Made by a program: the position numbers and the translations under genes. A model generated the notes under the pieces. The model saw only the letters and a program-made list of their open reading frames with translations, did no database searches and was not told where the DNA came from. This document shows positions 1 through 64,000 of a stretch of DNA of 64,000 nucleotides, piece after piece. The DNA comes from Octopus sinensis (lineage: Eukaryota): the NCBI RefSeq assembly GCF_006345805.1, contig NC_043011.1, positions 17,620,464-17,684,463 on the forward strand, given 5' to 3'. The number at the start of each line of letters is the position of its first letter. Position 1 is the stretch's first letter.

Positions 1-233
1 ATTTGTTTTGCAAGATGTGCAATGTAAGAGTTCAGGCAAAGAAATAAAAATAATAATAATAAAGTTGAAGTAAAGAATAAAGAAATAATGTGTATTTAAT
101 TGGCAAACTATGACCATCCTCAAGTATAACACTGAATATATGTATATGCATATATGTATGTGTATGTATGTATATATATATACATATAGATAGATAGATA
201 TATATACGGGTGTGTGTGATTGTGTATAGAAGA

Positions 234-519
234 ATATATTAATAAAAGGAGTTCCAACCTAGCAATCTGGAGCCTACACAGCTGTATTTAAGGCACACAT
301 TTAATCATCTCGCTACAGTCAAAGATTGTGAAGCATGACTGTCAACACAACTCCATGAACCTGAAGATTGCAGAATTTAATGCATGAAAGTACTAGTTCA
401 ATCACAATGAACATTTAACATTGTATTATTTTATTTTATTTTATTATATTATATTATATTATATCATTATAAGATTGAAAATAAAACGTGAAAATCAGAC
501 AAGGTTGGAACTCCTTTTA

Positions 520-528
<9 letters not shown>
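234..528 (+). mobile_element. Short Penelope-like (pLTR) fragment bounded by 27-bp inverted repeats
   Basis: ATATATTAATAAAAGGAGTTCCAACCT (234-260) is the exact reverse complement of 502-528. A hammerhead motif lies inside. Confidence 0.6.
356..400 (+). ncRNA. Minimal type I hammerhead ribozyme motif (PLE-type)
   Basis: TGAAC-CTGAAGA-TTGCA(GAATTTAA)TGCAT-GAAA-GTAC-TA-GTTCA. Stem I is TGAAC/GTTCA, the CUGANGA/GAAA core is intact, loop III is the palindrome GTAC, and the site is UA. Stem II is closed by a U-U mismatch. Confidence 0.65.
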
Positions 529-550
<22 letters not shown>

Positions 551-553
<3 letters not shown>

Positions 554-2640
554 AATAAAATAGAATATATGCATATATATAAACATATATGTACGTACCT
601 ACCTCTACATGTACATATACACGCATATATGTGTACAGGACACCAAAAAGACGTCGAACACATAGAGAGACGAAACACATAGACACAAACCAAGGAACAA
701 GACAAGCAAAAAAAGGAGAGATACAGGACAATAAGCACAACGAAAAATCCCCTTCTTCAGTCGCTAAGATTTCATCTACTAAACGTTTCGAAGGATAAAA
801 TCGAGACGTATACTTCGAAGAAAAATTCCTTCCCGCGAAAAGCAAATCAATTAAAATTCTGAGATCTTTTCGCAGAGGGGTAAAAAAAAAAGCAAGACGG
901 TAACGACAGTACAAACATATAAACAGTAAAAAATATATATATAAACAGTGGAAAAATAAATATATAACAGTGAGAGACAGGACAAGGAGAACAAGATAAG
1001 AAGGGCTGTTAACGCCAGACGAAAAAAGTATTGCAAACGCTGGATTATCGTGGAAGACGAGAGAGGGAAAATTTGTCGACCAGAAGCCTTACAAGGCGGG
1101 CGAGAAAAGACAGGATAGCAGTTACGACGGAAGTATCGTCGCAGATGGATGACGGGAATGGGGGAGGAGGAGCAAGAGGAAGAGAGAGAAGAAGGGGAAT
1201 GGTGTGAGGAGACCATGAAGAATGGTGAAAGGGAGAGAGAGAATGAAGAATGAGAGAGAGAGGAAGAGACAAGTTAAGTGAGGGAAAAAAAGACGAAAAA
1301 GGGAATGGGAGAGAAAGAAAGAAAGATGCAGAGTCGCGTGAGAGTTAATATCAAGGCTAACTTGATAAACAGAACAATCTTACTTAATAGGGTGCGTGCG
1401 TTTAGTCGTATAATATGTTAATAAAATTGAATATATGCATATATATAAAATATATGTACGTACCTACCTCTACATGTACATATACACGCATATATGTGTA
1501 CAGGACACCAAAAAGACGTCGAACACATAGAGAGACGAAACACATAGACACAAACCAAGGAACAAGACAAGCAAAAAAAGGAGAGATACAGGACAATAAG
1601 CACAACGAAAAATCCCCTTCTTCAGTCGCTAAGATTTCATCTACTAAACGTTTCGAAGGATAAAAGCGAGACGTATACTTCGAAGAAAAATTCCTTCCCG
1701 CGAAAAGCAAATCAATTAAAATTCTGAGATCTTTTCGCAGAGGGGTAAAAAAAAAAGCAAGACGGTAACGACAGTACAAACATATAAACAGTAAAAAATA
1801 TATATATAAACAGTGGAAAAATAAATATATAACAGTGAGAGACAGGACAAGGAGAACAAGATAAGAAGGACTGTTAACGCTAGACGAAAAAAGTATTGCA
1901 AACGCTGGATTATCGTGGAAGACGAGAGAGGGAAAATTTGTCGACCAGAAGCCTTACAAGGCGGGCGAGAAAAGACAGGATAGCAGTTACGACGGAAGTA
2001 TCGTCGCAGATGGATGACGGGAATGGGGGAGGAGGAGCAAGAGGAAGAGAGAGAAGAAGGGGAATGGTGTGAGGAGACCATGAAGAATGGTGAAAGGGAG
2101 AGAGAGAATGAAGAATGAGAGAGAGAGGAAGAGACAAGTTAAGTGAGGGAAAAAAAGACGAAAAAGGGAATGGGAGAGAAAGAAAGAAAGATGCAGAGTC
2201 GCGTGAGAGTTACTATCAAGGCTAACTTGATAAACAGAAAATCTTACTTAATAGGGTGCGTGCGTTTAGTCGTATAATATGTTAATAAAATAGAATATAT
2301 GCATATATATAAACATATATGTACGTACCTACCTCTACATGTACATATACACGCATATGTGTGTACAGGACACCAAAAAGACGTCGAACACATAGAGAGA
2401 CGAAACACATAGACACAAACCAAGGAACAAGACAAGCAAAAAAAAGGAGAGATACAGGACAATAAGCACAACGAAAAATCCCCTTCTTCAGTCGCTAAGA
2501 TTTCATCTACTAAACGTTTCGAAGGATAAAAGCGAGACGTATACTTCGAAGAAAAATTCCTTCCCGCGAAAAGCAAATCAATTAAAATTCTGAGATCTTT
2601 TTGCAGAGGGGTAAAAAAAAAAGCAAGACGGTAACGACAG
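551..2640 (-). repeat. Tandem array of an ~865-bp unit (~2.4 copies), probably Penelope-like pLTR/retrozyme-type
   Basis: Near-identical units start at 551, 1417 and 2281, and identical spurious ORFs recur at an 865-bp offset. A diverged solo copy lies in opposite orientation at ~21225-21660. Confidence 0.85.
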
Positions 2641-2657
2641 ATATATATATTATATAT

Positions 2658-2726
<69 letters not shown>

Positions 2727-3197
2727 TTATATACATGTGGGGTCTGATGAATAAATTTCCGGATTGTTGCCATTGTTTATTATATTCTCTTGATCTAAAA
2801 CTATTGGTGTGAATATTGTTATTTGTTGGTTAAATAACAAGCATTCTTTTATAGAATTCCTAATTCCTGATTGCAAAATTGTGCCTCATTTTATCAATAC
2901 ATTCTGTAGTTATCATATATTATTTTAATTTTATCAGCGTGTGGCGGCAGAGTGTAATGCTCGTGGGATTTGACTGATATTTATAAACCTCTTTGCAACT
3001 GATACTAGCTTATTTCTTGACGTATATCTCTAAGTGAACATTTGAGTGGCTTCAATGTTTGATGTTCAGTATCTCATCTAAATTTGTAAAGTGAACAATT
3101 TATTCTCCAGAGGCGCTAATCAATTCTCTGCTTTCGAATCGCCCACTGGACCACACATCATGTGCATGTGTTTGTGTGTTTGTGCGTGCGAGTGTGT

Positions 3198-3562
3198 GTT
3201 GGAACTTACACTCGCCTCCTTATGAGAGCTCAAAATCTCTCGTGGAAGCGCCATCCACCCAAAGTACAAATATATGGGAAACTACCTCCTCTATCATCTC
3301 TTGTGAATGGTAGAAGAGTCCACTTTGCTGGACATTGTTGTAGAGCTGAAAACGAGGCAATTTCTACCCTTCTCCTCTGGAAGCAATCTGCTTGCGACAC
3401 CAGAGGTCGCACACTCTCCTATCCTGATCTAATCTCCAGGTATACAGGCATCCAGCAACAGGACCTCCGTAATGCTATGATGGAACGTGAGGTCTGGCGT
3501 GGCACGGTAAATTTCAGTGTCTCGACCACGGTCGAACAATGATGATGATGATGATGATGATG
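3198..3562 (+). mobile_element. 3' fragment of an RTE/RTE-X-type LINE
   Basis: GTYTRLLMRAQNLSWKRH...RRVHFAGHCCR...LLLWK...RGR...AMMEREVWR is typical of the RTE-group ORF2 C-terminus. It is followed directly by a (TGA)n tail. Confidence 0.75.
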
Positions 3563-6189
3563 TGTGTGTGTGTGTACATTTTTTTTATTAATCATAGAGT
3601 GGATAAGTGATACAAATATTTGGGCGTAAACACTCTGGCTCGGACATGTGTGGAAAAAGACACAGGTATCTAACATATCAAAGAATATTTACATTATATA
3701 AATATTTGGTTCCTTCTACATTTTATTTAATTTTGGGCAATGCTTTCTTTCCTATGGTCTTCAAGCTATATCGCTGTAAAGTGTACTGTCAGCTTATGAG
3801 TTGCTTTCACAGTTTTTCCCCGTTAAAATCGAATCCGATAATAGTATAAGAAACCTTTTACTAATCAATTCAGGGTGATTCCAATACGTAATACAATAAA
3901 AGTATGTTTCGTCTGAAAGTGTCACCACATGAAATGGATTATAGAAAAGAATTAACTATCCAATGTTGATGCCGTTGAAACTAATGTCATTATCGTTATT
4001 TCAGTTAAAACAGTATCATCACTTTTGCTGTGTTTTGTATTGCCAGACAACGATTAAGTTTGAAACGGTAGATTCAGTATTCAATACCTTTGAGAACTTC
4101 TTAATATATGGATGGGGATTTTCCAATACTTGTAACATCTCCTACTCTGAGAGTGTTGGCACATCTTACATAGAATGTTTCTAAAAATCTAAAAATGCTA
4201 ACAAATATTTCAAGGCATGTCGGGCCATTGAGAAATACTTTACTTTTCGACGCAGGAAAGGTAGAAGACAACGTTTAAATTAATAGGAATTGAACGCAAA
4301 ACGCGGTAAGAAAGAAATATTGCTGGCCATTTGGTCTCATACCCAAGTCCTTCTATCTCTTTCACCTATTTAAAGTAATAAAACGGTATAATGAAGGAAA
4401 CGGATATCTTTATAAATGTTTCGAAATTCAAATTATCCATTCCACTAACAAGTGTTTTTGTCACAAAGAATTCACAATCTAAATTTGTTATACTTCGCAA
4501 ACCTCACTAAGCGAAAACAAAATTGAAAGAGTATAGATTATACGATGTTGCCATTTTAAAGAACATTAAATGATGGAAGTGGAAAAAACTAAATTGGTAG
4601 GTGTAAAAAAAATAATAAATTCTATAGCATTTGCTCATTAAATGAAACAGAAATTGATAAGAAAGTTCCACAATCTATTAAACGATTAATGCAAACGTGG
4701 TCATAGCAGTAAGAACGTAATGATAAAACGAGTAAGTTTTCTTGGATTTATTTAGGAAAAACAAAGCAGAAATAATGTATTATTGTGGTCGTTTCCTACA
4801 ATAAACAATGTATAACAGATTTGTGGTAGTAGGTAAAACCTGGGTACTTCAATCTTTTATTTTTCAAGAATATTTTACTTGGCACTGGAATACTCTTAAT
4901 AACCGGTTTTTTTTCTAACTTTGTTGTTTCTTTTAACATTGATTTATCAATATATCTGATTTCCCCACATCTTGTCACTTGTCGTTTTTTATATATCTTT
5001 TGACGCAGGCTTCTTGTTTTTGTTCTCCTTTGAAATTTAAACCTCAAATGACAGACCACATCTATCAAGAAACTTTTTTTTAGTTTGTTTGCTGCCAATA
5101 AAAGGTCTAGTCTTTTATGTTGTGGCCTATGATATGGTTCAGATCAAAAACAACTTCAGAAGATCCTAGTTATATTGCTTGCACTTATTATCTTTGGGTT
5201 ATTGCATTATTTTTTGTCACGACCCATTCATCATGCATCAAACATAATCTCCATTTCAAAATTTGTGCACTCTGGCATTCTTTCAACATTGCTATAGTGT
5301 TGGATGATTGTGATGGCGTGAATGAAGCTGTTAGTGGTAATGGTGGTGGACGAGGTTGTGCTTGATGAGTTACGTGTGGTGATGGTGGTGGTAATGGTTA
5401 TAGGATAGGTTGCTTTTAACTAGAGGGATTGACGACAATGACGGCGATGGAGATGACAACACTGATGATGATGATGATGATGATAAAGGTGATGTACACG
5501 TATATACATATTTGGAAGCATAAAAGAATGAACTATTTTCGCTACTTTTCATACATCATCTCACAAAGTTCCCCTTATATTCAACCTGACAACTACAATT
5601 TTCACATGCATGCAGTAGTAATTTCCCCAAAAGCTTGCTACGCTACAACAGAAGGCAGACATTGGAATTTGAAATACTCTGTAATATTTAATAATATAGG
5701 CAGTAATCTGCATTATGATCTGTAAATTCTTAATCAATTACGCTTTTTGTTTCATTTGGAAGCTGCTTAATTAATGCAGTATGATTTGAAGAGGTAATTG
5801 ACTTCATATAATACGTAATCTTGTTTTCCCTTTGTAAATTGTATCTAAATTAATTCAGTGCGTCTACTGATAAAAAATTGTAGACATACACTGAAATAAT
5901 TTTTCCTTGCATTATCGTCCCAAGAAAATACTTTTCATTCAACTAACTTCTTGGTGAAACATTATTTCTGCATTGAAAAATCTTAAGCTATATTGGCTAG
6001 TGTAAGAAACAAAAGTAAATAACCAAACGATTATACCTAATTGAGGTTGATTAACTTGTTAGGAACTGAGGTGAAGTTTTCTTCAAATACTGTCATCCAT
6101 AAATATGAGTTGATTAAGGCCGAGAACTAGTTGTTCACGAGACCCGAACAGATAGAGCAAAAATTGGGATAAACGAACAAAGCAACAAA

Positions 6190-7135
6190 TACATTGAATG
6201 AGCGAAGAAGATAACCCGCACTTAGTCACATTCTTGGTAATGTGCACTTGAAAAGAGGTAGCATCACTCATGAAGATACCCAGGTCACCCACTGATTTAG
6301 GCTCTAGGATTGTTATCCTCACTGGGCCAGTGTACCCTGTAAGTTTTGCGTTCAGTTTTGGGTATTGGTAGCGTAGGGCTTGGAGCTTTCCAGCTTTAAA
6401 CTGCATACTATTGTTCTAAGCTCATCTGTAAATTGCGTCCAACTCCTGCTGCAACATCACAATGGATTTGTATTTTCTGCGAAACTTTCGTATCGTCTGT
6501 GTAGCTAGCAAAGGTGGCTATCCGGGGAGCTGTAGGCATATCTGAGAGGGCTACTATGAAAAGCATTGGTCCAAAGACAGTGCCCTGTGGAACACTACTC
6601 ACCATTTATGTTTCGTTTGAGGTGGCTCCATGGGCCACCAATGCTTGTCTCCTATCTTTCAGAAAGTCATATAACCAGTTTCAAAGGTTTCTAGCTATAC
6701 CAAAATCGCGCAGTTTGTGGCTTATCACACCATGCTTAACTTTATCAAAAGCTTTTGTAAAGCTAAGGTATATTACGTCACATTTGAGTTATCGAGTAAC
6801 AGCTTCGACACCCGGATATAGTGCTGTAGGAGCTGTGTCACGCAGCTCCAACCTGGTCAAAAAGTATGCTACGTATCACCCAGCAAGTCGTTTTCTTCAA
6901 GGAATATGATTAGCTTCCTTCTGACTATCCGTTTCTTGATTTTGCTGATATGTGGAGTAAGAGACATAGGCCTATAATTTTTGGCTTCTGCTCTGCTTCT
7001 CTGCTTCTTCATTTGTGGATTATTTACTCCTTCAGCTTGCTTGGCAGCTTGCCATTTGCAAGGAAACTCTAGAAGAGAATCTGTAGTAGTTTTGCTAGGG
7101 CACATTTGCACGATTTTAGGAGGATTGCTGGGAAA
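6190..7135 (-). mobile_element. Degenerate CR1/L2-group LINE reverse transcriptase fragment
   Basis: RT motifs occur in order across frameshifts: NYRPMSLTPHISK, SSVPQGTVFGPMLF, YTDDTKV, MQFKAGKLQAL, DLGIFMS. Confidence 0.85.
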
Positions 7136-7230
7136 GCAAGTTAAACCAAATTAAAAATAAATAAGCTGCCTAAGGGACATAGTTTTTATAGGATTGTTAT
7201 ATTTCTTCATTTTATTTCAAAATACAGTGG

Positions 7231-7786
7231 GGCACACTTCTGTAGGTATGCCATATTTGTAATATAACGACACAGATAATAACATGTGCGTGTGTGTGTG
7301 GGTGTATAACTGTAATAAGCTCCGTTAGTTCATATTGCTATAAGTATTACTTAATAAGAATTATATTACATTCGTTCTATATTCAAATTTGTAGTAGATC
7401 AGTTTTCTTTATTTCGCTGGCTACCTTCACAGCAGAAAGACCACTTTCGTTTTATTCCTTGCATACGTTCATAAAAGAAACCGTAACTTAGATTTCACTC
7501 CATTTTTTTCCTTTGTCTCACGTATTCCACATAAGAATTTATGAGATCAGATGTCATTTTCCTATCTCACTTCACCATATTTGTACAACTTCTCATTTGA
7601 AAATACTCATGTCACTAAATATAAGAAGAAACAAATTCGATAGGGCACTCTTCTGTAGGTTTACCATACGTGTAATATAACGACATTCATAATATCACGT
7701 GTGTCTTTGTTTGTTTGTTTGTTTGTTTGTTTCTGTGTGTGTGCATGTGTGTGTAACTGTAATGACCTCTATTTATATTGCTATAA
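7231..7786. repeat. Diverged direct duplication (~412-bp period)
   Basis: GGGCAC.CTTCTGTAGGT...GTAATATAACGACA...(TG)n...TAACTGTAAT...ATATTGCTATAAG occurs at 7231-7345 and 7643-7786. Confidence 0.7.
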
Positions 7787-8231
7787 GAAATAGAAGGAGC
7801 TGGCGTTGAAGGTCATCCAATTATAAAATTATTTGACACGACCATCGGAAGAGTATACTCTGTGCATCTAAGCCACTATGAATGCTTCTTTTTGAAGCTG
7901 CTTCTTCGGGAAATAAGAAATAAGAAGACCAACTTCCTGCTCCTTCTTTTTGAAGATCATTAATAGAAGATTGTGTGAGGTACAATATCATATAAATAAA
8001 CACAACGATTCACTTTTTGTAGATGTAACAGTAATGAGAATAATATGCTGCAATCTACTTGCCTTTCCTCAAATCAACTTCGCGTGTCAATTAGCTATTC
8101 TAAAGGAATTTCAGTGTCCAAACATTAATACAAACACATTTAGTTCTCTATTCCTATTAAACATTTAGTTCTTCATACAAACACGGCGTCAAGTGTTTTT
8201 TTAATGAAATTGAATAGTAGTACCATCAGCT

Positions 8232-8265
<34 letters not shown>

Positions 8266-8340
8266 AACTGGTGGTGGTGGTGGTGAAAGTAGTATTAGTA
8301 GTAGTAGTGGATGCAGCAGCAGCAGCAGCAGCAGTAGTAA
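8232..8340. repeat. Compound trinucleotide microsatellite (CTA/GGT/AGT/GCA)
   Basis: Directly visible. It explains the low-complexity ORFs 8173-8446. Confidence 0.9.
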
Positions 8341-8429
8341 AAGTGCAATAGCACAAATATATATGGTACTTCTTAAAAGCATAAAAATATGAAAGTGAAA
8401 CCTTTATAAGATATGTAAATATAATCGCC

Positions 8430-9100
8430 ATTACGAAAATTTTCACCGGACATCAAAGATGTGTTTTAGACTAAATCGAAGATGCTGATTACGAATCCGC
8501 ACTCAGAATTGTTGTAGCACGTCAGGATTTTGAGTTATGCGCTAGTTACAATTATACTTTCGGTTAGATATAGGCAGTATTATAAAATTTGCTAAAATGA
8601 AAGCGGTCTCAATTCAAAATTAAAGGAACAAAAGCAATAAAACAAACGATTAGAACGTTCATTATTTAATTTAGCAATAGATGGCGCTGACGTGTTGTGT
8701 TCAGGCGTCAAATACGTCAGTTTTGATGTTAGTAAATCTCAGTATCGTTTGCGTTGTTGTCTCGTGTCGTATGTGTATTTCTCGCTCTGCATGATTTCTG
8801 TTCTGCCGGTGTTTATTGTGTTAGATCATGAATAGGAGAAGTTGTGCGAATCACCCACACCACCTTTTTTATGTATGTGGAAAATATGCTTCGCGTGACC
8901 AGCGGAAGATCATTACCACCAAATTAAAAAGTGCCTATAAATATTATTTCGTGTGTATAGCTGGATATAAAAACAAGAGGTGGGCATCTCATATATGCTG
9001 CACCCTATGTTACTCAGTGTTTACACAATGGCTGAATGGAAAACGGAAGTGAATGCCTTTTGCTGTACCAGTGATATGGCGTGAGCCAACCAATCATATA
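8430..9100 (+). mobile_element. 5' part of a DNA transposon, Chapaev3-like transposase N-terminus (pseudogene)
   Basis: ORF 8828-9052 reads RSCANHP..FYVCG...AYKYYF...WASHICCTLC...WLNGKRK and continues past a stop as MPFAVPVIWREPTNH. Family assignment is from memory of this Cys-rich motif. Confidence 0.55.
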
Positions 9101-9157
9101 TCTCATTTAGCCTCATATATTATGAAAGTTTCTTTTCAAGAACTTGAAAATTGGTTT

Positions 9158-9620
9158 CCAATTTTGGCACAAGGCCAACCATTTTGAGGGAGGTGTGAAA
9201 TAGATTACATCAATCCAAGTGTTCAGCTGGTACCTATTTTATCGTGATCGAAAGTTGAAAAGCAAAGTCTGTCTCGGCGGCATTTGTACTCAGAACGGAC
9301 AAGAACGTGAGATATCAGTCATTAAATAAACATAGTATATTAAGGATATTTTAACAAGGTTTCATACTGGGGTAACTCAAGGCGGCACGAGTCAATAGAG
9401 TCGTTAGCATTGAGTCCGTCTTTATCATGTGAGTCCTTCGTTTATAAGTTCAAATTTCGTGAGGTTCAAATTACGCGGAGTTCAAATTCCGCCATTGTTG
9501 AGTTCCCTTTCCATCCTCATGGGATGTATAAAATAAGTAGCAGTTGAACACTGGTCTCAATGTAATTGTCTTACTCACTCTCCCGAAATTGCTGTCCTAC
9601 TGCCAAAGTTTGCTATCAAT
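9158..9620. mobile_element. Two degenerate SINE fragments (second SINE family) in divergent orientation
   Basis: Minus copy ~9158-9296 and plus copy ~9379-9620 match the GTTCAAATT...TTTCATCC...ATAAAATAAGTA core seen at 62468-62697. Confidence 0.55.
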
Positions 9621-10299
9621 ATTTTGCAGTTTAATGTAGTATAATTTAAATATTTCAAACAAAGAAGAAAAAAAATCAGAAACAGTTTATAATCTTGTAA
9701 TAATAAGAAAAAAACATGTAAGGCACATACATTGAAATAACCATTATTTTCGATGTTCTGGGAATTTAAACTATTCAAATATATTCTGTCAATGTTTTGG
9801 AGAAATGTATAATGCAAAAATTACAGAAGAATTTATAAATATATTATCTGACTTTTGTCAGGAGGGACATAATTTTCATTTGTTCAGACTTGATTAAATT
9901 GTGTTAATTAAAACGTCCATTTAATTACAATGAATTCATGCTTATCAAAGTTTTACTGATGACTTATGCCTAATGATCTGTGCACTGGAGCCGTGTTAAA
10001 TGCAAAGTGGTTTAATGAAGTTTATTAGAGAAGATTTGAAAATCAACATAAATATTAGCATTCTGATAGATTCTTAATATGGGGTCTAATTTGTGCAGCA
10101 ACGTACTGAAGCTACAAACATGAAATATCTCTATACAATGCCTATACAAATTTTGTGAACTGAAATGTGCCAGTTAAATTCAACTGCAAAGAAAACAACA
10201 CACCACCAGTGTCTTCGCCGATTACTTTTTGTTTAGTGCTCTTCACAAAACTGCTTACTAGTGTGTACTGTAAATAATTATGTTATGCAGCAAATATTG

Positions 10300-10492
10300 T
10301 GTATGAGCTTTAGGACACCGGGTAAAATGCTTAGTGGGATTTCGTCCATTGTTATATTATGATTTTGAATTCCTCTGTGTTCGGCTTTGTTTTTCATCAA
10401 AAAAATAAGTACTTGTTAAGCACTGGGGTTGATGTAATTGACTTACTCCGACCCTCAAAATTGTTGGCCTTGTACCAAAATTAGAAACCAAT
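10300..10492 (+). mobile_element. Degenerate SINE (second family)
   Basis: CCGGGTAAAATGCTTAG...TTTTCATC...AATAAGTAC...CACTGGGGTTGATGTAAT...GGCCTTGTACCAAAATTAGAAACC. Confidence 0.55.
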
Positions 10493-11457
10493 ATATTGTA
10501 TACGAACACACCAATTCTGTTGTTTAGCGTCAAACCAGAAATTACTGAGGATGTCTATGAAAAAGAGTATTCTAACAACGACTATACTGGTTCAGTCTTT
10601 TACAGACATAATGTGTATAGAGTTACATCGTTGAATGTAACCTTGTTTAAAAGGACTTTAGAGAACGATTTTAGGAGAAATTGTTGCCAATTCTGATAGT
10701 TGGAGAAGCTATGTACACACATCGCTCCTCGGATATTATTAACACAGAGGTTGTCGAGACAGTATTGTCTGACTGTATGTGATACATTTAACATAGAATA
10801 ACCCGATGGACACCAAGCAGCCTTTACAGAAAGCCTCATGCCCCTAGGTAGGGTGGAGCACTGGACAGCTCTACACCCTCGCTATTTCTTGGTGCGCTCT
10901 CAGATTTAGAAAATACAATTTACAAAACTTTTCCTGAAATATATTTCTTGAAGTCTAACACGCCAATCACCAAGGGGAACAATGGATGGCATTGTCATTT
11001 CTCTATTAAGTGATGCACTCTCAGATTTAGAAAATAAAGTTTAAAACATTTTCCCGCTTTAAAATTAGTCCCCACCCTGAATATTTTGAAGCACTCTCGG
11101 GCACCAAAATCTGGTGACGGGCCTGCATAGCATATTGTGAGAATCCAACTCTAAATCAGATGGCAAGGCAGGCTAAATATGACAGTAAAACAACTATCTG
11201 AGGCTGAGTACTAGATTGGTATCCTTAGACGCAAATGAAGTTTAAACTCACTATAGCCATGGTCATCCCATTCATTTAGGTAAAACTACCATAGGTAATG
11301 TGTCATTTCCTTATGTTAAACGACCCTATGGGATTTTAAAATTTAGCTGATCACGTAGATTCATATACATTATGTCTGTAAAAAAATACTAACCAGTATC
11401 GTTGTTGTTGGGATGTTGTTATTCATTTCTGGTTTAACGGCAAACAACAGAATCGTC

Positions 11458-11780
11458 CTGTTGTGTCTGGGGAGAGTCATTTTCATTTTGTGCCTTATAA
11501 TATAACACACTCACCTGTAAAATTTCCACTTTTTTCTTATTTTTATTTTCCTAAAATTTTCGTTGCGTCTTGCAACCTTTTCATTAGTTTTGACTCTAAA
11601 AGGTTGCAAGACGCAACGAAAATATTAGGAAAATAAAAATAAGAAAAGGGTGGAAGGTTTACCGGTGAGTGTGTTATATTATAAGGCACCAAAAGGAAAT
11701 TACTCTCCCCAGACACAACAGAATATGCTTCAACACACAAACTCATAAAGAATCTTGCAAACCAAATCCAAAAACGAAAC
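11458..11780. mobile_element. Foldback/palindromic MITE-like repeat, copy 1
   Basis: ~125-bp arms (CTGTTGTGTCTGGGGAGAG...TTGCAACCTTTT and its reverse complement, 11458-11721) surround a short spacer. A second copy is at 61860-62155. Confidence 0.85.
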
Positions 11781-12082
11781 TGTATCGTTGTTTTCAGATA
11801 TAATATATTAATTACATCAGAATGTAAATTTACATTAGACAATTGTAGGCAGTGTGCTGAAGAGGTCTGAAAATGGAAAAAGAAATAACAATCTAAATCT
11901 TCAAAACATTAATTCATCGAGATGATCATAGTTGGAATGTGTTTTAAACATAAAGACGCTTGGTCAGGATTAATGGAGGCTAAATTATAACATTAATACA
12001 CAGTAGATATCAAATTGTTCTCTTTTAGGCATTGAGGTTAAATTTACACGAAAGATTTTAAATTTTGTTTCGGGGGCAATAT

Positions 12083-12309
12083 ATATTTCTTTACTACCCA
12101 CAAGTGGCTAAACACAGAGGGGACAAACAAGGACAGATAAATGGATTAAGTCGATTACAACGACCGCAGTGCGTAACTGGTACTTAATTTATCGACCCCG
12201 AATGAAAGCAAAGTCGACCTCGGTGGAATTTGAACTCGGAACGTAACGACAGACGAAATACGGCTACGCATTTCGCCTGGCGTACTAACGTTTCTGCCAG
12301 CTCGCCGCC
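12083..12309 (-). mobile_element. tRNA-derived SINE, second family (Meta-domain-like core)
   Basis: Minus strand reads GGCGGCGAGCTGGCAGAAACGTTAG...GAGTTCAAATTCC (B box)...GCTTTCATTC-GGGGTCGATAAATTAAGTACCAG...GTGGGTAGTAAAGAAATA. Confidence 0.8.
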
Positions 12310-12505
12310 TTTTCTTTCGGGGACAATATATTTAATCATTCCTAGCCTTTGCTTATAGAACCAGTAACTGACCACGTCAGTCTTGAAGTGGGATTAATCT
12401 CTCATTCATTAAGTGCCATGGAAATATGTAATTATTATTCATTAAGTGCACAGTTTGTGCTACTACATACATGAGTACATCATGTAAGAGCAACACCAAC
12501 GCAAA

Positions 12506-12536
<31 letters not shown>

Positions 12537-13575
12537 ACATCTATGCTTTCTATAATTTCGTTAGAAGAAATAATTCTTCTTCGACACTTCATTGCTGGCG
12601 TGGGCTCAAATTTCAATTTCTATAACCGTTCAGTGTAACAAATATAATTTCTCCCCGAATAGCATGCCGGCATATAAATGATAAATTAGCAAATACAATT
12701 TGTCTATGCTTAGTAATTAGATTATTCGATAGATATAAACTTAAACGACTGAAACAACGTATAATCACTTAGTCACACTGAAGTAAATTATTATTTCATT
12801 GAAGAATACAAGTTAAACATAAAGCGCAATGCCGACGTTTTCCAGTTGGTCTGTGTGTGATTCTTGTGTAAACGTATGCGTATACAATTGCTTAGATATG
12901 CATATGAAAGTATTTAGGAGAAACTTAGCGACTTTTGTAAACGAGTCTCGCTCAAACAGTCGAATATCTGATTAATCCGTCTTCTGTATTACGTGCCAGT
13001 ATAAACTAAAGTGATTAAAGTGTCTACTTTTCAGAGTGAGGAATAAATACATTCAATACAAATTGTTGATTGTAAGTTAAGCTTCAAATTCTGTTTGTTC
13101 TACTGCAGTGTAAATGATTCTCCTGATATAGATGATATATATATATATATGCATGCTTATATGTGTGTTGTATATGTGCGTGTTTGTACGTGTGCAAGCG
13201 TGTGGGCGTGTGTGTCTTCGTTGAAGTACTACTTGTTTCGTGAGAGGAGAAAGTTTAGTGGACAAGAATACCTGCTTCACTTGTTCATTGCATAAACAAA
13301 TGAGCTAAGCTGGAAAAAGATGTACACAATACATTAAGATTTAGAACAACATGATTAACCACTTTTCATCATAGTATTATATATATACGAAAGCGTGCTA
13401 AACAGTTCCTACTTGTGGGTAAAAAAATATACTCTGGCATCAGTTAATTATGATTTTGTTCAATATATTCCCCTCTCTGATTCACATACTCATTGCAGCG
13501 GTCGTTCAGTTTTTCCTAAGCTCCGTAAAAGAACTCAGGAGGTTGGGCGTCTAAACAGGCCTTTTAGGATATATA

Positions 13576-13608
<33 letters not shown>

Positions 13609-13610
13609 AA

Positions 13611-14864
13611 CAGGTGTAGGATAAAATAATGGAAACACCTAGCATCATAGACTCATACTTTTGAAATATCTATAAAACCGCCAAAAGCTTGTTTATTTTA
13701 ATGTTTTTTTGCATTTATTAATAGTGTTGCTTATTATGTTTTACTTAAAAATTGCTGTTTCTTTTCAGATATTATCAGAAAAAAATAATTGAAATTCATT
13801 AAAGTGACAGATCAATTGGACTTTCAAAGTCGTCAAATTGTTGGTGCTCGTTTGGCAGGCTCTAGCGTAACGAAAACAGCCGAAGTATTTGGTGTATCAA
13901 GAAGTACTATCTCGAAAGTAATGATAGTCTTTGAGAAAGGGGGATAAACTTCCTCGTCGAAATGAAACTCCAGAAGAAAGCCAAAACTTTCAGATAGGGA
14001 CCGTCGCACTCTTACGCGAATTGTTAGAAAGGATCACAAAAGTACAGCTCCCAAAATTACTGCAGAGCTTAATGACAACCTTGAGAACCCAATTTTCACA
14101 AAAACAGTTCCCCGAGAGCTGCACAAATCTGGATCTCACGGGAGGGCTGCTTTCAAAAACAATCGTTGCAAAGCGTTTAGAGCGGAGTAAAAACTTACAG
14201 AATTGGTCCCTAGAGCAGTGGAAGAATGTTATTTTCTCGGACGAATCATTCTTTACCTTATTTCCGACCACCAGCCTAGTATATGTGTGGAAACAGCCAA
14301 ACGAAGCATGTGACCCAGACTACCTTCTTCTTAAACATGAAGGAAGACATGTGATGATCGGGGCGGGGAGCTATATCTTGGAAATCCGCTGGCCCAATGG
14401 TTTCCCTTCATGGCAGAATTAATAGTTAATACTTTTTAAGCATTTTATCTCAGCAAATACATCCTACGATTAGGGAACTGTTTCCGGAAGGAGACGCAAT
14501 CTTTCAGAATTATAATGCACTAATTCACGCAGCTAATTTTGTCACCGAATGGCATGAAGAATATTCTAGTGAAGTTGAACATCTTATCTGGCCACCACAG
14601 TCCCAATATCTCAATAGTATTGAACATTTCTGGTGCATTTTAGAAAAACAAGTAGTCGATATCCTCCACCATCATCACTACAAGAACTGGAGACTGTTTC
14701 AGCTGGAGAATGGACAAAAATTCGTTTAGAATCAGTTCAATCTCTATACAAGTCCATAGCTCATAGAATTCAAGCTGTAATTATTGCCAAAGGCGGTCCT
14801 ACCCCATATTAAAATAAATTTGTTTGAAATTTTAAGGTATTTCCACCATTTTGTCGAACCCCTG
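13611..14864 (+). mobile_element. Full-length, inactivated Tc1-like DNA transposon
   Basis: Imperfect TIRs CAGGTGTAGGATAAAATAATGGAAACACCT / AGGTATTTCCACCATTTTGTCGAACCCCTG+TA. Transposase remnants from ~13804 to 14812: QIVGARLAGSSVTKTAEVFGVSRSTISK, WKNVIFSDES, WPPQSQYLNSIEHFW, GGPTPY*. Confidence 0.9.
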
Positions 14865-16899
14865 TATATAATACTATTATCATTCCAACAGCTCCAGTAT
14901 CATTCTTTGCCTCTTTAGCATAATGCTACGTGCAACTAATTTTTCAACTCTGGATATAACAGGAAACGGAAATCTTGAAATTTAAACGCAAAATTAACTC
15001 GTTCAGGAATTTGTGACTTCCTAATTTTTAAATTTAAATCAAAGAATACGCAGCAGTTAATACTGATGTATATTGTAAGACCTTAAAGACCGTTGGATAT
15101 AGAGGAAAGAAATCGGTTTTCGGGCCTTTTTTCTAATATGATGTGGCTTGTCCGCATTGGCTATACCTCTTTTTATGTATATAAAAACATCCCTATACAC
15201 ACCTATATCGACACATGTAAGGAAATTGACATGTCTAATTCCTTTAAGATTTAGATTACTAATTAACTTTTTAAAATTATTCATTATAATGTTAAAGTTG
15301 TTAAACCCTTTGAATGGAATACAAACCGAGGAAAACATTTGTTGGTACATATGCATATTCCAGTTATTAACAAAAGCATTTTCATCATGCTTATCCCAAC
15401 CACTTTCGTATATCAAGGCCTATAATTTCAGATGTATCTTTCCGCTGTTTAAGATAGCAGTTGTGGTTTTAGAGTAATTTAGGAGCTATTCTTATTGGAA
15501 TTGCGCGACCTAATGTAGGTTCCCAGATTAAAAGCCATTGAATATTTTGGTGGACTTCTGCTTTACACACGGCATATACCTTTTTTGTGATTTGAAATCT
15601 TCAGAAAATTTTCACGAATTTGTCTCCTACACACAGGAATTCATGCGATTAGGCAAAAACCAAAATCACAAAAACAGTTGTAGCGTGATATAATGGGTAA
15701 TTAGCTGTTTGTTTTTGTACATCTCATGACCACCACAGAGCCTCCTCACTTATTTGTCAGTCTTACGTGTTGGTGTCTTTCGATATCTTTCTCCCCATGA
15801 ACATATTTAATGGACTATTGCTGGTATTTTAGCCAAAACTTCGGACTGTCCCACGTAGATTAAACTGTGATTTAAAAAATTTCGCAAGCATAAAAGAAAA
15901 AAATGTTTTGTTAAAAGATTTCGAAAAATGAAATATTTTTTTAATTGTCTTGTGAATGCCCGTAGGTAGAATACAAATCTACAATTTTTTCTGAAAAATT
16001 CCAAAAATTAAGAAAAAATAATGAAGTGTTTATATGTCGTGCTTAAAACAGAATTCCGCTATGTGATGTCTCTAATTTGCCATGCGTGGGATACAATAGA
16101 AAGAACAATGTCATGTAAAACAAGTTACTTCTGAGAGTTATTCTATTACTATACGACAATGAAATGAATCCAACTGATTCCATTCCTTTTCTCGCCACGA
16201 TTATCTTGTATAAAAGACAAGTTGTTTGTATTTGTTCTCTGTTAAATTTACAAACGTGTTCTAAGTGAAATTCTATAGATATATTCTATTATACACAGTA
16301 GCATAAAACCGACATAAAATTATTTAAATGTGACATTTTACTACTACTCAGTCTCACAATAGTAATCTTTGAAAATAAATTGGCCCGAATTATTATAAAT
16401 CATGCCAACTTTTACAACAAACGTGTAATACAAATTACACCAATAAAATTTCTTCTGGAATGACGGAATTTATTTGCTCCTGTTTTCTAATCAGCTGTCA
16501 CATTACAACGACGAAATATTTCACAGATTTTACGCTGGAAGAAAACAGTTTAATGTTATGAAGGTATTTGAAATACTACTGTAGCGATACTGTTTTTCTT
16601 TTTTTCCCGTATCTCTCTTGACTTCTTTTTATCCCCCCCCCACTCTTATACCAGTACAATACCAAAAGGTTTTGATATAATTTTGATTGTATGTATACAT
16701 AGCATACATCTTGTTGGAAAGCGTACGTTTTTATATCAGGTGTAGACATAGCTGTACGATGGACAAGTTTTTTTTTTACAGCTATGCAATTCTAGGTTCG
16801 ATCGCATTTAGAAGCAAGTTGGAATAATTGTACTCCACCAAAGAGTTAAGCCCAAATCTAGCTATGTCAAATCTATCAGAAACAAAATTGTTGTAAGCC

Positions 16900-17420
16900 A
16901 AGACGATGCAGCGCTTCTGTTATCTTTTAGAGGAGGTTGGAGCAATCGTTGCCTGGCTGTGGAGGTTTAGTGTAGGTAACTCTTTTCCACGAAGTTGGTA
17001 CTCGGCACTAGACAGCGGAAAATTTCTGTCTTAATTCACTAAATTAAAAGCGCAGAAAAAGGAACATGATCCATGCAGTCTCTCCTCTAGTTTAGCAATA
17101 GATCAAATCAACCGAGGAGCAAAGCATTCCACTTGACACGGATCTAAACGGTTTTCCTTTATCTTTGCAAACATGAATTATCTTTGCAAACATGATTTTT
17201 CAGGGCATCATCGATGATGCTTTGAACCCGTTAGTTAAATTGCGGTGTCCTTATAGAGTCGGAAATTTTAGAACGCTTTATTCCCTTTGTTTCTGTTGAA
17301 ACATTCCCGGCAGAGGCTTCCAGTTCCATTAGAGCTTTGTCTACAGACGTTCTTGCAGTATTTCGGAATCTGCAAATTTTTAAACCATTGTGTTCTGCAT
17401 ATATGGCGTGTTTTTCTTGA
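16900..17420 (-). mobile_element. Possible highly decayed Tc1/mariner transposase fragment
   Basis: Minus strand gives SKISDSIRTPQF..RVQSIIDD, resembling the linker/second HTH of mariner-group transposases. There are many stops. Confidence 0.35.
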
Positions 17421-17944
17421 TTTCTTTTACTAGCAACTTTTCAGCCCCGAAAGATGTGCAAGAAATAAACATAAACTTTTTAATTAGTTTGAAAAGAGGT
17501 ATACACACAAGGATAAAAATCCCCAAATAACATTCGTACCATGTGTGTGTGTGTGAGATGTGTGTTGGGGGTGCGCGCACTCGTGCATGTGTATATACAT
17601 TCGAGTAATGTTCCATTGAACGTAATATCATTTATTTATAGCTGCGTACGTTAGTTCTGGTGATTGAAAACATATGCATGAGTGAATTTCACGCAGGTGC
17701 GTTTGATTTCAGATATGGTAGGTATGAGGTAATTTTCAACAGTAAACTAGCTCTCAAAACTCTCGCTAGTGCGAATTTTCAAATTGTCTAAAGATTTTCA
17801 AAGTAAAAATTGATATAATAGTTTCGAATGGAACGTGTAACAGCTAAATATGCATTAACTAGATAAATTAGCGCATACATACCATTTACACATGAAATTA
17901 AGCGAATATGAATTATTTTTTTCATATTTCTTTCTATTATAGTT

Positions 17945-18095
17945 GCAAGGTCTGAAATTTGGGGGAAGGGGGTTAGGCGATTACATTAATCTCAGTGCTT
18001 TACTGACATATATTTCATCGTCTCGAAAGACCTTGGCTGAATTTTAACACAGGACGTAAACCCGGAAGAAATGTAGGAAAGCATTTAATCCAGCA
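17945..18095 (-). mobile_element. Degenerate SINE fragment (second family)
   Basis: Similar to the 9158-9296 and 20585-20835 copies. Confidence 0.4.
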
Positions 18096-18319
18096 TATAG
18101 TAGTGGGTGAGGAAAAGGGCTTGGCTACGGGTAAAACGAAATACAGGAAGACCAGTTGATTATAATTTTATTCGACATATTTCTCATCTCAGATTCGCAC
18201 ATTTATTGCAGTGGTGCTTCAGTTTTCTAAGCACTGTAAAAGAACTCGGAAGGTGGGGGCCTCCATCCACACCTTTCACGATACCCTTAAAGCAAATAAC
18301 ATTTCAGCACCCCCTCGTA
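18096..18319. mobile_element. ~220-bp mariner-derived MITE
   Basis: Ends in TTTCAGCACCCCCTCGTA. Its body is homologous to 29420-29600 and 45687-45905. Confidence 0.65.
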
Positions 18320-18339
18320 CACACACACAAACACATATA

Positions 18340-18520
18340 CATAGGGGGAGAATTCACAAAAAAGAAAAATGAAGACAGGTGGTGTAGACAACAAAATGTT
18401 GTATTAGTATAACGCTCGGTAAGTGAAAAAGTCTTTAACGTTTCGAGCCTATGCTCTTCCAGGGAAAGGAACACAGAAAGAAACAAGGAGAGAAAATAAA
18501 GAATGTGTAGCGGCTAGCTA
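18340..18520 (-). mobile_element. Short Penelope-like pLTR fragment with degenerate hammerhead-like motif
   Basis: Minus strand reads CTTTCCCTGGAA-GAGC-ATAG-GCTC-GAAACGTTAAAG (18432-18468). The core is non-canonical. Confidence 0.4.
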
Positions 18521-18527
18521 TATATAT

Positions 18528-18593
<66 letters not shown>

Positions 18594-19831
18594 GTGTTCA
18601 GATACTGTATTAAAATATATTTCGAAATATATGTGTTTATTTGTATTTGCAGATACGTGCGTTTTTGTTGATCTCTAACTTCAAATGCTCTGTGTCCTGA
18701 AGTTCAAAAATCTTGATAGTGTTAAATATGAAAATTAAGCAACAGCCTGGTTGCAGTTATAGATGGAAGAATTGAATTACAATCAAGCTTCCTGAAAATT
18801 TTATACACCGGGAATTATTCCCTGGAGAGTACTTCATCGGAAAAAATTCCATCACCCACGGCACAAGCTATCGGCCAAACTTTTATGGAGCCAACAAGTG
18901 TGCGAAAACATGATTGATTGTGATAATAGATATTGAATATACATTCGGACATCAATTATATATTGGTATGCATACATACATACATACATACATACATGTA
19001 TGCATACATATACACTGGTGTGCAAACAGTCGCACACTCAAATACGTATGTAGAAAGATAGGTTGAATGTGTTTACATATGCATACACATACGTGAGTAA
19101 ATAGAGCGAACTGAATTTTGATTCACTTTGAGTGAACAGAATAAAACTTTAAACTGTTTATTGGATATTGCGTAAAATTATGCCTAGGAAAACATTGGTG
19201 CTGTACATTGTAAACTGATGCTGATAGCTACGAACAAAGATCAGGATATTTTTTTTAACTGAAAATTTTACACCGTAGTAACGTAGTCAAATGTCGAAGA
19301 TCTGAAGTAAAATGGAAAAAATCAGACAATTTTTATAACTTGTGATCTTATCAAGGCAAGTACATAATATGCTAGATGAAATTTCCCCACTGTGCGCTGT
19401 TTTTCACCAATTCGGACACTTAGTAAATATTCGACATTTTACTATCGCCTGTATATACACAAGCTTGCACACACACAAATACACACACTCGGACGGACGC
19501 ACACACACACATGAATTATCGTTCATTTATTTATTTCCCGGATTTTATGTAATTCAGTTTATCTACGTGTTATAAAACCGTAAACGTTAGTATATTCAGA
19601 TCTGTCGTATTGTATTTCATGATATATATTCTAAGCGATTGTTTTATGTGCGTATGTATGTATGTATATATATCTATATATCTGTGTGTATATACATATA
19701 TATACGTATACATACAAATACTTATACATATACATACATAAACATATATATATACATATACATAAACATATATATATACATATACATAACATATATATAT
19801 ACATATACATAAACATATATATACATATATA

Positions 19832-19879
<48 letters not shown>

Positions 19880-20584
19880 TTTAAGTCTTGAGTGTCAGTC
19901 ACTGATATATGGAAAATATAGACGTTGCGGTAATAATAAATTATATTTAATGTCTTAACAGAATGCCTAAATTTAATATTTTACTATATAAAAAATATAT
20001 TTAAATAAGTTGAATGTTGTTTTCTTGCAGCTAAACTATATCTTCTGAACAACATCTAAAATTGATCTTTCTCTTTCAAGTGTGTTTTTCTTTTTTATTT
20101 GGATATTTTCAATATTTTTTTTTATGAGAATTATCTGTTTAATGTTTGTGTTGTCAACACTGGCATTATATTGGATACTGAATATTTAAAAGCTAAAACA
20201 CAATAAAAACAAAGAACATGAACAAGGAATACGTATATTGTTTTCTTACAAAGCCGAATTTTTCTTGATGTGCTTGTAGCTGTTATTAATGTTGTTGTTG
20301 AGTAGTACCAGTTATTTGCTTCACTTGACCTTCGGCACAGAAAGATCATTTGTAAGACAAGAGTTAAGACTTTAAAGGAGCCATTCTAATAACATCCTAC
20401 CTGTTAGAAATAAAATATATTTTCGTTCAAATAACATTCTTGTAGCCTTTAAAACAACAAAAGTTGTGTTGTTAACATTGGTTTATATAGTCCTACCTTC
20501 ATTGTTATATAATAAAATATGAAATGTTCAGATTTGATGCATCTTATATGATATGTCTGCTTGACCTGCTTTGACCTGGGCACA

Positions 20585-20835
20585 ATAACTTTCAAATTTC
20601 GGCACAAAGCCAGCAAGTTCAGGGAGAGAGGAAGTGGATTATATCGATCCCAGTGCTCAACTGGTATTATTTTGTCGACCCCGAAGTGCGAACGGCAAAA
20701 TCGACACAGGCGGCATTTAAAGGTAAAGGCGGACGAACTGCTAGTAAACAAAGGCGATCCAGGAGACATTTGGAGGTAAAAACAGACGAAATACCGCTAA
20801 GCATTTACCCGACGTGTTAACAAATTTTCTGTCCC
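20585..20835 (-). mobile_element. Degenerate SINE (second family)
   Basis: GGCACAAAGCCAGCAA...CCCAGTGCTCAACTGGTATTATTTTGTCGACCCCGAA...GACGAAATACCGCTAAGCATTT. Confidence 0.6.
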
Positions 20836-21136
20836 TTCGTCTCACGAGATCAGGTTCTTCTCTACACGAGTGTTACTCCAGTGCAACTGCTAAGAACAAT
20901 GCGTCAAAGATATCTGTTATAACAATTGTGACAGAACAAATATTTATTCATCTTTCTATTGCGTTAAACAATATATGCATGTTCACTTGCCTGTTATTAG
21001 AGAAGTACACACGATATGGTCCCGCCGCAAAGGATGTTATGGTATTTTATTGACTGTTGAATGTATTTTGATGTTTCCTGCATATTACTTATTTTAATGT
21101 TTATACATACACATACACACATACACACACACATAG

Positions 21137-21174
<38 letters not shown>

Positions 21175-21224
21175 GTATATATGTATATATATATTCATCA
21201 CAAAAGTCAGAAAAGGTGACTTCT

Positions 21225-21660
21225 ATTAATTTTACCTATTCTATTAATAGTGTTCGTAATACTTTATCTCGTTCAGCTTAATAGCCCTGCTTTTCTTGTT
21301 ATTCTCCTTGTCCTGTCTTTTACTGTTTATATTTTGTACTGTCGTTACTGTCCTGTTTTGTTACCATTTTTACCCCTCCGCAAAAATATCTCAAATTTTA
21401 TTTAATTTGCTTTTCGCGGGAAGGAAAGTTTCAAACTAAGATGCGTATCGCCTTCACCTTCGAAACGCAGAGTAGATGAAACCATGGCGACTGAAGAAGG
21501 GGAATATTCCTTGTGTTATTTGTCCTGTACTATATTTTTTCGTTGTTTAAGAAAAATGTCCAGTTCGTTGGTTTTGTGTTTATGTTTTCTTTTCTCATTG
21601 TGTTCTACGTTTTTTTGGTGTCCTGTACCCATATATGCATGTATATATACATTGAGAGTG
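21225..21660 (+). mobile_element. Diverged solo copy of the 865-bp repeat family
   Basis: Shares GTACTGTCGTTAC, TTTGCTTTTCGCGGGAAGGAA, CCTTCGAAACG, GCGACTGAAGAAGGGGA and TTTTTGGTGTCCTGTAC with the reverse complement of 551-2640. Confidence 0.8.
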
Positions 21661-22393
21661 GATGCTTCATATATAGATAGATTGATAACGCATAAAGCAG
21701 AAATAATAATGTTTAAAGTTTTCGCAGAGAATCTTGATTTACTATTATAATGTATTGAAAATTTATGCAACTATGTTTAGAGTTGTTTTCTTTCGGCTCA
21801 ACAATATTTTAGTTGATAATTTTACTATATAAAACAGCATTTATTTTAAGCCTTTTGTGATTGTCCCAACCTATAAAGGGTATCGAAGACTTAATTAACC
21901 ACGATAGTCTTTGGTACTGTCTTTCTTTAATATGGTGGGTGTTATTTGAGAAGAATTTAACTACTTCTTGCAAATCAACTTGTCAGGCAAAATGTTTGAA
22001 TCTTTATCAAAATACAAAAGGATTTCAAAGCGGTAGGAATGAGATCAATGTAGATAAAAAAAATGCTTTCGAACAAAATTCATAATGACATAAGCAGAGC
22101 CAATCTTGAAAGAAATTATGACAGCAACGGTATGTTCATTTCTATTGGAAAAGCAACAGATGTTTTCCGTAATGAAGAAGATTCATAAGATTACGCTATG
22201 TCTGAAAATGAAACCAAAAATGGGATCACTGAAGTGTGTAATTTATATACGACAACTACTTACTTATGAGATGGATAGAATTACACTTTGGAAGAAGTGG
22301 CAGAGATAAAACAACACAAATAAAAACACGTACACATACACACAGACGTGTGATTTTTTTTCTTATATACATTATATGTGTGTGCGTGTATAC

Positions 22394-22839
22394 TTACTCT
22401 TTTACTCTTTTACTTGTTTCAGTCACTTTGACTGTGGCCATGCTCAGCAAATCGACCTCAGGACTTACTCTTTGTAAACCTAGTACTTATTCTATCGGTC
22501 TCTTTTGCCGAACCGCTAAGTTACGGGGACGTAAACACATCAGTACGGGTTGTCAAGTGATGTTGGGGGGGGACAAAAACAGAAACACAAACATATACAC
22601 ACATACACACACACACACACAAATACATATATATATATATGTATATATATATACATATATATATATACACATACATATATACGACGGGCTTCTTTCAATT
22701 TCCGTCTATCAAATCCACTGACAAGGCTTTGGTCGGCCCGAAGCTATAGTAGAAGACACTTGCCTATGGTGCCACGTAGTGGGAATGAACCCGGAACCAT
22801 GTGGTTAGTAAGCAAGCTACTTACCACACAGCCACTCCT
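22394..22839 (-). mobile_element. Octopus-type tRNA-derived SINE (family 1), uninterrupted
   Basis: Head GGAGTGGCTGTGTGGTAAGTAGCTTGCTTAC...GGTTCATTCCC (A/B boxes), internal (TA/TG)n, and (AAAAGAGT)n tail. Confidence 0.85.
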
Positions 22840-23744
22840 AATTATATACATATTAAAAGTATGTCATAAAACTTATGAAATGTGTAGCTTAGGACGAAGT
22901 AATATTAAGCTGCGTACTTTGATGTGAAGCTACCCATAATATAGTTCTTAGCACCAACTTCTAAAGGCTGCGTAGCTATAAATGTAAGTTTTCATTACTT
23001 CCACAGTGGCTGGGGGTGGGAATGATCAACAAAACAAGTACATTCTCCTGAAAGTAATATATAAATATTCCATATTTTTGTTGTGCTGTATTTGTGTGCC
23101 TAACGTTCTATATTTGAGATCGGTAAGCCACAAAGATGTAACACTTAGAAACATGAAATTATAGAAGGTGATGCTAGTTTAATCTTTGTGCCCTCATTGA
23201 TTAAGTTTCTGGTTTATGTGAACTAAAATTCTACAGGATATTTCCCATGTTTTCTCTATATATTGTGTACTATATTATAAATATTTGCATCTGCATATCT
23301 GTTTCTCTGTCTGTCTCTTTCCACACACAAACATATGTATATGTAACAATATATTCTCTCTTTTACTCTCTTTTACTTGTTTCAGTCATTTGACTGCGGC
23401 CATGCTGGAGCACCGCCTTTAGTCGAGCAAATCGACCCCAGGACTTATTCTTTGTAAGCGCAGTACTTATTCTATCGGTCTCTTTTGCCGAACCGCTAAG
23501 TGACGGGAACGTAAACACATCAGCATTGGTTGTCAAGCAATGCTAGGGGGACAAACACAGACACACAAACACACACATACATATATATATATACACATAT
23601 ATACGACAGGCTTCTTTCAGTTTCCGTCTACCAAATCCACTCACAAGGCATTGGTCGGCCCGGGGCTATAGCAGAAGACACCTGCCCAAGATACCACGCA
23701 GTGGGACTGAACCCGGAACCATGTGGTTGGTTAGCAAGCTACTT

Positions 23745-25882
23745 TATTTCAAAACATTTGCCATAAAGGCAGTACACAGATTAAGTTAGCTTTGCGGGCT
23801 GGACGAGGACATTAATGAGGTGAATGATAATGAAAGAAAGATGATAAGGATGGGAGAAGACAGAAAGCGCCCGCCGACTTTTGCTTCTCTAAAACATTGT
23901 TCTTTTTAAAAAAGATAAACACAAAACGAGGTATTAAGCCTCTTACAATTTTTCCAATTTTTGGACTTAGTAGTCCATTATTAATACAAAACGAGGAATT
24001 AATCCTCTTACAATTTTTCAATTTTTGGACTTAAGTCCATTACTAATAATACATATCGTCCTCGAAATAGCTTGTGCCCGCGCCCTCCACCATCAACCAC
24101 GCCTCCCTCAGAACGTAGTCAAATTCCGAGTTCGCGTCGCCCGGGACCAAGTTATAATCTTCATTGAGCTCCTTTAGCCCTAGCGTCACGTCGAACTCCA
24201 CGGCCTCCATAGCTACCTGCGGAGGCCATTCGGGGTCCTGTGTGAAGGCTAAAGGTGCTCCCTTGTAGTGCTCTTCCATCACTTTTTCAATTTCTCCTCC
24301 TCTATAGAAGAGGACCAATACATTCAGTTCTTTCGTTGGCGGCACAGTTTCCGCCAACGGTATTCCTTCTCTTGTCGGTGGCACAACCCCAACCGACGTA
24401 GTTCCGCGACATTCCGGTGCTACACTGACAGCCGGTAATGTCCCGTTTTTCTTCCTCTTTTTCTTTTTTTTCCCTTTTCAACTGAGTGAGGTTGCGTCTC
24501 TTCCGTGGCTGGAAGATTCGCCTTCCTCTCCTCATCCCTATTATCCTTTGGTGAGCACCCATTGTTGCTCACCTTCCTCTTTCGGCCTCTGTTTGAGGAG
24601 TCCTCTGCTTTCTCGGCCGTTATCGTTCTCTCTTCTAGAGGGGTTTTACTTAACTGTTCCGGGATCCTATTTTGTTCCCGAGGACCGTTCTTCTTTATGT
24701 GGCCGGACTCCAAGCACCGATGACACTTAGGGGGGCGACGCTCAAGCATCACCGGGTACCTGCACCCGGCCATTTTCAAAAAATCTGGAAGAACCAGATT
24801 GGCTGATTGAGTCCACAGGGTCAAAATTGCTTTTGACCCAACCCAAGCAGCCGCAGGAAGAACTTTTACATTGAGGAGCCTAGTTTCGCTGTCACACAGA
24901 CCCCGGCGGATAGTCTCCTCTATCCACTCGGGTTCTATGTCGGGTGGCAGTCCGCAGATCCAAGCTTTCATCAATTTCTTTTTTTTGTACGTGGGCAGGA
25001 ATAAGATTTCCTTACCCTCCAAGGGTTTGCTAGCAAATTTGCAAGCCTCTTCAGGGTGTCAAATAGCAACCACACCTTTGCATATTTGACACCCCTGGAA
25101 ATGAAGTTAATTGTTGGCAAATACTCTTCCAACTCCTTTTCAATTGCCGTCTTTTCGAATAAGGCGATGGTGTCGAGTGCCTTGGAGTAGGTTCTCAACA
25201 CCACCGTCCTATCTTCACGGTCTTTTAACCACTGTTTAGGTGGTATGATTTCCCACTCCAAAAGTTTGTTATTTTTCATTGCCATGTTTTTTTAAAAATA
25301 TATTCAAATTAAACTCAAAAGCAGGAAGAAAAAGTTCAAAAGTCCAAATAAAATTTGATAGATTTTTGAAAAAACAAAAAGGAGAAAGCACAACAGAAGG
25401 GAAGAAATTAACGGAAAGTCGCAATAAAGAAAAAAAAACTTAAATGAAGTTCAAAAGAAAGTTAATAAACAGAAAAAACACAGCAAAAATATTCTGGCCT
25501 TGCGGTACTCCCGGCCTGGGTTGAACCTGGAACGCCGCAACTGCAACACAACCTCCACAAAAATGGGTCCGAAAGGTAATCCAATAGTGGCTTATTTTTA
25601 TAATTTTCTTGCGAAGTAGTAAAACACAAGCAAACAAATTAATTTTTGCGGAGGGGCTACGCCTCCTCAAAAAGCACAATTCTCACTAAAGAGTGAGACC
25701 TTAGACACGACAACAGGCAGAGAAATATATCTGAAGTAAAGTGAAGTTTATTACCCGCAAAAAAATATTAATGCTAGATAACGTTAACTGCTAAATAACA
25801 TTAAGCAAGCAATAAACTTCACTATGCTTCCAAAAATACAGAACGTCTTACCTGTCGCCGAGTCAAAAGTTCAACATTTCAC
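23745..25882 (-). mobile_element. Element A: ORF1-only non-LTR-type retroelement, 5'-truncated, inserted in SINE head
   Basis: Flanked by a GCTACTT duplication (23738-23744 / 25883-25889). It has a single gag-like ORF, no RT, and a 3' end GGCAAATGTTTTGAAATA. Confidence 0.9.
24043..25285 (-). pseudogene. Tx1/L1-type ORF1 protein (~414 aa; RRM-like + zinc knuckle), frameshifted in this assembly
   Basis: ORF pieces 24971-25285, 24420-25022 and 24043-24384. PDFLKMAGCRYPVMLERRPPKCHRCLESGHIKKNG (last Cys replaced by Gly). Both frameshifts lie in homopolymer runs. Confidence 0.85.
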
Positions 25883-26136
25883 GCTACTTACCACACAGCC
25901 ACTCCTGCGCCTATATGTATTTATAAAATATATATAAAATTATATATATAATATATATGAAATTGCATCTTTCACTCGGATTGAGGATGACATACAAGAG
26001 CGTGTCTGAGTGTATTCACAAATTGTTTGAAGCGTCACCTTACTCAACGCTAAAACAAATTGGTAATCGTTGAAAGGAAAGTGTGCTGCTCTCTACCACA
26101 GTCCGTTCCAAGAATCCAACCCCAAATATTTTGTTC

Positions 26137-26167
<31 letters not shown>

Positions 26168-26299
26168 CAAGACGCACCTGAATATACACACGTGATAACA
26201 AAGTTCTAATGCGTAGATAGATTCTACTCAATTGTACTTCTCCCAATTTTATCAGTAAAATCTCTGTAACGCCTGACATCAGAACTTGTCAAACAACAT

Positions 26300-27158
26300 A
26301 TGAACTTCCCGGACTAGTTAATAAAATAATAATAAAAGAAATTAATTATTAACCTAAGTTTTAACATAATTTCCTTCGAAATAGTCACCGATCGTTTCTG
26401 CCACTTTTGGAATTCGGGCTCGGAGTTGTTTTCCGTAAGCAGGTCGAGGACTTCCTGAGGTTCGCTCTGTATCTCGACAACTGTGTTAAAACAGCGACCT
26501 TTGAGCAGCATTCTTTATCTTGGGGGACAGATGGAAGTTTGCAAGTGGGAAATCTGGCGGATAGGGTGGATGCGGAAGCTATAACATGTTTTTGGCGAGA
26601 AACACAGGAGGGAGGAGAGCTCGGTGACAGGGTGCATTGTCGTCGTAAAGAATTCAATTTCTCGCGCTCCACAAATTCAGTCGCTTTCGCCAAATATCCT
26701 CCCTCAACGTTTCAAAACATCTCAGTGGAACTCGATTGACGGTCTTGCCCAGGGGGACGAATTTTCAATGCAAATGCGGACGTCGGAAAAAACGATGAGC
26801 ATGCCCTTGATTGGGCTGCGGCTCTGTCGTGCTTTCTCCGGCCGTGGAGATGAATGCCTCTTCTATTGTGACGACTGCTGCTTCGTCGCTATGGACTTGC
26901 CGAAGCATGCTCAATGCCGAAGCATGCACAATTTCACGATGGCTCTTTGTTTCTGTTCGTGACAGAACGGCAGACTACAGCATACACATGATCACAAAAA
27001 CACAAATTTTACAACTTGCGATGTAAACAGAACGCTGTTACTCCACACATTGCCTCATTAGAATCACTGCTAGCTCTCACTGCGCATGAAACCGTGTGCT
27101 GCCAGCTGTTGGCGAGCTACAAAACTAGTACTGGAACATTCTTGATGCAGCGTCGTAA
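26300..27158 (-). mobile_element. Internally deleted mariner transposon
   Basis: C-terminal LKGRCFNTVVEIQ...FQKWQKR, plus a region corresponding to HPPYSPDLAP-DF-LFP at ~26520-26580. Confidence 0.75.
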
Positions 27159-27293
27159 TTATCACTCATCAGAACTCAGTTCACTGCAGAAACTTATACC
27201 TAAGCTAAGTTGAATCCAAATTCATTACAGTCCTCTGTGTGTGTATGTGTGTATGTGTGTGTGTGCGTGTGACACTGTGTGTATGCGAGAGAG

Positions 27294-27324
<31 letters not shown>

Positions 27325-27979
27325 ATAATATATATGCATAATATATTAAGAATATATTATTTTAGCAATACATTCCAGAAACTGGTGATCAACATACAAC
27401 TCAACCACCAACCATATTATCTATTCGAATCTGTTCAATTTTCGATAGCCGAATGCAGTTTTAACAATGCATCCACATTTTAGAATTTGCATTCCGTTTA
27501 GTTGAGAAGTTAACTCAGCGCGAAAAATTCTTATATCTACTGATCTTGCGACACAGAAGCAATCTGCACTGCAAAATCTATGCGTGTATGCTTTATCTGC
27601 AGTAAATAGAAGAAAATAATATAATTATTTTCAGATGCATCCGTTGTCGCTTGATGTTGACATAACCGATTATTTAAACACCCCGTCACCTATTATATAT
27701 CTTCCATTATATAAAATTAGTGTTATGTCATCAGAATTATACCACAAATATTTGTGTGCGGGTAAGAATGTGTGTATGTGAGTGTCTACGTTTGCGAGCG
27801 ATTTTATGTCTTCTGGAATCCGAGTTCTCTATAACAATTGTCATAAAGGCTGGATTTCGTAGCTGGTGGTGGTGGTGGTGGTGGCATCAGTTTTGTTTGG
27901 ATTGCCTCATGATCGTGATAAAGTTCCAGATACAAGACACGATTAAATGGATTTATCTCTCTCTCTCTCTCTCTCTCCC

Positions 27980-28013
<34 letters not shown>

Positions 28014-28356
28014 AATATATATATATATATATGCCGGTTAAATGTATTATATATATATATATGTATTCGTCTGTGTGTGTGTTTGTGTGTGTATGTGTGT
28101 GTATGTGTGTGTTTTATGTGAAAATATCTTCCCAACAATTTTGGTAAGTTCCTAACAACACTAAATAACGGTGTCATTGAGATCCAAAGGTATCAGGTAA
28201 TGCTGAATAAGTGCTATAGACAGACCATAGTTAAGTTCCAGATTCGGTAATATTGCGAATAAAGGGTTCTATGTCAGCGTGTGTATATAAGAATTTTTTG
28301 CATAATAAGATCAAAAAACAGGTTTCTGTAGATATTAGAGCATTTATAGATAGAAG

Positions 28357-28408
28357 GTCTTACAGCTGTTTCTAGGATATTTATTAATTATATCCCTTCA
28401 TCGGAGAC
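28357..28408 (-). ncRNA. Hammerhead ribozyme-like motif in Penelope-like pLTR fragment
   Basis: GTCT-CCGATGA-AGGGATAT(AATTAATAA)ATATCCTA-GAAA-CAGCTG-TA-AGAC. Stem I is GTCT/AGAC, stem III is palindromic, and position 4 is a U4C variant. Confidence 0.55.
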
Positions 28409-28544
28409 GGTGTGAGAGGATGGTTAAGTCATAGTTAGTTTAGATGTGATACAAAATAGGGAGTGAGGTGGAGGAAAGAAAATAAATGCAAGATATGTAA
28501 GGGTATTGAATTTGTAAATCCATTTTTTAGGCGATATTGGGGGG

Positions 28545-28784
28545 TGGGGACAAACACAGACACACAAACAAACACACACACACACAAACACACACATATA
28601 TATATACACATATACATACATACGACGGGCTTTCAGTTTCCATCTACCAAATCCACTCACAAGGTTTTGGTCGGTCCGAGGCTATAGTAGAAGGCACTTG
28701 CCCGAGCTGCCCCGCAATGGGACTGAATCCGGAACCATGTGTTTGCTAAGCAAGTTACTTACCACACAGCCACTCCTGCGCCTA
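28545..28784 (-). mobile_element. Family-1 SINE, 5' half, uninterrupted
   Basis: GGCGCAGGAGTGGCTGTGTGGTAAGTAACTTGCTTAGC...GGATTCAGTCCC. Confidence 0.8.
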
Positions 28785-29419
28785 TAGTCGATTATCCATA
28801 AAAATCAAATACGGATTTCTGTCATAGGAATCTGATTTTCTGGGCAATCCCATGTTAGTGTCAAATTAATCATGTAAAAATACTTCAACATATTTTCACA
28901 AATAGTACTCCATTTTATCAATTAGCAATTTTGTTTTTTACTGGACTAGAACTTTTATGTTATTGACTTGGTTTATATCTTTTAACCGATAAATTCATTC
29001 TGACTCAAACAAAAGTACGGTAGGTAACACTAAATATACATCTATATCATATATGAACATAAGATACAGTCTAAGGAAACGCACTTATAGCAGGCGACAC
29101 AGTCCTCTAAAATACATTCAAATACTGACTGTTGAATGCAATTTGCCCCAATCTGCTCCAATGTATTTATGTAAGAAAACAGTATTTATGATAAAACTTT
29201 CAAATTCAAAAAGTTTCTTTACTAAGCATATATTTATTCATTGGTGTCACGTGGCACTTACCATACGCTGGAAACCTGCTTTATAGAATTGCATCGATCT
29301 TAGCATTTGTTCCCTCAAGAGAGACGTTTTTCTCAGTACTTACCTATATAAAGAAGTGTTATTTCAAATTTCATAGATTTTGGACACAGAGATTAAACAA
29401 AATCTTCCAAGACTGTTTT

Positions 29420-29600
29420 ACAGAAGAGTGTGCTGAAAAGTTCTTGGCTTTGACTAGGATCAGTTAATTGTAACTTTATTTAACATATTCCACTCTCATA
29501 TTCACATATTTACTTTAGTGGTCCTCCAGTTTTTCTAAGCTATGTAAAAAGAGTGGCATTGTTGGGCTTAAATCCCAAAACTTTTCAACACCTCCTCATT
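29420..29600. mobile_element. Mariner-derived MITE
   Basis: TIR remnants GAGTGTGCTGAAAAGTT / AACTTTTCAACACCTC. Homologous to 18096-18319 and 45687-45905. Confidence 0.6.
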
Positions 29601-30397
29601 TATTTAAAGAGTATTGGAACAAGATGAGGTATATAGATCCTGGTCTTTGTATACATATATATAGATTCCTCTGAGTCTATCATTAATCAAAATACTAAGT
29701 AAAGATAGCATCTTTTGTATAAAAAGATAGACGTCTGTCCATCAAAAGACCAGTTAAAAATATTCATTCTCGTCTAACCAACGTAGAAATATTATAGTAT
29801 AACCAACATGTATGTTGTAGAACATTGGGTACTTTGAGAGAGTGAAGATGAGATGTGCATGGGAAAGAAAGAGAAGGAGAGAAAGGAAGAGAGGAAAGAA
29901 GAGACAGGAAGAAAAGAGATGAGCTTGCATTCACATACATAGAAAGAGAATTATGGATAATGCACCGAATTCATTTACAAATGATTAAAATATTTGCTTT
30001 GTAAGCAATACAAATTGCATCAACTGAATATAATGGATGATGTATCTTATTTAAATTAAAAGTGGATTCTTCTATGGTTCCAAATTATGCCCTTATGGAA
30101 ACAATTTCGTTTCGCAGTTTTAATGAAAATCGCTTCTCCATTAAAGTAATACGAGTGGAAATACTTTTATAATAAGACAACGGATAGAAATGGACATAGA
30201 CTGGATGAGAGAGAAAGAAAGAGATACACAGTATAAGACAGAGTAAAACAAATACAAAAGATAGATATGAGCTACGATAAATGTAAATATATACATACGT
30301 ATTTATATAATTTCACTCAAACACACCTATGTACATAGGGATATGGTCCGTTGATGTTTAACTATACTTATAGATACATGCATATATACATATACGG

Positions 30398-30512
<115 letters not shown>

Positions 30513-30560
30513 CATAGGTAGTTATTTATTAAGAATCATTATGCATGTATACAAATATAT

Positions 30561-30614
<54 letters not shown>

Positions 30615-33099
30615 GGGTGTGTGTATATACTTATTAACATATATTTATTTGCACATATTCTTATATACATTTGTAGTCACGAATGATTGTATATATCTGT
30701 ACGTTTATGTATTACGTATACACATACGCTTAGACAAATATATATATATATATATATGACATCTGTACGTATGCATACAAATGTATGTATATACGTGCAT
30801 ACATATGCTTATTCGTGTGTTTGTATGTACATATATATGTTTAAAATATCATCGACTTCTATATATATTTTAATATTTGTCTACAGATGCAATATGTGAA
30901 CAAATGCATATCGAGTTTTTAATGTACTATATGTGTAGGTGGTGTGTTATATGTGTATATTTTTATTTGGATTCTGTATTTGTGTATTAAAAAATAATAT
31001 ATTACCATAGTTACCAGATATAGTTTTGAAGACTTCTACAAGTTCAAGAGTAGCAATATATTTTTTATTGATTCTTAGAATAAGAGGAACATTGTATTTT
31101 TGTTTTTTTATGTTCTTGTATTAGTGTTATTTTGCTATAATTCTTTTACGTTATTAATTCTATCATCATCAACATCATCATGATTTCATTTTCAATTATG
31201 TTTAGAAGCAAAACGATTTTCATTTAAATTTCTGCTCGTACACATGAGGAAAAATGTCTCTTATGACTGAAGATGCAAATTAAATTATTCTAATGTTGTA
31301 TGAATCTTATTCATTACACACTTAGTTTCCTATTTCAATTTAACTTACGATTAAATTGCAACAATAAGCAGAAATTTAGTTTCAATTGATTTCATGTAAT
31401 TAATCGCATATTTCAAAAAATGAACAAACTCAATATTAATAAATATATTGCTCTTGTTTCAGCCCCCGGCCAATCGGATCGAGGAGAATTACGATAAGAA
31501 TTTGCTCGCTCCGGTTATTTTATCTGTGACTGCTTAAGTCAATGTCCCTTTTCCAATGTGTGTGAAGTGTAATTTCAAGATTTCACTAATATTTCTACTA
31601 CGTTAGAAGAGGTTCCCGTTGAACTGTCTTTGATTCGTGAAGTTTTAATTATATTAGTGTATGGGCGGACAAGATTAATTTATTTTGCTATCTTAAATAT
31701 TTTCATCCATTATCAGATAAAGAAATAAATCGTCAGAAGAAATGTAATTATTCTTCATAACGTGTAGAAGACTAAAAGATTGCAATCGATGACTTGTAGT
31801 GTTTGGTTATGAATCATTACGTTCTGAGTATACATGCTAGCGAAGTCAATGTTGACTTCAATACCTCTGTATCGTTAATATAATTACTAGTTCAATAATC
31901 TCAATGGTATCATCGGCTGGTACCACCATCCACAAAATCGAGAGAAATGGTCACCAGCAGATGGATTGAGCTGATCAAAGAAAGGTGAAGTCATTGATTA
32001 TTTCTTCATGGGTAAAGAAACAGTAACGCGATCCCTAAATCATCAGGATAGTATTCTCTTCTGAAATACTTCTCTCTCTCTCTCTCTATCTATCTATTTA
32101 TCTCTCTCCATCATTCTCGCCTTTAGAAGGAATCATGTCTAGCAACAGAGTTAATTCTATGCTGTAAAGTAGCAGCAACGAAGATATAACTAAGACTAGC
32201 CGTCCTCATAAAAAGGGAAACGAGACGAATATCATAAACCAGAAATTCATTGCTGCACGATGTTTCTCTGCTGGTTTCTTAGAATTAAGCTTTTATACAA
32301 GATACTAATGCGAGGAAAATAACACAGTTAATCAGGCTTTCGATGATGCATCTACTTTAACTATGATACCCTGATTGCTGTTTTAAAGTGATACTACTTT
32401 TCTCACACATTCACACATAGACACCGATATACCTACATGGGTTCATACATGCTTAACGTCATATACGTACTGCAGCAGCATCTCAAACGGAACGAAGGAG
32501 CTTAGCAAATCTTCTCAATGAATTGTAAACACGAAGATGAAAAAATAACGTATCAGGTTAGCGAATGAATTACTATTGAATGCCGACGATCTTATAAAAA
32601 TTTTATGACACAACGTTGCAACTAATGAAAACTGGGATAAGGTAATAAAATATACAATATATTGAGCTAGTCGGATCAAAAGACAAATGTTGGTGTTTAA
32701 ATATTTTAACAGCAACCAAATAAAAAGGAACCAGACATGATGCTGTTTGTAACAATATAATAAAATAAATGCTCAATTATGGAATATGAATTGTATGTCG
32801 TAGAATACGATGGGAAATCTAATAATTGAAAGGACTTCGTTACATAATTATTAAACTACAGATAAACAAGGTATGACGGGTCATAAATACTAGTAACAGT
32901 TTCAAATTTTAGAATGTGGATGGTGAAACAAATAATGACGAAAACGAAAAAAATATCCATACCTTTACATATATAAAATATATTTACATATATTTTACTT
33001 TGTAACATTTTGACTGAGAAAGTGATATATCATAGTAAAACGTCAAACTTCAGTCAAAAAGATAATATGCGCATACATTGCATAAAATGTATGCATATA

Positions 33100-33250
33100 A
33101 CACCTACAAAAATCAACATTGCTTGAAACTGCAAGAATTGTTCGCAGGGTTCCTGAAGCATGACCAGTAAACATGTGTCTCCTTAGTCTGCTGGATGTGG
33201 ACAGCTGATACTTTACATCAAATCCAGCAAAATGACCTGTGACTTTTCGT
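33100..33250 (+). mobile_element. Dong/R4-type (RLE) LINE 3' end, copy 1
   Basis: LQKSTLLETARIVRRVPEA*, then a short UTR, then (TAC)n/(TAA)n. Confidence 0.65.
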
Positions 33251-33278
33251 ATACTACTACTACTACTACTACTACTAC

Positions 33279-33315
<37 letters not shown>

Positions 33316-33516
33316 CATAATAATAGTAATAATAATAATCATAATAATAGTAATAATAATATTAATAATAGTAATAATTATTATTATTATAGTAATAATA
33401 AAAGTAATAATAATATTAATGATAATAATAATAATAATAATGATAATAATAATAATAATAATAATGATAATAATGATAATAATAATAATATAATAATAAT
33501 AATAATGATAATAATG

Positions 33517-33575
<59 letters not shown>

Positions 33576-33600
33576 AAGAAGAAGAATGATGATAATAATA
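33251..33600. repeat. Compound (TAC)/(TAA)/(GAA) microsatellite
   Basis: Directly visible. Confidence 0.95.
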
Positions 33601-34245
33601 AAAAAGAGGGGTAAGAGTAGTTATTGAATTCGAACACAGCATTAGAACAGATGAAAACAAATTAGCATGGTATGTAAAAAATGCCACAGAACCGTTATTA
33701 GTAGAAGTAAGAAGGTCAGGCTTTTGTGGGATGGAAGATTTCCAAGATAAAGCACAGTACAAGACATTGAAATCGAATGAAACTGAAAATAGTCGGGTAA
33801 AGAAATGAATGCATGGATAATTTCATAGAGATGTTGAAGAAAAGACAGACAGAGAAAAAAGATGGCTGTGGATGACGAAAAGTGATTTAAAACCGGAGAA
33901 CGGAGGCTCCAATCTGTGCTACATGGTATGCGATAAGGGAGAAATAAAAGTCGATATATATGACAGGTTAGCTTGGGAGTTTAAGCAGTTGTGGTCGCTG
34001 AAAATGTAGGAAGTAGTACCAATAGCCGTCGGATCCCAGGGAAGAGTGAGTAATGAATCTTGAACAGGGAACAAATAGGGGCTGCAACAAAGGGTGGAGC
34101 ACTTTCTGAAAGCAACGTTGCTTGGAACCGCTCGTATAATCCGGTTGTTGCTCGAAAAATAAGTTACCTTAGTTCACTAGTAGTGAACAGATGGCACCGT
34201 AGTACATCTCCAGCGTTTGAAGCTATGCAAAGACAATAAATAATG
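33601..34245 (+). mobile_element. Dong/R4-type LINE 3' portion, copy 2 (internally deleted)
   Basis: EHSIRTDENKLAWYVKNATEPLL, MHG.FHRD, WLWMTKSDLKPE, VVPIAVG, LKATLLGTARIIR. TAA-rich tail. Confidence 0.75.
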
Positions 34246-34494
<249 letters not shown>

Positions 34495-34850
34495 CAATAC
34501 CTGTTGTCATAGGTGCCCTGAGAATGATAGCAAAAGGTGCTGATTGCTACTTAACTCAGATACCAGGAAACACAAAAATGGCAGAAATTCAAAAGATAGT
34601 GCTCTTGGGAACTGCTCATATCCTACGCAAAATACTTTCTATGTAATCTCAAGTTTTAAAACAAACAATTTTCGTATGCTTTTTTAGACACTCACTAGTA
34701 TAACACTAAGTACAAAACCAAATATATGGCACCCTAGGCATAACACCAACACGAACTTCCAACTTGTTGTCTCTTGAGGTCTCTGGGTGAGACTTGGAGC
34801 CAGCTTGTCAAATGTAAAACAAAAGTCAAACATATAACAACAACAACAAT
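34495..34850 (+). mobile_element. Dong/R4-type LINE 3' end, copy 3
   Basis: IPVVIGALRMI...AEIQKIVLLGTAHILRKILSM*, then a 3' UTR and a TAA/CAA tail. Confidence 0.75.
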
Positions 34851-35408
34851 TGTGGTTATTGTAGTCTGGAAAACGAACATTATCGTGCACAAACTAACCA
34901 TAAGGTCGATGAAGTACTTGACTGTAGTATTATGAAGACTGGCATGAATAAATATGAATGACTAACAATGGCCATGGATACTGAAAACAATAAAGATCAT
35001 TCAAGTATATTGATTCCTTTATTTAAAAGAGACAATTTAATGAAACGCTTATTATCATTAATAAAATATTTGATTTCTACTCGATTTTCTAACACTTAGG
35101 ACAAAAATACCAATTGGAACATAGCAGGAAATGTAATCTCAGTTTGATCTGCTTCTCCGCCACATTGGGTACCATATTTAGCTGGATATACTGAGTTTGT
35201 ACTGATATATATCTACTCCACATATCATAAAATGCAACTATAAAAACATAAAATGCAATAATACACGCAATAAAAACTCACAGACGCACAGACGCACAAT
35301 ATAAATAACTGATAAAAGGAAACTGAGTGCTACTGCGCCAGCATTGTAAGCTTTTATATTATTGCACGCAAACTAAAGAAATCGTAACTAAGCATTAATA
35401 AGAACATT

Positions 35409-35847
35409 GGGATCTTTTCGGTTTGAACGGCAGTTTTTTAAAATAATTTCCACGTAACTAAACACTTTTAAACTTCGTATACTGGTAGAATGTGTTTATA
35501 AAACATCTTTTTCTCTTGGCTTTATTGAGAAAATTCTATACTTTGTAAGATATTTATTGTTTTTTTTCTTCAATTTCTGCAATTTCAACCAAGCACTGAC
35601 GTCTATGGAGGTGAAAACATTCTGTGCTGTATGAATATGTCCCTCGTTTAAGAAACAGATTGTGTTCATTTAAATTTGTGAAGAAAAAATATACCCTTCC
35701 GCCTACCCCTAACCCTAGTCCTAACCCTAACTAACCCTAACCCTAAAATAGATTGAAATGCAATAGATCGATACTAGGGTCATAATTATGGGCGACCATT
35801 TCATATGACAGCGCTAGAAAAAACTGCCGTTCAAACCGGAAAGACCC
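35409..35847. mobile_element. MITE with ~30-bp TIRs and internal (CCCTAA)n
   Basis: TIRs GGGATCTTTTCGGTTTGAACGGCAGTTTTTT / AAAAAACTGCCGTTCAAACCGGAAAGACCC. Telomere-like hexamers at 35707-35746. Confidence 0.85.
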
Positions 35848-36540
35848 GAACATAGATGATTAACAATCATCGGATATTAGACTACATATTTGAAAACATG
35901 AATAACTGAAAGTTGTTATTCCACTTTTGGTAATAATTTGTATATTTTCAACAAATAGACTAACCTTTTATCTTTTTCAATATCTTTATTCTAACTACTG
36001 CTTCTCATCATTCTCTTAAATGGAATATTATTTGTTTAGTGATATAAACCCGACGGCGTACACACGTTGTGAACCACTCTTTAACAGCTACTGCTTCGGT
36101 CCATACTGAATTAATATAAATGCAGCTTCAGTCACATTTTTTAATGAGGATCGCTTGAGATACTTCTGAAGGTAACGAACTGCCAATAGAGATTATAGAT
36201 CTAATAGAGAGAATCTCATTAGTTTCAATAGTTAGATTAAATATATATTTTGAAACAAAATATTTTGAAGAAAGCCGAGAGCTGAGGTTAATCAGAATTT
36301 ATGAGATATAGGGAAAACTATTGTTAGAGAGAACCGTTGAGACAGAGAGGAGGAAAGTGAAAGAGAGTGATAGTGAGAGGGACAGACAAAGATAAAAATA
36401 AATAGTGAGAGAGAGAGAGAGGATAAAGACACACATAGACATAGAGAGTGGTGTACGTACGCAAATGTCATGTTCAAGTATCTATACACTTACACATGTT
36501 TAACATAAACACACACACATATCGACATGTGTATATATAT

Positions 36541-36590
<50 letters not shown>

Positions 36591-36817
36591 ATATTTATAT
36601 TACTCTTTTACTCTTTTACTTGTTTCAGTCATTTAACTGCGGCCATGCTGGAGCACCGCCTTTAGTCGAGCAAATCAACCCCGGGACTTATTCTTTGTAA
36701 GCCCAGTACTTATTCTATCGGCCTCTTTTGCCGAACCGCTAAGTGACGGGGACGTAAACACACCAGCATCGGTTGTTAAGCAATGCTAGGAGGACAAAGA
36801 CAGACACACAAATACAT

Positions 36818-36892
<75 letters not shown>

Positions 36893-37047
36893 TATATACA
36901 TATATACAACAGGCTTCTTTCAGTTTCCGTCTATCAAATCCACTCACAAGGCATTGGTCGGCCCGGGGCTATAGCAGAAGACACTTGCCCAAGATGCTAC
37001 GCAGTGGGACTGAACCCGGAACCATGTGGTTCGTTAGCAAGCTACTT

Positions 37048-39277
37048 TATTTCAAAACATATGCCATAAAGGCAGTACACAGATTAAGTTAGCTTTGCGG
37101 GGTGGACGAGGACATTAATGAGGTGAATGATAATGAAAGAAAGATGATAAGGATGGGAGAAGACAAAAAGCGCCCGCCGGCTTTCGCTTCTCTAAAACAT
37201 TGTTCTTTTTAAAGATAAACACAAAACGAGGTATTAAACCTCTTACAATTTTTCCAAATTTTGGACTTAGTAGTCCATTATTAATACAAAACGAGGTATT
37301 AATCCTCTTACAATTTTACAATTTTTGGACTTAAGTCCATTACTAATAATACATATCGTCCTTGAAATAGCTTGTGCCCGCGCCCTCCACCATCAACCAC
37401 GCCTCCCTCAGAACGTAATCAAGTTCCGAGTTCGAGTCGCCCGGGACCAAGTTATAATCTTCATTGAGCTCCTTTAGCCCAAGCGTCACGTCGAACGCCA
37501 CGGCCTCCACAGCTACCTGCAGAGGCCATTCGGGGTCCTGTGTGAAGGCTAAAGGTGCTCCCTTGTAGTGCTCTTCCATCACTTTTTCAATTTCTCCTCC
37601 CTTATAGAAGAGAACCAATACGTTCAGTTCTTTCGTTGGCGGAACAGTTCCCGCCAACGGTATTCCTTCTCTTGTCGGTGGCACAACCCCAACCGACGTA
37701 GTTCCGGGACATTCCGGTGCTACACTGACAGCCGGTAATGTCCCGTTTTTCTTCCTCTTTTTCCTTTTTTTTCCCTTTTCAACTGAGTGAGGGTACGTCT
37801 CCTCCGTGGCTGGAAGATTCGCCTTCCTCTCCTCATCCCTATTATCCTTTGGTGAGCACCCATTGTTGCTCACCTTCCTCTTTCGGCCTCTGTTTGAGGA
37901 GTCCTCTGCTTTCTCGGCCGTTGTCGTTCCCTCTTCTAGAGGGGTTTTACTTAACTGTTCCGGGATCCTATTTTGTTCCCGAGGACAGTTCTTCTTTATG
38001 TGGCCGGATTCCAAGCACCGATGACACTTAGGGGGGCGACCCTCAAGCATCACCGGGTACCTGCACCCGGCCATTTTCAAAAAATCTGGAAGAACTAGAT
38101 TGGCTGATTGGGTCCACAGGGTCAAAATTGCTTTTGACCCAAACCAAGCAGTCGCAGGAAGAACTTTTACATTGAGGAGCTTAGTTTCGCTGTCACACAG
38201 ACCCCGGCGGATAGTCTCCTCTATCCACTCGGGTTCTATATCGGGTGGCAATGCGCATATCCAAGCTTTTATCAATTTCTTTTTTTTTGTACGTGGGCAG
38301 GAATAAGATTTCCTTACCCTCCAAGGGTTTGCTAGCAAATTTGCAAGCCTCTTCAGGGGTGTCAAATAGCAACCACACCGTTGCATATTTGACACCCCTG
38401 GAAATGAATTTAATTGTTGGCAAATACTCTTCCAACTCCTCCTCAATTGCCGTCTTTTCGAATAAGGCGATGGTGTCGAGTGCCTTGGAGTAGGTTCTCA
38501 ACACCACCGTCCTATCTTCACGGTCTTTTAACCACTTTTTAGGTGGTATGATTTTCCACTCCAAAATTTTGTTATTTTTCATTGCCATGTTTTTTTTAAA
38601 ATATATACAAATTAAACTCAAAAAGCAGGAACAAAAAAGTTCAAAAGTTCAAATAAAATTTGATGGATTTTTGAAAAAACAAAAAGGAGAAAGCACAACA
38701 GAAGGGAAGAAATCAACGGAAAGTCGCAATAAAGAAAAAAACAAAAAGGGGGGGGTTAAATGAAGTTCAAAAGAAAGTTAATAAACAGAAAAAAACACAG
38801 CAAAAATATTCTGGCCTTGCGGTACCCCCGGCCTGGGTTGAACCTGGAACGCCGCAACTGCAACACAACCCCCACAAAAATGGGTCCGAAAGGTAATCCA
38901 ATAGTGGCTTACTTTTATAATTTTTTTGCGAAGTAGTAGTTTTCACAATTCATAAAAGTTCTTCACAGCACAATACAATTCTCACAATTACGTGAGAAAA
39001 ATATTTACTCACTTTATCGAAGACGGATACGCCCACAAAAATTTTCTCAGCTAGAAAAATATATTTGCCACATGTCGGCAGAATCAGAATTCTGAATCCA
39101 GTAGGACTTCCTGCCTGTAAAAAACAATTCTCAACAAAAACTCCCACTGGACCCAGAAAACAGAATCTTACCTTACATGGGGCTTCCAAAGTTTTCAATT
39201 CAAGACGGCTTCAATAGCACATCTTCACCGCTTCAGTGCCAAACACAACACTGACTCGCACATGCGCAGAAGCAACC
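37048..39277 (-). mobile_element. Element A': ORF1-only retroelement (A-type body, B-type 5' leader)
   Basis: Highly similar to element A over 37048-38937. Near-identical to 41049-41393 over 38932-39277. Confidence 0.9.
37343..38588 (-). CDS. Tx1/L1-type ORF1 protein (~415 aa; RRM-like + CCHC), one apparent frameshift
   Basis: MAMKNNKILEW...TVVLRTYSK...FLPTY, then a poly-T slip (~38280-38288), then LIKAWICALPPDI...EGRPPKCHRCLESGHIKKNCP...DDMYY*. Confidence 0.8.
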
Positions 39278-39293
39278 GTTAGCAAAGCTACTT

Positions 39294-41393
39294 TATTTTA
39301 TATTATTTGCCACTAGGGCAGCACACAGAGTAGTAGCTACAGGCTGGACAAGGACATTAATGGATGATGGTGGTGGTGGATGAAGATGGAGATGGGAGAA
39401 GTCGAAAGCGCCCGCCGACTATCGCTTCTCTAAAACAATGTTTCAATAAATACATTTAATAAAATGTTCACAATGATTCAAATTACATATTTTAGAGGAG
39501 GCAATAAACCTCCTCTTCAACATGTTTAAAAAATGTTCAACAATTCTCCTCGTCAGGTCCCCGAAGCAAATTGTCTTGCCGCCTGCAGACAACTCTGCGA
39601 CGACAAGTCGGGGCCTGCAAAGAGAAAAGTAAAATCTTTCCTCTCAAAGGTCTCTGCGACCGTTGACAAAATATCTTCCGTTACTTTTTCCGCAGCTACC
39701 AGCGGAGGCCATAACGGACTCCTTGAGCCGACCGTGCCCTTGCGTTCTCGGTCACCCAAGCCATTCAAAAACCTTTCCACCTCCTCTCCCTTGTGGTAAA
39801 GGAGGAGAAGCATCTCTTCTTCACAGGAAGGGACCTCACACTGCTCCGTCAGTGGCACACTTCCCACTGGCGGAGCCTTGTCCGCGGGTGGCACACATCC
39901 CACCCGCGGCTCCGTCGGCGACACAGAAACGTCAGTCATCCGACCTCTCCCTTTTCTCCTCCTTCTTTTGGGGGAGACTGCTGACCCAGGGGACTCCGTC
40001 ACCAGACACGGGGGATTGCTATCCCCCTCCGCCACCTGAGCGTTCTTTGGCGGGCAACCATTGTTGCTCGCCTGTCTCTTTCTTTTCGTGGAGGCAACCT
40101 CCTCCACGACTTCCACCGTCTCCCCCTCCAATGAGGGGGCGGCGGGCGCCTTTTCCCCTTTCGGATCCGGGGCACCACCACGGCCCCCGGGACAATTCCT
40201 CCTGATATGTCCGGGCTTCAGGCACAGGTGACACTTGGGGGGGGGCGACCCTCGAGTATCACCGGGTACCTGTGCCCAGCCATTCTCAGGAAGTCCGGGA
40301 ATTTCATTTCTCCCACGGCCACCGGTGTCCACAGGGTCAAAGTTGCCTTTGACCCCTCCCAGGCGACCGCGGGAGCCATTTTCACACTCAGTAGTCTGGG
40401 TCCGCTATCCCCCAGGCCTCGCCGGATGGTCTTCTCGATCCATTCCGCCTCCGTGCCCGGGGGCAGCCCACACACACAGGCTCTTTTTACTTTTCTGCCA
40501 CAATACGAGGGGAGGAACAAAATTTCCTCTCCCTCCAGTGGCTCGCTAGCAAATCTGCTAGCTTCCTCGGGGGTATCAAATAGCAACCGCACCGTTGCAA
40601 ATTTATTCCCCCGAGAAATAAACTTTATCGTTGGTAGGTGGTCCCCCAACTCTTTATCTATGGTGCTCCTGTCGAAGAGGGCAATAGCTCCACACGACCT
40701 AGAATAGGTTCGTAGGACCACCGTCCTCTTCTCAAGACTTTCAATCCACTGCTTGGGTGGGACAACCTCCCATTCCAAAGCAGTGGTTTCTTTTGTTGCC
40801 ATGTTTTTTTTTTGTTTTTTTTTGTTTTTTTAAAAATGTATTCAGAATAAAACTAAAAAAACGAGAAGAAAAGGAAATCCGAAGAAAGTCACAGTGAAAA
40901 AAGGAGAGAGTCAAATAAAGTTAAAAAGAAAGTAAAATAAAGTTAAAAAGAAAGTCAATAACACAGCAAAATCCTTTTGGCCATTTGGTACTCCCGGCCT
41001 AAATCGAACCAGGAACGCACAACTTCCACAAAAATTGGTGAAAAATTGGTAGTAGTTTTCACAATTCATAAAAGTTCTTCACAGCACAATACAATTCTCA
41101 CAATTACGTGAGAAAAATATTTACTCACTTTATCGAAGACGGATACGCCCACAAAAATTTTCTCAACGAGAAAAATATATTTGCCACATGTCGGCAGAAT
41201 CAGAATTCTGAATCCAGTAGGACTTCCTGCCTGTAAAAAACAATTCTCAACAAAAACTCCCACTGGACCCAGAAAACAGAATCTTACCTTACATGGGGCT
41301 TCCAAAGTTTTCAATTCAAGACGGCTTCAATAGCACATCTTCACCGCTTCAGTGCCAAACACAACACTGACTCGCACATGCGCAGAAGCAACC
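39294..41393 (-). mobile_element. Element B: ORF1-only retroelement
   Basis: Bounded by GTTAGCAAAGCTACTT at 39278-39293 and 41394-41409. Its 3' UTR motifs are shared with A and C. Confidence 0.9.
39553..40802 (-). CDS. Tx1/L1-type ORF1 protein (~416 aa), one apparent frameshift
   Basis: ORFs 40218-40802 and 39553-40332 join at a G10 run (40237-40246): FPDFLRMAGHRYPVILEGRPP / PKCHLCLKPGHIRRNCP. Confidence 0.8.
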
Positions 41394-41409
41394 GTTAGCA
41401 AAGCTACTT

Positions 41410-43437
41410 TATTTCATTTAATTTGCCACTAGGGCAGCACACAGAGTAGCTACGGGCTGGACAAAGACATTAATGGATGATGGTGGTGGTGGATGAAGAT
41501 GGTGATGGGAGAAGTCAGAAAGCGCCAGCCGACTTTTGCTTCTCTAAAACAATGTTCTTTTTTTTCAATAATTTACAAAATTTCAAAAATTACAAAAATT
41601 CAAAAAATTTTCACAAAAATTTCAATTTACAATTTACACTTTTAAATGTCTCTTCAGAGGCAATAAACCTCTCTCACAATGTAACACAATTACAATTTTA
41701 CGTTACCCGACCGATGAACTCTCTTGCTTTAATGACGCAATCGTCCATCGTCAGGCTTCCGCATACAGGTATGACTTGCAAGAGATCCTCCGGGAAAGAA
41801 TTCTCGATCCTGCACATATCCTTTTCGAGTAGGACCTCCGCAGCCAGCTGCGAAGGCCACTCGGGATACTCCATGCAGGACCGAAGTCCCTCCCATTGGT
41901 TTCTCTTCCTCATCCTACCTATTTCATTTTCTACAGTACCTCCTTTATGGAAGAGGACTACATAAAATTTCTCCGGCATCACAACCGCCGGAGGACACAT
42001 GGGAGACGCCGTCTGGGTGTTACAGTCCGCTGGTGGCGTCCCGTTCCTCTTTTTCTTTTTCTTTTTACGCTGGGCCTCGGGAGGTTGAGGTTCCGGTGCT
42101 ATACGCACCGGGTCCTCTTTTTCTTCCGCAGCCTCCGGTTCCTTTGGTGGGTCGCCATTGCTCCCCACTTTTCTTTTTCTTTTGGAGGAGGATTTTTCCC
42201 CCTCCTCACTTTGTTTCTCTCCCTCCATTGGTGGGGCAGGGAGAGGCTCTGATATTATCTTCTCCAGGATCCTACTCTGGTTCCTGGGGCAGTTTTTCTT
42301 AATGTGGCCGGTCTCCGAACACAGGTGACACTTGGGGGGGGGGGCGTCCCTCAAGCATCACCGGATACTTGGACCCGGCCATCTTCAAGAAGTCCGGCAA
42401 AACCAGACTCTTGGCCGACTGGGTCCACAGAGTCAAAGTAGCCTTTGCCCCTTCCCAGTCAGCCGCAGGCTGCATTCTCACGTTCAGGATCTTGGCGCTA
42501 CCACCACTCAGACCCCGGCGGATGGAATCTTCCACCCACTCGGGCTCGAAGCCGGGCGGCAGGCCGCAGACCCATAATCGTATCAATTTTTCCCCTTATA
42601 GCTTGGGAGAAACAGAATCTCTTCGCCCTCAATGGGCTTACTCGCGAAATCGCAAGCTGCTTTAGGGGAGTCAAACAGCAACCAAATCGTTGCTTATTTG
42701 GCTCCCCGTTGAATATGTTTAACGGCTGGCATATAGTCTGTCAGCTCGTTCATAATGGTGGCTTTCGGGAAAACCATTATGGTGTCGAGTGACCTCGAAT
42801 ATGTCCTCAACACCACGGTTTTGTCCTCGAGCTCAATTCCCACACAGTGAAATTCCTTGTCATAACGTAAGAAAAACAGTTCAAAATGTTACAAAATAAA
42901 TTAGACACAGAAAGGAGAATGAAAAAAGCAACAGAAGCGAAGAAATAAAATTAAAATGGCAGTTCAAAAAAAGTTCTTTTTTTTTTACAAATGAATGATA
43001 GACGGAGAAAGAGAGTTCAAATTCAGACAAAGGAATTAATTTTTCTTTTTTTTTTGTTCACTTTTTCGGCCGAAAATTGTATTCCAGGCCAAATACACTG
43101 TTGGTAAAACACCTTGGTAAAATAATCCTTGGTAAACCCCGTGGATAACACAATGACAATTTCAAAAATAATTTTTGCAGACGGACTACGCCGCCTCAAA
43201 AACACAATTTTCTTTACACTCGACAACAGGCAGAAAAATTACATCCGGAGCAAAGTGGAGCTTTATTATCTGCTAAAAAATATTTAATGCTGAAAAACAT
43301 TAATGCAAGTAATAAAACTTCACTTCGCTCGCAAAAACACAAAATGCCTACCTGCAGTCGAGTCGAAAGTTCAACAATTCACGTTGAAACAATGTGGCAT
43401 CTGGAGCAGCAAAATAACACGTCTAACTCAGACGAAG
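41410..43437 (-). mobile_element. Element C: ORF1-only retroelement
   Basis: Bounded by GTTAGCAAAGCTACTT at 41394-41409 and 43438-43453. Its 5' leader is homologous to that of element A. Confidence 0.9.
41698..42863 (-). pseudogene. Tx1/L1-type ORF1, several frameshifts
   Basis: EDKTVVLRTYSRSLDTI (~42775-42830), IRLWVCGLPPGFEPEWVEDSIRRGL...LPDFLKMAGSKYPVMLEGRPP, then a G-run slip, then KCHLCSETGHIKKNCP. The start position is approximate. Confidence 0.75.
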
Positions 43438-44119
43438 GTTAGCAAAGCTACTTACCACACAGCCACTCCTGCGCCTGTATGTATGTATACCTATAAAACA
43501 TAAGTATATAGAATGTGTCCTGAATCAAACAATCCTTCATAAATCAATCCCTTACAATATTAATGACTTAGAAGCAGCGAAATCAACAATCTACTTTCTG
43601 ACTTCTATCCCTCGAAACCAAGTAGGGATTGCAAACTATCATATAAGTTACATAGCCGTTACCCTGCGTATTAAATCACCAATTACAATTATTGAAACGT
43701 AACAGTACAGTCTTAAATCAATTTATAGCTGTACAGTTGATATAAACTATATCATATTCCGTTGTTGTCTAGAAATCCAAGATCATATGTTCATGTAGAA
43801 GCATGGATGCTTGCCAGGGAAATGACTTTTGGAATTCGGAACCATCATTTATGTAGAAGTCATCTAAACCAAACTTACACTGCGTGTCGCATATTGAATT
43901 TACAAAAGCATGGATTAAGTAAAGCCAAAGAGACTAAAACGCACACCTGCTTTAATCTATTCGATAAGAGTTATGTTTCAATCTTAACAAACCACAAATA
44001 GATATGGAGAGCATGCCTTGAACTACTGGATATACAGATCATTATTTTACGAAAAATAAAGTATGTATTATTAGAACTATACAGAAATTATTGCCCTTGA
44101 ATACTTATAACAACTGCGA

Positions 44120-44257
44120 TCTATTTATCTCTCTCTCTCTCTCTATCTATCTATCTATATATCTATCTATCTGTCTGTCTGTCTGCCTGTCTGTCTGTCT
44201 GTCTATCTATTTATCTATCTAGCTATCTATCTATCTGTCTGTCTGTCTACCTGTCTG

Positions 44258-44340
<83 letters not shown>

Positions 44341-44437
44341 GACTGTCTCTCTATCTACCTAGCTAGCTAGTCAACTAGTTAGAAAACTAGTTATGCATCT
44401 CTCTTCTTCGCCGCACATACGTATACACAAACACATA

Positions 44438-44500
<63 letters not shown>
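44120..44500. repeat. (TCTA)/(TCTG)/(TA)/(CA)/(CT) microsatellite cluster
   Basis: Directly visible. Confidence 0.9.
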
Positions 44501-44502
<2 letters not shown>

Positions 44503-45030
44503 GTACAGCCGTATTCACATATATGCAAACAAATATTAAACTTTCTTTACACATCACTTGCCTAGAAAACATCTTACAAATTTGCTTTCTTCAGTTTCTT
44601 TTACTATTCTTTTCTTATTTTCAAGTTACTAAATCATAACTGTTTATTTTTGGTAATTTTTTTTTTATATTTCTCTATGTAGTTTTAATAAAATACAACA
44701 GGAATAATTCATTCATATCGTCAAAGAAATACACATCTTGAACAAAGATATTGGAAAACCCTCTAATCCACACCGCAACATATTAATAATTTTATTAGGT
44801 AAACATTGTGCTTGACGAATATCCTCGAGGCAAGTAACGAAGTTAATACAATGTGTTATCTGTAGTCTGAATTACTTGATATAAATATAATATATTCTAT
44901 AATACTGTATCGTGTGCTATATACTTTTTGATAAACGAAATCAAGTTATCACCTACGAACACACGTAAATAAATTCATCCATATATATGTGTATGTGCTC
45001 ACAATGCATTTCTCTCTGTTCCTATTATAT

Positions 45031-45088
<58 letters not shown>

Positions 45089-45686
45089 CATCGAGGAGAG
45101 AAAGGAACGAATGTAATACTGAACAATTTGGTAGCAGTTACCTATATAATTTAACGACTGTTTGTTTCTGCTCCGTGTAAATTCACGATTCGCAGCCTCA
45201 CCAAACGAACGTAGCCATATCATGTATCAATGTATGTATGTGTGTGTCTGTGTATGTCATTGTTCAGTTTTATTTCAAGATTTCTTGCCAGTATGTCTAT
45301 GTGTATATATGAAAGTATTAAATATGCAGAGAAATCTCTTCATATTTATGAACATCAAGTGAAGCAAAAACAGATGGCATCACTTAATGCTACAGAACTG
45401 GCATCAGAGAAATTCAAAATTTCTCATGTCTTCTCTTTAGTATTTCAACAATATCAACACCATAAACACTGTAGGTTCAATGTGCCACACGTATTGAGCG
45501 TGATGGTAGCAAAGACTGCTATTCACTGTGTCTTTGAGGTCGTTTGTTTCTAAAACAGACATTGGGGACGCTTATCGAGAAGTGGGTTGCATGAGACACT
45601 ACAAAACATTCAATGTAATTTTGTATTAGATGTTCCATTCAAAAAGTCCCGAGTGTCACAGTTTATCCAGGACTGTTGTACAACAT

Positions 45687-45905
45687 ACGAGGAAGTGTTA
45701 AACATTTCATGATTTTGAGTAAAATAAAATACCGGCGGAACAGCTGCTTATGAATTTCTTCGTCACATTCCCCTCTCAGGTTTACACACTTACTCTAGCG
45801 GTCCTTCTGCTTTTCTAAGCCATGTAAAGAATTCGGGAAGTTGGGCCTCCAACCACGCATTTTATGATACGCTTAAAGCCAGGAAATTTTCAGTACCCCC
45901 TCGTA
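45687..45905. mobile_element. Mariner-derived MITE
   Basis: TACGAGGAAGTGTTAAACATTTC / GAAATTTTCAGTACCCCCTCGTA termini, with TA at both ends. Confidence 0.7.
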
Positions 45906-46278
45906 GCGTTTCTTTTGCCTTCAGGGTTGAGGTGAACTTACATACTTCTGGAAGTATCCTAGCATCTGTAACTGAGGAAAGTATTATTTTCTGTTGTAAA
46001 GCGCTTGTCAATATCGACATGTTTTCGACAACCTTGGATACGTCTGAACCACTCATACACTTGGCTGTGGTTCATATAATCCTCTCCATACCCATACACT
46101 TTCTGCAACTTTGAGTAGGCCTCTGAGCAGGTATCACCATGACAACTTTTTTTTGTCATGATTAATGCGATGATTACACGCTACACACGTTCCTTCCAAG
46201 CACTGCTGTAAACAGAGGGAGTTAGTTAGAAGGCTAAAACTTAGTGCGCAAGCACAGCAGAGTTTACGATCACCCTGT
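45906..46278 (-). mobile_element. Mariner transposon 5' fragment
   Basis: GDTCSEAYSKLQKVYG.....SQVYEWFRR...DIDKR (Mos1-type HTH). TIR-like CAGGGTGATCGTAAA at the right end. Confidence 0.75.
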
Positions 46279-46439
46279 GCTAATCGTCTTTACGCCGCGT
46301 GCCACCATCAGCAGGCGTCTTCTACTGTAGCCTCGGATAGATGAAAAGCTTGGGAGTTGATTTGGTAGACGGTAACCGATATATATATATAATACTGAAT
46401 GTATTTTTGAAATATCTGATAACATACATATAGAATTGC

Positions 46440-47515
46440 CCAAATATATCAATTGATATTTTTTCACCTTTGTTACAATCAACTGAAATGTAAACAGTAT
46501 TCGAGCAGTTTTACTGTTCAACTTCAAAAAGAGACGTAAAGCAACTGAAACTGCTCGTGATATGAACGAAACCCTTGGAGAAAAAATGACCAGTGAATGA
46601 TCAGCTCAAAAATGGTTCAAACGATCTCACAGTGGAGACCTGAGCCTTGATGATCGTGACCGTAATGGACGCCCATCGGTCATCGATGACGGTCAATTAA
46701 AGACCGTCATTGTGAAAGAGCCACGTAAAAATCCCCGAGAACTGGCAAAAGAAACTGACTGCACCATTTGCATGCGACCGGAAAATCAAAAGAGTTTGAC
46801 AAATGTTGTGAATGAAAATCAGGAAAAGCGCAGAAACGAAATTTGCTCGCCGCTTCTTCTCTGTAACCAGACCAATCAATTTCTGTACAATAATAAAACA
46901 AGTACTTCGCAGTGGTTGGATCATAATGAAGCACCTTGAAAAATGCAAACCTTCCCTAAACCTAAGCTCTTCAAAAAAGAGGTTCTGGTGACTGATTGGT
47001 GGTGTAATGCTGGATTCATTCGCTATAACATCTTAAAACCCAGAAAACCATTACTGTAGAAACATATTCCTATGAAATTGCCAAAATGAACGAAATACTG
47101 CTACTTCTCCGTCCAAGACTGATCAACAGAAGGGGATCAATAATTCGTAATAACAATGATCGACCCCACGTTTCAATAATGACGCTGCAAAAGCTGAAGG
47201 AGCTTAGCTACAAATTCCCCACCCAGCTTGTTCCCCAGTCCTTTGTTTTACCGACTACCAGTTTTTCAATCACATTGTTGGTTTCTTGCAAGGGGAGTTC
47301 AAAAATTAAACCGAGGCTGATGGTACGTCCAAACAGTTCATCGGCTACAGAAATCCAGACTCCTATGTTAGAGGAATATATAAACTTGTAAGCCGTCGGG
47401 GAAAATGTCTTGATTGTAATGGTACTTACTGTGATGAATAAAATTTCTGCCGTGTTGAAATATATTGTGATGAATTTCAGGTTTCAAAATGTTGCTTAAT
47501 CTTTACTCAGCCTGA
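46440..47515 (+). mobile_element. Decayed mariner transposon
   Basis: IRAVLLFNFKKRRKATETARDMNETLG...KWFKRSHSGDLSLDDRDRNGRPS and LINRRGSIIRNNNDRPHVS...LQKLKELSY. The right TIR ends ...TTTACTCAGCCTGA-TA. Confidence 0.85.
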
Positions 47516-47656
47516 TATATATATATATGTATGTATGTATGTATGTAGGTATGTATGTATGCATATTGCATGTATGCATGTATGTATGTATGTATGTATA
47601 TACATAGATATGTATATGTGTCTATAAATATATATATATATATATATATATACATA

Positions 47657-47711
<55 letters not shown>

Positions 47712-47769
47712 TATATCTGTATATATACATAAATACATTTATATTTATGGTTGTGTGTGTATGTTTGTA

Positions 47770-47995
47770 TGTATTTATGTGTGTGTGCATCACTGTTTGT
47801 CCCCGCATCATCGCTTGACAACCGAGGGTAATGTGTTTACATCCCCATAAATGAGCTGTTCGGCAAAAGAGACCGATTTAATAAGTACTACGCTCACAAA
47901 GAATAAGGCCTGGGGTGATTTCCTCGACTAAAAAGCTCTGTAAGTTGGTGCTCTATCATGGTCGTCGTGAAATGGCTGAAACAACTAAGAAATAA
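47770..47995 (+). mobile_element. Family-1 SINE, 3' half
   Basis: GTTCGGCAAAAGAGACCGAT..AATAAGTACTA...CAAAGAATAAG.CCTGGGG...CTGAAACAA. Confidence 0.65.
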
Positions 47996-48044
47996 AAGAA
48001 TATATTCACACACACGTGTTTGCGTATATATACATACAAGCATA

Positions 48045-48085
<41 letters not shown>

Positions 48086-48103
48086 GCACATGAGTGTGTG
48101 CGT

Positions 48104-48149
<46 letters not shown>

Positions 48150-48779
48150 CACACACACACACACAGGGGAGAGAGAAAGGGTAGTGATAAGATGAAGAGT
48201 GTAAGAGAGAGCCTTTTCGAGATTGTTAACTTGAAGTTTCCAAGGTGACTTATTTAGTGAAAAATATAATATTATATTGATTGGAAGATAAAACGTACAT
48301 AAATATTTATTTCAGAACCATCGTTTGTTTGGTCATTTTGTGTATAACATACAATACACAAAATTCTCACCTTGGCAATGATCACTTCATTATTTGGTAG
48401 GAGTAAAGAAGGCTTGGCTGACTGAAGAAAAATTCATATGTGGCCTGTTTTTCCTTTATTGTTAACTGTTATTCGCACAAATAAACATATATTGGTAAAT
48501 TTTATGGGGTATTTTAGCAGCCCAGTAGTTCGTTTTATTGAATGTGTTATGACAAGAGGTGTTTTTGAAATCAATACTTGAGGCGACGTTACAAAATAAA
48601 TATATTTGCGTGTTATTTCTGTTGGTGTAAGGATTTCGATTAAGTATCTCGAGTTAGCAAACGTTGTAATGTGATTATTGTATGTCAGAATACAGAGAAA
48701 TGAAAGAAGTATATTAAAATCATCGAGGTTTGTATCACTGCGTTAATGCTATGCCACTACATTTTACTTCCAAACGTCT

Positions 48780-49557
48780 TTTTCTTTCACTTGTTTCAGT
48801 CATCAAACTGAGACCATGCTGGGGCGTTGTCTTCAAGAATTTTTAGTCGAATGAAGCGCACCCAGTGCTTATGCTATCGATGTCTATTTACCGAACCGCT
48901 AATAGACACACCAACAACAGTGGAGGCGCAATGTCCCAATGGTTAGGGCAGCGGTCTCGCGGTCGGAGGATCGCGGTTTCGATTCCCTGACCGGCCGTTG
49001 TGTGTGTTTATTGAGCGAAAACACCTAAAAGCACCATGACGCTCCGGCAGGGGGTGGGGGTGGCGACCCCTGTTGTACTCTTTCGCTCCAACTTTCTCTC
49101 ACTCTTTCTTCCTGTTACATGTCCCCGACTTCCTACGCCACCGCTGAGCTTGGATGCGCATTCATCCATCCGTCGATGCTATCGGTGTCGGGGGTTGACC
49201 TGCTTTCTCTTCTGCGGGTCTTACGAATAGCAAAGGACCACGATTCGGACTTCTCCCATCTTGCGAGCTCTTGGACGAAGACCGTTCGCTCAACAGCAAC
49301 CGCAACATCAACAGTAGTTGTCAAGCGGTGCATCTGAAGAAACACAGACACAACCTCGCTACACCTACACACGTGTAGACGCACACACATAAATATATAC
49401 AACAGGCTTCTCTCAGGCCCCTCCTACCAAACCCATCACACGCCGTTGGTAGGCCTGAGACTATAGTACAAGACTCTAGCCCAAGGGGCCACGCAGTGGA
49501 ATTGAATCCTAAACAATGTGGTTAGGGAGTAAGCTTCTTACCACACAGTCATGTCTA
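48780..49557 (-). mobile_element. Old family-1 SINE interrupted by another SINE
   Basis: The tail half is at 48780-48921 and the head half at 49316-49557. Confidence 0.7.
48922..49315 (+). mobile_element. tRNA-derived SINE, third family, nested
   Basis: Head GGAGGCGCAATGTCCCAATGGTTAGGGCAGCGG...GGTTTCGATTCCC and a CAA-rich tail. CAACAGT is duplicated at 48915-48921 and 49309-49315. Confidence 0.7.
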
Positions 49558-51489
49558 TAAAATTAGATTACTAAACATTTGAATCAATTACCTTACGCTG
49601 TCAGGTAATCGACACGAACAAAATTTTTGACAAGACAAGTATCGTAAAAGTGTTAATTTTAATTGCATAAATAGCAGCCATATCTCCGTCTTTGAGATAA
49701 GTTGGACGAAACATTTGGACGGTGATGTTACGAATATTTTTGATAATAGACCTACGCAGCTAAATCTGATTTAGTGTTACACAGCGAGAATGTCATGTTA
49801 TCTTTTGATCTCTTTTAGTTTGCTTTTTGTGTTCGATGCCCAATACTATCGGAGCTGAAATGACTTTCCTGAAAGGATTTATTTGATATTATTACAATTG
49901 CGGAAGATTGCTAGAGTGTCCAATAAGCAATTCTTTCAAGTTAATGCGTGTGCTTTGCCTAAGGTCGCTGCACATATTTGCTGTAATAATATAGCATACA
50001 TTTTGGGGCTGATGAACAGCTAATCATTACATGAGCTTATTAAATGCAACAAAACTGCCTAATCCCCGGTGAATGTGGCGTGGAGAGAAAAGAAAAACGA
50101 AATCTCATAAAAGGAAAAAATGTTAATCGAAAAACTTCTTTCATGTAAAACATTATAAAAGTAGACAAAGAAATTTGATTTAACGATCAAATGAGCGACA
50201 AATGCATAAAAATACTCAGTATTTGTGGGTAAGCGGGGAAATGCTCCTGCTTTTTAAGTTGATTTTTATTCATTCACGCAAAGCTTAACTTTTGAATATA
50301 TAAATAACCTAATTTTCGAATGCAGAAAAGGATCAGTGGACACTCTCTGCTAGATAAAGCAGCCAAATCTTCAACAAGTCCTCATTATAACAGGAAATGG
50401 GGACACATGTTGCCTTATAATCATATGCATTCTCTTCGAGATATTTTTTATTTTGTATCCATGTTCTCCACTTTTCCTCTAACCCTCTTTTTAAAGGTAA
50501 CATCACTTGATCTGTTACCATTTCCTGAACTTATAAATAATACGACTTCATTAAATCAGACTTAATCTACATTTGTGTACCAACTGCATAAAAACAGTAT
50601 ATAATTTGAAAGCTTTCCTTTACTGTATTCGCCTTTATGGAAAAGTGTAACTGCTTCTTTTCCGTTTTGTTTCTTATTAAAAAAAATCGTTTTAATTAAA
50701 GTTCAAACAGTTCAACTTTTCCAGCAATAGTTTCTGATACCTTTAAATTCTCTCTGTGAATAATTAATTTCCTTGATGACAGTCACCTATTAAATTCAGC
50801 CATTAGATTAATATTTCCCAAATGTATCGTAAAACACTTCATATATGCGTTGTGAATAAAGCGGCTCCTTTAGAGATATTCGCTGAACACTTTTTCCACT
50901 ATTTTAAATATATGATAATTTTAACTTTCGAAAATTGGTTTTTATTTTCCGTATAAATGTCCTTACGATGTCTTCTTCGTTTTAATGCACGTATAAAAGT
51001 CTGCTGATTTCTACAATAAATTCGTTGCTATCTTTGAAAAGATATTATGTACTGAAGCATATGCACTACTGTAAGCTGTTACATCTTTAATATATTTTCA
51101 TCAACATCTATCTATCTATATACGCACATACATGTACGAAATGTAATTAAGATACAGGTACGGTAGTGTTTGACCACCTCTACCGCCCATACCAATAAAA
51201 AAAGCACAAAATTACAAAAATATTGACCAATGCATTGGTATATACATACTGGCGTGTGTGTGTTATATTAGTAAACAAATAGCAGCGAGTTTATAAACAT
51301 ACATTAGTGCATGAAAGTTATTATGGACTGTGTGTGTCTATGAAATATAACTGGTTACTATACAAAATTATTCCTTTTTTAATTGGAGTAATTAGAATGG
51401 AAGATGAACAATCATTAAGTTTAGATTTGATCCGTGCCATCACTTGTGGAAACATTACCTCTCGCATACATTCACACACACACACACAT

Positions 51490-51522
<33 letters not shown>

Positions 51523-51534
51523 CACATATATATA

Positions 51535-52048
<514 letters not shown>

Positions 52049-52544
52049 TATACAAAACCAATAAACTGCTGTGTGGACCGACAGACATGAAATATACTTG
52101 CAGCAGGAAAGAGATGTCATTGATGAAGTGGATAGCGACCAGCATATCGAGACAAACTTGACTGATTAGTTAAGTGAACGATTAATCAAGCAATCGATTA
52201 CTTAATAAGTTAAATAGTTATTTAACAATTTAACTAATAATAAAAGTAGTGAACAAGACCACAGCCAGTTTTTAGGATTTGTATGTAGATCTTCGTGAGC
52301 TGCAACCATGTCTGTTTTGACAGAGTTCACATCAAGATATCGCAAAACAAATACAGAGCTCAAAATACGTATGTATGTACTCCTTGTGTGGATGTGTGTA
52401 TGTATGTATTTATGTATGTATGTATGTATGTATGTATGTATGTATGTATGTATATATATATACATACATATGCACACATTAGATGGATAAATATACATTT
52501 TCTATATATGTATATATATATATATATATAATATATATATATAT

Positions 52545-52576
<32 letters not shown>

Positions 52577-53573
52577 AATATATACAAAGATATACGTTTT
52601 CCTTCTTTTTTACAACTCTACAATGCTCATTCATGATGCAAGCGTAATATGATTGGTATGGGATATAATTAAGAAAAAATGCGACTGAGAATTCCTCTAA
52701 AGAATTCTTGTTACATTGTGATTGCTTCTGTTTTGTTTCATTTCTATTGTATTTGTATTTACATTATTTATCAAATAATTTGCTGTTATTGCTATATCTG
52801 TTTATTATTATTTGTTTTTTTTTTGTTTTTCCTTCAATTTGAATGATTGCTCTGATCATGCAACGTCACCACATTAGCTTGTATTATTGTTAGCTATTGT
52901 TAGGTATCCAATTATTTAATCTACCTATTCAGGTATCCTAGAGACATTCAACATGAGATTGCGTCAAATAATGGAGTCAACGTTATTACTGCTATCAATG
53001 CCGTCCATCGTTTTCATGTAGAAATGATATGTCACTAAAAATATTACACTTCCAGTTGTTTGTCTATAGATGGTTTTTTTTCTGACAATATTCCTAATTT
53101 TAGCGTTATATCAATAAGGAAGAAAACTCCCCCACCAAACTGTTGAAACTGTTGAAAATAAAAAGAAGATTATCATGTACGTTAATGCTTATTTGCGTAT
53201 TTCAATATTAGCAACAAGTGTGTGTGCGTACACACACACATATGTGCCTCATTTTTCTTACATAAATATAATATAAGAAAACGTTTTGAGGTGCCTCTAG
53301 AGATACAGAAGAAAATGAGGATTACAATAACTCATATATTAAAGGTTATTTAACTCTTTTTCTAAGAATTCCTTTGTCAGAACGGATTGAAACAGTACAA
53401 GAAATAGAAATAAATATTTTGATTTCTTATTTCAGTGGTAATAAATGTGAAGAAAATAATCTTCTGTAACTGCTTAAATATCGAAGGACGTACAAGTGTA
53501 TGGTGAACAATAGCCACACTATGCAATATCCAAATTAGCTGCCGACCTTCTTAAACGTAACACATTCTCTCTG

Positions 53574-53626
<53 letters not shown>

Positions 53627-53970
53627 TTATATATATATACAACGACCTCGAACCCACAAGAATAAACAATAGAGACAGAGACTGAGAGAAACAAGGAAAA
53701 TGCCACTTGTATTTGAACACTATACAAATATTCTTTAAAAAAAAATTTTCTCTTAATTTTTCTAAATTTAATTGTTTAATTGTTACAGTTGAAACAGTCT
53801 CAATGACTGAAACCGGAACTGAAATGTTTTTTATGAAATTATTCTAGCATTTTCTATCGTGACTTTTTTTCCATATATATATATATATATATATATATGA
53901 TATGAATTAGAGATAAAACCACTATTATGCTAATCAAACTGTAAGTTATACTCCCAATATTATTCTTATT

Positions 53971-54026
<56 letters not shown>

Positions 54027-54339
54027 ATATATATATAAACATATACATACATACACACATACGTATATATATATACCTATTTATATTATATGTACATACA
54101 TACATACATGCACACACATAGTAAAATGGGTTGGCACAGGAATACAATATTATCATATGATAATCGTTTATTTTTTTGTCATCTAATTTTCTTACTAGTG
54201 CGTCACTTTGAGCTCCACACCAGGTTATTAGTCTCGCAATGTCGAAGCAAAGTATAAGCAAAGTATTAAAACATATATATATATATATATCTATATATAT
54301 ATATATATCTATATATATATATATATATGTATATACGAT

Positions 54340-55394
54340 AACTGTTAAATCTCGACAGATGATAGCCGTCCCATCGAGACACACACTACACCCCATCACT
54401 CAAGAGAACCACTCTTTGATGAGCCCTCAGATGAAGACGTAATATTAAAAGTTAGAGTGGAGGGCAGGATCCCTCGTTGCTACAAATGTGACCAAAATGG
54501 TCACATTAGGATAGACTGTCCTGTCCTCCACTACTCGCCGAAGCCCGTGAGCAGGAAGGAAACCCGCACCTCCGCCTCCAGTAGAAACCAATGCCGAAGC
54601 AGAGGTGGGTGGGAACAAGAACGACGAATGGGAAAAAGCGGGGAAAAGGAAAAGAGAGAAAGGGAAGAAGACGCATCCTCTGAATGATGAGTCCCCTCGT
54701 ATACCTACCTGTCACCCACCCAAACCCACTCTGTCCCACCCTGCCCCTGCAGTCACCAATGCTGTCCCTGCGTAACCCGACACGGAAAAAATGAGCACAT
54801 TCACACAAGACCTCCAGATTTCTCAACGCTTGCCCTGTGAGGAAAGAAGGAAAAAAGAGAAGTACATCGTTTTTAACGGCGAGTCAAATGCCAGGCTTGT
54901 CAATGAAATATATAGCTGGGACAATATAATACGAGTGAACATGCCTTAGCGATAAGGTGCCCAGGAATCTGAGTTGCATTACAGCCGACCCTATATATAT
55001 ACGGAACGATAAAAATGTCTGAAGAGAACGTTAAATACGTGGCCAGGAACATCGATTCCAATGAGATATCTATAATGGTGAGTTAATTTGAGTTAAAACA
55101 AATGTTTGGAATAGAATTTAGTAATGCTTATCATGTTTAAATTTTTTTAAATTACAAAAATATTATAGAACTTCGAAAAAATGTGTATAATTGTAAAGTT
55201 AAATGAAGTCGCCAGAACGTGGGCTCGAGTGGCTTCATTGCCTTGCTCATTGTAATTTTATTTTATTTTTATTCATCCTTCCATCCGCTTTTTATTCTTG
55301 TCTGCCCACTTTCATTGTACTTGTTTGTATATGTACTGTCGCTTCTATATTTATCCCCTGAGCAATAAAGCATTCGCTGTGAGCAATAAAGAAT
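54340..55394 (+). mobile_element. Element E: decayed ORF1-only element, 5' end missing
   Basis: VILKVRVEGRIPRCYKCDQNGHIRIDCP (CCHC). The 3' end CCCTGAGCAATAAAG(C/A)AT is like that of element D. The left boundary is approximate. Confidence 0.7.
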
Positions 55395-55418
55395 TCGTTG
55401 TTACAATCAGCTGGACCG

Positions 55419-57204
55419 ACTTGGACGCGGATGCTGTTTGTGCGTCGTTAGAGAGATAAGTCAAAGATTATTGAATTGGAATCATATTTATTATTATTTC
55501 CTGTGTCTTGAGACATGTGTTTTTACTGTCCTGCGGCAGTTTTGTTAAGGCTGTCCACATTTTATGAAGTGGGAAACGCATTACTTACGTCTTAATGATG
55601 TATGAAGATTTGAATTCTCCAGACATAACGACGCCTGAAGAAAAATTACTGAGAAATGTGGTTACTGCAGACCGGAAGAGGGGGAAAATGAAGGTGGGAA
55701 AATAAATGAACTTTGCACCTGCGGCAGTTGAAACCAAAGAAGAAATTTGTTTTAAGAAGATGGAGTGGAAGAAATACAGGGATATATCCTGCGAAGGGAG
55801 GGGCACGAAGTAAAAGTGATCCCCACCATACTCTAGTACAGTTGCAAAGGACATGTAAAAAAGACAATAATATATAGAAACTATAGTCTGGATGCAAAGA
55901 GATTGGAGATAGTGTCAAAACTACAAGTTAAGAAGGCATTGAGACCCGTCTGGCAGGATGTCACCTGCCTTGCCAGAGGGAGAAATACGCAACTGTGGGG
56001 GTGCGTTTTGCATCCGAAGAGAAGGCCAGGTAACATTCGGTAGTCACCCTAAAAACGGATCAGGTAATACTCCTGCCTACTTACCTTGGAAGTCGTGCTT
56101 CCAGAGTAAGGGTGAAAGATATTTCCCTGGAGGTAGATGTCGCCTGACTGGTGGCTGCAATACTGCGGGGTGTAGAATTTAAGGTACAGGTCCTCCAAGT
56201 AACGAGAACGCCACTGAAGAATTGGCAAGAGCAGACCCTAGACAAAATCATCCAGTCTTCTCTGTAGGACCTTGAACGTATGGTTGACACTATAATGATG
56301 GGTGAGGAGGTGATATTACGAGTTGCAGTGAAGGGTAGGAAGCTCCGGTGTTATAAACGTGGAGAGAAAGGCCACATAAGAGTAGAGTGTTCTCCGCCGA
56401 CCAAAAAAAAAAACAAAAAAGAAACAGTAGTACTACAGGCCCGAAAGAAAATCGCGCCACCACCTACTGAAATGACAAGTGATACAGGAGGGTGTGTGGA
56501 GGAGCCCGGCAAGGAGGTTAGGAAAGAGGCACAAATAAAGGAAGATAAAACAGAAAAATGGAAGCCGGTACGCCGGACAAAAAAGAGAAATTAGGGAATT
56601 AATGTTAGCCTCCATCCTACACCCATGCGAACACCACCCTCTCCACTATGCCACACCCTCACCCTGAAGGCACCAACTCTCACCCAACCTCACCAGACAA
56701 TGATACTTTAACTACAAATACACAGGAGCCCTAATTTTCCCAACCCACATCCTGTGAAAAAAGTTGCATTGTTTTCCACGGTGAGTCATTCGATGAGGTG
56801 TGCGAAGAAATAATCAGGACGTGTTGATAAAAGTTGACATTAAAGGGTTTGAGGGAGTGCCCTCGCATGTTAAATGTGTGTTAATTGACAGAAAGAACTC
56901 GCAAAGATTAAGTGAGAATTACGGGACAAACGTAAATTGATACCAAGGGAATGCAGTCAACGGTAAGCCATCATGAACTTTTAAAAGAATTTAACATGGA
57001 TACATTAAGTGATTATTAAATGATTGAATTGTTTTTAAAATGTTTCAACTCGGTTACTTGGATTGTGGGATCCGAATAGCCTCCATGTACTGCATTCATT
57101 TTTTATACTATCCTTCTCATTCGTTTTATTTTTCCCCACTTGTGAGTTGTTGTCCATCTTTGTACTGTCCCTCTATGTTTAGCCCCCTGTGGGCAATAAA
57201 GAAA
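55419..57204 (+). mobile_element. Element D: decayed ORF1-only element
   Basis: IIYRNYS, LLPTYLGSRASRVRVKDI..EVDVA*LVAAI and VILRVAVKGRKLRCYKRGEKGHIRVECS are collinear with the A/B/C ORF1. The 3' end is CCCTGTGGGCAATAAAGAAA. Confidence 0.75.
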
Positions 57205-58220
57205 TCGTTGTTACAATCATCTGGACTGCCGAAGGTCAATATTCGAGCAATTTTGCTGTCTACTTCATAAAAGGACGTAAAGCAACTGAAACTGCTTGCG
57301 ATATGAACAAAACGTTTGGTGAGGAAATGATCAGTGAGTGGTCAGCTCGAAAATGGTTTAAACGATTTCGCATGGAGACCTGAGTTTTTGAAGATCGTGA
57401 GCGTAGTGGATGCCCATCAGTCGTCGATGGCAGTCAATTAAAGAACGTCATTGACAGAGATCCACATAAACCACTCAAGAACTGGCAAAATAACATCGAG
57501 TTATTCAGAAAACTGCCTGCAACCATTTGCATGTCCTTGTAAAATCAAAAAGGCTCGACGAATTGATACCACACTATTTAAATGAAAGTCAGAAAATGCG
57601 CAGATATTAAGTTTGCTTGTCGCTCTTTCCCCTTAACCAGAACGAACCCATTTCTCGACCGTATTGTAACTTGCTATGAAAAACGGATTCTGTACAGTAA
57701 TAAAAACAAACGTTCTTCACAGTGGTTGGTGCAAAATGAAGCACCGAAAACTGTCCCTAAACCCGAGCTCTTCAAAAAGAAGGTTATAGTGATTGCTTTG
57801 TTGTGTACTGTTGGAATCATTCACTATAACTTCTTAAAACCCGGAAGAACAATTACTGCAGAAACATATTGCTATGAATTTGTCAAAATCAACGAAAAAC
57901 CGCCACTCCTCCGACACGGACTGGTCAATAGAAGTTGAGGAATTTTGGCTACCAAGTTTTTCCACCCCAGATTATTCTTCAGACATTTCTTCTACCGACT
58001 ACCACTTTTTCAAGCAACTTGATGGTTTCCTGCGAGAGAAGGAGTTTAAGCATCAAGCTGATGCTGAAAGTACCTTCAAAGAGTTCATCAGCTCCAGATT
58101 TTATATATTACCGGAATAAACAAACTTGTAACTCGTTGGTAAAAGTGTGTCGATGGCAATGGTACTTGCTTTGATGAATAAATTTTCCGCATTGTTGAAA
58201 TATATTGTGATCAATTTATG
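57205..58220 (+). mobile_element. Decayed mariner transposon (same family as 46440-47515)
   Basis: NIRAILL..FIKGRKATETACDMNKTFGEE..SEWSARKWFKRFR, FLDRIVTCYEKRILYSN, and PDYSSDISSTDYHFFKQLDGFL. Confidence 0.9.
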
Positions 58221-58446
58221 GCAAAATATCTTTCAGCAATGCTAGAGCTGATGTTTCTAGTCTGTAACAACTTGTCAACTTGACAACACTTCTAAGACTC
58301 ATGCCAACAAAACCAAGTATTCAAGAAACTTGCAATACCAAGATTATGGAATTTCTTTCTGCTAGGAAGATGTGTAAAGAAGCATAGGCGGATCTCTCAC
58401 TCCCATGCATACATACACACGAATATACATACAAATATACACACTC

Positions 58447-58477
<31 letters not shown>

Positions 58478-59529
58478 TATGTACATACATACATGGGCGT
58501 ATGCATTGATAGTTCAATGAACTCACCAACTCAACAACATATTTACAGACACTAGGAACTGTCTTAACTCAAGAATACTTTTATTTTGTTAGCAACCGGC
58601 TTGAACTGTCTCAAGAATTACTTAAATTAAACTCAAAGAAAAATCATACATACATAATTTATGCAAGTAAATGATTATGGTAGTTTCAAAGATAGAGGAG
58701 AACATAAATGGGAATAAAATTCCTGTGTGAATGGTAATTTAATTACATTTAATTCCGTTTAAAAGAACACGTTGATCACAAAGTGTTCAAACAGTACAGG
58801 AAAATAAAAAAAAAAGAGCATAAAAACAAATTAATTTATGTAACACAAATGAAAACACCCTGGATACTACCGTGTTACTCTTTGCAAAAATACATTAAAA
58901 AACTGCCGTTTAATATGCGAGACAAATTTTATAGAATATAATAGAAGTTGGTAGCAAATATCCTCTTTAATAATGTCTGGTTGAGGCAGAGTTCATATTA
59001 ACAAAATTTCCATAAAAAAATTAATATTAAACTATTGAAAAAAATATTTCAGACACTACTTCAAACAAGAGATAGAAACATGAAATGATCTGTGCATCTT
59101 CTTATAAGCGTAAAGTAAATGTTATTTACATCATTCCTCTGTTCCTCAGTTTCTCTGCATCTCTGTCTCTGTTTCTCTTACTATATATGTATCAGTCTGG
59201 GGATCTTGGATTCGAACGAGGTGGACTTGCTGAGACATAGTGACGCCATCTATTATTAAGCGGGAAATAGGTATTGTATAATCAGCCAATGGGCTCTAGC
59301 AGTCCGTCTAAAAGAACGATTAACGAGAGAAAGAAAACTATCTGATTAGTTTAAATAATGAAAAAAGAATTCAACAAAGATACCAGCAAATTGGTAAAAT
59401 CATAAGAGTCTACTTGTATTTCCACTAAACATTCACACCTACATATATACATGAATACATACATACATACATACATACATACATACATACATACATACAT
59501 ACCTACATACATACATACATACATACATA

Positions 59530-59880
59530 CATAGCACACTGCCTAAACACTAATCTTGAGGAATTAGGCTTCCAAAAACCAGAAAGGAGAAAGGTAATTC
59601 GATCCAATCCAGATCCAATCCATCACTGGAACTATAAAATTCTGTAAAGCTTTCCACAATTTTATCATTTAAATATATATGAGCATGTCTAGATATGCAA
59701 GTATATGCATGAGAATACATACATAAAACAAAACATACAAACCTATACATATGCATACATACAAACGAAAGTACCCTGTTGATTTTGAAGTTCCAATGAA
59801 GAAGCCTTGAATCTAGGTTAGAAACTGATTCTTTCTCTATTGGTAAGAAATCTTGAAATAAAACTGAACAATGACATACA
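59530..59880. mobile_element. Possible Penelope-like pLTR fragments
   Basis: Degenerate hammerhead-like AATGAAGAAGCCT...AGGTTAGAAAC (59796-59825), plus a related inverted segment at ~59575-59670. Confidence 0.3.
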
Positions 59881-61859
59881 TAAACACACGTATGAGTATT
59901 AACGTAGCAAGGAAGGTGTGGTTACTGCGCCGCATATATTCCATTCTTTGGTATACGGTTTCATTTATATATTTTTGTGAATAATAGGAACGATAATATC
60001 TAGGATCCACAGTAGGCATGGTGCCGGGTAGTAAAATCATGGTTTAGAAATTGTTATCTACTCTTACTCTCACGTTGCTTTGAATATTTAATCCACCATT
60101 TACTGCCTTCATTTTACCTTCATACTTCCCAAGATTTTCTCGGAAAGCTAGCTGTAACAAATTGGATTAAATGAAAAGTGGCAGAAACTGGTTGTTGCCT
60201 GCGCCAGTAGAAAGATTATAATGAAATGTGAGAGGTTCGTAAATTTGTCAGACACTTTTTTTTGTTGTTTACTGAGAAGAAGAGATAAAACCCGAACATT
60301 TAGATTAATCTTCTCGCGATAGCACAGAAACTTTACTAAATTCATTAGTTTTATTGTTGGAAAGCAGTTCCTTGCAGTTATATTAAAAACTAAATCGCAA
60401 AACTTTACCCACTGGAAACGCCAAATATTTATACTCTTTAAATTCATCCGTAGCTCGATGGTATACTGTATAAATATTTCATTACCTTTAAATCTTTTAC
60501 GTTTCTTTTATTGCCTTCAGCCGGTGTCTTGTGGGCATGCCTGAACACTATTAATATAGCGTTGGCAGTTTTAATTTCCAAGAACAAACCGAGATCTTGT
60601 AGATAAGAAAACATATCTTAAACTGAGATAGCTAACATTATATTGCTCTCTCGTTTCACATTTTTCCTTCATTATATCAAACTTATTGCGCATTAAATGT
60701 CGACAATGAGAAACAACCCGTACAGAAAAGAACTAATTTGATCGATCGATGACTAGGTATACTCTTATAACATCCAGACTCTCAAATTAAACATGAATCT
60801 ATCTCAATAAACTGGGAGGATCTGTAAAGATAATTTCACATCTTCTCTGTAGACATGAAATAATCTGTTTAGTTTCCGTTGATTTGTTTTGCAGAATAAC
60901 TGTAATAAATAACTATGAGTATTTCATATCATAACGAGTTATTTCTATTTGCCAGGAGTATAATGCTTCTACTGAAAATATGCGTACGCTAAGTTAATAT
61001 ATTCTTTTAAATAGATAACTAATTTCTGCTTGAACGCTCATATGCTAATGCTCACAGTGTTAATCACCTACACAAATGATCAGCTTATATATGGGTTTAA
61101 GGAAAAAGGTCAAACACCAGTAATGAAAAAAATCTCCTGTTTATATTATTTTAAATCAACATATATACTGATAAAAAGAGCAGAGCCGCATTATTTAAAA
61201 TAATTAAAAACGAAGACATAATGGTTATCAGATGCACGTGGAGAGAATATAGAATTAGGACCAAGTAAACGCGTGGAGTTTTAGTAAATTCGATGGTATA
61301 TTACATTTTATTTCAGCTACGACTTTGCCTACAATAACATACGGATTACTATAAACGTACTGACTTCTGTAGTTTATAGACTCTGGATGATATACTTTGA
61401 TAGGTAATAATCTAAGAAGCAGATGGAAACTATAATGTCCAATGCTAACTCGCCTATGATATATAGAAACCTGTGCCACATGAAATATCATTACACTGCT
61501 GGAAATAAATTAAGTTTCAAGTAGAATAACCTCATCTGAGAGCAATAATATATAATAAAATGTTATTCTTCGCAGCACTGTAAGCTATTTGTGAATATTA
61601 TAAAGAATTGATTTTATATATATTCTTTATTCTTCACTAGCTTTATATTTCCTACTTATGTACATCCTGCGAAAATATAATTCAATACGTATAGTTTTAG
61701 TGTAGCTCCAGAAGATCTAATTATTGCAATATACTAGTTTTCCAAAACGTTCTCTTTCGTTAAATTGGGAGCTTGGCTCCAAGTTACAAGTAAAGGAATG
61801 CATAGTTGCGTCTGTTATATTATTTATGCACTATAGAGAACAAAATTATCTATATTCAT

Positions 61860-62155
61860 TTCGTTTTGGGATTTGGTTTGCAAGATTCATTATATGAGTT
61901 CGTGTGTTGAAGCATATTCTGTTGTGTCTGGGGAGAGTCATTTTCTTTTTGTGCCCTATTATTTAACACACTCACCGGTAGAATTTGTGTTGCGTCTTTA
62001 AACCTTTTCAATAGTCAAAACTATTGAAAACGTTGCAAGACGCAACGAAAATTTTAGGACAATAAAAATAAGAAAAAAGTGGACATTTTACCGGTGTGTG
62101 TGTTAAATCATGAGGCACAGAAAGAAAATGACTCTACCCAGACGCAACAGAATAT
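61860..62155. mobile_element. Foldback/palindromic MITE-like repeat, copy 2
   Basis: Homologous to 11458-11780 in opposite orientation. Palindrome centre ~62015. Confidence 0.85.
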
Positions 62156-62467
62156 CTATATTCAATAATTTTACTACTTAGATTTACAGAAAGGGCCTTT
62201 CATTTTGTTGAGTAGGAACATGCCCGTTACATTAAAAACATATGTGAATGTTACCTACACAAATATGATATATACTACACAAATATAATAGTTCTATCGT
62301 TGTCGAAACGCAAAATATTGCCTTAAGAAAGGTGTCATAATGTTATGCAACATTTTCGATTCGAATGTGATAGTTGATGCGAACATCAAACAAGTAAACA
62401 TCGTTGACGTATATTTAAACCAAAGACGATATCATACAACATTTAGGCATCCCTATGTTATGACACA

Positions 62468-62697
62468 AGGCGCCGAGCTGGCTGAAACGTTAGCGCCACG
62501 GGCGAAATGCTTAGCGGCATTTGTCTGTCGTTACGTTCTGAGTTCAAATTTCGCCGAGGTTGACATTGCCTTTCATCCTTTCGGGGTCGATAAATTAAGT
62601 ACCAGTTATGCACTTGTTCGATATAATCGACTTAATCCCTTTATCTGTCCTTGCTTGTCCCCTCTGTGTTTAGCTCCTTGTGGGTAGTAAAGAAATA
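62468..62697 (+). mobile_element. tRNA-derived SINE, second family, complete
   Basis: GGCGCCGAGCTGGCTGAAACGTTAG...GAGTTCAAATTTCG...GCCTTTCATCCTTTCGGGGTCGATAAATTAAGTACCAG...GTGGGTAGTAAAGAAATA. Confidence 0.85.
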
Positions 62698-62730
62698 TAT
62701 ATTATGACACCACACACACACGTATATACA

Positions 62731-62773
<43 letters not shown>

Positions 62774-62914
62774 ATATATACACACATATACACGCACATA
62801 CGCACACGCACAGAGGTGAACACATAAGTGCAAACCAGGTTTAAAAAGTTATATTTCGAATACCAAAAGTAAAGTAATATGCCTTTTTATTGAAATTTCA
62901 AAATTATCACTGAT

Positions 62915-63382
62915 TTGTTACTCACATCCCCTAGAAATATTAATAATAATAAGGTTATTGTATCTGAAGTCAATTACAACAGAATCAAGTTTATGTCAAG
63001 TAACTCTAAAATTAAAAATGCTATAAACCAGTGTAAAATTACTACTCGTAATCAAGTATATTTTTATATTAGAAGCACATCTTCACAGTTATCTGAAATA
63101 ATTTCTAATCATTACTCTACATTTAGGGATAGGAATAAATGTAACGGTACAGGGCTTAGGAAATTAATTTGGGACCTAAAAGACAACAATAAACAATTTA
63201 ATTTAAATTGGTTGAGTCTCTCAATCTCGATAACTTATGATAAAGGCAAAGAATTCTGTCTTCTCTGTAATTCTGAACTTTTTTTAATTCTTTTTTCTAA
63301 ACATCCTCTTGTAAACACGGTTATAGAGCGTGCATACGGATGTAAACTTTGGCAGAAACACACATTTAGTTCATATAAGTGA
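62915..63382 (+). mobile_element. Penelope-like element, GIY-YIG endonuclease C-terminal remnant
   Basis: YIRSTS (YIG-like)...ISNHYSTFR...TGLRKLIWDLKD...LNW...FCLLCNSE is the typical PLE endonuclease tail. Confidence 0.75.
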
Positions 63383-63890
63383 TATTTATCATTATATATA
63401 ACTTAAACATTAATTTTCTTCTTATATTTCTCATTCACAAGATATATATTCTTCCTAGTCTATGTGGTTTTATTTAATATACATATAATCATATACTTCT
63501 CATTTATTTAGTTTTCCTTTTCTTTATCCCTCTTTCTAAAGGCCACCTCTGACGTTATATCCTATAACGTTCATTTGAAACAATATCAATAGCGTTCAGT
63601 TAATCACTATACATATCCATCATTTCAAATAAGTATAATAGGTATGCATTCACCATCACCAGCTGCCAGACATACATAATACATAGTCATAGACAAACAC
63701 ACACTCACACACAAACATGAAAGCACGCACACGCAAACAAAAGTACACACACAAACACACACACACACACGCACTTAATGATGTATACAGTCATGTACTT
63801 TGACTGCAGCGTGAGTGCGTTTAACTTTTATTTCTAGCAAAGGTTTAGTTTTCATTTTGGTGAAACATTACACACCACTGTGTATACTAA

Positions 63891-64000
63891 TTCTTCTTCT
63901 TCTTCTTCTTCTTCTTCTTCTTCTTCTTCTTCTTCTTCTTCTTCTTCTTCTTCTTCTTCTTCTTCTTCTTCTTCTCATTATTATTATTATATTATTATTA
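63891..64000. repeat. (TTC)n-(TTA)n microsatellite
   Basis: Directly visible. Confidence 0.95.

What the first reader, a model, noticed from the sequence alone, without database searches (positions are those of the whole stretch)
23730..25913. Independent insertion at the identical SINE position supports sequence-specific targeting by TPRT
Seen: element A abuts the same GTTAGCAAGCTACTT site, with its 3' junction at exactly the position used in the array. Its 5' end is about 60 bp shorter than the homologous leader of C, and the duplication is only GCTACTT. DNA outside the two host SINEs is unrelated, so this is not a segmental duplication. Inference: a fixed 3' end with a variable, truncated 5' end is the signature of target-primed reverse transcription. 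The insertion lies between the SINE A and B boxes and should disable its Pol III promoter.
Basis: partly seen in the sequence, partly recalled or inferred. Interest (0 to 1): 0.75.

Follow-up and report, generated by a model that had tools for sequence, protein, structure and literature searches.

The report
Half-LINEs homing into one SINE site
In this animal genome, likely an octopus, a 2.1-kb jumping element with no copying enzyme of its own sits at the same base of a very common short repeat as over a thousand relatives, likely inserted one at a time by a partner retrotransposon's enzyme, and these elements pile up at used sites far more often than chance.

Summary
Observation confirmed, with one correction. 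Element A (23745-25882, minus strand) is an ORF1-only retroelement inserted between the A- and B-box-like motifs of a very abundant SINE. An autonomous L1/Tx1-group partner (endonuclease, reverse transcriptase) shares its 3' end and target. Of 60 copies picked by element 3' end alone, 60 abut the same SINE base (one with an extra T); about 1,450 junctions are estimated genome-wide. Host-SINE and insert distances are not positively correlated, so insertions were independent. TPRT is well supported: fixed 3' end, 12 truncated 5' ends, variable duplications. Correction: A's 7-bp duplication is atypical. The commonest duplication in truncated copies is 15-16 bp, and most young copies have precise 5' ends carrying a family-specific copy of the target (36 of 40 informative loci). 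Loss of Pol III activity is inferred and touches about 1-2% of SINE copies. Unexplained: about 20% of element 5' ends have another element stacked upstream, against under 1% site occupancy. This scan reported the same system on other DNA (e1-9827266, e1-8665859, e1-8665938). Nine paper searches found no SINE-head-targeting LINE. New variant of a known kind.

The parts
23745..25882 (-). Element A: ORF1-only non-autonomous retroelement, missing the first 55 nt of its subfamily's leader
24043..25285 (-). ORF1 remnant (414 aa in intact copies; RRM-like region plus zinc knuckle); two frameshifts in A, and the last knuckle Cys reads Gly
23730..23744 (-). Target sequence at the invariant 3' junction (host copy)
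25883..25889 (-). 7-bp 5' copy of the target
25890..25911 (-). Host SINE 5' head, with A-box-like motif at 25891-25901 (consensus recalled)
23360..23744 (-). Host SINE body and tail, with B-box-like motif at 23703-23713 (consensus recalled)
36601..37047 (-). Body of the SINE that hosts the array
37048..39277 (-). Array element B: same ORF1 and 3' end as A, different leader
39278..39293 (-). Array junction 1: target copy with a third T
39294..41393 (-). Array element C: ORF1-only; its leader differs from B's at 2 of about 355 nt
41394..41409 (-). Array junction 2: target copy with a third T
41410..43437 (-). Array element D: ORF1-only; leader homologous to A's (72%)
43438..43475 (-). 5' target copy (43438-43453) and SINE head of the array

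Best explanation
Element A is an ORF1-only relative of an L1/Tx1-group LINE that sits at one fixed base in the head of an abundant SINE, likely inserted independently by target-primed reverse transcription using the endonuclease and reverse transcriptase of an autonomous partner that shares its 3' end and target. Inferred steps: the partner nicks the bottom strand between GTGTGGT and AAGTAGC and primes on the RNA 3' end; the top strand is normally cut about 15 nt downstream; full-length RNA begins inside the donor's own 5' duplication, so the finished cDNA anneals to that overhang and gives a precise junction bearing the family's version of the target. Incomplete cDNAs join with 15-16 bp, shorter or no duplication, and A is likely one of these. 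Each full-length insertion leaves a usable target at its 5' end, where further elements stack.
For: Shown: 30 of 30 autonomous and 30 of 30 A-family 3' ends, chosen without reference to the flank, abut the same SINE base; one has an extra T and two are a tandem duplicate of one locus. 27 of the first 30 hits of a 14-mer junction pattern are real junctions, out of 1,612 hits. Partner ORF2 has Exo_endo_phos, RVT_1 and zf-RVT and matches L1 ORF2 at 5e-57 against R2 at 1e-20. The two ORF1s are homologous (27%, E 4e-21). Mantel SINE vs insert: rho 0.016, p 0.41 (28 of 32 loci) and rho -0.009, p 0.48 (24 of 30); inserts under 1% apart sit in SINEs 4-12% apart; positive controls within the SINE give rho 0.75 and 0.48. 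Occupancy is 0.70% and 0.88% in the two SINE subfamilies. A head variant tracks the host body, not a fixed donor (p 0.014). Twelve truncated copies still joined to a SINE head: 5 with 15-16 bp, 2 with 7 bp (A included), 2 with 1-2 bp, 3 with none or a small target loss. Two 3' ends carry a repeated AAATA. Of 88 full-length solo loci, 40 are informative: 36 family-type 5' copy, 2 host-type, 2 ambiguous.
Against: No biochemical test of nicking or priming. None of the 14 loci checked had a fully open ORF2. A's junction could be a later deletion. Most young copies are full length (33 of 40; 34 of 37), unusual for this group by my recall. The RNA 5' end is inferred, not seen. The close-subfamily Mantel test for half elements was negative (rho -0.46, n 18), which I cannot explain, and the insert-half control for autonomous copies was weak (p 0.06). 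Which autonomous subfamily moves A is not identified. Simple re-use of regenerated sites does not explain the size of the stacking excess.
Confidence: 0.88

Rival explanations
1. SINE and insert moved together as one composite unit (retrotransposed or duplicated as DNA), so the shared position reflects one ancestral insertion.
For: A and B are 3.3% apart and their host SINEs 4.7% apart. One locus (L081) is a tandem DNA duplication of the composite.
Against: No positive SINE/insert correlation; many unrelated insert families and truncation points at the same base; both SINE subfamilies are occupied at similar rates; eight sampled inserts are closer to A than B is.
Confidence: 0.03
2. TPRT is right for the family, but A was inserted full length and later lost 55 nt by a microhomology deletion, so A itself is not evidence of truncation.
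For: Most A-leader copies are full length; 15-16 bp is the commonest duplication in truncated copies; A's junction has a 1-nt microhomology; L081 shows a deletion across a 5' junction.
Against: A truncated autonomous copy (L034) ends at the same +7 position, which two random deletions would seldom share.
Confidence: 0.3
3. A recombinase or a Dada-type DDE transposase places the elements, giving precise ends.
For: Precise 5' ends in most copies; Dada makes short duplications in tRNA genes near the A box (PMC3706591, PMC8869645; passages).
Against: The partner encodes endonuclease plus RT; Pfam shows no recombinase or transposase in either ORF; duplications range from none to 16 bp; 5'-truncated copies with intact 3' ends exist.
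Confidence: 0.02
4. Arrays form in one event: the finished cDNA ends in the same bases as the nicked target primer, and the RT jumps onto a second RNA, mostly an ORF1-only one, before the insertion is sealed.
For: 22 stacked junctions, all real, against about 90 head junctions for the same leaders; 12 of 22 C-type ends are stacked (7 of 17 without the loci the pattern came from); arrays of three or more recur; near-identical C copies lie upstream of different neighbours, so they are not fixed dimers. Template jumping is reported for R2 (PMC11371274, passages).
Against: Exact junctions would need RNA starting at the first base of the duplication. The age comparison was inconclusive. In the window, C's leader looks copied from B in place and all three junctions share a third T, which fits sequential events or local conversion.
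Confidence: 0.25

Closest known systems
Tx1-Mar LINEs and SINEU-3 of crocodilians (PMC4494074; sections 3, 14, 15 and passages read)
   Same: Tx1-group elements and non-autonomous riders inserted into another transposable element; 16-bp duplication; tandem copies separated by the duplication.
   Different: The target there is a Mariner DNA transposon and preference is 13-90%; here it is one base in a SINE head in 60 of 60, the riders keep ORF1, and the 5' target copy follows the element family.
Tx1L in Tx1D, Keno, Kibi, Koshi, Dewa (as summarised in PMC4494074 and PMC3706591; the original papers were not held)
   Same: Sequence-specific endonuclease-type non-LTR elements in repeated targets.
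   Different: Targets are a piggyBac element, U2 genes, microsatellites and tRNA spacers, not a SINE head. Clade placement next to them was not tested.
HAL1, half-L1 (PMC5753468, passages; the original paper was not held)
   Same: Non-autonomous, encodes only ORF1.
   Different: HAL1 is mammalian and not described there as target-specific or array-forming.
R2 elements with target sequence at the RNA 5' end (PMC3774820, abstract)
   Same: Target sequence on the cDNA end is proposed to anneal and give uniform 5' junctions.
   Different: R2 uses upstream rRNA sequence cut by a ribozyme; here the carried sequence is the duplicated, downstream part of the target and renews the site.
R1 tandem arrays and double insertions in Drosophila (bioRxiv 10.1101/158386, passages)
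   Same: Head-to-tail copies separated by a duplicated target.
   Different: Here arrays mix different families and autonomous with non-autonomous elements, and are far more frequent than site occupancy predicts.
Dada DNA transposons (PMC3706591, PMC8869645; passages)
   Same: Insertion near the A box of tRNA-type genes, short duplication, tandem copies.
   Different: DDE transposase, no RT, no 5' truncation; neither paper mentions SINE targets.

Membership tests
Endonuclease-type non-LTR retrotransposon, L1/Tx1 group (autonomous partner) | ORF2 with APE-like endonuclease, RT and C-terminal zinc-binding domain | tested here: met
   Pfam Exo_endo_phos 6.8e-12, RVT_1 2e-27, zf-RVT 8.7e-9, seen over two natural copies
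Endonuclease-type non-LTR retrotransposon, L1/Tx1 group (autonomous partner) | ORF2 closer to L1 than to R2 among solved structures | tested here: met
   L1 ORF2 5e-57, R2 1e-20; endonuclease hits were L1-type apart from one exonuclease III
Endonuclease-type non-LTR retrotransposon, L1/Tx1 group (autonomous partner) | Fixed 3' end, 5' truncations, variable target duplication | tested here: met
   truncated copies are a minority among young copies
Tx1 clade | RT phylogeny within Tx1 rather than L1 proper | not testable with these tools
   No named Tx1 reference came back; the label Tx1 rests on recall and on ORF layout
Tx1 clade | ORF1 with CCHC zinc knuckle and RNA-binding region | tested here: met
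   zf-CCHC 2e-5 in the partner, below cut-off in the half element; Atlas neighbours are CCHC, RRM and ZCCHC3-type clusters. This feature as typical of Tx1 is recalled.
Target-specific family by Kojima's criterion | One sequence type in over 20% of flanks (PMC4494074) | tested here: met
   60 of 60; 21 of 22 for the C type counting stacked junctions
HAL1-like half element | Encodes ORF1 only, with the LINE's 3' end | tested here: met
   414-aa ORF in intact copies, no RT; last 30 nt or so align with the partner's
HAL1-like half element | Derived by internal deletion from a given autonomous element | tested here: inconclusive
   ORF1s are only 27% identical; no direct parent found
tRNA-derived SINE (host) | tRNA-like head with A and B boxes | tested here: inconclusive
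   Box-like motifs 32 nt apart by recalled consensus; Rfam found no tRNA match; ARAGORN at a lowered threshold gave inconsistent calls with no shuffle control
Dada DNA transposon | DDE transposase and fixed 6-7 bp duplication | tested here: not met
SINE/LINE partner pair with shared tail | Host SINE tail homologous to the LINE 3' end | tested here: not met
   Host tail scores 14; a different SINE's tail scores 54 against the same LINE end

The most novel reading that the evidence does not exclude
The element carries its own primer. Its RNA starts with a copy of the target, so the completed cDNA ends in the same bases as the nicked site and primes the next RNA directly, building mixed arrays in one reaction; ORF1-only elements live mainly as second riders on this jump. 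A 3'-UTR motif complementary to the target (AAGCTACTT in the partner) would pair with the RNA's own ends and favour full-length copies.
Probability: 0.2. Interest if true: 0.8.

Novelty: new variant of a known kind. Interest (0 to 1): 0.52.

Why it matters
It extends the known targets of sequence-specific LINEs to one base in a SINE head, a safe site present in over 67,000 exact copies. It shows a whole lineage (partner subfamilies 68-98% alike in ORF2, several ORF1-only families) keeping one target. It offers an endonuclease-RT with a short, strict target for study, and a natural test of how 5' junctions form and why arrays arise. It is unlikely to restrain the SINE, since only about 1-2% of copies are hit. 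The scan has already described the system on other DNA, so the gain here is the independence test, the duplication lengths and the stacking figures.

Tried and rejected
Composite movement, recombinase and Dada models: rejected (see rivals). Fixed read-through dimers as the source of arrays: rejected, because near-identical C copies have different neighbours. Preference for the SINE subfamily that matches the element's 5' copy: not found, 0.70% against 0.88%. Dating stack members by private substitutions: inconclusive. Expression: no RNA holder listed on record; contigs of four runs only guessed to be RNA cover parts of the element and show neither starts nor strand; not used as evidence. Contigs of four runs labelled as four or fewer other samples cover 28-30 of 30 bins, but no listed piece bridges the 3' junction by the tool's 31-letter rule. 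Spliced leaders: GT-type donor-like sites were seen but no spliced copy appeared in 16 aligned A leaders. Clade naming by database names failed. The pattern held a private variant and hit only the window. The reversed control gave 908 hits, so the estimate of about 1,450 rests on inspection of 30 loci, all on one contig. Searches used an offset one base too far 5'; lengths shift by one and the duplex test used a target shifted by one base. A shared rare base at +2 in two B-leader 5' copies (L024, L223) may be chance and was not used. No fold or complex job was sent.

Full report
What is there. The window is G000:C15:17620464-17684463 of a 2.72-Gb genome; protein hits are named from Octopus sinensis and Argonauta, so an octopus is likely. 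A SINE on the minus strand (head 25890-25911, body 23360-23744) is split by a 2.14-kb element, A. A second copy of the SINE 13 kb away holds three elements head to tail, here called B, C and D. All four read on the minus strand and end in ...AATA directly before AAGTAGCTT.

What A is. Intact genomic copies have one 414-aa ORF with a zinc knuckle and no RT; Atlas neighbours of a stored homologue are CCHC and RRM-type proteins. A's own ORF is frameshifted twice. An open frame upstream of copy L018 led to a 5.45-kb element with ORF1 and an ORF2 holding endonuclease, RT and zf-RVT domains, closest to L1 ORF2 among solved structures. It sits at the same SINE base, shares the last 30 nt or so with A, and its ORF1 is homologous. 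None of 14 loci checked had ORF2 fully open. Placement in the Tx1 clade is likely by recall but was not tested, since no named reference was returned.

Target specificity. Patterns made of the element end alone gave 87 autonomous and 151 A-family copies; the first 30 of each are all followed by the SINE at the same base, one with an extra T, and two of the 60 are a tandem duplicate. Of the 30 best matches to A, 29 have this junction and one (L002) has lost it by deletion. A 14-mer junction pattern gave 1,612 hits; 27 of the first 30 are real, from many subfamilies, so about 1,450 (the reversed control was high, 908). Exact empty sites number 26,606 and 40,647 in two SINE subfamilies, against 187 and 362 occupied. 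One C-type copy of 22 is followed by six target bases and then unrelated DNA.

Independence. Distances between host SINEs do not follow distances between inserts: rho 0.016 for 28 half-element loci (4 of 32 dropped: one duplicate, three with short SINE parts) and -0.009 for 24 autonomous loci (6 of 30 dropped: one truncated, five with short SINE parts). Two parts of the same SINE do correlate (rho 0.75, 0.48), so the test has power; the insert-half control was 0.54 and 0.30 (p 0.06); a close subset of half elements gave an unexplained negative value, -0.46. Inserts under 1% apart lie in SINEs 4-12% apart. A's nearest insert is on another contig at 1.7%, while B is at 3.3%, and A and B have unrelated leaders. 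The composite did not move as a unit, apart from one local duplication.

TPRT signature, corrected. Among 40 regions fetched by 3' junction, 33 are full length, 3 are truncated at a SINE head and 4 are rearranged; among 37 more, 34 are full length; in the broader sample, 7 of 27 are truncated at a head within 1.5 kb. In the 12 truncated copies still joined to a head, the duplication is 15-16 bp in 5 (one of them with a damaged 3' copy), 7 bp in 2 including A, 1-2 bp in 2, and absent in 3. So the top-strand cut is most likely near +15, and A is an atypical join or a later deletion. In full-length copies the 5' copy beyond +9 follows the element family, not the host: 36 of 40 informative loci among 88, with 2 host-type and 2 ambiguous (counted by hand). 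A variant in the head upstream of the junction follows the host SINE. The simplest reading is that the RNA starts inside the donor's duplication and its cDNA anneals to the target overhang, as proposed for R2 with upstream rRNA sequence (PMC3774820, abstract). This is inferred.

Stacking. For leaders covered by one pattern, 22 junctions have another element upstream (all 22 real) against 112 head hits of which 24 of 30 inspected are real: about 20% stacked, where occupancy is 0.7-0.9%. In the broad sample 3 of 27 are stacked. C-type ends are stacked in 12 of 22 (7 of 17 after removing the five hits in loci the pattern came from), against 0 of 60 sampled A-family and autonomous ends, though three such cases exist outside that sample. 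Neighbours differ even for near-identical C copies, which excludes amplified dimers. Preferential re-targeting and template jumping both remain open (one search did not separate them). In the window, B's and C's leaders differ at 2 of about 355 nt where others differ by 5-20, which suggests local copying and a route to the leader swaps seen across families.

Pol III. The insertion puts about 2,180 nt between the box-like motifs, normally 32 nt apart, and a run of four T lies 21 nt into A. By general knowledge of internal Pol III promoters this should silence the copy. It was not tested and concerns about 1-2% of copies. The host SINE does not share the LINE tail; a different SINE does, so the targeted SINE is probably not this LINE's passenger.

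A lead. 89 of 106 distinct 3' ends carry AGCTA within the last 120 nt. Pairing with the target beats shuffles at p 0.002-0.008 in four autonomous types and 0.03-0.08 in half elements, but 5 of 96 other windows of the autonomous copy pair as well or better. The ends share ancestry, so this is a lead only.

Known context. Tx1 families that target other transposons, tandem copies with a 16-bp duplication, ORF1-only HAL1 and double insertions are in print (PMC4494074 sections 3, 14, 15; PMC5753468, 10.1101/158386, PMC11371274, PMC5035012 passages). Nine searches and passages of two cephalopod repeat papers (PMC13282606 part 1 of 3 and passages; PMC8967140 passages) showed no LINE aimed at a SINE head; Repbase, subscription papers and supplements were not seen. 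Earlier notes of this scan describe the same system on other DNA; I saw them after finding the partner and tested the main claims here. Verdict: real, independent, TPRT-type targeting by a LINE and its half elements; new variant of a known kind; interest 0.52.

Noticed in passing
L083 (G000:C2:197419100-197426900) and window near 12078-12311, 62467-62703: A second abundant SINE ends in a tail homologous to the LINE's 3' end and forms head-to-tail chains; none of 30 junction hits inspected showed it at this target.
   Followed up: partly
window 38935-39293 and 41051-41409: Leaders of B and C differ at 2 of about 355 nt, far less than other copies of that leader; likely local conversion or a long duplication.
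   Followed up: partly
L076, L080, L086, L087, L224, L237: Mosaic half elements: leaders, ORF parts and 3' ends are swapped among families, often at shared breakpoints.
   Followed up: partly
L270 (G000:C8:1093000-1099000): RT-like sequence 64-70% alike to the partner is fused to the last 1 kb of a C-type element, which ends at six target bases followed by unrelated DNA.
   Followed up: no
L081 (G000:C2:180403500-180413200): A 3.9-kb tandem duplication of flank, insert and SINE, with a deletion across the 5' junction.
   Followed up: partly
L315: An empty SINE with the target region itself duplicated in tandem (about 21 nt), possibly an aborted insertion.
   Followed up: no
leaders of A, B, the E type and the partner (e.g. 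window about 25850): Each leader has a GTAAG or GTAGG donor-like site within about 130 nt of its 5' end; possible 5'-UTR intron.
   Followed up: partly
window 542-2669: Tandem repeat of about 865 bp in two and a half copies, 96-98% alike, with a diverged relative at 21249-21658.
   Followed up: no
window 46470-47477 and 57208-58217: Two diverged copies of a roughly 1-kb element whose translation looks Mariner-like by eye (recalled, not searched).
   Followed up: no
window 26365-26962: Open frames just beyond the host SINE head that look like part of another mobile element; not examined.
   Followed up: no

What the first reader, a model, noticed from the sequence alone, without database searches (positions are those of the whole stretch)
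54340..57228. Second, older array of related ORF1-only elements stacked at a mariner transposase start
Seen: E and D both end in GCAATAAAGAA followed by TCGTTGTTACAATCA(G/T)CTGGAC(C/T)G (55395-55418 and 57205-57228, 1810 bp apart). The second copy runs directly into the mariner coding region, and the other mariner copy has the homologous TTGTTACAATCAACTG at ~46470. D and E encode ORF1 remnants collinear with A/B/C. Inference: a sister lineage uses the same stacking strategy with a different mobile-element target, suggesting a family of transposon-targeting hyperparasites with switchable specificity. The upstream mariner end was not found.
Basis: partly seen in the sequence, partly recalled or inferred. 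Interest (0 to 1): 0.75.

Follow-up and report, generated by a model that had tools for sequence, protein, structure and literature searches.

The report
Half-LINEs stacking at mariner transposase start
In this likely octopus genome, several old jumping-gene families that keep only their RNA-binding gene, and a full-length relative that likely lends them its enzymes, sit singly or in head-to-tail stacks at one spot just before the start codon of a mariner transposase, while their closest kin land in other repeats instead.

Summary
The shared motif is native mariner 5' UTR ending 2 nt before the transposase ATG: all 30 exact-motif sites examined were mariners, 29 empty. It is duplicated (15-18 bp, not 24) around inserted elements. 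D is a 1.76-kb ORF1-only family. Of 25 other copies found with a mariner-free query, 20 end at this site. E and a third ORF1-only family (F) use it too, as does an autonomous APE-RT-zinc-finger L1/Tx1-type LINE sharing D's last 48 nt; these mix in tandem arrays. 5'-truncated copies between duplications indicate retrotransposition, and hitchhiking with the mariner is not supported. The real sister of E is not A/B/C but family G, which lands in the SINE site; mariner-targeting ORF1s are not one clade. Specificity likely comes from the helper's ORF2, not from D/E. This closely parallels crocodilian Tx1-Mar/SINEU plus HAL1. New aspects: a protein-coding, helper-switching ORF1-only clade, and a target at an autonomous transposase start. 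Verdict: new variant of a known kind, interest 0.5.

The parts
54432..55395 (+). Element E, 3' half of an ORF1-only element (zinc knuckle about 54478-54519, C-terminal domain, 3' UTR); its 5' half and the mariner 5' end are missing
   Evidence: 80% to E-family consensus positions 783-1727; zf-CCHC E=2e-5; family copies
55360..55401 (+). 21-bp imperfect tandem duplication spanning E's tail and the first target bases (likely later slippage)
   Evidence: sequence
55396..55412 (+). Target-site duplication copy between E and D (mariner 5' UTR sequence)
55413..57205 (+). Element D, full-length decayed ORF1-only element (1.79 kb); ORF1 remnant about 55595-57019 with degenerate knuckle about 56349-56390; last 48 nt 94% identical to the autonomous partner's 3' end
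   Evidence: 84% to D consensus over its whole length; consensus has one long ORF and no ORF2
57206..57222 (+). Target-site duplication copy at D's 3' end, continuous with the mariner
57223..58217 (+). Decayed mariner transposase body of the target family; ATG deleted, neither terminal inverted repeat found
   Evidence: Transposase_1; 88% to mariner consensus; TIR search
46404..47521 (+). Related mariner copy (about 75% identical) with an unoccupied single site at about 46469-46486 and a 3' TIR

Best explanation
D and E are ORF1-only non-LTR retroelements that sit, each flanked by a 15-18-bp duplication, at one site in the 5' UTR of a mariner, just before the transposase ATG; they were likely copied there in trans by the ORF2 protein of a full-length L1/Tx1-type LINE that occupies the same site. 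Shown: the site, orientation (sense to the transposase), duplication, absence of ORF2, the partner with endonuclease-RT-zinc finger and a shared 3' end, mixed arrays, and independent insertion. Inferred: the partner's APE endonuclease nicks the bottom strand at the left edge of the motif, about 165 nt inside the left TIR. Its RT primes on RNA bound through the shared tail, and a second nick 15-18 nt downstream makes the duplication. The duplication regenerates the site, so later elements of any family using this helper stack head to tail. ORF1p (predicted two RRMs plus a CCHC knuckle, under purifying selection) would package its own RNA. Target changes within the ORF1-only clade would come from changing helper; in family G this coincides with gaining the SINE-targeting helper's tail. 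Insertion would cut that mariner copy's transposase off from its promoter, but only some 3-10% of sites are filled. In this window a later deletion likely removed the mariner 5' end and E's 5' half.
For: Empty sites: 29 of 30 exact-motif loci are empty mariners and 1 is a filled 5' junction. D 3' ends, from a query without mariner or tail: 20 of 25 other distinct copies end at the motif or mariner, 1 more lies inside a mariner array. D 5' ends: 17 of 27 follow the mariner 5' UTR, 5 follow a sister tail plus motif. E: 8 of its 10 closest relatives end at the motif, 1 keeps part of it. Of 30 tail+motif junctions examined, the upstream element is D in 7, E in 3, F in 9 and the autonomous LINE in 11; downstream is mariner in 23 and another element in 6. 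Partner: RVT_1, zf-RVT, zf-CCHC and weak Exo_endo_phos in its copies; a 4.7-kb copy lies between mariner 5' end and body (L179). 5'-truncated copies of about 49 nt (L310) and 135 nt (L327) lie between duplications in whole mariners. Independence: four D-subclade copies share 232 of 6452 derived sites, their mariner flanks 12 of 3223. ORF1 dN/dS is 0.14-0.24 among D/E/F/G consensuses. The AlphaFold model of a G-family ORF1 (pLDDT 85) matches tandem-RRM proteins. G's tail matches the SINE-targeting autonomous copy L251.
Against: No biochemical test: helper identity rests on shared site, tail and age. The D-type tail is not mariner-specific. Similar tails end autonomous families that target (ATT)n, (TATC)n or another site, family H, and a very abundant SINE whose copies in the fetched loci were not at the mariner. 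So tail sharing alone does not explain why D/E/F follow this helper. 3 of 25 D-like hits (66-75% identical) and 1 of 10 E relatives have other flanks. A second, diverged ORF2 family also ends at the motif in L259, so there may be more than one helper. No intact copy of D, E or the partner was seen. Consensuses come from 6-27 decayed copies each, and BLAST and pattern sampling favour less decayed loci.
Confidence: 0.85

Rival explanations
1. One ancestral mariner acquired D, and the composite spread by DNA transposition (hitchhiking), so there is little target specificity.
For: Both TIRs survive around many filled copies. D (about 11% from consensus) and the mariner (9%) are of similar age. One pair of loci 20 kb apart (L036, L192) shares derived changes.
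Against: D-filled mariner bodies share no more derived sites than empty ones (0.0051 vs 0.0051; permutation p=0.38). D has a supported subclade that its flanks lack. Four families, mixed arrays and 5'-truncated copies use the same site.
Confidence: 0.04
2. D, E and F are each separate ORF2-deletion (or ORF2-spliced) derivatives of autonomous mariner-targeting LINEs, as with recurrent HAL1 origins, and inherited the target from their parent; no helper switching took place.
For: D shares part of its 5' UTR and its tail with autonomous copies. Recurrent origin is reported for HAL1 (PMC5753468, passage) and for Drosophila telomeric elements (PMC13534243, passages). Autonomous parents may be extinct or unsampled.
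Against: D/E/F/G/H ORF1s group together (91/95) apart from the partner's ORF1 (52-61% identity). E pairs with SINE-targeting G and F with H; a mariner-targeting clade is rejected (AU p=1.5e-5 with the partner, 1.2e-4 without). D, E and G share a C-terminal domain not found in five autonomous ORF1s, and none of 30 loci bearing it is followed by an ORF2 start.
Confidence: 0.3
3. The motif travels with the element RNA (read-through or inherited landing pad) and guides insertion by base pairing, so the apparent duplication is partly RNA-templated.
For: AATAAA lies only about 5 nt before the junction and there is no poly(A) tract. Pairing with downstream target sequence is reported for R1Bm/SART1 (PMC7265360, passages). 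An earlier scan note (e1-8665938) proposes this for another family.
Against: No intact D 5' end carried the motif outside a mariner or array context. A recurrent variant at motif position 13 is no more frequent in 3' copies than in empty sites (8/47 vs 11/100, p=0.31; hand counts). L179 carries the same variant base in both copies, as an ordinary duplication would.
Confidence: 0.2

Closest known systems
Tx1-Mar LINEs and SINEU passengers in Mariner-N4_AMi of crocodilians (Kojima 2015, PMC4494074; read parts 1-4 of 5)
   Same: A LINE group prefers fixed sites in a mariner; non-autonomous passengers share the site; tandem copies sandwich a 16-bp duplication; related families target microsatellites, LTR elements or Harbinger; hitchhiking was excluded with truncated copies.
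   Different: Passengers here encode a conserved ORF1 and share the helper's 3' tail, whereas SINEUs are short snRNA-derived elements with no shared tail found. The site is single, sense-oriented and directly before the ATG of a transposase-coding mariner. The host is a cephalopod. RT kinship to Tx1-Mar could not be tested.
Xenopus Tx1L in Tx1D (as described in PMC4494074; the primary paper PMC85248 was not held)
   Same: LINE with endonuclease-determined specificity for a DNA transposon.
   Different: Target is a non-autonomous piggyBac; no ORF1-only passengers are described in what I read.
HAL1 (half-L1) of mammals (PMC5753468, passages; primary paper PMC2923044 not held)
   Same: Non-autonomous LINE derivative encoding only ORF1p.
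   Different: HAL1 derives from mammalian L1 and arose several times; no sequence-specific target is given in the passage read. Here several families form one ORF1 clade with different strict targets.
ORF1-only telomeric retrotransposons of Drosophila, HeT-A type (PMC13534243, passages)
   Same: ORF1-only families (about 40% of telomeric families) in head-to-tail arrays mixed with ORF1+ORF2 families in one niche.
   Different: Jockey clade, chromosome ends rather than an internal nick site, and one niche rather than switching among repeats.

Membership tests
Tx1 clade non-LTR retrotransposons | ORF2 with APE endonuclease, RT and C-terminal zinc finger | tested here: met
   Met by the autonomous partner (endonuclease match weak, E=0.004) and by intact sister families; absent from D/E themselves
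Tx1 clade non-LTR retrotransposons | RT phylogeny grouping with named Tx1 elements rather than L1 proper | not testable with these tools
   No labelled Tx1 reference was returned; a 50%-identical relative's best solved match is L1 ORF2p, 1e-72. Placement is L1/Tx1-type; Tx1 is inferred
Tx1 clade non-LTR retrotransposons | ORF1 with RRM(s) and CCHC knuckle (feature recalled, not from a call) | tested here: met
   zf-CCHC; model of a G-family ORF1 matches tandem-RRM proteins, best E=2.6e-4 with low TM-scores of 0.2-0.3
Tx1 clade non-LTR retrotransposons | Target-sequence preference with target-site duplication | tested here: met
   sister families at (TC)n, (ATT)n, (TATC)n and a SINE
Tx1-Mar | Insertion into Mariner-N4_AMi at about positions 240 or 830 | tested here: not met
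   The target is a transposase-coding mariner at about position 165, sense orientation. No sequence comparison with Mariner-N4_AMi was possible
Tx1-Mar | RT clusters with Keno and crocodilian Tx1-Mar | not testable with these tools
   no reference sequences held
HAL1 | Encodes only ORF1p and moves as a unit | tested here: met
   1.76-kb consensus with one ORF; full copies bounded by duplications
HAL1 | Derived from mammalian L1 | tested here: not met
   ORF1 relatives are cephalopod-type knuckle proteins; works like HAL1 but is not a member
mariner (Tc1/mariner superfamily), the target | TIRs with TA flanks and a mariner transposase | tested here: met
   TIRs after TA in empty copies; Transposase_1; SETMAR 7e-26 and Mos1 2e-24
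mariner (Tc1/mariner superfamily), the target | DD34D spacing and subfamily | not tested
   consensus covered only the first 212 codons

The most novel reading that the evidence does not exclude
D, E, F, G and H are one old, self-standing lineage of ORF1-only retroelements with their own C-terminal domain. The lineage survives by changing which target-specific LINE it parasitises, partly by capturing a new 3' tail, and so moved between a mariner transposase start, a SINE head and a third repeat. It is a three-level parasite whose address is set by a swappable RNA tail and which silences the transposase it lands on.
Probability: 0.45. Interest if true: 0.7.

Novelty: new variant of a known kind. 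Interest (0 to 1): 0.5.

Why it matters
It extends transposon-targeting LINEs with passengers from crocodilians to a cephalopod, and to the start codon of an autonomous transposase. It gives a natural series of closely related APE-type LINEs (RT 60-75% alike) with at least five different targets, some young and intact. That makes two questions directly testable: how APE endonucleases change specificity, and how a helper chooses RNA in trans. The E/G sister pair, with like ORF1 but different tail and target, is a ready tail-swap experiment relevant to programming site-specific retrotransposons.

Tried and rejected
Hitchhiking was tested and not supported. RNA-templated duplication was tested by variant frequencies and not supported. 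A mariner 'escape variant': the second motif base was altered in 36 of 100 empty sites against 6 of 59 filled copies (hand counts, p=3e-4). However, 20 such variant copies simply show more CpG decay throughout and no non-CpG diagnostic site among the top differences, so I read this as methylation and sampling bias. A SINE-targeting ORF1 clade (G with A/B/C) was not rejected (AU p=0.10; long branch). The RT tree of autonomous families left the mariner partner unresolved (the L259 row is poorly reconstructed). Order of insertion in arrays could not be fixed from divergences. No relatives were found in metagenome contigs. No RNA holder was listed. Rfam gave only sub-threshold matches on five loci, none naming H's target. 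Atlas hits for an Octopus bimaculoides homologue (ZCCHC3-like, score 0.87) are leads only. Literature: seven searches found no description of ORF1-only, mariner-targeting elements in cephalopods. The O. vulgaris repeat paper lists L1-Tx1 families without targets in the passages seen (PMC13282606); its supplement and Repbase/Dfam entries were not seen and may already hold these families. PMC9004415 (passages) added nothing.

Full report
Setting. The window is G000:C15:17620464-17684463 of a 2.72-Gb genome. An octopod host is inferred from named homologues: an Octopus bimaculoides CCHC protein for ORF1 and an Argonauta hians protein for RT. I call the abundant tRNA-headed repeat simply 'the SINE'; its identity with the published OK-SINE is recalled, not tested. 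Family letters F, G, H and X1-X4 are mine.

Observation. Both 24-mers are where stated, each after an AATAAAGAA tail. The second continues into a decayed mariner transposase. D and E carry ORF1 remnants collinear with B, C1 and C2, and an intact ORF2 finds nothing in the window. E homology begins at 54432 and D spans 55413-57205. No mariner 5' end or TIR lies near the array. Contigs from four coded runs cover most of the stretch, and two bridge the E/D junction, so it is not an assembly artefact.

The motif is mariner sequence. An 18-mer core has 159 exact matches and the reversed control 0. All 30 examined (the first 30 by position) are mariners: 29 empty, with 5' UTR on the left and the ATG region on the right, and 1 a filled 5' junction. 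At least 8 of the 100 listed positions coincide with junctions found in other calls, so roughly 3-10% of sites are filled. The mariner has TA-flanked TIRs about 165 nt upstream of the site, an open consensus over the 212 codons aligned, star-like ancestry and 9% divergence. It matches SETMAR and Mos1. Comparing junction classes gives a duplication of 15-18 bp.

Target specificity. My first query included mariner bases and was biased. A query with neither mariner nor tail gave 32 matches, of which 30 were fetched. Dropping the self hit, three split pieces and one identical duplicate leaves 25 copies: 20 end at the motif or directly on the mariner, 1 lost its end inside a mariner array, 1 has no 3' end, and 3 distant hits (66-75% identical) have other flanks. 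With D's 5' end as query (42 matches, 30 fetched, 27 distinct non-self), 17 follow the mariner 5' UTR, 5 follow a sister tail plus motif, and 5 lack an informative junction; one of those 5 is an autonomous copy joined to an unrelated tail. Of E's 10 closest relatives, 8 end at the motif, 1 keeps part of it and 1 does not. A tail+motif pattern gave 33 matches, control 0. In the 30 fetched (2 are the window's own), upstream is D in 7, E in 3, F in 9 and the autonomous LINE in 11; downstream is mariner in 23, another element in 6, and 10 nt of mariner in 1.

The autonomous partner. Several loci sharing only D's last 46-48 nt turned out to be ORF2 elements at the same site. They carry RVT_1, zf-RVT, a weak Exo_endo_phos match and an ORF1 knuckle. 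L179 is a 4.7-kb copy between mariner 5' end and body; the consensus RT is open and copies are 6-10% diverged. Arrays mix families: F-partner, F-D, F-E-partner, E-partner, D-D and D-partner. Copies truncated to about 49 and 135 nt lie between duplications in whole mariners, the signature of target-primed reverse transcription.

Independence from mariner transposition. D-filled mariner bodies share derived sites at the background rate (p=0.38; 53 of the bodies extracted passed the length filter). D has a six-copy subclade with support 1.0. For the four members with flanks, D shares 232 of 6452 derived sites and the flanks 12 of 3223; across 36 pairs there is no correlation.

The wider radiation. 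The RT query gave 150 scored matches, many with open frames over 1000 aa. Twenty fetched regions resolve into young families at (TC)n, (ATT)n, (TATC)n and one less clear site, often in tandem. An ORF2 copy (L251) ends at the SINE site with an A/B-type tail, and all 20 A/B copies printed end at that site. ORF1 searches revealed further ORF1-only families: F at the mariner, G at the SINE site, and H before a third, unidentified repeat shared by three loci. H's ORF1 rests on one copy.

ORF1 tree against target. On about 200 core residues of 14 rows (consensuses or single copies; 11 further degraded or redundant rows were left out), D, E, F, G and H form one group (91/95). E pairs with G (100/99) and F with H (96/93); A/B/C are a long branch at 22-32% identity. 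A mariner-targeting clade is rejected (AU p=1.5e-5; ORF1-only p=1.2e-4); a SINE-targeting clade is not (p=0.10). dN/dS among D/E/F/G is 0.14-0.24. D, E and G share a C-terminal domain not detected in F, H, A/B/C or five autonomous ORF1s. None of 30 fetched loci with that domain (of 57 matches) is followed by an ORF2 start. A G-family ORF1 folds confidently and resembles tandem-RRM proteins. G's last 25-45 nt resemble the SINE-targeting helper, while E's resemble the mariner helper (judged by eye). Against a simple tail code, D-type tails also end X2, X3, X4, H and an abundant SINE.

Mechanism. Shown: site, duplication, orientation, ORF content, partner, mixed arrays, independent insertion, and non-monophyly of target use. 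Inferred: nicking by the partner's endonuclease, trans-priming through the shared tail, regeneration of the site by the duplication, ORF1 acting in cis, helper switching, and silencing of the occupied transposase. An internal promoter is more likely than borrowing the mariner's, because none of the mid-array junctions examined carries transduced mariner UTR, but no RNA data bear on it.

Comparison and verdict. Kojima 2015 (PMC4494074, parts 1-4 of 5 read) describes Tx1-Mar LINEs and SINEU passengers in a crocodilian mariner, tandem copies around a duplication, and sister families with other targets. HAL1 (PMC5753468, passages) and Drosophila telomeric elements (PMC13534243, passages) are ORF1-only precedents. 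PMC7265360 (abstract, passages) covers RNA-target pairing. The system works like Tx1-Mar with HAL1-like passengers. It is not a member of either by the tests possible, and Tx1-clade placement is inferred. Seven literature searches found no account of this case; Repbase, Dfam and supplements were not seen. Earlier scan notes describe the SINE-targeting counterpart in this and other genomes; a sequence look-up of this junction found none. Rating: new variant of a known kind, interest 0.5; most novel reading, probability 0.45, interest 0.7.

Noticed in passing
L019, L038, L041, L043 and others; window 57168-57205: A very abundant SINE ends in nearly the same 45-50-nt tail as D and the mariner-targeting LINE, often in tandem, yet was not at the mariner site in the loci seen; a candidate SINE partner of this LINE radiation.
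   Followed up: partly
L171-L190: Young, partly intact autonomous families target (TC)n (5.5 kb, 95-98% identical copies), (ATT)n and (TATC)n and form tandem arrays, like Kibi/Koshi.
   Followed up: partly
L251 8138; L252, L253 (family G); window 23740-25900, 37044-43450 (A, B, C1, C2): The SINE A-box site is used by an autonomous ORF2 element, by A/B/C and by family G, whose ORF1 is sister to E.
   Followed up: yes
L200 2880, L068 1668, L076: Family H and E-like relatives end before the same unidentified repeat; no Rfam match reached threshold.
   Followed up: partly
L259 1154-3263: A second, diverged ORF2 family also ends at the mariner motif upstream of an E copy, so the site may have more than one autonomous user.
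   Followed up: partly
L208 2668-2943; L260 4449-4670: An 80-90-aa C-terminal ORF1 domain is shared by D, E and G and has 57 matches in the genome; its function was not examined.
   Followed up: partly
L036 and L192 (C17, 20 kb apart): Two filled mariners share derived changes in both duplication copies and flanks, but only one holds the autonomous element; possibly a local duplication followed by loss between the repeats.
   Followed up: no
window 23606-25286 and 36909-38589: A and B copies with their SINE flanks are 96% identical over 1.7 kb, 13.3 kb apart.
   Followed up: no
window 552-2640: Three tandem 865-bp near-identical units containing the 3' part of a repeated element.
   Followed up: no
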